DNA of 27,631 nt from a virus (Duplodnaviria; Caudoviricetes): the IMG/VR virus record IMGVR_UViG_3300044448_000824, positions 1 to 27,631 of that record, one strand, 5' to 3'. The position numbers were made by a program, and so were the translations under genes. This document shows, piece by piece, positions 1 to 27,631 of this stretch. Below the pieces are notes generated by a model. The model was not told the DNA's origin, searched no databases, and worked only from the letters and a program-made list of their open reading frames with translations. Position 1 is the stretch's first letter. Each line of letters starts with the position of its first letter.

Positions 1-135
1 AGAAGAATAGGTCAAGAGCAAGCTATGGCTGATGCTTTTGCAAAAGCCAAGCGTGACCACAAGTGGTCGCAATTACGTATGAAGGCAAAGCAAATCAAGT
101 CCAATGTTGGACCTAACAATGGAGATAAAAAATGA
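1..135 (+). CDS. Partial (5'-truncated) hypothetical protein; reads through repeat copy 1
   Basis: Frame 1 is open from base 1 (RRIGQEQAMADAFAKAKRDHKWSQLRMKAKQIKSNVGPNNGDKK*). Its TGA at 133-135 overlaps the next ATG (ATGA coupling). Confidence 0.55.
   Translation, partial: RRIGQEQAMADAFAKAKRDHKWSQLRMKAKQIKSNVGPNNGDKK
97..125 (+). repeat. Palindromic gene-boundary element, copy 1 (core GTCCAATGTTGGAC 99-112, then CTAACAATGGAGA with RBS)
   Basis: Read directly; matches the copies at 278, 799, 1588 and 3936. Confidence 0.95.
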
Positions 136-269
136 GTACATTAGAAAAAATTGGCATGTGGGTTTTCTTTTCCCCGATCATATATGTTTTTGCAATGAGT
201 GTTAATCTGCACCTAGTAAGACTAGGCGTTACTGATTTTACACTTCCATTTCTATGGAAATTTATTTAG
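132..269 (+). CDS. Small hydrophobic (membrane) protein, 45 aa
   Basis: GGAG RBS at 121-124, ATG at 132, MSTLEKIGMWVFFSPIIYVFAMSVNLHLVRLGVTDFTLPFLWKFI*, TAG at 267-269. It fills the interval between repeat copies 1 and 2 exactly. Not in the ORF track (below its size cutoff). Confidence 0.7.
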   Translation: MSTLEKIGMWVFFSPIIYVFAMSVNLHLVRLGVTDFTLPFLWKFI

Positions 270-270
270 C

Positions 271-304
271 TAACTAAGTCCAACGTTGGACCTAACAATG
301 GAGA
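271..304 (+). repeat. Palindromic gene-boundary element, copy 2 (perfect 14-bp palindrome GTCCAACGTTGGAC 278-291)
   Basis: TAACTAAGTCCAACGTTGGACCTAACAATGGAGA begins 2 nt after the upstream stop and ends in the RBS of the ATG at 310. Confidence 0.95.
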
Positions 305-309
305 TAAAA

Positions 310-720
310 ATGACTAACGAAGTATCACGAGATGAACTCATGAATTCCTATAGCGATCTACACAAAGATGTGTGGGGATGTAGGCCTCTGGTACACACGA
401 TGAAATGGGTTCGTAGCATGTCTGATGCTCAGTTTAATGAGCATTGGGATGGGTTGGTTGCTACTCTCACAGAGCAAGAGGAGGAAGACCGAGAGCGTAG
501 TGAGCAAAGCATGTATACTCTTATGGGTAGGATTGAGACATTAGTTGGTCCTACGACTAGTCGGCAGGATGTCTTGCGTTGGTTAGCTGATGCTAGTGGC
601 AACTCTTATGGAGGTTTCTATGATTGGGAACAAACTCTGTTTGAAAATGGAGTTAGGGAAATTGCCCATCAACGTAAGGTTAAGGATTGGGTAGGTATTG
701 AGTATTTCAACAGAGCATAA
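310..720 (+). CDS. Hypothetical phage early protein, 136 aa
   Basis: The track ORF 286..720 starts at a TTG inside the repeat; ATG 310 with GGAG at 300-303 is the better start. YSDLHKDVWGCRP resembles the SDxHKDxYGxRP motif I recall from uncharacterised phage early proteins. Confidence 0.8.
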   Translation: MTNEVSRDELMNSYSDLHKDVWGCRPLVHTMKWVRSMSDAQFNEHWDGLVATLTEQEEEDRERSEQSMYTLMGRIETLVGPTTSRQDVLRWLADASGNSYGGFYDWEQTLFENGVREIAHQRKVKDWVGIEYFNRA

Positions 721-740
721 TCACTTTAGATATATCTTAC

Positions 741-779
741 GTAATATATACTTGACACTTTAGTAAAAGTATATATTAC
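741..779. repeat. Perfect 13-bp inverted repeat GTAATATATACTT / AAGTATATATTAC with a 13-nt spacer; extends imperfectly to about 728-791
   Basis: Arms at 741-753 and 767-779 read directly. Outer AGATATATCT (728-737) and AGATACATCT (782-791) extend the symmetry. Confidence 0.85.
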
Positions 780-780
780 T
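752..780 (+). promoter_or_regulatory. Possible sigma70-type promoter (perfect -35 TTGACA 752-757, weak -10)
   Basis: TTGACA lies in an AT-rich intergenic stretch, but the -10 candidates are poor (TATTAC at 16-nt spacing, TATATT at 14-nt spacing). Confidence 0.4.
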
Positions 781-791
781 TAGATACATCT

Positions 792-825
792 TAACTAAGT
801 CCAACATTGGACCTAACAATGGAGA
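792..825 (+). repeat. Palindromic gene-boundary element, copy 3 (core GTCCAACATTGGAC 799-812)
   Basis: TAACTAAGTCCAACATTGGACCTAACAATGGAGA is identical to copy 2 at 33/34 positions and ends in the RBS of the ATG at 831. Confidence 0.95.
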
Positions 826-830
826 ATAAC

Positions 831-920
831 ATGGAAGAACTTAACGTATTGCAGATACTAGCTATCTGTTGGTTTGTAGTAGCATTAGGTTTAATTGTAA
901 CTTGCTTTAGGGATAACTAA
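831..920 (+). CDS. Small single-transmembrane peptide, 29 aa
   Basis: GGAG RBS at 821-824, MEELNVLQILAICWFVVALGLIVTCFRDN*; its TAA (918-920) is 1 nt before the next ATG. Confidence 0.6.
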   Translation: MEELNVLQILAICWFVVALGLIVTCFRDN

Positions 921-921
921 A

Positions 922-1587
922 ATGATTAAGGATTTGTTTCGGTTCTGTGATGACATAGGCATGTTCGCCAGCGATAGGCCAATCAATGATGTAGGATCTG
1001 TGAAAGGATCTTGTGACCATCGGACTAGTTTCTGTGATGAGGACTGCTATAACGTTAAGCTGTATAGGATGTATCCCAACATGGGCAAACGTGATGAACG
1101 CTGTGAACATGAGTGGCAACAGGTGTCTGGTGATGCGGTGCGTACCTATCTATCACGCAAGAAGAAGCAGACTAAACGTTCTAGGCATATGACTAGAGGC
1201 GAAGCTATCAAGGATTTACCTGATGTCTATCGTGTTAAAGAAATAGCATTAGCTACACCTGAAACTGTATGGTGGGTTCCTACTAGAGCATGGCGTAATA
1301 CATTGCTACGTGAGCTAATCCAGATAGAGCTATTCCCTATTCCAAACATAGCTCTCAATGCGTCACTTGATCCATCCAATACACAGGATGAGGAGGACAG
1401 TTTGATTGCTGATGGTTGGAACATCATGTACTTTGGTGATGATACAAAGTATGCAGGTAAAGGTGAAGCATTCAAGTGTCCTAAGACATGGAAGAAAATG
1501 TCTGGACATTGCGCTGTATGTAAGGCAGGATGCTTTAGTCAGACTACTATAGGCAAGCGAGTGACAGTTCACTTATCATCTCACTAA
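922..1587 (+). CDS. GP88-like Cys-rich (putative Fe-S / radical-SAM-related) phage protein
   Basis: N-terminal C-x6-C-x3-CY (SCDHRTSFCDEDCY), RHMTRGE, WVPTR, NIALNASLD and C-terminal CP...CxxCxxxC match the GP88 family pattern as I recall it. Confidence 0.6.
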   Translation: MIKDLFRFCDDIGMFASDRPINDVGSVKGSCDHRTSFCDEDCYNVKLYRMYPNMGKRDERCEHEWQQVSGDAVRTYLSRKKKQTKRSRHMTRGEAIKDLPDVYRVKEIALATPETVWWVPTRAWRNTLLRELIQIELFPIPNIALNASLDPSNTQDEEDSLIADGWNIMYFGDDTKYAGKGEAFKCPKTWKKMSGHCAVCKAGCFSQTTIGKRVTVHLSSH

Positions 1588-1614
1588 GTCCAACATTGGA
1601 CCTAACATTGGAGA
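1583..1614 (+). repeat. Palindromic gene-boundary element, copy 4 (core GTCCAACATTGGAC 1588-1601)
   Basis: ACTAAGTCCAACATTGGACCTAACATTGGAGA; its TAA (1585-1587) is the stop of the upstream gene and its GGAG is the RBS of the ATG at 1622. Confidence 0.95.
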
Positions 1615-1621
1615 AAGTACA

Positions 1622-2380
1622 ATGGAAATAACCAAAGGTAGTACAATAGCAGTATGGTTTTCTTGTGGATCAGCATCAGCAGTAGCTAGTAAATTAATCG
1701 TAGAAAAGTATGGGGATACATGCGATATAAGGATACTGAATAATCCTGTAGTGGAAGAGCATGAAGACAACCTAAGATTTCTTAAGGATGTACAGGATTG
1801 GCTAGGTCATCCTATAGAAAGTGTTGTTAATCCAGACTACCCTACAGCATCAGCAATGGATGTATGGCAAAAGAAACGCTACATGTCTGGCGTAGCAGGT
1901 GCACCATGTACACTAGAACTTAAGAAACGTGCTAGACAGCATTGGGAAAATAACAATCATGTGGATTGGCACGTGTTAGGATTTACTTCTGAGGAAGTTA
2001 AGAGACACGAAAGATTTACACTTACAGAAAGGAGTAATGTTATACCTATACTTATCGAAGAGAACTATTCTAAACAGGATTGTTATGATCACCTATTGCG
2101 TGATGGAATAGAACCACCTGTTATCTATAAGTTAGGATATCCTAATGCTAACTGTATAGGATGTGTTAAGGCAACGTCACCTACATACTGGAATCACGTT
2201 AGGTCTGTACATCCAGATGTGTTTGAACAGAGGGCAGTACAGTCTCGTGACATAGGTACTAGGTTAGTGAGACATAAAGGAAAGCGTATCTTTCTAGACG
2301 AGCTACCTAGTGATGCTATAGGTAGACCAATGAAGAACTTAGACTTTGAATGTGGCATCTTTTGTGAGGAGATAAAGTAA
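1622..2380 (+). CDS. Phosphoadenosine phosphosulfate (PAPS) reductase-like PP-loop protein
   Basis: N-terminal AVWFSCGSASAVA (PP-loop variant), PCTLELKK, LGF...E..R, LGYPNANCIGCVK and C-terminal ECGIFC are typical of phage PAPS-reductase-family proteins. Confidence 0.75.
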   Translation: MEITKGSTIAVWFSCGSASAVASKLIVEKYGDTCDIRILNNPVVEEHEDNLRFLKDVQDWLGHPIESVVNPDYPTASAMDVWQKKRYMSGVAGAPCTLELKKRARQHWENNNHVDWHVLGFTSEEVKRHERFTLTERSNVIPILIEENYSKQDCYDHLLRDGIEPPVIYKLGYPNANCIGCVKATSPTYWNHVRSVHPDVFEQRAVQSRDIGTRLVRHKGKRIFLDELPSDAIGRPMKNLDFECGIFCEEIK

Positions 2381-2536
2381 ATGAGTACGTATAAATCATC
2401 TATATCTTACATGCGTAATAAAATTGGTCCGTTATCTGAGGCTAGTAATGAAACTTTATGTAGATATATATGTTATTTAGAGGTAGAGTTGGTAGCATTG
2501 GAAAAAGATTTTACTGATAAGGAGTCAGCACAATGA
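2381..2536 (+). CDS. Small hypothetical protein, 51 aa
   Basis: ATG directly follows the upstream stop; MSTYKSSISYMRNKIGPL...DKESAQ*; ATGA-coupled to the next ORF. Not in the track. Confidence 0.55.
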   Translation: MSTYKSSISYMRNKIGPLSEASNETLCRYICYLEVELVALEKDFTDKESAQ

Positions 2537-2670
2537 GTTTACATCCACAGATAGCAAGTCAGTTAGAGGACATAGTTGATGACCTCATGGCAGAGGGCTA
2601 TACAGAAGAGGAAGCTATTGATATAGCATGGACTAGGTTTAATGGTTGGAGCGAGGTGAAAGCAAAATGA
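2533..2670 (+). CDS. Small acidic hypothetical protein, 45 aa
   Basis: AAGGAG RBS upstream; MSLHPQIASQLEDIVDDLMAEGYTEEEAIDIAWTRFNGWSEVKAK*; ATGA overlaps at both ends. Not in the track. Confidence 0.65.
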   Translation: MSLHPQIASQLEDIVDDLMAEGYTEEEAIDIAWTRFNGWSEVKAK

Positions 2671-2858
2671 TATACAACAAGGAAGCTAGGGAATATATAA
2701 TGAATTATTTCGTTATGATGTACAAGTGTTGGAGATGTGGGGAAGAGTGGTGTATGGGACATGACTGTGCTTGTGATGACCGCTGTCCAGAATGTGACGC
2801 TACGAATGAATACGTAGCTGTAGAAGAGGTTAACTTTTTAGGAGTGAAAGCAAAATGA
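2656..2858 (+). repeat. 15-bp direct repeat GTGAAAGCAAAATGA (2656-2670 and 2844-2858) bracketing one ORF
   Basis: Exact 15/15 match read directly; each copy contains an overlapping stop/start (ATGA). Confidence 0.85.
2667..2858 (+). CDS. Small Cys-rich zinc-ribbon-like protein, about 63 aa
   Basis: CWRC...CDDRCPEC; ATG 2667 (ATGA coupling, GAGG upstream) is preferred over the track start at 2646. Confidence 0.7.
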   Translation: MIYNKEAREYIMNYFVMMYKCWRCGEEWCMGHDCACDDRCPECDATNEYVAVEEVNFLGVKAK

Positions 2859-3466
2859 CTAGCTGTAATAAGTTCATAGGCTGGCCTGACCAAATGCATA
2901 CCAAGTATTCTGTGGTTGAGATACCATACGAAGCTACAAAAGACTGGATACTAAATATTCACTATGCCAAGCGTATGCCATCTATCAGCTATGCTTATGG
3001 TCTGTACCTTTACGATGAGATGGTAGGCATGGTGTCTTATGGTAGCCCTGCTTCACCTGCTTTATGTAAAGGTATCTGTGGTGAGGAACACCGGGCTGAT
3101 GTCATTGAATTGAACAGGCTTGTTCTCAAGGACAACCTACCTAATGAAGCTAGTTTTTTGGTAGGTAAATCACTGAAGCTACTGCCACAACCTAAAGTGG
3201 TGGTGTCTTACGCCGACACTGCTCAAGATCATTTAGGTATTATCTATCAAGCTACCAATTTTCTGTTCACTGGTACAACTAAAGCCCGGACAGATATAGC
3301 AGGTAAGGATGGTAAGCATTCACGGCATCACTTAGGGGATAAGACTAAACGTATACCTCGTAGTGCCAAACACAGATATGTATATTTTATCGGTAACAAA
3401 AAGCAGAAGAAAGTATTACGTAATGCTTTACGGTATGAGATACATGACAACTACCCTAAATTTTGA
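2855..3466 (+). CDS. mom: Mom-like GNAT-fold DNA adenine modification protein
   Basis: Motifs HY..R, YGL...MVG..SYG.P, IELNRL, NEASFLVG.SL, VVSYAD...H.GIIYQATNF..TG and KHRYVY are characteristic of phage Mu Mom homologues. Confidence 0.75.
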   Translation: MTSCNKFIGWPDQMHTKYSVVEIPYEATKDWILNIHYAKRMPSISYAYGLYLYDEMVGMVSYGSPASPALCKGICGEEHRADVIELNRLVLKDNLPNEASFLVGKSLKLLPQPKVVVSYADTAQDHLGIIYQATNFLFTGTTKARTDIAGKDGKHSRHHLGDKTKRIPRSAKHRYVYFIGNKKQKKVLRNALRYEIHDNYPKF

Positions 3467-3479
3467 AAGGATTATTATA

Positions 3480-3665
3480 ATGACTATAGACCACATAGGT
3501 AACAGTTCACTGGCGTATGACTCAATCAGCAATGTACTGAGACATAAGGACAAGATCAGTCATGCACATAAAGTGGAGACAGGAGCACCTGTACCACTGG
3601 AAAAGAAAGACACTATACAACCATCAAAGGAGGGGCTAGGCAAGCACATCGATATTACTACTTGA
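3480..3665 (+). CDS. Hypothetical protein, about 61 aa
   Basis: ATG 3480 follows an AAAGGA RBS just after the Mom-like stop; the track start at 3363 would overlap Mom by about 100 nt. Confidence 0.55.
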   Translation: MTIDHIGNSSLAYDSISNVLRHKDKISHAHKVETGAPVPLEKKDTIQPSKEGLGKHIDITT

Positions 3666-3690
3666 CACTATTAACAAACAATAATATATT
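3662..3690 (+). promoter_or_regulatory. Host sigma70-type promoter TTGACA-17 nt-TATATT
   Basis: -35 at 3662-3667 and -10 at 3685-3690, optimal spacing, AT-rich context, followed by an AGGAGA RBS and ATG 3722. Confidence 0.75.
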
Positions 3691-3721
3691 AATCATATAA
3701 TTAACATAGGAGATTATTAAA

Positions 3722-3928
3722 ATGGCTACAACATCAACACTTATCGTAAGAGTAAACCGTATCACTAACGCTAGAAGCATAGTGGAAGCAGACAACAAAG
3801 CTACTGCATCAGGTGGTGATACACGAGGTAGGTTGTATCAGGTGTACAAAGGTAGAAGTATTCCTTTCATCCATAAGGACATGGTGCAAGGTGTACGTGA
3901 TGGCAGAACAGGCAGGTTTGTTGCCTAG
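3722..3928 (+). CDS. Small basic hypothetical protein, 68 aa
   Basis: Strong RBS (AGGAGA) and its own promoter; ends in RDGRTGRFVA immediately before repeat copy 5. Confidence 0.75.
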   Translation: MATTSTLIVRVNRITNARSIVEADNKATASGGDTRGRLYQVYKGRSIPFIHKDMVQGVRDGRTGRFVA

Positions 3929-3931
3929 TAA

Positions 3932-3957
3932 TTAGGTCCAACATTGGACTTAACAAT
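3932..3957. repeat. Palindromic element, copy 5 (core GTCCAACATTGGAC 3936-3949), arms in inverted configuration, no fused RBS
   Basis: TTAGGTCCAACATTGGACTTAACAAT; the reverse complement TTAAGTCCAATGTTGGACCTAA matches copy 1. Confidence 0.9.
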
Positions 3958-3986
3958 TAAGTGATCTTAGTATAGGGATGGTGATT

Positions 3987-4166
3987 ATGAAGATACGTAG
4001 AGTAAACCCAGTAGCAAAGGCAGTAGCTCGTAATCGCCCCCGTACTCAGGTTATACCTAACAAAAAAGGTAAAGGTTCATATAACAGAAAGAAAGGACGA
4101 GAGGATGCAGTCTCAGTCACAATATCAAAAGATGCGTATAACAAAATTAACAACACCGAAACCTAA
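3987..4166 (+). CDS. arfA: ArfA-like (alternative ribosome-rescue factor A) protein
   Basis: NPVAKAV...RTQVIPNKKGKGSYNRKK aligns with the E. coli ArfA core RQRVEKNKKGKGSYMRK. Start at 3987 or 3978. Confidence 0.7.
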   Translation: MKIRRVNPVAKAVARNRPRTQVIPNKKGKGSYNRKKGREDAVSVTISKDAYNKINNTET

Positions 4167-4239
4167 ACGTGACGATTGGAAACGCGAGAGGCGTAAGTTA
4201 CGTAGAGCAAAACAACAAACACAACAGATTGGACAGTAA
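4105..4239 (+). CDS. Small highly basic protein, 44 aa, overlapping the ArfA-like 3' end
   Basis: Purine-rich RBS (AAGGACGAGAGG); MQSQSQYQKMRITKLTTPKPKRDDWKRERRKLRRAKQQTQQIGQ*; stop 1 nt before ATG 4241. Confidence 0.5.
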   Translation: MQSQSQYQKMRITKLTTPKPKRDDWKRERRKLRRAKQQTQQIGQ

Positions 4240-4240
4240 C

Positions 4241-5047
4241 ATGATGAACACATATGGACACGCAGAGTTTGACATAGACTATGTAACAACAGAGCGATCA
4301 GACAAACACAAGTATGTCATTCGTACTGACACAGATGAATGTATTGGTATGGTCAACAGTACCTACACTGGTACGTCACATCCAGATTACTTTGGTAAGA
4401 TGCGTGAGCAGTGGATGAACACACTGCAACCTGAGAAGTATGACATCAAGACTAGGACAGCAGGTAATGGGGCATGGGCATTGGAAACAGTTACCTTCCC
4501 TGACCTCAAAGGTGTGGTTGAAACTAAGAAGCATAAGACAGAGACAGCTATGCAGTTGAACTACTGGCACAGTATCAATGGCAGTACGTCTAACAACTTT
4601 GTAGGTGGGCTGATAGATTTCTTCTGTACGAATGGTATGGTAACAGGTGACTACTCTGTGTTGAAGAAAAGAAACACAAAGAACTTTGACCTGTCTACCT
4701 TTGCTGATAAGGCAGGTGGTATGATTGCAGGATACAGTGAGCATAACGCATGGTGTCAGAGACTGGCTGAGAAGGAAGTAGGTGTAGTTTCTGTAGGTAT
4801 GATGATTGATTCACTAATGCCTTATCGTAAAGCTACAAAGATGATGCAATCAATACACAAGGAGATAGAGGTTAGAGGCTGTAACATGTGGGCTGTGTAC
4901 TCAGCTATGACACAGTACGCTACTCACAGTGACAGGTTTGAGTTTCGTAAGACCAACAATGATACTCAGGTACAGCGTCAGTTTAACCGCAACCTAGAGG
5001 TAGCTAAGTGGGTAGAACACCCATCATTTTTAGAGATGGCTGCCTGA
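4241..5047 (+). CDS. DUF932/DUF945-like (TIGR03299-type) phage protein
   Basis: VIRTDT..IG.V...Y, HSINGS, FFCTNGMV and N.WAVYSAMTQYATH motifs. ATG 4241 is preferred over GTG 4169. Confidence 0.65.
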   Translation: MMNTYGHAEFDIDYVTTERSDKHKYVIRTDTDECIGMVNSTYTGTSHPDYFGKMREQWMNTLQPEKYDIKTRTAGNGAWALETVTFPDLKGVVETKKHKTETAMQLNYWHSINGSTSNNFVGGLIDFFCTNGMVTGDYSVLKKRNTKNFDLSTFADKAGGMIAGYSEHNAWCQRLAEKEVGVVSVGMMIDSLMPYRKATKMMQSIHKEIEVRGCNMWAVYSAMTQYATHSDRFEFRKTNNDTQVQRQFNRNLEVAKWVEHPSFLEMAA

Positions 5048-5048
5048 T

Positions 5049-5315
5049 ATGTTGGATGGTGATAAAGAAAACTTACTTAGCTGGTGGTACAGCCTACCTG
5101 ATAACTGGGCAGGTTCATACAAAGAGGATGACAGAGGTGTGGTCACACTCACAGTATTTAAAAAACCATCAGCAGATAGTACGAAAGAAAGTATAAACAA
5201 TCAACTACAACGTGCTAGAGGTAGAGCACCTAAGAAAGAGTATGGAGGTTACGATGGACAAGATCCCACTAAGTATGGAGATTGGCAACACAATGGTAGA
5301 TGTACAGATTTTTAA
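5049..5315 (+). CDS. Protein with C-terminal DUF1674 / SDHAF4 (Sdh8)-like domain
   Basis: The C-terminus KEYGGYDGQDPTKYGDWQHNGRCTDF matches the DUF1674 signature ExGGxxGxEPTRYGDWExxGRxxDF. Confidence 0.75.
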   Translation: MLDGDKENLLSWWYSLPDNWAGSYKEDDRGVVTLTVFKKPSADSTKESINNQLQRARGRAPKKEYGGYDGQDPTKYGDWQHNGRCTDF

Positions 5316-5327
5316 GGCAGTACATTT

Positions 5328-5762
5328 ATGATAGGTGAAAGTATACTAGCAGTAGGTGCTACGATTACGTGCCTTGCCCAGAACATTTACTTTGAGGCAC
5401 GTGATCAACCTACAGTGGGACAGATGGCAGTAGCCTATGTCGTACTGAACAGGGTGCACCATCCTGCATGGCCTGATACAGTGTGTGATGTCATACGTGA
5501 AGGGCCAACATACAGTTGGAAGCAGGACTATCCTATCAGGCATAGATGCCAGTTTAGTTGGTACTGTGATGGTAAGCCTGATATACCTAAAGACCAACGT
5601 GCATGGAACAGGGCAGTGTCTGTAGCAGAGGAGGTGTACTATTCATATGGTTTAACAATCAATGTAGTGGATGGTGCTACCTTCTATCATTCAGTGGACG
5701 TTAGTCCTGCATGGAATAGAGAGTACATTACAACAATAGAAGATCATATATTTTATAGATAG
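5328..5762 (+). CDS. Cell wall hydrolase, SleB/Hydrolase_2 family
   Basis: CLAQNIYFEARDQ..GQMAVAYVVLNRV, P.TVCDVI, CQFSWYCDG, GATFYH and HIFY motifs. Confidence 0.9.
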   Translation: MIGESILAVGATITCLAQNIYFEARDQPTVGQMAVAYVVLNRVHHPAWPDTVCDVIREGPTYSWKQDYPIRHRCQFSWYCDGKPDIPKDQRAWNRAVSVAEEVYYSYGLTINVVDGATFYHSVDVSPAWNREYITTIEDHIFYR

Positions 5763-5772
5763 GAGATGATAC

Positions 5773-6051
5773 ATGGGAAAGTTTAGAAGAACACACGTTA
5801 CTATTAAAGAAGAACAGATTGACAGGATTTTAAAGTTTTTAAATAGGTCTAACACTATGGTAAACTACATTCGTAATACCCACGATGTAAGATTGTCTGA
5901 TGTACGTAGATTAGAAGAAGGTATGGATGAACTTGCAGACATGTTTCATTTGTACATACCAGACTATGATCATACAGGAGGTTATATAGAATCGTATGAT
6001 AGAATTTATGTTAGAAAACCAGAGCAAGAAGAACTGGATATAGTAACATGA
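5773..6051 (+). CDS. Hypothetical protein
   Basis: AGGAGA RBS, tight operon packing, ATGA overlap with the next gene. Confidence 0.7.
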   Translation: MGKFRRTHVTIKEEQIDRILKFLNRSNTMVNYIRNTHDVRLSDVRRLEEGMDELADMFHLYIPDYDHTGGYIESYDRIYVRKPEQEELDIVT

Positions 6052-6524
6052 ACTTATTTTTTATAGACAGATGTCCAATCAAATCAGCACAGCAACTGTG
6101 TGATAAGCATGTAGTCAAGATGGTGTTGGAGACTGCCCAGATGTGTAGCACTGCTATGCATGAGTGGGGTTTTGCACGACACCTAAAGCATGTATATAAA
6201 TCTGCCTACAAGAACCATCCTATGACTGTGTGGGTTAGGGATAACGAACATAACTTTGCATGGGCCGTGAATCATGGCCTTGAGATAGGCCGAGAGTATA
6301 CACGTAGGTATGGTAAGGTACACAAAAGTACCGCAGTACTAGCAGAGATGGATGATGGGTGGGTTAACGATGATTATAATGCACACACCACACCACCACA
6401 GTGTATGCCAGATGAGTTCAAGTGTGACGATTACGTAAAAGCATACCGTGCATACTACCGCAAAGATAAAGCACACATACTACAGTGGACAGGCAGACCT
6501 GTACCAGAATGGGTTGGAGCTTGA
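6048..6524 (+). CDS. Pyrimidine-dimer DNA glycosylase / endonuclease V-like family protein
   Basis: MNLFFID..P..SAQ..CDKHVVKMVLETAQM.STA, YK....NHP...W, EYT.RYGKVH, PPQCMP and AYRAYY motifs. Confidence 0.75.
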   Translation: MNLFFIDRCPIKSAQQLCDKHVVKMVLETAQMCSTAMHEWGFARHLKHVYKSAYKNHPMTVWVRDNEHNFAWAVNHGLEIGREYTRRYGKVHKSTAVLAEMDDGWVNDDYNAHTTPPQCMPDEFKCDDYVKAYRAYYRKDKAHILQWTGRPVPEWVGA

Positions 6525-6525
6525 C

Positions 6526-6582
6526 ATGGAATGGGAAATAATATATTTATTAATGGGTCTTTTAATGGCTGTTACATTTTGA
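6526..6582 (+). CDS. Possible 18-aa hydrophobic peptide
   Basis: GGAG at 6516-6519, MEWEIIYLLMGLLMAVTF*; it fills an otherwise empty gap. Confidence 0.3.
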   Translation: MEWEIIYLLMGLLMAVTF

Positions 6583-6594
6583 AAGGAGAATAGG

Positions 6595-6810
6595 ATGGAT
6601 AAGCCTTGGCATAAACAAAGAATACCTGATGCGTTCTTTAGAGATGAGATTGAACGTAGGTTCTGTGCGCTAACTTCTCATGTACAAGAGGAAATAAAGT
6701 CTAGGTTTACTAGACCATACTCACTTAACATAATAGAGTTCGGTGAGCAGCTAGATCGTGTTCTCTTAGAGGAAGACATTGAAACATTTACAAACTGGAA
6801 GGGAGGCTGA
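6595..6810 (+). CDS. Hypothetical protein
   Basis: AAGGAG RBS; operon packing. Confidence 0.7.
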   Translation: MDKPWHKQRIPDAFFRDEIERRFCALTSHVQEEIKSRFTRPYSLNIIEFGEQLDRVLLEEDIETFTNWKGG

Positions 6811-6813
6811 GAC

Positions 6814-7032
6814 ATGCCTAGATATGAAGTGTGCGTACTGGTAGAGCTACCTCACAATGAGGAGGTAGATGAGCTAGAGTACATGGTAGATGTGTCACAC
6901 AATATGGTGGAGACACTACAATTAGATACCATACCTAAGTTAGTACACTATGCACTTGACCATGCACGTGAAGATTATCCACACTCACGAGTGGAATTAG
7001 AATTTATAAAGGAGATACAATATGTTCACTAA
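6814..7032 (+). CDS. Hypothetical acidic protein
   Basis: GGAGG RBS; operon packing. Confidence 0.7.
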   Translation: MPRYEVCVLVELPHNEEVDELEYMVDVSHNMVETLQLDTIPKLVHYALDHAREDYPHSRVELEFIKEIQYVH

Positions 7033-7360
7033 TAAACTTACTAAGATACTATATATGGTAGTGCTAATGGTAGTGCTACCTCTCACTGCATATGCACAGA
7101 ACCCTGCACCATGTAGAGACAGGGAACAGGTGATTAAATTTTTAGAGGGTGCACATGGAGAGGAGCTTATCTTTAGAGGTATATCCGGGCGTGGTCACAT
7201 CACCCTGATACATTACAACAGCAAGACAGGCACATGGACTGCTAGTATTATCAGACCACAGAACCCCACAATGATGTGTGGTGTGGATGTAGGTAGTACA
7301 GGTGAGCTTATTGCCAATGGTGATGGTAGTACACTACAGAAAAAGAAGAAGACATGGTAG
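7022..7360 (+). CDS. Secreted/periplasmic hypothetical protein
   Basis: N-terminal signal peptide ending in AYA; C..R..V..FL...HGE and GTWT..C pattern like small alphaproteobacterial exported proteins; AAGGAG RBS. Confidence 0.7.
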   Translation: MFTNKLTKILYMVVLMVVLPLTAYAQNPAPCRDREQVIKFLEGAHGEELIFRGISGRGHITLIHYNSKTGTWTASIIRPQNPTMMCGVDVGSTGELIANGDGSTLQKKKKTW

Positions 7361-7560
7361 AGGATAGGGCATACAGTAATAGTATCTTTGAGATGGTATG
7401 GAATGCAGCCCATCACGATCCTGATTATGGTGAGCAACATGCATCAGTGGTTGCATCCATGCACAAGATACCTATAACTACGCTTATGAAAGTAGTGCGA
7501 CATGCACAACGTACACCTAAGTCTGTAGAGTGGAACAGAGTCAGTGGTAACTTTACTTAA
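7354..7560 (+). CDS. Hypothetical protein
   Basis: Co-oriented ORF filling the operon gap. Confidence 0.6.
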   Translation: MVEDRAYSNSIFEMVWNAAHHDPDYGEQHASVVASMHKIPITTLMKVVRHAQRTPKSVEWNRVSGNFT

Positions 7561-7575
7561 TAAAGGATATACATT

Positions 7576-7848
7576 ATGTTAGATGACCATGAAGGAACAA
7601 GAACAATAACTAAAACCCCATTGTACACATTCGACTGGTACATAAAATGGGTAGCAAGCATACTACTTACAGTAGGCATGGTGCTTACTGCTAATAATAT
7701 CTTTCCTGTCAACCTAATCTTTCATGCAATTGGTATTGCAGGATGGTTATGGGTGGGGTTGTTATGGAATGATAGGGCGTTGATCTTTATCAACACATTT
7801 TCTTTAGCTATACTCACTAGTAGTTTAGTTAAGATATACATACTTTAA
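7576..7848 (+). CDS. Small multi-pass membrane protein (DUF6552-like)
   Basis: DWYIKWVAS...P.NL....IG..GWLWVG.LWNDRALI..N, with about 3 hydrophobic segments; AAAGGA RBS. Confidence 0.65.
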   Translation: MLDDHEGTRTITKTPLYTFDWYIKWVASILLTVGMVLTANNIFPVNLIFHAIGIAGWLWVGLLWNDRALIFINTFSLAILTSSLVKIYIL

Positions 7849-7860
7849 AGGAGGTAATCT

Positions 7861-8898
7861 ATGAAGACAACTATATTAACACTATTACTAACATATCTTG
7901 TTGCATCTACATCAATGGGTTTAGCAGCAGATCGTAAGCAAATAAGAGTAGTGGGTTCATCTACAGTGTATCCATTTGCAACTACAGTTGCTGAGAACTT
8001 TGGTAAGCAAACTAAATATAAGACTCCTGTTATTGAAAGCACTGGATCTGGAGGAGGAATGAAGATATTCTGTTCTGGTATGGATCTAAGGTATGCTGAT
8101 GTAACGAATGCATCTAGGCGTATAAAAAAGAAAGAGTATGATAAGTGCATTAGTAATGGCGTTAGAAATATACTAGAAGTAAAGGTTGGGTATGATGGTA
8201 TAGTTCTAGCTAACAGTAAAAAAGCTAAGAAATTTAGTATGTCTTTGAGGGATGTCTTTCTTGCACTAGCAAAGGACATACCTACAGAGGATGGTAAGAC
8301 TATACCCAATCCATATACAACATGGAAGCAAATAAATCCTATGTTACCTGCTACAAAGATAGAAGTAATAGGCCCACCACCAACGTCAGGAACACGAGAT
8401 GCTTTCGTTGAGTTGGCTATGGAAGGTGGTTGTAAAACATTCAAGTGGGTTAAGGCAATGAAGAAGACAGATAAGAAAGCCTACAAGTCTTTGTGTCATA
8501 CCATACGAGAGGATGGTGTGTACATAGAAGCAGGAGAGAATGACAACATGATTGTTCATAAACTTGTAGTAAGTAAGAATATACTAGGTATCTTTGGCTT
8601 TAGTTTTCTTGACACAAATCAAGACAAAATACAAGGTAGTATAATTCAAGGCAACAAACCTACCTTTGATAACATTTCTACTGGCAAGTACCCTGTATCA
8701 AGACCCTTGTACTTCTACGTTAAAAAGAATAACATGGGTATCATTGGAGGACTACGAGAGTATGTAGAAATGTTTACCTCTGACAAAGCATCTGGTCCTG
8801 AAGGGTATCTCACTGATAAAGGACTGATACCTTTAGGTGATGTTGAACGTAGCAAAAGAAGTAAAGCTATTAAAACATTAGAAAACTTGGTAATGTAA
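7861..8898 (+). CDS. pstS: Phosphate ABC transporter substrate-binding protein PstS
   Basis: Signal peptide; IRVVGSSTVYPF, ESTGSGGG, NASR.IK, GYDGIV, PPPTSGTRDAF and YPVSRPLYFYVK motifs; AAGGAGG RBS. Confidence 0.93.
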   Translation: MKTTILTLLLTYLVASTSMGLAADRKQIRVVGSSTVYPFATTVAENFGKQTKYKTPVIESTGSGGGMKIFCSGMDLRYADVTNASRRIKKKEYDKCISNGVRNILEVKVGYDGIVLANSKKAKKFSMSLRDVFLALAKDIPTEDGKTIPNPYTTWKQINPMLPATKIEVIGPPPTSGTRDAFVELAMEGGCKTFKWVKAMKKTDKKAYKSLCHTIREDGVYIEAGENDNMIVHKLVVSKNILGIFGFSFLDTNQDKIQGSIIQGNKPTFDNISTGKYPVSRPLYFYVKKNNMGIIGGLREYVEMFTSDKASGPEGYLTDKGLIPLGDVERSKRSKAIKTLENLVM

Positions 8899-8919
8899 TA
8901 AATACTAGGAGGAATAACA

Positions 8920-9801
8920 ATGAGAGCGATACCACTAAAGAAGTTGGTCAAGCTATACTTACAGTCATCTGAGTTTAATCGCTTACGTGATCAAACAAAG
9001 TTAGACTATACTAGGTTCTTAAAGATATTGACAGACACGTTAGGTGAAACAACTGCATCTGTCGTATCAGGTAAGGACGCAAGGATGGCGTATGAAGAAT
9101 GGGTTACACGAGGCATACACCTAGCTAATCATGTGGCAGCAGTAGCTGGCATTGTGTACAGGCATGGTCAGGACATGGAGTATGTTAAGAATAATCCATT
9201 CACGCTAGTAAGGAAGCTATCACCTACTGCACGTAACACAGTATGGACACAGGATCAGGTGCGTCAGTTTCTTGATGTAGCCTATGGTGACTTTGTGTAT
9301 CGTAATGTAGGACTGATAGTGCAGATGGCCTATGAGTGGTGTCAACGTGTAGGTGACATGCGTATGTTGATATGGGATAGTATTGACTTCAATACACGTA
9401 GACTAAAACTGTTACAGTCTAAGCGTGGTGCAGAGGTACAGCTACCCATATCAGATGCGTTACTTGATATGCTTACAGAACAACGACAGGACTTTGACTT
9501 CCAGAAATATGTAGCACCTATGCCTACACCTTATGGTGGTGAATACAAACCATTCTCAATGGAACGATTGTCCAAGATAGGTAGAAAGATAATGCGACAG
9601 GCTAAACTACCAGATGAATTACGCTTGATGGATCTGCGAAGAACTGGTACAACTGAAATGGTAGAGGCAGGTGTGCCATTGCCACAGATTATGTCAGTGA
9701 CAGGTCATGCTAATCCACAGTCGGTGAAGCCTTACATAAAGAATACTTATCTTAGTGCTAACAGTGCGCTGACTGCACGACAACAGTTTAAGGAGGATTG
9801 A
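8920..9801 (+). CDS. int: Tyrosine recombinase / integrase
   Basis: Catalytic set R (CQRVGD), K (QSKRG), xDLRR (M in place of H), TGH and Y (KPY); N-terminal SAM-like binding region; AGGAGG RBS. Confidence 0.88.
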   Translation: MRAIPLKKLVKLYLQSSEFNRLRDQTKLDYTRFLKILTDTLGETTASVVSGKDARMAYEEWVTRGIHLANHVAAVAGIVYRHGQDMEYVKNNPFTLVRKLSPTARNTVWTQDQVRQFLDVAYGDFVYRNVGLIVQMAYEWCQRVGDMRMLIWDSIDFNTRRLKLLQSKRGAEVQLPISDALLDMLTEQRQDFDFQKYVAPMPTPYGGEYKPFSMERLSKIGRKIMRQAKLPDELRLMDLRRTGTTEMVEAGVPLPQIMSVTGHANPQSVKPYIKNTYLSANSALTARQQFKED

Positions 9802-9802
9802 T

Positions 9803-10327
9803 ATGACAGAATATACAAAACAGTACTATGCAAACAATAAAGAAAAGATACTTAAAGTTAACAAATTATATTATCAAAATAATAAAGAAAAAGTATTGGA
9901 GTCAGCCAAAGAGTATCGATTAAAAAATAAAGACAAGATACGTGTGCAAAAGCACGAATATCGTAAGGAAATTCAAAACGTTAATAAGCACTCAGATATA
10001 CGTACAGCATTTTTAACAAGAAGAATAAGTGCAATGAAAAGTAGGCATGACTCTGTGACATTAACACCTGAAGAACTACTAGAATTAATACCTAAAGATT
10101 TAAAGTGTCCTGTATTTGGAACTAAGTTCACATTCGGTATGCAATCTACCTCGTTAGATAAACAAAGGGCTATGACTGTAGATAGAATAGATAATAGTAA
10201 AGGCTATCATAAAGATAACGTGGTAATTATTTCTTTTAAAGCTAATGCTATGAAAAGTTCAGCCACACTTAAGGAGCTATACCAAGTTGCAGATTTTTAT
10301 TATAAACTAGAAAAAAGGAGTGCGTAG
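9803..10327 (+). CDS. HNH-like (putative homing) endonuclease
   Basis: N-terminal basic repeats (YYANNKEKIL / YYQNNKEKVL / YRLKNKDKIR), then CPVFG and VDRIDNSKGYHKDNVVIISFKAN..K. Confidence 0.75.
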   Translation: MTEYTKQYYANNKEKILKVNKLYYQNNKEKVLESAKEYRLKNKDKIRVQKHEYRKEIQNVNKHSDIRTAFLTRRISAMKSRHDSVTLTPEELLELIPKDLKCPVFGTKFTFGMQSTSLDKQRAMTVDRIDNSKGYHKDNVVIISFKANAMKSSATLKELYQVADFYYKLEKRSA

Positions 10328-10328
10328 T

Positions 10329-10565
10329 ATGAAAGAGAGATATGTAGCAGCAGGTTTAGAGTATATTGCAGAAGATGTACATTTGTACCTAGCCTTGCAC
10401 GATGGTTTTAAAACTAAGTTACAAGCTGAAAGAATAGTAGATCGTTTATACGATGATGATCAAGTTCTAGAATGTAAAATATTTAGTGTATCTGAACTAC
10501 AAGAAGGACGCGAGGATGGTAACACAATAAAATCTGAAGATATAGTATATCGTAGTGTAATCTAA
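10329..10565 (+). CDS. Hypothetical protein
   Basis: AAGGAG at 10315-10320 suits ATG 10329 better than the track GTG at 10320; TAATG coupling to the primase. Confidence 0.65.
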   Translation: MKERYVAAGLEYIAEDVHLYLALHDGFKTKLQAERIVDRLYDDDQVLECKIFSVSELQEGREDGNTIKSEDIVYRSVI

Positions 10566-11323
10566 TGCTTGAATATCTCACAGGCTTAGACATCACTGAT
10601 GGTAGTTCTGTACGTATGGATTGTCCTGAATGCAAAGGACGTAGGACATTCACTGTGTCCAATCTAAATGGACAGCTACTGTGGAACTGTTACAAGGCAG
10701 GATGTAGTATCAGTGGTGCTAACAGGGTAAGCATGTCTGCCACTGCTATACAGGACAAGCTAAACAAAATAGTAAAGGTAAAGGACACTAGCTTTGACAT
10801 GCCCATGTATGTAGTGCCAGTGCCTGTACCTACTGATGCCCCTGTCTATGAGTATGCAAGTGAGTGGGGTCTTAATGTAGCAGAGCATGGTCTGATGTAT
10901 GATATACGTGAGCATCGTGTTGTGTTTCCTGTAGTACATAATGGTATTACAGTTGACGCTACAGGCAGGGCATTGGGTAAGAGGATACCTAAGTGGAAGC
11001 GATATGGAAATAGTGGGTTGCCTTACGTACATGGTTGTGGTAAGGTAGCTGTTGTTGTAGAGGATTGCGTTAGTGCAGCAGTTGTTGGAGGAGATCGACA
11101 TACAGGGGTAGCTTTAATGGGAACCTCCATGTCCAACGAACAGAGGCAATACCTAGCGCAGTTCTCTACAGCAGTAGTAGCATTAGATCCTGATGCATCA
11201 AAGAAAACTTTAGCAATAGCAAAGGAGTTACGAAGTGTAGTTAATAATGTAAAAGTCCTACGTCTACAGGACGATATAAAGTATAGACACAAGAAAGATA
11301 TGGACGCTCTTAATGAACTATGA
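10565..11323 (+). CDS. DNA primase (Zn finger + TOPRIM)
   Basis: CPEC...WNCYKAGC zinc finger, RVVFP, KWKRY, and TOPRIM motifs VVVEDCVSA and ALDPDA. Confidence 0.88.
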   Translation: MLEYLTGLDITDGSSVRMDCPECKGRRTFTVSNLNGQLLWNCYKAGCSISGANRVSMSATAIQDKLNKIVKVKDTSFDMPMYVVPVPVPTDAPVYEYASEWGLNVAEHGLMYDIREHRVVFPVVHNGITVDATGRALGKRIPKWKRYGNSGLPYVHGCGKVAVVVEDCVSAAVVGGDRHTGVALMGTSMSNEQRQYLAQFSTAVVALDPDASKKTLAIAKELRSVVNNVKVLRLQDDIKYRHKKDMDALNEL

Positions 11324-11334
11324 AAGGATGAGCT

Positions 11335-12558
11335 ATGGAACTTTCACTTATACGAAGCCTTATGGAGAAGCAATTCTACGAGGAACACAGGGGTTCACGT
11401 TGCCCTATGAAACTATTCAGCAAGGACATACAGAAAGTTAAACGTGTAATAGATAAAGCAATGGATGACTATGATCGCAGTGTCTCACCAGATGAAGTTG
11501 AGGCACTTTTTTTATCAGACAATCCAACACTGACTACAGCACAGAAGCAACAGTACTCTGCTTTGTTTGGTCAGATTAAAACACAACAGCCTATGGGTAA
11601 GGACATAGCACAAGAGGTACTGTCTAAGTTATTTCAGCAGGTGATTGGTGAAGAGGTTGCTAACTTAGGTTTCGACTTTGTTAATGGATCACTCAAAAGT
11701 CTACAGCCACTACGCAATCTGCTTGAGGTACATGGTGATGACTTCATACCTAAGTTACAGGTACAATGGGAAGACATGAACATGGACAGGATACTTGATG
11801 AGGGTGACTTACAAAGCAAGTGGACCTTCAACATACCTAGCCTTGCACGTAAGGTTCCGGGTGTGAATGCAGGTCAGCTTATTGAGATAGGTGCTAGGTC
11901 TAACACAGGTAAGACTAGCTTCCATGCCAGCTTGGTTATGGGGCCAGATGGTTTCGCAGATCAGGGTGCTAAAGTTATTGTGCTCTGTAATGAAGAAACA
12001 CCTACTCGTGTAGGCCACAGGTATCTGACATGTGCGGTAGGTACAGACTCAGTAGGCATACGTAAGGACAAGGCTAGGCATCTAGCTACATACAGATCCA
12101 AGTCTCGTCACCTCAAGTTCAAGGATAGCACAGAGAAAGACATGGCATGGGTGGAGTCAGTATGTAAATACTACAAGCCTGACATCATCATGCTGGATAT
12201 GGGTGACAAGTTTACATCCACAGCTAACTCTGCCAGTATACATGAAGTACTTAAACAGAATGTCATGTACGCTAGACAGATAGCAAAGCAACAGGAGTGT
12301 GCTGTGTTCTATATGTCACAGTTATCTGCTGAAGCTGAAGGTAGAGTAGTACTCAATCAATCTATGATGGAAGGTTCTAAGACAGGCAAGGCAGCTGAAG
12401 CTGACCTCATGCTCCTGATTGCAAGGAACCCACCAACAGAGAACCAGACTGAGGAAGACACACAGAGACATATTAACATTGCAAAAAACAAGTTGACAGG
12501 TTGGCATGGTATGGTAACTTGTGAGTTTGATTATAAGACAGCATTGTTTTCAGCATAA
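11335..12558 (+). CDS. Replicative SF4 (DnaB/T7 gp4-like) DNA helicase
   Basis: Walker A GARSNTGKTS, NEE, IIMLD, MSQLS, AEADLMLLI and IAKNK..G motifs. Confidence 0.9.
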   Translation: MELSLIRSLMEKQFYEEHRGSRCPMKLFSKDIQKVKRVIDKAMDDYDRSVSPDEVEALFLSDNPTLTTAQKQQYSALFGQIKTQQPMGKDIAQEVLSKLFQQVIGEEVANLGFDFVNGSLKSLQPLRNLLEVHGDDFIPKLQVQWEDMNMDRILDEGDLQSKWTFNIPSLARKVPGVNAGQLIEIGARSNTGKTSFHASLVMGPDGFADQGAKVIVLCNEETPTRVGHRYLTCAVGTDSVGIRKDKARHLATYRSKSRHLKFKDSTEKDMAWVESVCKYYKPDIIMLDMGDKFTSTANSASIHEVLKQNVMYARQIAKQQECAVFYMSQLSAEAEGRVVLNQSMMEGSKTGKAAEADLMLLIARNPPTENQTEEDTQRHINIAKNKLTGWHGMVTCEFDYKTALFSA

Positions 12559-12569
12559 GGAGGTTAAAC

Positions 12570-13256
12570 ATGGTTAATATATTCACACCTAAGAAGGATG
12601 CAGATGAGCAGATCTTCTTTCCATTTGGTCCTGTTATGGGCTACAAGAAACTAAGTCCTGAGTTTGTAAAGAACATGAATAGTTTCTATGAAGAGGAACC
12701 TGATCTACAAGACTATTCAGATAACTTAGTAGGTAAGGTAGGTCAGGAGCTACACTTCAGTGAAGCAATGAGAGATCTGTTCTTGAATGAAGTCAAAGAC
12801 TTTATAGGTAGGTACAATCAGACAGCTACTATAAGAAACTCATATGGTAGAAACAGATTGAATACAGATAACTTTGAGTACAGTATGCAGTTCGTATCTG
12901 GTTGGTTAGTCAGGCAGTTTGAACATGAGTACAATCCAGTACACCTACATACAGGATGTCGTATGTCCTGTGTTGGGTATCTGAAACTACCTGAAGGTAT
13001 CGAGAAAGAATGGGAAGAGGACTACAAAGATCATCATCCTTCTCATGGACACATACAGTTTATATCTGGTAGTGCAGGTAGCTACAGTGCTACAAACTTT
13101 ATGGTAAGACCACAGGTGGGAGACTTCTATGTATTTCCTAGTGAGTTGTTCCATTGTGTGTATCCTTTCTATACTAAAGGTGAGCGAAGATCGTTTAGTT
13201 CTAACTTTAACTTTGTAGAAATTCCTAAAGGAGAGAAAAGTGAAACTGACTCTTGA
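12570..13256 (+). CDS. Putative 2OG-Fe(II) oxygenase-like protein
   Basis: W...Q..HEYNPVHLH, S.VGYLK.P, P.VGD..VFPS.L.H.VYPF and ERRSFS.N fit a double-stranded beta-helix oxygenase. Confidence 0.7.
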   Translation: MVNIFTPKKDADEQIFFPFGPVMGYKKLSPEFVKNMNSFYEEEPDLQDYSDNLVGKVGQELHFSEAMRDLFLNEVKDFIGRYNQTATIRNSYGRNRLNTDNFEYSMQFVSGWLVRQFEHEYNPVHLHTGCRMSCVGYLKLPEGIEKEWEEDYKDHHPSHGHIQFISGSAGSYSATNFMVRPQVGDFYVFPSELFHCVYPFYTKGERRSFSSNFNFVEIPKGEKSETDS

Positions 13257-15282
13257 TGTAGAAAACACAGTAATCAAACGTGAAGGTAAGCTACAGCTAG
13301 ATCCTTTCGAGCCAGAGAACACACTTGTTATGGTGGGTATGCTCGATGATCAAGGCAATGAAGACATCGTTACGTTTGATCACAGTGAAGTAGAGGCTAC
13401 TCCTAATGGTCATGCTATTGTACAGAGCAAGCTAGATCAGGCTACTGTACTGATTGGTCACAACATAGGCCATGACTTAGTGTGGCTATGGGAGTCAGGC
13501 TTTACCTACAGAGGTCCAGTGTTTGACACAATGATGATGGAGTATCTGATACTACGTGGTATCAAACAACCTCTGTCATTAGAAGCATGTGCTCAACGCT
13601 ACGATCTAGACACTAAGAAACAGGACACACTCAAGGCTTATCTCAAGCAAGGTGTATCAGTACGTGATGTACCACATGCTGAGTTAGCTGAGTATCTAAG
13701 TGCTGACCTACATGCAACACAACAACTGGCACATGAATTGCGTATCAAGCTAGTAGGTACAGAGGCTAGTGGTATGCATAATGTAGTGCAACTAACTAAT
13801 CAGATGGTTATTGCATTAGCTAAGATCTACACGAGAGGTTTTAACGTAGACATTACGGCACTTGAAGGTGTACGTATTGCATTTGAGGAAGAAAGAAAGG
13901 AGGTACTGTCATACTTAGAAACTAAAGTAAGGGAATTAATGGGAGATGTACCATTAAACTTAAGCAGTCCAGAGCAATTATCCACTCTGATATACAGTCG
14001 CAAGCCTGTAGATAAATCCATTTGGATTAATAAGTTTGATCCGTACATGGGGCAGACTGCTTTCAAACAACTGGTCAGGGAAGAAACTGACATAGTGTAC
14101 AAGTCATATGTAAAGCGGTGTGCTGATTGTTATGGGTCAGGTAAAATAAGAAAGGAGAAAAAGGATGGGACACCATACGCCAAAATGTCAAAGTGTAACT
14201 CGTGTGATGGCAATGGGTATCATGTTCTGCCTACTAGTATTGTTGGTGGTTTAAAGTTTAATGCTCCCAATGCTAAGTGGGCTACAGCTAATGGGTTCTC
14301 TACTAACAGAAAGAACTTAGAGCTACTAGCAAACTCAGCAAGAACTAAAGGCATGACTGATGCATTAGAGTTTCTTGAGAAGGTACAAAGGCTATCTGCA
14401 TTGGATACTTATCTATCCTCATTCGTTGGTGGGATAGCTAACAATGTGAAAGCTGATGGTAAGTTACACGTAAGACTTAACCAACACATGACATCTACTG
14501 GTAGGCTAAGTGGGAAAGAGCCTAACATGCAGAACATGCCACGTGGAGGTACGTTCCCGGTCAAGCGTGTATTCGTATCGAGGTTCAATGGAGGCAAGAT
14601 ACTTGAAGCTGACTTTGCACAGCTAGAGTTTCGCGTAGCTGCGTACCTATCTCAAGATCCTGTAGCTATCAGAGAAGTAACAGATGGTTTTGATGTGCAT
14701 TCCTACACAGCCAAGATCATTACAGATGCTGGGCAGGTTATGTCCAGACAAGATGCCAAAGCCCATACCTTTGCTCCTCTATATGGGGCTAGTGGATATG
14801 GTAGATCTAAAGCAGAGGCTACCTACTACACCCACTTCAATGAGAAGTACAAGGGTATTGCTAACTGGCACAACACTCTTGCCAAAGAAGCACTTAACAC
14901 AGGCAAGATTACAACACCATCAGGTAGGGAGTTTTCTTTTCCTGATGTACAAAGAAATGCACGTGGTAGGATCAGTTACTTTACACAGATCAAGAACTAT
15001 CCTGTGCAATCATTTGCTACAGCAGACATTGTGCCTGTAGCATTAATATGGATAGAGACTTTATTGAAAGGTAAAAAGTCCTGTGTTGTCAATACAGTAC
15101 ATGATAGTATTGTCATTGACGTACATCCAGAAGAAGAAGAACAAGTCTTAATAGCTATCGAAGATTGTAATACTAATTTAGATACATGTATTAAACAACA
15201 TCTAGGTGTTGATATTAATGTACCTTTATTATTAGAATCTAAAATAGGAAATAATTGGCTTGACATTAAGGACGTTGCGTAG
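13240..15282 (+). CDS. polA: Family A DNA polymerase (3'-5' exonuclease + DnaJ-like Zn-finger insertion)
   Basis: Exo I LDVEN, GHNIGHDL, TSTGRLS, motif A ADFAQLEFR, motif B RQDAKAHTFAPLYG, NYPVQS and motif C TVHDS; CADCYGSG/CNSCDGNG insert. Confidence 0.95.
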   Translation: MKLTLDVENTVIKREGKLQLDPFEPENTLVMVGMLDDQGNEDIVTFDHSEVEATPNGHAIVQSKLDQATVLIGHNIGHDLVWLWESGFTYRGPVFDTMMMEYLILRGIKQPLSLEACAQRYDLDTKKQDTLKAYLKQGVSVRDVPHAELAEYLSADLHATQQLAHELRIKLVGTEASGMHNVVQLTNQMVIALAKIYTRGFNVDITALEGVRIAFEEERKEVLSYLETKVRELMGDVPLNLSSPEQLSTLIYSRKPVDKSIWINKFDPYMGQTAFKQLVREETDIVYKSYVKRCADCYGSGKIRKEKKDGTPYAKMSKCNSCDGNGYHVLPTSIVGGLKFNAPNAKWATANGFSTNRKNLELLANSARTKGMTDALEFLEKVQRLSALDTYLSSFVGGIANNVKADGKLHVRLNQHMTSTGRLSGKEPNMQNMPRGGTFPVKRVFVSRFNGGKILEADFAQLEFRVAAYLSQDPVAIREVTDGFDVHSYTAKIITDAGQVMSRQDAKAHTFAPLYGASGYGRSKAEATYYTHFNEKYKGIANWHNTLAKEALNTGKITTPSGREFSFPDVQRNARGRISYFTQIKNYPVQSFATADIVPVALIWIETLLKGKKSCVVNTVHDSIVIDVHPEEEEQVLIAIEDCNTNLDTCIKQHLGVDINVPLLLESKIGNNWLDIKDVA

Positions 15283-15288
15283 TATAAC
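15260..15288 (+). promoter_or_regulatory. Host sigma70-type promoter TTGACA-17 nt-TATAAC
   Basis: -35 at 15260-15265 and -10 at 15283-15288, upstream of a GAGGAG RBS and ATG 15326. Confidence 0.7.
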
Positions 15289-15325
15289 TATGCTCTTTTG
15301 AAAAACTATGTGAGGAGAAAAACAC

Positions 15326-16219
15326 ATGTCAATAACAACTGTAGATACAAACAACTATGACGAAATGGCTAAAGCAATGGGCATCACAGCAGATGCTGGT
15401 AGCAAGAGTAAGCAGACTAGCAATCTAGCTAGACTACGTATTGCTCATTCAGCTATTATGGGTGAAACTGAACTGAAAGGTAAGAAGGTAAATATGGAAG
15501 TGGTGTCAGGTGGACACTTCAAGTTAGAAGTACCAGACAGTAGCACTGTGTACGCACCACAGATTAAGATACGTACATTCTTACAACGCTTTATGTACAA
15601 GCGTTTCATTAAAGGTTCAGGCAATGTGCCTAATCGTTTTGTCAAGACTGTCATGGGTGAGTCCTTGTATGTCGATCTCAAAGACAACGATGGTGGGTTC
15701 AACTGTGGTAAGCCTAGTGGTTGGATCAAAGACTTCAAGGCACTGCCAACTGCACAACAGGATCTTATCAGACAGATCAAGCGCACACGTGTTGTGTTTG
15801 GTTTAGCTGATCTAGTTGATCCTATAGATGAGTCAGGTGCAGAAACTAAGGTAGGCACTACACCTTTCATATGGGAGATAGATAATCGTGATGCCTTTAA
15901 GATACTAGGTGACACATACAACTCCTTTAATAAGCAGAGATTACTACCTATCTCACATGTGCTTACTATTGGCACAGAAGAAAAGCCATTGCCTAATGGT
16001 AGTAGCTTCTATATTCCTGAAGTATCTGTTGATATGGACAACACGATTGCCCTGACATCAGATGATCAGTCTACGTTTGCTGATTTCATGGAGTGGGTAG
16101 ATAGTTACAATGAGTACATTGCTACTGCATGGAATGATAAATCCAAGCGTAAGATGTCTGCTGAAGATACAGACTTAGTGAATGAGTTTGTTGACCTTGA
16201 AGATGAAGCAGTAGTGTAA
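15326..16219 (+). CDS. Putative single-stranded DNA-binding/annealing protein
   Basis: Position between PolA and the exonuclease, acidic C-terminal tail and own promoter; function inferred from synteny only. Confidence 0.55.
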   Translation: MSITTVDTNNYDEMAKAMGITADAGSKSKQTSNLARLRIAHSAIMGETELKGKKVNMEVVSGGHFKLEVPDSSTVYAPQIKIRTFLQRFMYKRFIKGSGNVPNRFVKTVMGESLYVDLKDNDGGFNCGKPSGWIKDFKALPTAQQDLIRQIKRTRVVFGLADLVDPIDESGAETKVGTTPFIWEIDNRDAFKILGDTYNSFNKQRLLPISHVLTIGTEEKPLPNGSSFYIPEVSVDMDNTIALTSDDQSTFADFMEWVDSYNEYIATAWNDKSKRKMSAEDTDLVNEFVDLEDEAVV

Positions 16220-17085
16220 TGAATCATCCTGCTGAACTGGCACTAGCGCAGTACATGACAGATGCAGCCAATGGTAAAGCTGTGTTATCTGAAGATACAA
16301 TAGAACGTATTGGTAAGGATGTCATGGACGCACTAGCTCGTCAGTTTGGTGGGGGCAATAAGCGTGGTGAGTTCGGCTTGAGGATGTCTAATATAGGCAG
16401 ACCCTCTTGCCAACTCTGGTTTCAAAAGAACCAACCTGAGAAAGCACAGCCCCTACCCAGTAACTTTGTAATGAACATGATGTTAGGAGATATAGTAGAG
16501 GCAGTATTCAAAGGATTATTAACAGAAGCAAAGGTAGAGTATGGTGATGCTGATACAGTAGAGCTAGACTTACCTGAACAAGACACTAAGATCAAAGGTA
16601 CTTATGATATAGAGATTGATGGTGCTGTAGATGATATTAAATCTGCATCTGATTGGTCCTACAGAAATAAGTTCAAAGACTTTGCTACGTTAAAAGCACA
16701 TGACTCGTTTGGTTATGTAGGTCAGCTTGCAGGATATGCTACAGCGTCAGGTCTTAAACCCGGTGGTTGGTGGGTAGTTAATAAAGCAAATGGTAGCTTT
16801 AAATATGTACCAGCTAAAGGCATTGACATGATGGAAGAAATGTACCATATTAACAAGACAGTCAAGACTGTTAATAAGAATGAGTTCAAGAGATGTTTTG
16901 ATGCAGTAGATGAAGTCTTTAATGGTAAACCAACAGGAAATAAAATATTAGATACTGAGTGTAGCTGGTGTTCTTTCCGCAAAACCTGTTGGCCTGAGTT
17001 GAAAGAACTGCCAGCATTGAAGTCACGTGCAAAGGAACCTAAGATAGTTTCTTACGTGCATATAGAGAAGGAGAGTAGAGCATGA
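16219..17085 (+). CDS. PD-(D/E)xK Cas4-like exonuclease
   Basis: LRMSNIGRP.C, G..D....DDIKS, QLAGYA and C-terminal CSWCSFRKTCW. Confidence 0.8.
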   Translation: MNHPAELALAQYMTDAANGKAVLSEDTIERIGKDVMDALARQFGGGNKRGEFGLRMSNIGRPSCQLWFQKNQPEKAQPLPSNFVMNMMLGDIVEAVFKGLLTEAKVEYGDADTVELDLPEQDTKIKGTYDIEIDGAVDDIKSASDWSYRNKFKDFATLKAHDSFGYVGQLAGYATASGLKPGGWWVVNKANGSFKYVPAKGIDMMEEMYHINKTVKTVNKNEFKRCFDAVDEVFNGKPTGNKILDTECSWCSFRKTCWPELKELPALKSRAKEPKIVSYVHIEKESRA

Positions 17086-17234
17086 CTGATTTTCCTGAAG
17101 CAAGTTATCTTGAGGCAAATCCAGACGTTAAAGAAGCTGTAGAGAATGGACAGTTTCGTAATGGTAAGCATCACTACGATGCATATGGTAAAGATGAAAA
17201 CAGAAAGGGGTTAGAAGAATGGACACAGAGTTAA
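17082..17234 (+). CDS. Small protein (50 aa) made of one YLxxNPDV-type repeat unit
   Basis: AAGGAG RBS, ATGA coupling; MTDFPEASYLEANPDVKEAVENGQFRNGKHHYDAYGKDENRKGLEEWTQS*. Not in the track. Confidence 0.7.
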   Translation: MTDFPEASYLEANPDVKEAVENGQFRNGKHHYDAYGKDENRKGLEEWTQS

Positions 17235-17446
17235 CAGAATTAGAAAATGCAATCAGAGAAGCTGAATCACAGCTATCTGAAATGAAACGTGAGTACAAAG
17301 AGAAGCGTACTGCTTCCTTACGTGCTGCATTAGAGGCTAGGAAAGACATAGACTCTACGATACGTGAGGAGCTAAAGACATTAGGTTATAATATAAATAA
17401 CACAGGCTCTGGTGCATTTTCATTCTGGCATGGTAGAGCTTACTAA
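17219..17446 (+). CDS. Hypothetical coiled-coil protein
   Basis: Heptad-like charged helix; co-oriented in the operon. Confidence 0.7.
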   Translation: MDTELTELENAIREAESQLSEMKREYKEKRTASLRAALEARKDIDSTIREELKTLGYNINNTGSGAFSFWHGRAY

Positions 17447-17449
17447 CAC

Positions 17450-17905
17450 GTGATGAACTACACAAAGTTCTCTCATGCAAGGAAGTATGGGTACAGGTCA
17501 GGCTTAGAAAAGAAACTTGCAGATGAGCTTAAGGTTTTAAAAGTAAAGTTTTCATATGAAAGCCTTAAGATAGAGTGGGAAGATCTAGCCTACCGTACCT
17601 ATACTCCTGATTTTGTACTGAATAATGGTATAATCATAGAGTCTAAGGGGATGTTTACTGCTGCGGATAGGCGTAAGCACCTAGCAATTAAGAGACAACA
17701 TCCTAAGTTGGATATAAGATTTGTCTTTGAAAACAGTAGAAGAAAGCTACGTAAAGGAGCGAAGAGTACGTATGGAGAGTGGTGTTATAAGTATGGCTTA
17801 CTGTATAGTAACAGAGTCATACCTGAAGAATGGGTAAAAGAAAAAGGCAAGAACAAACACAAGAAGTTTATAGCCTTTACAGGAACTAAGAGGAGAATTG
17901 TATGA
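17450..17905 (+). CDS. Endonuclease I (T7 gp3-like Holliday junction resolvase)
   Basis: GYRSGLE, YE, YTPDFVL.NGIIIESKG, DRRKHL, HP.LDIRFVF and TYGEWC motifs. Confidence 0.9.
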   Translation: MMNYTKFSHARKYGYRSGLEKKLADELKVLKVKFSYESLKIEWEDLAYRTYTPDFVLNNGIIIESKGMFTAADRRKHLAIKRQHPKLDIRFVFENSRRKLRKGAKSTYGEWCYKYGLLYSNRVIPEEWVKEKGKNKHKKFIAFTGTKRRIV

Positions 17906-18264
17906 CAGAAGAATTGATACCTGAGTTTGATCCTAATGATTTTGCAATACGATTGCGTCCTCATATGGTAGATGGCAAATGGAATGGTGATGTAGATATA
18001 TGTATAATGTGGGATGACAAACACAAACTTACAGGAGAAGACTTTACAAAGCTGATGCATTTGACTAAAATGATTTGTGCTTCTGTACCTATGATGGAGT
18101 ACGATGAAGCACTAAGAAGTGACATAAGTAATTATGTAATAGACTACGAGAATGATACGTTACCAAAGACACATATAACTGAGCCTGTTCAGGCAGAAGT
18201 AACTAGTGTAGATGGTAATGTAATACACCTAACATTTAATACTAAGACGAAAGGATCAGCATAA
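17902..18264 (+). CDS. Hypothetical protein
   Basis: GAGGAG RBS, ATGA coupling. Confidence 0.75.
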   Translation: MTEELIPEFDPNDFAIRLRPHMVDGKWNGDVDICIMWDDKHKLTGEDFTKLMHLTKMICASVPMMEYDEALRSDISNYVIDYENDTLPKTHITEPVQAEVTSVDGNVIHLTFNTKTKGSA

Positions 18265-18581
18265 TGGATACACTTACAATGGGCAATGAGACTATTACAA
18301 TTAAAGATACCAGTGGGCCATTTTCATTCTCATCTTTTGATATGGTAAATCATCCACCACACTATAATCAAAATGGGGTAGAGTGCATTGACGCTATCAG
18401 TGCTGCTACAGGTAATAACTTTAAGTACTACCTACAAGGTAACATAATGAAATACTTATGGAGGTTTGATTACAAAGGTAAAGCTGTAGAAGATCTCAAT
18501 AAAGCTAAGTGGTACTTAGATAAGCTAATAGAAGAGACTGAGAAGAATGAAGTGAGTGATTTAGCGGAATCATTTACATGA
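18264..18581 (+). CDS. DUF3310 (SaV / T7 gp1.7-like) protein
   Basis: DMVNHPPHY..G.ECIDAI, GNIMKYLWR..K...EDL.KA.WYL. Confidence 0.88.
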   Translation: MDTLTMGNETITIKDTSGPFSFSSFDMVNHPPHYNQNGVECIDAISAATGNNFKYYLQGNIMKYLWRFDYKGKAVEDLNKAKWYLDKLIEETEKNEVSDLAESFT

Positions 18582-18739
18582 AAGTAAAAGTATTTATAAC
18601 CTTAGACATTGACAAGGAGGAGTATCCTATGCCCTCTGATGGAGATGTTGCATCTGAAATAGATGATGGCTTACGTGACTACATCCATGATGTAGGAGGT
18701 TTAGAGGTATCATCATTAAAAATTACTATGGAGAGATAG
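18578..18739 (+). CDS. Small hypothetical protein, 53 aa
   Basis: ATGA coupling; MKVKVFITLDIDKEEYPMPSDGDVASEIDDGLRDYIHDVGGLEVSSLKITMER*; fills the gap before the RNR gene. Not in the track. Confidence 0.65.
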   Translation: MKVKVFITLDIDKEEYPMPSDGDVASEIDDGLRDYIHDVGGLEVSSLKITMER

Positions 18740-18741
18740 AC

Positions 18742-20679
18742 ATGCACACAAATAACTATTTAAGTTCTGACTACCAAAATTTTATTGCACTATCACGTTA
18801 TGCCAGATGGAGAGAAGGTGATCAGAGGCGTGAAGGTTGGTTTGAGACAGTGGAGAGATACTTTAACTATCTTGAGGACTATGTACGAGAGAATTATGGC
18901 TATATGATGCCTGATGATATACACAAGAAACTATCTAGTGCAGTACAGGACTTAAATGTTATGCCAAGTATGAGAGCGTTGATGACAGCAGGTGCACCAT
19001 TGGATATATGCCACGTGCCTAGCTACAACTGTTCATATATGACAGTAGATACGCCAAGAGTATTTGATGAATGCATGTACATACTTATGTGTGGTACAGG
19101 TGTTGGCTTCTCTGTTGAGAAAAAGTACACAGAGAAACTACCCTTTGTTAATGAAGAACTCCACCACTCAGATACAGTAATTAAAGTAAGAGACTCACGT
19201 GTTGGTTGGGCAAAGTCTCTCAAAGAATTACTAGCTATGCTATACTCTGGTCAGATACCTACATGGGATGTCAGTGAGGTACGTCCTGCTGGTGCTAGGT
19301 TAAAGACATTTGGCGGTAGGGCATCTGGTCCTGCACCACTAGAGGATCTGTTTAACTTCTGCATTGAGAAGTTTAAAGGTGCAGTAGGACGTAGACTAAC
19401 ACCACTAGAATGCCATGACATTATGTGTAAGATAGGTGAGGTAGTAGTTGTAGGTGGTGTAAGACGTAGTGCATTGATCAGCCTGTCAGACATTGATGAT
19501 GACCAGATGCGTCATGCTAAGTCAGGAGATTGGTGGAACAATGAAGGACAGAGAGCACTAGCTAACAACAGCGTAGCCTATGGTAATAAGCCTGATATGG
19601 GAACATTCATGCGAGAGTGGACAGCATTGTACGAAAGTCAGTCAGGTGAACGTGGTATATTCAACAGGCAGTCAGCACTGAAGCAAGCATCTAAAACTGG
19701 CAGAAGAAATGCTGATCATGTCTTTGGTTGTAACCCATGTTCTGAGATTATACTAAGACCATTTCAGTTCTGTAACCTGTCAGAAGTAGTCGCACGTAAT
19801 ACTGATACACTTAAAACACTTAAGGAGAAAGTAAAGTTAGCTACTATACTAGGTACATTACAATCTACACTTACTGATTTTAGATATCTACGTAAGATAT
19901 GGAAGATTAACACAGAAGAAGAGAGATTGTTGGGTGTATCTCTTACAGGTATCATGGACTGCCCAATATTAAATGGTAAGCAACAAAGTATTAGTCTTCC
20001 TAAAGTACTAGAGGAACTAAAGCAAGTAGCTGTGGATACTAACAAAGAGATATCAGAAGCAATAGGGATTAACATGTCAGTAGCTATTACATGTGTTAAG
20101 CCATCAGGTACTGTGTCACAGTTAGTAGACAGTGCCAGTGGCATTCATGCAAGGCATAGCCCATACTACATCAGGACAGTACGTGCTGATAATAAAGACC
20201 CTATGACACAGTTCATGGTTGATATGGGTATACCTAATGAGCCTGACGTTACTAAGCCATTAGACACTACAGTGTTTAGCTTTCCTACTATCGCACCAAC
20301 AGGGGCTGTGACACGTAATGATATGACAGCTATAGAACAATTAAATTTATGGCTAACATATCAAACACACTGGTGTGAACACAAACCATCTGTTACAATA
20401 TCAGTTAAACAGAACGAATGGATGGAAGTAGGAGCATGGGTATACGAGAACTTTGATGATCTATCAGGCATTAGCTTCCTACCCTACAGTGAGCATGTGT
20501 ATAAGCAAGCTCCCTATCAAGAGGTAGATAAGTCTACATGCATGGAGATGGTTAAGCGTATGCCAAGTAGAATAGATTGGAGTAAGCTATCTGACTACGA
20601 AAAAGAAGACGGTACATCTGGAGGCAGGGAACTAGCCTGTTCAGCAGGTGTATGTGAAGTTGTTGACTTAACTGCATAA
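18742..20679 (+). CDS. nrdJ: Class II (adenosylcobalamin-dependent) ribonucleotide reductase
   Basis: PSMR, YNC, GGVRRSALI, GCNPCSEI, FCNL, TCVKPSGT and C-terminal CSAGVCE; no nrdB small subunit next to it. Confidence 0.85.
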   Translation: MHTNNYLSSDYQNFIALSRYARWREGDQRREGWFETVERYFNYLEDYVRENYGYMMPDDIHKKLSSAVQDLNVMPSMRALMTAGAPLDICHVPSYNCSYMTVDTPRVFDECMYILMCGTGVGFSVEKKYTEKLPFVNEELHHSDTVIKVRDSRVGWAKSLKELLAMLYSGQIPTWDVSEVRPAGARLKTFGGRASGPAPLEDLFNFCIEKFKGAVGRRLTPLECHDIMCKIGEVVVVGGVRRSALISLSDIDDDQMRHAKSGDWWNNEGQRALANNSVAYGNKPDMGTFMREWTALYESQSGERGIFNRQSALKQASKTGRRNADHVFGCNPCSEIILRPFQFCNLSEVVARNTDTLKTLKEKVKLATILGTLQSTLTDFRYLRKIWKINTEEERLLGVSLTGIMDCPILNGKQQSISLPKVLEELKQVAVDTNKEISEAIGINMSVAITCVKPSGTVSQLVDSASGIHARHSPYYIRTVRADNKDPMTQFMVDMGIPNEPDVTKPLDTTVFSFPTIAPTGAVTRNDMTAIEQLNLWLTYQTHWCEHKPSVTISVKQNEWMEVGAWVYENFDDLSGISFLPYSEHVYKQAPYQEVDKSTCMEMVKRMPSRIDWSKLSDYEKEDGTSGGRELACSAGVCEVVDLTA

Positions 20680-20691
20680 GGAGTATACAAT

Positions 20692-21168
20692 ATGATTACA
20701 CTAGATATAACAGACGATATGGTAGTAGAAGCTAGGCACAAGATGTTAGAGATGGGCACATTAAAGCAGTCCATCTTGAATGGTGGAGGTACACTAGCAG
20801 GTTTCATAGGGGAGCAGGTAGCTCTGAAAGTAATGGGAGGTAAGTGGTTGAACACTTATGACTATGACATCATGCTTGACAATGGTAAGACAGTAGACGT
20901 AAAGACAAAGCAGACAAGTGTACCTCCACTAAGTCATTATGAATGTTCTGTGGCTAAGTTAAATACCAGACAAAAGTGTGACATGTATGCCTTTGTACGT
21001 GTTAAGAAAGATCTTAGCACTGCATGGTTCTTAGGTAGTAAGGATAAGATAGAGTACTTTGATAAGGCTGTGTTTAAAAAGAAAGGCGATAAAGATGGTG
21101 ACAATAACTTTGTTATCAGGTCTGATTGTTATAATATGGCAATTACTGAATTGGATCAACCGAATTAG
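20692..21168 (+). CDS. Hypothetical protein, possible PD-(D/E)xK nuclease fold
   Basis: G..GE, YDYDI...VDVKTK and DMYAFVRV patterns; AAGGAG RBS. Confidence 0.6.
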   Translation: MITLDITDDMVVEARHKMLEMGTLKQSILNGGGTLAGFIGEQVALKVMGGKWLNTYDYDIMLDNGKTVDVKTKQTSVPPLSHYECSVAKLNTRQKCDMYAFVRVKKDLSTAWFLGSKDKIEYFDKAVFKKKGDKDGDNNFVIRSDCYNMAITELDQPN

Positions 21169-21182
21169 CAGGGAGAAGTAGT

Positions 21183-21392
21183 ATGCGTAGAGGACTAAAC
21201 AAGAATGATGCACCACTAAAGATACAGTGGCGTAGAGGTTACGATGCTTTCTATAGGGGAGCAAAGTATACTAACCCATACAAAGAAAACTCCATGCAAT
21301 CTAGAGAGTGGGAACGTGGTTATAACAAGGCCTACTTTGAGACACTACGAAAGGTAAAGCATGAAGAGCAACTTAGAACAGTCGGCACTTAA
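21183..21392 (+). CDS. Ribosome modulation factor (RMF)-like small protein
   Basis: WRRGYDAFYRG....NPY......REWERGY parallels RMF (aHQRGYQAG..G....CPY.....SQWLGGW). Confidence 0.5.
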   Translation: MRRGLNKNDAPLKIQWRRGYDAFYRGAKYTNPYKENSMQSREWERGYNKAYFETLRKVKHEEQLRTVGT

Positions 21393-21744
21393 CTGGTTGA
21401 AGGAGAGATATGCAATGTTAGATTTTAATGATTACCAAAAGATCGCACAGACAACAGCCATATATCCACGAGAATATAGAATTACATATCCAGCTTTAGG
21501 TTTGGTTGGGGAAGCAGGTGAGGTAGCCAATAAGGTAAAGAAACTTATTAGGGATGGTGAAGATACCATGCCTCACGATTGGAAGGAACAACTAGCATCA
21601 GAGATAGGTGACGTACTGTGGTACTGTGCAGCACTGGCATCTGATCTTGACATGTCGTTGAGTGTTATAGCTAAACAGAATAAGGATAAGCTAGAAGCTA
21701 GGTTAAAGAAAGGTACAATACAGGGTAGCGGAGATAAGCGTTAG
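21361..21744 (+). CDS. mazG: MazG-like nucleotide pyrophosphohydrolase
   Basis: FNDYQ..A..TAIYP, ALGLVGEAGEVANKVKK, EIGDVLWY and N..KL..R...G.GD.R. Alternative start at ATG 21415 with an AAGGAG RBS. Confidence 0.88.
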   Translation: MKSNLEQSALNWLKERYAMLDFNDYQKIAQTTAIYPREYRITYPALGLVGEAGEVANKVKKLIRDGEDTMPHDWKEQLASEIGDVLWYCAALASDLDMSLSVIAKQNKDKLEARLKKGTIQGSGDKR

Positions 21745-24700
21745 TATGCTTTGTTAAGTGCTTTACCTATATCTATACCTATAGCAAAGTGAGGTACATC
21801 AGGTTCAATGGCTTGCATTTCATTGACAGTCTTGCCATATCTTTCTAAGTAATATTCATCGGCTAGTGATCTAGCATTTCTAGGAAGTCTTGACCAGTTA
21901 GCTCTGTCAAATGGTGTGTAAGCCTTATCTGTTTCCTGCCATGCTTCAGCTTCTCCTAAATCTTTTGCTATTCCACGTAGTTCTATTAGCATGTTATTCA
22001 TGGCAGCTTTCTTTTTATTAGAACTATCTAAACCTTTATAATAATCAGTCTCAATAAAGTTACCTAGTTGATTCTCTACTAGTCTACCCATAAATCTTTT
22101 TATGTATGCATCTGCTGTTTTATCACCAGAGGGTGTTACTATATTAAAAGTCTCAAACCCATTCTTAGTTATTTCTTTTTCTACAGCAGTTTGTCTTTCT
22201 CTAAACTGTGGACCTAGCAGTGCCTTTACTAGTGGGCTTTGCCTATACATAGGTGCATCTCTAGTAGGACTCTCTGCTACTGGATCATCATCAGATCTAA
22301 GAGGATTGTATTTAGCCATAGGCATCTGTCTTAACAGAGTTCTACGTGTAGCATCTAATCCCCTCTCTATAGCACCCTCTCCTGTAACCTGTCTAGGATC
22401 ACGTATAAGTGCCTGTTCTTTATCGAACTGTGCTAGTGTATCTGTTACTAGTTTAGCAGGTGTTAGATACATACTTCCCATTTCACCCACATACTTACCT
22501 ACTATCTCAGATACTTTCTCTGCTTTAATATCTTTAAGATTACCTTCCTGATTAAGTAAATCAAAGAATGTATCTACAACATAAGAAGATGCACCTGTAC
22601 GTAACTGTGCTCCTGTTAAACCACTTATAATCTCTTTAGTGCTAATCTTATCTGTTTCACCTCTAGCTATCTTAACTATTAGATCGGCCACTAAAAGATA
22701 TGGTGCAGCAGGAAAGAATGGTCTGGTGTCAGTTGTGCTACCATCACCCTTCTCTGAGTTCTTCATTAGATACCAGTCAATGTCCTGATTCTCTGCTCTA
22801 TACTTTATAGCTGCACCTAATGCAGCAGAACCTACAATAGACTTAGATAAGTTCTGTCTACCTTTTAACATCATAGCATCTGACATGGCATTAGATATGT
22901 CATCTGTTGCTTTAGATTTTCTGATTGCACCCATAGTCATTTGCATAAGTGCGTTAGGCATGTTTAGTGGGCTATATGTAAACTGCATCTGCATAGCATT
23001 TACCATAAACCTAGCATATGGATGTGTACCTGTACCCACAACAGGCACAAAAGGTAGGTTCTCAGTCATGCGTACAAAGTGATAACCTAGAGTATCACCA
23101 AACCTACCACCTGTTTGTTTAGGCATACGTGAGAATGTAAATGTCATAGCGTCATCAGCAGCTTTCTGCATAACACCTATAGGTACATTTTTATTCTGAC
23201 GCATTATTTTAAATACATCTTCACCTTCTCTACGTAGTTGCTTCTCTACTGACGCATTAAATACAGCCCTTCTAAAGAACACATCCTGTGCAATGTTTAG
23301 ACCATTAACTAGTCTTGCAAACTTACTTAATCCTTCATCACCACCTACATCCTGTAACGCTCTGTCTATCTGTCTTGCTAGTCTAGGCTGGTTCTGTAAT
23401 AATACCTTTGCCATCTCTTTACTGCCAGAGACATTGTTAAGTGCTGCTATAGTGCCAAAGGTATCGCTTAGTATATCACGTAAACCTTGTTGTACACCTT
23501 TAAACGATGCTTCACCTTTAGCAGTTGCACTTACAGCCTTACCAAAGTGATATATACCACTCTCAATAAAGTCAGCAAATGTACCCATAGTTAGCACACT
23601 ACCTGCTGTTGCTAAGTTACGTGCAGTAGTAGATATAGCAGATGTACCTATTGCTCTACGTTCTCTGTCAAATCTTCTGAGCAGATCATGCACTCGCCCT
23701 AATACAGATATAGTTTCACCATTTTTACCTGCCATGATGTCTAATCGTTTTGCTGCATCAGGGTCTATCTCTTTAAGTTTCTTCATTAACTTACCGATAG
23801 GTGAGTAAGCATTCATACCTTTTGCGTCATCGCTAACACTTTTCTGTGTAATCTGTGCAAAGTCTGTTACAGATAAACCTGCCTGTTTAAGAGCAGTTCC
23901 CAATACATCACCATCTATTACACCTTCTTTTTGTATTAACTCTGCCACTACCTCACTAGCTTTTTTATCAAGATCTAAATTTATCTTAGGTGCTAGTCCT
24001 CTAGCCACTAAGTCAGCCTGTTCTTCTAATATAGTTTTAGCTACGGCAGTTACTCTTTTTTGCAGTTCTATTTTTAATCTAGGTTGTAGCATGTCTGCAT
24101 TATCTACGTTGCTAAGTTCAGACATTAATCTCTGACCCTCTATAGGATCAAATGCTACATTCTTATCTAGTTTGTTAGACATGTCTGCTTGAAAAAACAC
24201 ATCATCACTAACGTCATCTGCCCAATCATCAACCTGTTTATCTACTAGTTCATCCTGTGAACGATATAGCGTTCCATCTGCAACTACACCTTCTCTACCT
24301 AGCTTTGTTGTTTGTCTAGATGTTATACCACCAACAGCACCACCCAATACAGCACCTAAACCTGTTGCTAGTCCTGCTTGAGCTATGTCTATATCACCTT
24401 CTTGATATAGTTCATCATCTTCTGCCTGTCTCAGTCTTTGATAGCCTATGTTTTCTATACCTGTTTGTGCACCTGCACCTAATGCTGTAAATCCTATCTC
24501 TTTTGTAGCTCTTGATCTAGCTGCTTTTTCTGCTGCTTCTCTACCACCAGCGATAAGTGCCTGTTTGATAGCTACTGCAGCACCTCTTGTAGCTAGTTTA
24601 CCTGCACCTAAACCTAATAAGTTGATGGGATCTGCTATAAGATAGAACATGGTGTCTCTAAGACCTTGAGCAAAGTCTGCACCACCCTCTTCAAAGATAG

Positions 24701-25211
24701 TAGGTAACCTGTCATCTATCTGTGCGTACAAGTAACCAAAGTTTTCTCTGTCCTCTTTAGACGCACCACGTAGATAGTCTATCTCTCCTGCTAAACCTAT
24801 TGTATTATTCTCTACATATCTAAGATGGGTAAGAAATCTTTCTAAGTATTCTTTGTTTGTCTCGTCAGGTAACATTGCACCATTATCACCAAACCTAGAA
24901 CTACTGTAGATTTTTAATCTTTCCATAAAGTTTTGGTCAGTGGCAAACTCATCAAATGATTTTTCTTCTTGCTCTAAATCAAATTGTTGAAGTGCACTAC
25001 GATCAGACGTATCTACCTGTTCTTGTGTAACAGGTTGTATTTCAGGTTCTTCTGCCTCTGTACCAACTAAAAGCTGATTATAGTCTATTGTGCCTTGCTC
25101 TACCTCTTCTTCTTGAGGCACAGTTTCTTGCTCCACCTCAACAGTTGTTTCAGGTGTTTCTTCTTCCTCTGCTTCTGTGCCAACTAAAAGCTGTTCATAT
25201 AATGCTGACAT
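21741..25211 (-). CDS. Large probable internal virion (ejection) protein, 1156 aa
   Basis: Very long ORF, acidic N-terminus, Gly/Ala-rich hydrophobic segments, last gene of the opposite-strand late operon; function inferred from size and position. Confidence 0.6.
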   Translation of the reverse strand: MSALYEQLLVGTEAEEEETPETTVEVEQETVPQEEEVEQGTIDYNQLLVGTEAEEPEIQPVTQEQVDTSDRSALQQFDLEQEEKSFDEFATDQNFMERLKIYSSSRFGDNGAMLPDETNKEYLERFLTHLRYVENNTIGLAGEIDYLRGASKEDRENFGYLYAQIDDRLPTIFEEGGADFAQGLRDTMFYLIADPINLLGLGAGKLATRGAAVAIKQALIAGGREAAEKAARSRATKEIGFTALGAGAQTGIENIGYQRLRQAEDDELYQEGDIDIAQAGLATGLGAVLGGAVGGITSRQTTKLGREGVVADGTLYRSQDELVDKQVDDWADDVSDDVFFQADMSNKLDKNVAFDPIEGQRLMSELSNVDNADMLQPRLKIELQKRVTAVAKTILEEQADLVARGLAPKINLDLDKKASEVVAELIQKEGVIDGDVLGTALKQAGLSVTDFAQITQKSVSDDAKGMNAYSPIGKLMKKLKEIDPDAAKRLDIMAGKNGETISVLGRVHDLLRRFDRERRAIGTSAISTTARNLATAGSVLTMGTFADFIESGIYHFGKAVSATAKGEASFKGVQQGLRDILSDTFGTIAALNNVSGSKEMAKVLLQNQPRLARQIDRALQDVGGDEGLSKFARLVNGLNIAQDVFFRRAVFNASVEKQLRREGEDVFKIMRQNKNVPIGVMQKAADDAMTFTFSRMPKQTGGRFGDTLGYHFVRMTENLPFVPVVGTGTHPYARFMVNAMQMQFTYSPLNMPNALMQMTMGAIRKSKATDDISNAMSDAMMLKGRQNLSKSIVGSAALGAAIKYRAENQDIDWYLMKNSEKGDGSTTDTRPFFPAAPYLLVADLIVKIARGETDKISTKEIISGLTGAQLRTGASSYVVDTFFDLLNQEGNLKDIKAEKVSEIVGKYVGEMGSMYLTPAKLVTDTLAQFDKEQALIRDPRQVTGEGAIERGLDATRRTLLRQMPMAKYNPLRSDDDPVAESPTRDAPMYRQSPLVKALLGPQFRERQTAVEKEITKNGFETFNIVTPSGDKTADAYIKRFMGRLVENQLGNFIETDYYKGLDSSNKKKAAMNNMLIELRGIAKDLGEAEAWQETDKAYTPFDRANWSRLPRNARSLADEYYLERYGKTVNEMQAIEPDVPHFAIGIDIGKALNKAY

Positions 25212-25219
25212 ACTAATCC

Positions 25220-26968
25220 CTATGTTACTGGTGAAGACATTAAGCCTCTTCTGCCTTGTCGCCTAGCCTCTGCTTCTCTTTTTTGCATTTCTCTTTTACC
25301 TTTAAAAGTTCTATTGTATCTTTCAACAGAACGATCAAAGGAAGATGTAGGTAAAGGAGATGAAGTAGGCGTAGTAGGTATTTGATCTAGTGTAGCTAAC
25401 TTCTTTCTGTCCTCTTTTACTTCTTCTAATAATTGTTTAGCCCTAGTTTCACTATGGCCCTGTTGTTTAAAGAGTTCTACAACAGTATCGTCTATTTTGT
25501 TTTCAGGAACATTAGCAGACTTTGTGTTTGTATACACTCGATTTACATTTTGTTTATTTAATTTAATTTTCCTACCCTTAACTTTACCTGTATCTGTACC
25601 TGCACCTTTATCTGTATCAGCTAATAAGTTTGATTTAGGTGGTAGAGCAGTAGTATCAACTGACACGCTACCCTGTGCTTCATTTATAAATCTAAGCACC
25701 CCTGAGTGACCCATTAACTCTGAGTTAGAAATAATTGCTTGTACTCCACTTGTACTAGCTCTAGGCAAATAAGCTCTAGCTACTTTCATAGCTTCACCTT
25801 CTCTAACCTTTGTAACTAGATTCATTTTTTCAGCACTATTCATAGCCTTTATAGCATTAATATCTACGCCAGAAACTTTAGATAGTGCCTGTGGGTTTAT
25901 GCGTTCAGGCGATTCAACTCCTTTAAAAAACACCTGACTTGTTACTTTTTTATCAAGCTCTTTAAGTTTTGAGGTAATAGTACCAGCAGATATTTTGCCT
26001 GTTGTTTTATTTTCGTTTTCTATTTCCTCTATTTCTTTTTTTGCTTGTATACCTTGCTCATAAAGTTTTGCAGCAAGTTTATATTCATCAGAATCTTTAC
26101 CAAAAGCATTTTCTGCAAATACCATTCTTTGAGAGGAACCAGCTATTAATGCGTCAGGACTTGTGTATATAGTTGTTTCAAACTTCATAGCTTCCTGACG
26201 TTTATAAAGATCTGTAGCCCTTGATCTAGCACCTAGTAGGTTATCATAAGTCTGTTGTTGTTTAGTGCTTAATGTATTATTTTTTATAGCCTCTGCATTT
26301 TTATTTTCAAAATCAAGAACATTACTAGTTGCTCTATTAAACTGTTGTAGTGGTTTCATCATTGGACCTCTAATAAGGCTCATATCTGCACCACCTGCAC
26401 CAAACTGTAGGTCAGGTCTTTCTGTTTCTTTACCATATAGACCCATAGCCTTGCGTTCTTCAAAGCCACGTTGTAGTGTTTCTTTTGGATCACCTGTAAA
26501 TAGACTAGCAATGCCTCTGTCAGACTTAACGCCAGTTAAGAACTCTGGTTCACCTAGCTGTATAGGTGCAACAATACCCTGTGCATACTCTAATTTAGTT
26601 TTAAGTGGGGCATCGGGATCAGTATTAACGTATTTAAAAAAATCTTTTGCATCTAGTCTATTACCACTTGCTCTTTCATCATCAAATGTTTTCATTAGCT
26701 GTCTTGTGCCATCTATTCCATTTTGATTAACATAGAAAGCAGCACGTTCAACAGCACGTGCATCATCACCAAACCTAGCAGCCAACTCTCCTATTAAAGA
26801 TTCTGTTCGTTCTAGCTTATCAGATCTTTTCTCTTTTAACCTATAGTATTCCTTAGTGTGAAAGTCTAATGCTCTATCAGTAAGTAAGTCTACACGCTTT
26901 TGTTCTTCTTTTATAGACTTTGATACAACGTCACCAATACCTGCTGCAACACCCATAAAGTTAACCAT
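25220..26968 (-). CDS. Probable internal virion protein, 582 aa
   Basis: Long helical ORF starting MVNFMGVAAGIG; co-oriented and coupled with its neighbours. Confidence 0.55.
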   Translation of the reverse strand: MVNFMGVAAGIGDVVSKSIKEEQKRVDLLTDRALDFHTKEYYRLKEKRSDKLERTESLIGELAARFGDDARAVERAAFYVNQNGIDGTRQLMKTFDDERASGNRLDAKDFFKYVNTDPDAPLKTKLEYAQGIVAPIQLGEPEFLTGVKSDRGIASLFTGDPKETLQRGFEERKAMGLYGKETERPDLQFGAGGADMSLIRGPMMKPLQQFNRATSNVLDFENKNAEAIKNNTLSTKQQQTYDNLLGARSRATDLYKRQEAMKFETTIYTSPDALIAGSSQRMVFAENAFGKDSDEYKLAAKLYEQGIQAKKEIEEIENENKTTGKISAGTITSKLKELDKKVTSQVFFKGVESPERINPQALSKVSGVDINAIKAMNSAEKMNLVTKVREGEAMKVARAYLPRASTSGVQAIISNSELMGHSGVLRFINEAQGSVSVDTTALPPKSNLLADTDKGAGTDTGKVKGRKIKLNKQNVNRVYTNTKSANVPENKIDDTVVELFKQQGHSETRAKQLLEEVKEDRKKLATLDQIPTTPTSSPLPTSSFDRSVERYNRTFKGKREMQKREAEARRQGRRGLMSSPVT

Positions 26969-27486
26969 TACTGTCTCCTACTCATTAGACCCATTACAGT
27001 ACCACCTAAGTTTTCAGGCATCTCTTCTTCTTCACCTTCCATTCCCGGCACTGGTAACTGTTCCCTTTTTATCTTTTCTTTTGCACGTTTAACAGCTAGA
27101 GCTATTGTAGAGCTTCTAGTATCTTCATCATCCTGATCTTCTTCTCTACCTGTTGTGTACTCTATACCTGCTGTCTCTGCTATGTATGACATTAATTCTA
27201 CAATGATTGGTATCATCAGTATGCCCACATCAGCAGAATGTTTACCCTCCATGACTGCACCTAGTTGCATAGCATTAGCTATGGTAGATAGTGGTATACC
27301 TGTCTCTATAACATCTAGTAATTGCTCTACAAAGTTAGGCTCTAGTAAACGTGGTACGTAAAACTCCATAGCCTGATCTACAGTATTGTACTGTGGAGGT
27401 TGTTGCCACGGCCTATTACCATACTCTGCTGTTAATCCCTGACCCGGTATAGGACCATCAATCATTAGTTCTTGCATCTCAGCCAT
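26968..27486 (-). CDS. Hypothetical (probable virion-associated) protein, 172 aa
   Basis: PIPGQGLT...RPWQQPPQ N-terminal motif; GAGG RBS; TAATG coupling to the next gene. Confidence 0.7.
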   Translation of the reverse strand: MAEMQELMIDGPIPGQGLTAEYGNRPWQQPPQYNTVDQAMEFYVPRLLEPNFVEQLLDVIETGIPLSTIANAMQLGAVMEGKHSADVGILMIPIIVELMSYIAETAGIEYTTGREEDQDDEDTRSSTIALAVKRAKEKIKREQLPVPGMEGEEEEMPENLGGTVMGLMSRRQ

Positions 27487-27631
27487 CTTTTAAACCCTCA
27501 CGTTTTTGTTTTATCATTTCTACTATCTGTGCCATACGCATGATAGGTTGCGTAGTATCACTCTCTTGTTTTCTTGTTTGTGTGCGTTGTAATAAACCTG
27601 CCTCTTGTTTTTTATTTGTTTTAGGCACAGT
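27479..27631 (-). CDS. Partial (5'-truncated) hypothetical protein
   Basis: The minus frame is open from the window edge: TVPKTNKKQEAGLLQRTQ...QKREGLKDG*; its stop overlaps the next start region. Confidence 0.5.
   Translation of the reverse strand, partial: TVPKTNKKQEAGLLQRTQTRKQESDTTQPIMRMAQIVEMIKQKREGLKDG

Follow-up and report, generated by a model that had tools for sequence, protein, structure and literature searches.

ArfA (YhdL; PF03889; PDB 5MGP, 5MDV, 5U4I, 5H5U and 7OJ0) is a factor whose contacts are laid out in the available portions of PMC5378476 and PMC8012679. They comprise a basic tail in the mRNA channel, a backbone strand at residues 25-30 on RF2, a small residue at A18 and a KH motif. 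L19/L24/F25 bind W319/V198/F217 of RF2 (PMC5378476, same portion). The A18T variant binds and recruits RF2 but fails to activate it, and ArfA/RF2 pairs are adapted to species (PMC8012679, same portion), so that complementation in E. coli may yield a false negative. According to the available part of PMC6299226, no single residue of the ArfA basic tail is essential. The same part describes ArfT, a protein of 40 amino acids that has no hydrophobic residue at the F25 position, an altered motif and control not of the ArfA type, and that rescues ribosomes with RF1 or RF2. A free SmpB-tail peptide is reported in PMC4201823 to block tmRNA entry, with W147 required.

ArfA-like genes have already been annotated in phages, namely gp30 of pelagiphage HTVC027P and g10 of Citromicrobium phage RXM (available portions of PMC12753301 and PMC8953757, respectively), and expression of gp30 is high 3 h into infection and again at 12-15 h (PMC12753301, same portion). 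The literature search, whose coverage excluded most subscription journals, found no functional study of any phage ArfA or of an alphaproteobacterial member. The main text of PMC9038755 contains neither 'arfA' nor 'ribosome', and phages go unmentioned in the available part of PMC6514570. For the hosts, Table 1 in the accessible part of a published survey (PMC11633108) gives 0 arfA genes in 2,376 alphaproteobacterial genomes. The locus described below adds to the annotated phage genes the loss of RF2 contacts, a toggling GKGS loop, a link between ArfA and DUF7230, and a fixed partner gene.

An early-region gene and its control

HMO-2011-type phages are among the most abundant marine viruses. The window, meaning the whole stretch of 27,631 nucleotides that was analysed, is assigned to part of such a phage; the DNA polymerase shares 65% identity with its counterparts in HMO-2011, CRP-1 and CRP-345, an integrase is present and the G+C content is 39.7%. 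The polymerase supports the probable alphaproteobacterial host of the original prediction, and the inferred host is SAR116 or a roseobacter. PstS is uninformative on this point, with a best identity of 66% to sampled alphaproteobacteria. Neither tRNA nor tmRNA was found within the window, and Rfam gave no match above chance in positions 1-9000. The ArfA-like gene belongs to a group of small genes that precede the integrase, and the features to which the text refers are as follows.

3662..3690, plus strand: sigma-70-like promoter (TTGACA-17-TATATT, 11/12; consensus match only), ahead of ORF 3722-3928 and the cassette
3929..3957, no strand assigned: fifth copy of a palindromic 29-nt element, a repeat in front of early genes
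3987..4166, plus strand: ArfA-like gene, 59 amino acids from its probable start (62 counted from 3978)
4005..4034, plus strand: NPVAK segment (N10-N19, predicted helix), which pairs with E. coli ArfA helix 15-24 and varies least within the phage family
4038..4055, plus strand: PRTQVI stretch, aligned to residues 25-30 of ArfA (the strand extending the RF2 sheet); Pro replaces F25
4059..4094, plus strand: basic stretch NKKGKGSYNRKK, in register with the ArfA mRNA-channel segment; no KH after it
4105..4239, plus strand: partner ORF, overlapping in the +1 frame; 44-residue basic protein with a KRDDWKR helix

The basic protein of about 60 amino acids with NKKGKGSYNRK that had been read at 3978..4166 is present and belongs to a real gene: the plus-strand ORF 3978-4166 encodes 62 amino acids, with the motif at residues 28-38. 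Comparison with relatives indicates a genuine gene of the phage early region under purifying selection (30-codon core, pS 0.09-0.52 versus pN 0-0.01 over the seven closest distinct relatives). Relatives of the protein are encoded at 70 viral loci, and a wider scan went from 599 pattern matches to 219 confirmed and 80 kept. The true start is probably M4 at 3987, giving 59 amino acids, rather than 3978, because the first ATG is missing in the relatives L007 and L010 and most relatives start at the M4 position. The conserved core ends at about 4112, and the tail beyond it shares DNA with ORF 4105-4239; the last 20 or so residues are a by-product of this overlap. Past about residue 43 the tail appears to be constrained by the overlapping ORF. 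One of the two tail changes in L007/L010 is silent in the 4105-4239 frame, and both alter the ArfA-like protein.

As the original prediction had stated, there is no strong hairpin in the 3' part of the gene (z -0.39 and -0.82, versus -4.47 for E. coli arfA), and hairpin control is absent. In-gene hairpins with z below -2 occur in 11 of 12 beta/gamma genes, in 3 of 30 phage genes (a sample drawn from 66), and in none of 22 SAR11 and 5 other alphaproteobacterial genes. Sigma-70-like sites such as the one at 3662..3690 number three, against 5.2 expected in shuffles. Metatranscriptome contigs from four runs (three studies) cover the ArfA-like gene and are not counted as expression, since neither strand nor level nor the absence of DNA can be read from contigs.

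The palindromic element (core TCCAAY-RTTGGA) occurs five times in the window, at 92-120, 271-299, 792-820, 1581-1609 and 3929-3957, and four of the five copies directly precede a Shine-Dalgarno-like sequence and the start codon of an early gene. In CRP-1 and CRP-345 the early region carries three copies apiece, one of which lies inside the partner ORF; there are none in HMO-2011 positions 1-9000, where the cassette is present. The element is a putative operator or RNA processing site.

Other genes of the window were recorded in passing. Positions 7861-8898 encode a phosphate-binding protein of the PstS type (PF12849), whose identity to sampled alphaproteobacterial ones does not exceed 66%; the word 'PstS' is absent from the main text of PMC9038755. 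The early region at 922-3466 holds GP88-like, PAPS-reductase-like (weak) and Mom-family genes, suggesting DNA modification. A small ORF at 5049-5315 ends in a DUF1674 domain (E 2e-11), and in its relatives in RNA contigs the upstream part is replaced.

Homology to ArfA and altered RF2 contacts

In a Pfam search ArfA (PF03889) was the sole family at E of 1 or below. The family HMM, to which the original prediction had pointed as a check, thus returns a significant match (E 1.4e-5) that scores 24.8 bits against a gathering cut-off of 25.5, and every form of the protein tried falls just below that cut-off (24.8, 25.0 and 25.4 bits). All 25 members of the family alignment A1 match Pfam ArfA. NCBIfam gave no match for the protein, the best PHROGs hit had an E of 0.13, and a PDB search with the single sequence placed ArfA at a non-significant E of 0.46. 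With the A1 family profile, the significant PDB matches are ArfA chains only (E 3.8e-6 to 7e-6; next 0.67). The closer clade alone finds ArfA at E 0.001, and a profile that includes the motif-less forms finds it at E 0.45, where significance is lost. ArfA-bearing clusters rank first in the ESM Atlas (0.93 where 18% of members carry the family, 0.90 where 59% do), which serves as a lead only.

E. coli ArfA and the window protein align without gaps, N14 with N10 and K33 with K29, with 13 identities over 39 residues. The gap-free register spans N14-K42, and one run of eight residues is an exact match; the mRNA-channel span holds seven basic residues in the window protein and eight in E. coli ArfA. 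Predicted alone, at low confidence (pLDDT 70, pTM 0.26), the 59-residue form shows a helix at 8-16, which falls on ArfA helix 15-24, and no strand; a Q-V/I-V pattern is conserved at the strand position in phage cores. Similarity beyond the motif was scored over only the 18 residues between the aligned Asn and the motif, against 64,819 null windows. Against five alphaproteobacterial KH-bearing ArfA-like proteins a single null window scores as high, and against ten beta/gamma ArfA proteins 301 do; these scores lean upward and are partly circular because the bacterial sets were retrieved with phage-derived queries. Against E. coli ArfA alone the result is unremarkable, with 3,117 null windows (4.8%) as high. 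The profile matches in the PDB and the null-window scores together uphold the ArfA-like identity that had been proposed, with homology extending weakly beyond the motif, and the window protein is an ArfA homologue.

It is not a canonical member of the family, since several of the defining features tested are absent. The positions of L19/L24/F25 are A/R/P in the window protein, which leaves no hydrophobic RF2 patch; the A18 position is K and the KH motif is missing. The RF2-specific rescue of the original prediction is accordingly not supported as stated. Among 42 distinct phage cores chosen by the gap-free pattern, position 25 is R in 19, K in 11, P in 10 and Y in 2 (R/K/P in 40 of 42), and position 18 is K or R in all 42, with an invariant Ala one position earlier. 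The 32 SAR11 cores have Y (31) or F (1) at position 25 and K/R at position 18 in 31. In the broader family of 681 representatives, the best 150 include 135 motif-bearing proteins, of which 76 carry an aromatic residue at position 25 and only 7 carry KH. The W319/V198/F217 pocket residues of RF2 are intact in four of four alphaproteobacterial RF2s.

A scan of species genomes returned 47 ArfA-like loci, many of them in Pelagibacteraceae. A short, tailless ArfA-like gene is present in 121 of 151 genomes of this SAR11 family (a count to which the unpublished G524 contributes). It encodes about 40 amino acids (Pelagibacteraceae rows of L076-L115, and L203-L231), is chromosomal and is mostly convergent on a pfkB-like gene; in the ten contexts inspected it adjoins a pfkB-nth-dapB-like run, the gene names being read from translations. 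SAR11 thus carries a short ArfA-like gene missed by the published survey (PMC11633108, in the part available). Across the alphaproteobacterial class at least 11 of 401 sampled genomes have an ArfA-like gene, a lower bound because often only 18 candidates were scored per large genome. Five of the seven matches not of SAR11 size have an NPxA-like start, F25 and KH, and these five link the phage form with E. coli ArfA.

Related peptides were also seen elsewhere. In Bacillota (Peribacillus, Paenibacillus and relatives) an N-terminal half of the S-R-x-x-W...P-x-TR-V type is joined to KKGKGSYNR (L077, L080, L081, L083, L084, L087, L091, L094, L098, L103, L117 and L120), and such proteins may connect BrfA-like with ArfA-like factors. 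L053 and L085 represent a distinct GEEL-x-QYL-x-FR type of KKGKGSYNRKK peptide, found in viral contigs and one Oscillospiraceae genome.

The partner gene and the variable GKGS loop

The partner ORF at 4105-4239 is conserved, unannotated and usually overlaps the ArfA-like gene. A +1 frameshift that would fuse the two ORFs was considered, as 29 of 29 partners lie in the +1 frame relative to the ArfA-like gene; however, a shared overlapping ATG explains the frame. Pfam and PHROGs gave the partner no family common to more than one of 17 members, the PDB gave no match, and the best ESM Atlas score (0.79) was at chance level. A likeness to the SmpB tail was first noticed by eye and then scored: the partner helix of the window reaches 36.8 on an alphaproteobacterial SmpB-tail matrix, on which none of 92,316 null 14-mers reaches 27. 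Only 8 of 17 partners beat their own shuffles on this score (p<0.05). Profile-profile comparison with SmpB returned a probability of 7% (P 0.005, 11 columns), and the partner profile matched SmpB in 0 of 41 genomes (a tally including the unpublished G041). The SmpB DKR motif is absent from the partner, whose Trp-centred helix resembles the W147-centred helix of the SmpB tail. The resemblance to the SmpB tail stays a lead, because the profile tests are weak or negative.

Orthologues of the ArfA-like gene were sought in viral contigs through the partner motif alone, which returned 113 loci in 85 distinct rows. Five rows had too little upstream DNA and four were binned as long ORFs (one wrongly); in 66 of the 76 left, an NP-x-A gene lies directly upstream of the partner. 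Strict KGKGSY is found in 20 of these 66 orthologues and is absent from 46, three of which are near variants; in the remaining orthologues GKGS is cleanly deleted or the tail is of the KKG[NGS]K type. The family comprises 1,430 clusters, and the best 120 of the 1,430 profile matches divide into 43 with the motif, 48 KKG[NGS]K, 23 deleted and 6 other. The motif state needs seven changes on a tree of 63 partner proteins (44 columns, bootstrap not settled), at least five of them forced by supported branches, so the motif has been lost, gained or recombined repeatedly. These comparisons indicate that the KGKGSY motif is dispensable within the phage family.

GKGS-deleted orthologues in the same cassette position match DUF7230 (PF23876) in 12 of 25 members, with a best E of 3.9e-6. 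The HMO-2011 orthologue scores 22.2 bits on this model (cut-off 27), and the window protein has no match to it. DUF7230 is named in no paper of the literature searched, most subscription journals being outside its coverage, and its link to ArfA is part of the added value of this analysis. HMO-2011, CRP-1 and CRP-345 have both ORFs and GKGSY in none. The ArfA-like ORF is annotated in none of these three cultivated phages and the partner only in CRP-345 (gp06); a large family has thus gone unannotated in them. Searches of CRP-2, CRP-207, HTVC033P and CRP-3 found no cassette. A weak lone family match in CRP-207 (MZ892987.1, 41134-41232, minus strand; E 1.2e-5) lies far from the early region and has no partner.

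Proposed ribosome rescue, its alternatives and the described systems

About an even chance is given to the reading that the gene encodes a constitutively made, ArfT-like ribosome-rescue factor of relaxed release-factor specificity. It is favoured because the channel charge and the putative strand are kept, because the ArfA strand binds RF2 through its backbone, and because ArfT offers a precedent. Expression would be early, from a host promoter, and the peptide would be made constitutively without hairpin control. In non-stop ribosomes of the host, the basic tail would bind 16S rRNA and the peptide would fill the empty mRNA channel, and the QV[VI] strand would add to the release-factor sheet via backbone contacts. 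A release factor would then be recruited with looser specificity than by E. coli ArfA, and the peptide released by RF2 or RF1, as with ArfT. The phage would gain recycled ribosomes otherwise left on decaying host mRNA. The counter-defence against RNases that had also been proposed finds no support in these results.

The same predicted channel binding could instead serve as a plug or decoy. An ArfA-derived peptide that enters the channel without activating a release factor may block tmRNA-SmpB and host rescue or hold ribosomes for the phage, and the partner, with its SmpB-tail-like Trp helix, may act at the same site; the phage would then encode an inhibitor of ribosome rescue. This main rival seems somewhat unlikely. 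The activation determinants F25, L19, L24, A18 and N-terminal residues 1-7 are lost and the basic tail is kept, ArfA A18T recruits RF2 without activating it (PMC8012679, available portion), the free SmpB-tail peptide stops tmRNA entry (PMC4201823, available portion), and the matrix score of the partner helix exceeds that of every null 14-mer. However, ArfT rescues despite its loss of F25 (PMC6299226, available portion), the gene of SAR11 itself likewise has K/R at position 18, and the SmpB likeness was seen by eye before it was scored, with weak profile-profile support, no SmpB match in the 41 genomes, no DKR and fewer than half of the partners beating their shuffles. A cassette of two peptides that rewires rescue, in which tmRNA tagging is stopped by an SmpB-tail mimic and ribosomes are freed untagged by an ArfA/DUF7230 peptide that lost both GKGS and RF2 specificity, is improbable; if true, DUF7230 would be the phage branch of ArfA.

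Descent from ArfA need not imply a ribosomal role. A repurposed, basic nucleic-acid-binding peptide with a non-ribosomal early function, for example one exerted jointly with the partner on phage transcripts or the palindrome, is doubtful and rated as quite unlikely. The invariant part of the family is the NP-x-A helix and not the channel motif, the GKGS loop switches state repeatedly on the partner tree, and a palindrome copy directly precedes the gene here and falls within the partner ORF of CRP-1 and CRP-345. Yet the GKGS-less forms keep the putative strand, KK and a basic tail, the deleted form keeps Y-x-R, the palindrome is missing from HMO-2011 1-9000 despite the cassette there, and there is no direct sign of DNA binding. 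A convergent origin of the lysine-rich peptide, or true kinship with ribosomal protein eL39, is very improbable: the single-sequence PDB search left ArfA short of significance and eL39 is the best PDB match of a broad profile (E 0.012), but the eight-residue exact match, the gap-free register and the bridging bacterial homologues speak against convergence. As a candidate family eL39 (PF00832) was rejected, its Pfam model matching 0 of 25 members and 0 of 4 phage genomes. Variants that occur naturally, some having F25 or GKGS and others not, make the minimal needs of release-factor recruitment testable with synthetic peptides of 40 amino acids.

Set beside the described systems, the window protein shares with ArfA the KKGKGSY-x-RK stretch, preceded in register by a predicted helix and a putative strand. 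Unlike E. coli and other beta/gamma ArfA, it has a shorter N-terminus, no hydrophobic tail and an overlapping partner gene. BrfA has KH and a terminator before the stop codon (PMC8012679, available portion), both absent from the window gene, and no BrfA chain was listed in the PDB profile searches. The SAR11 gene resembles the phage gene in its N-x-x-A-K helix and in lacking both hairpin and KH, and differs in having L20 and Y/F25 in 32 of 32, a chromosomal location and no partner ORF. HTVC027P gp30 and RXM g10 are likewise small ArfA-family genes in phages of marine alphaproteobacteria, described in the available portions of their sources by annotation only; gp30 differs from the window gene in its P23 and Tyr at position 25, its place before the terminase small subunit and its want of a partner. 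ArfT, like the phage peptide, is short, has no hydrophobic residue at F25 and a variable KGKGS-like stretch, and is not controlled as ArfA is. In the available text of PMC6299226 its authors judge it independent in origin; the likeness is one of functional analogy by description and not of family.
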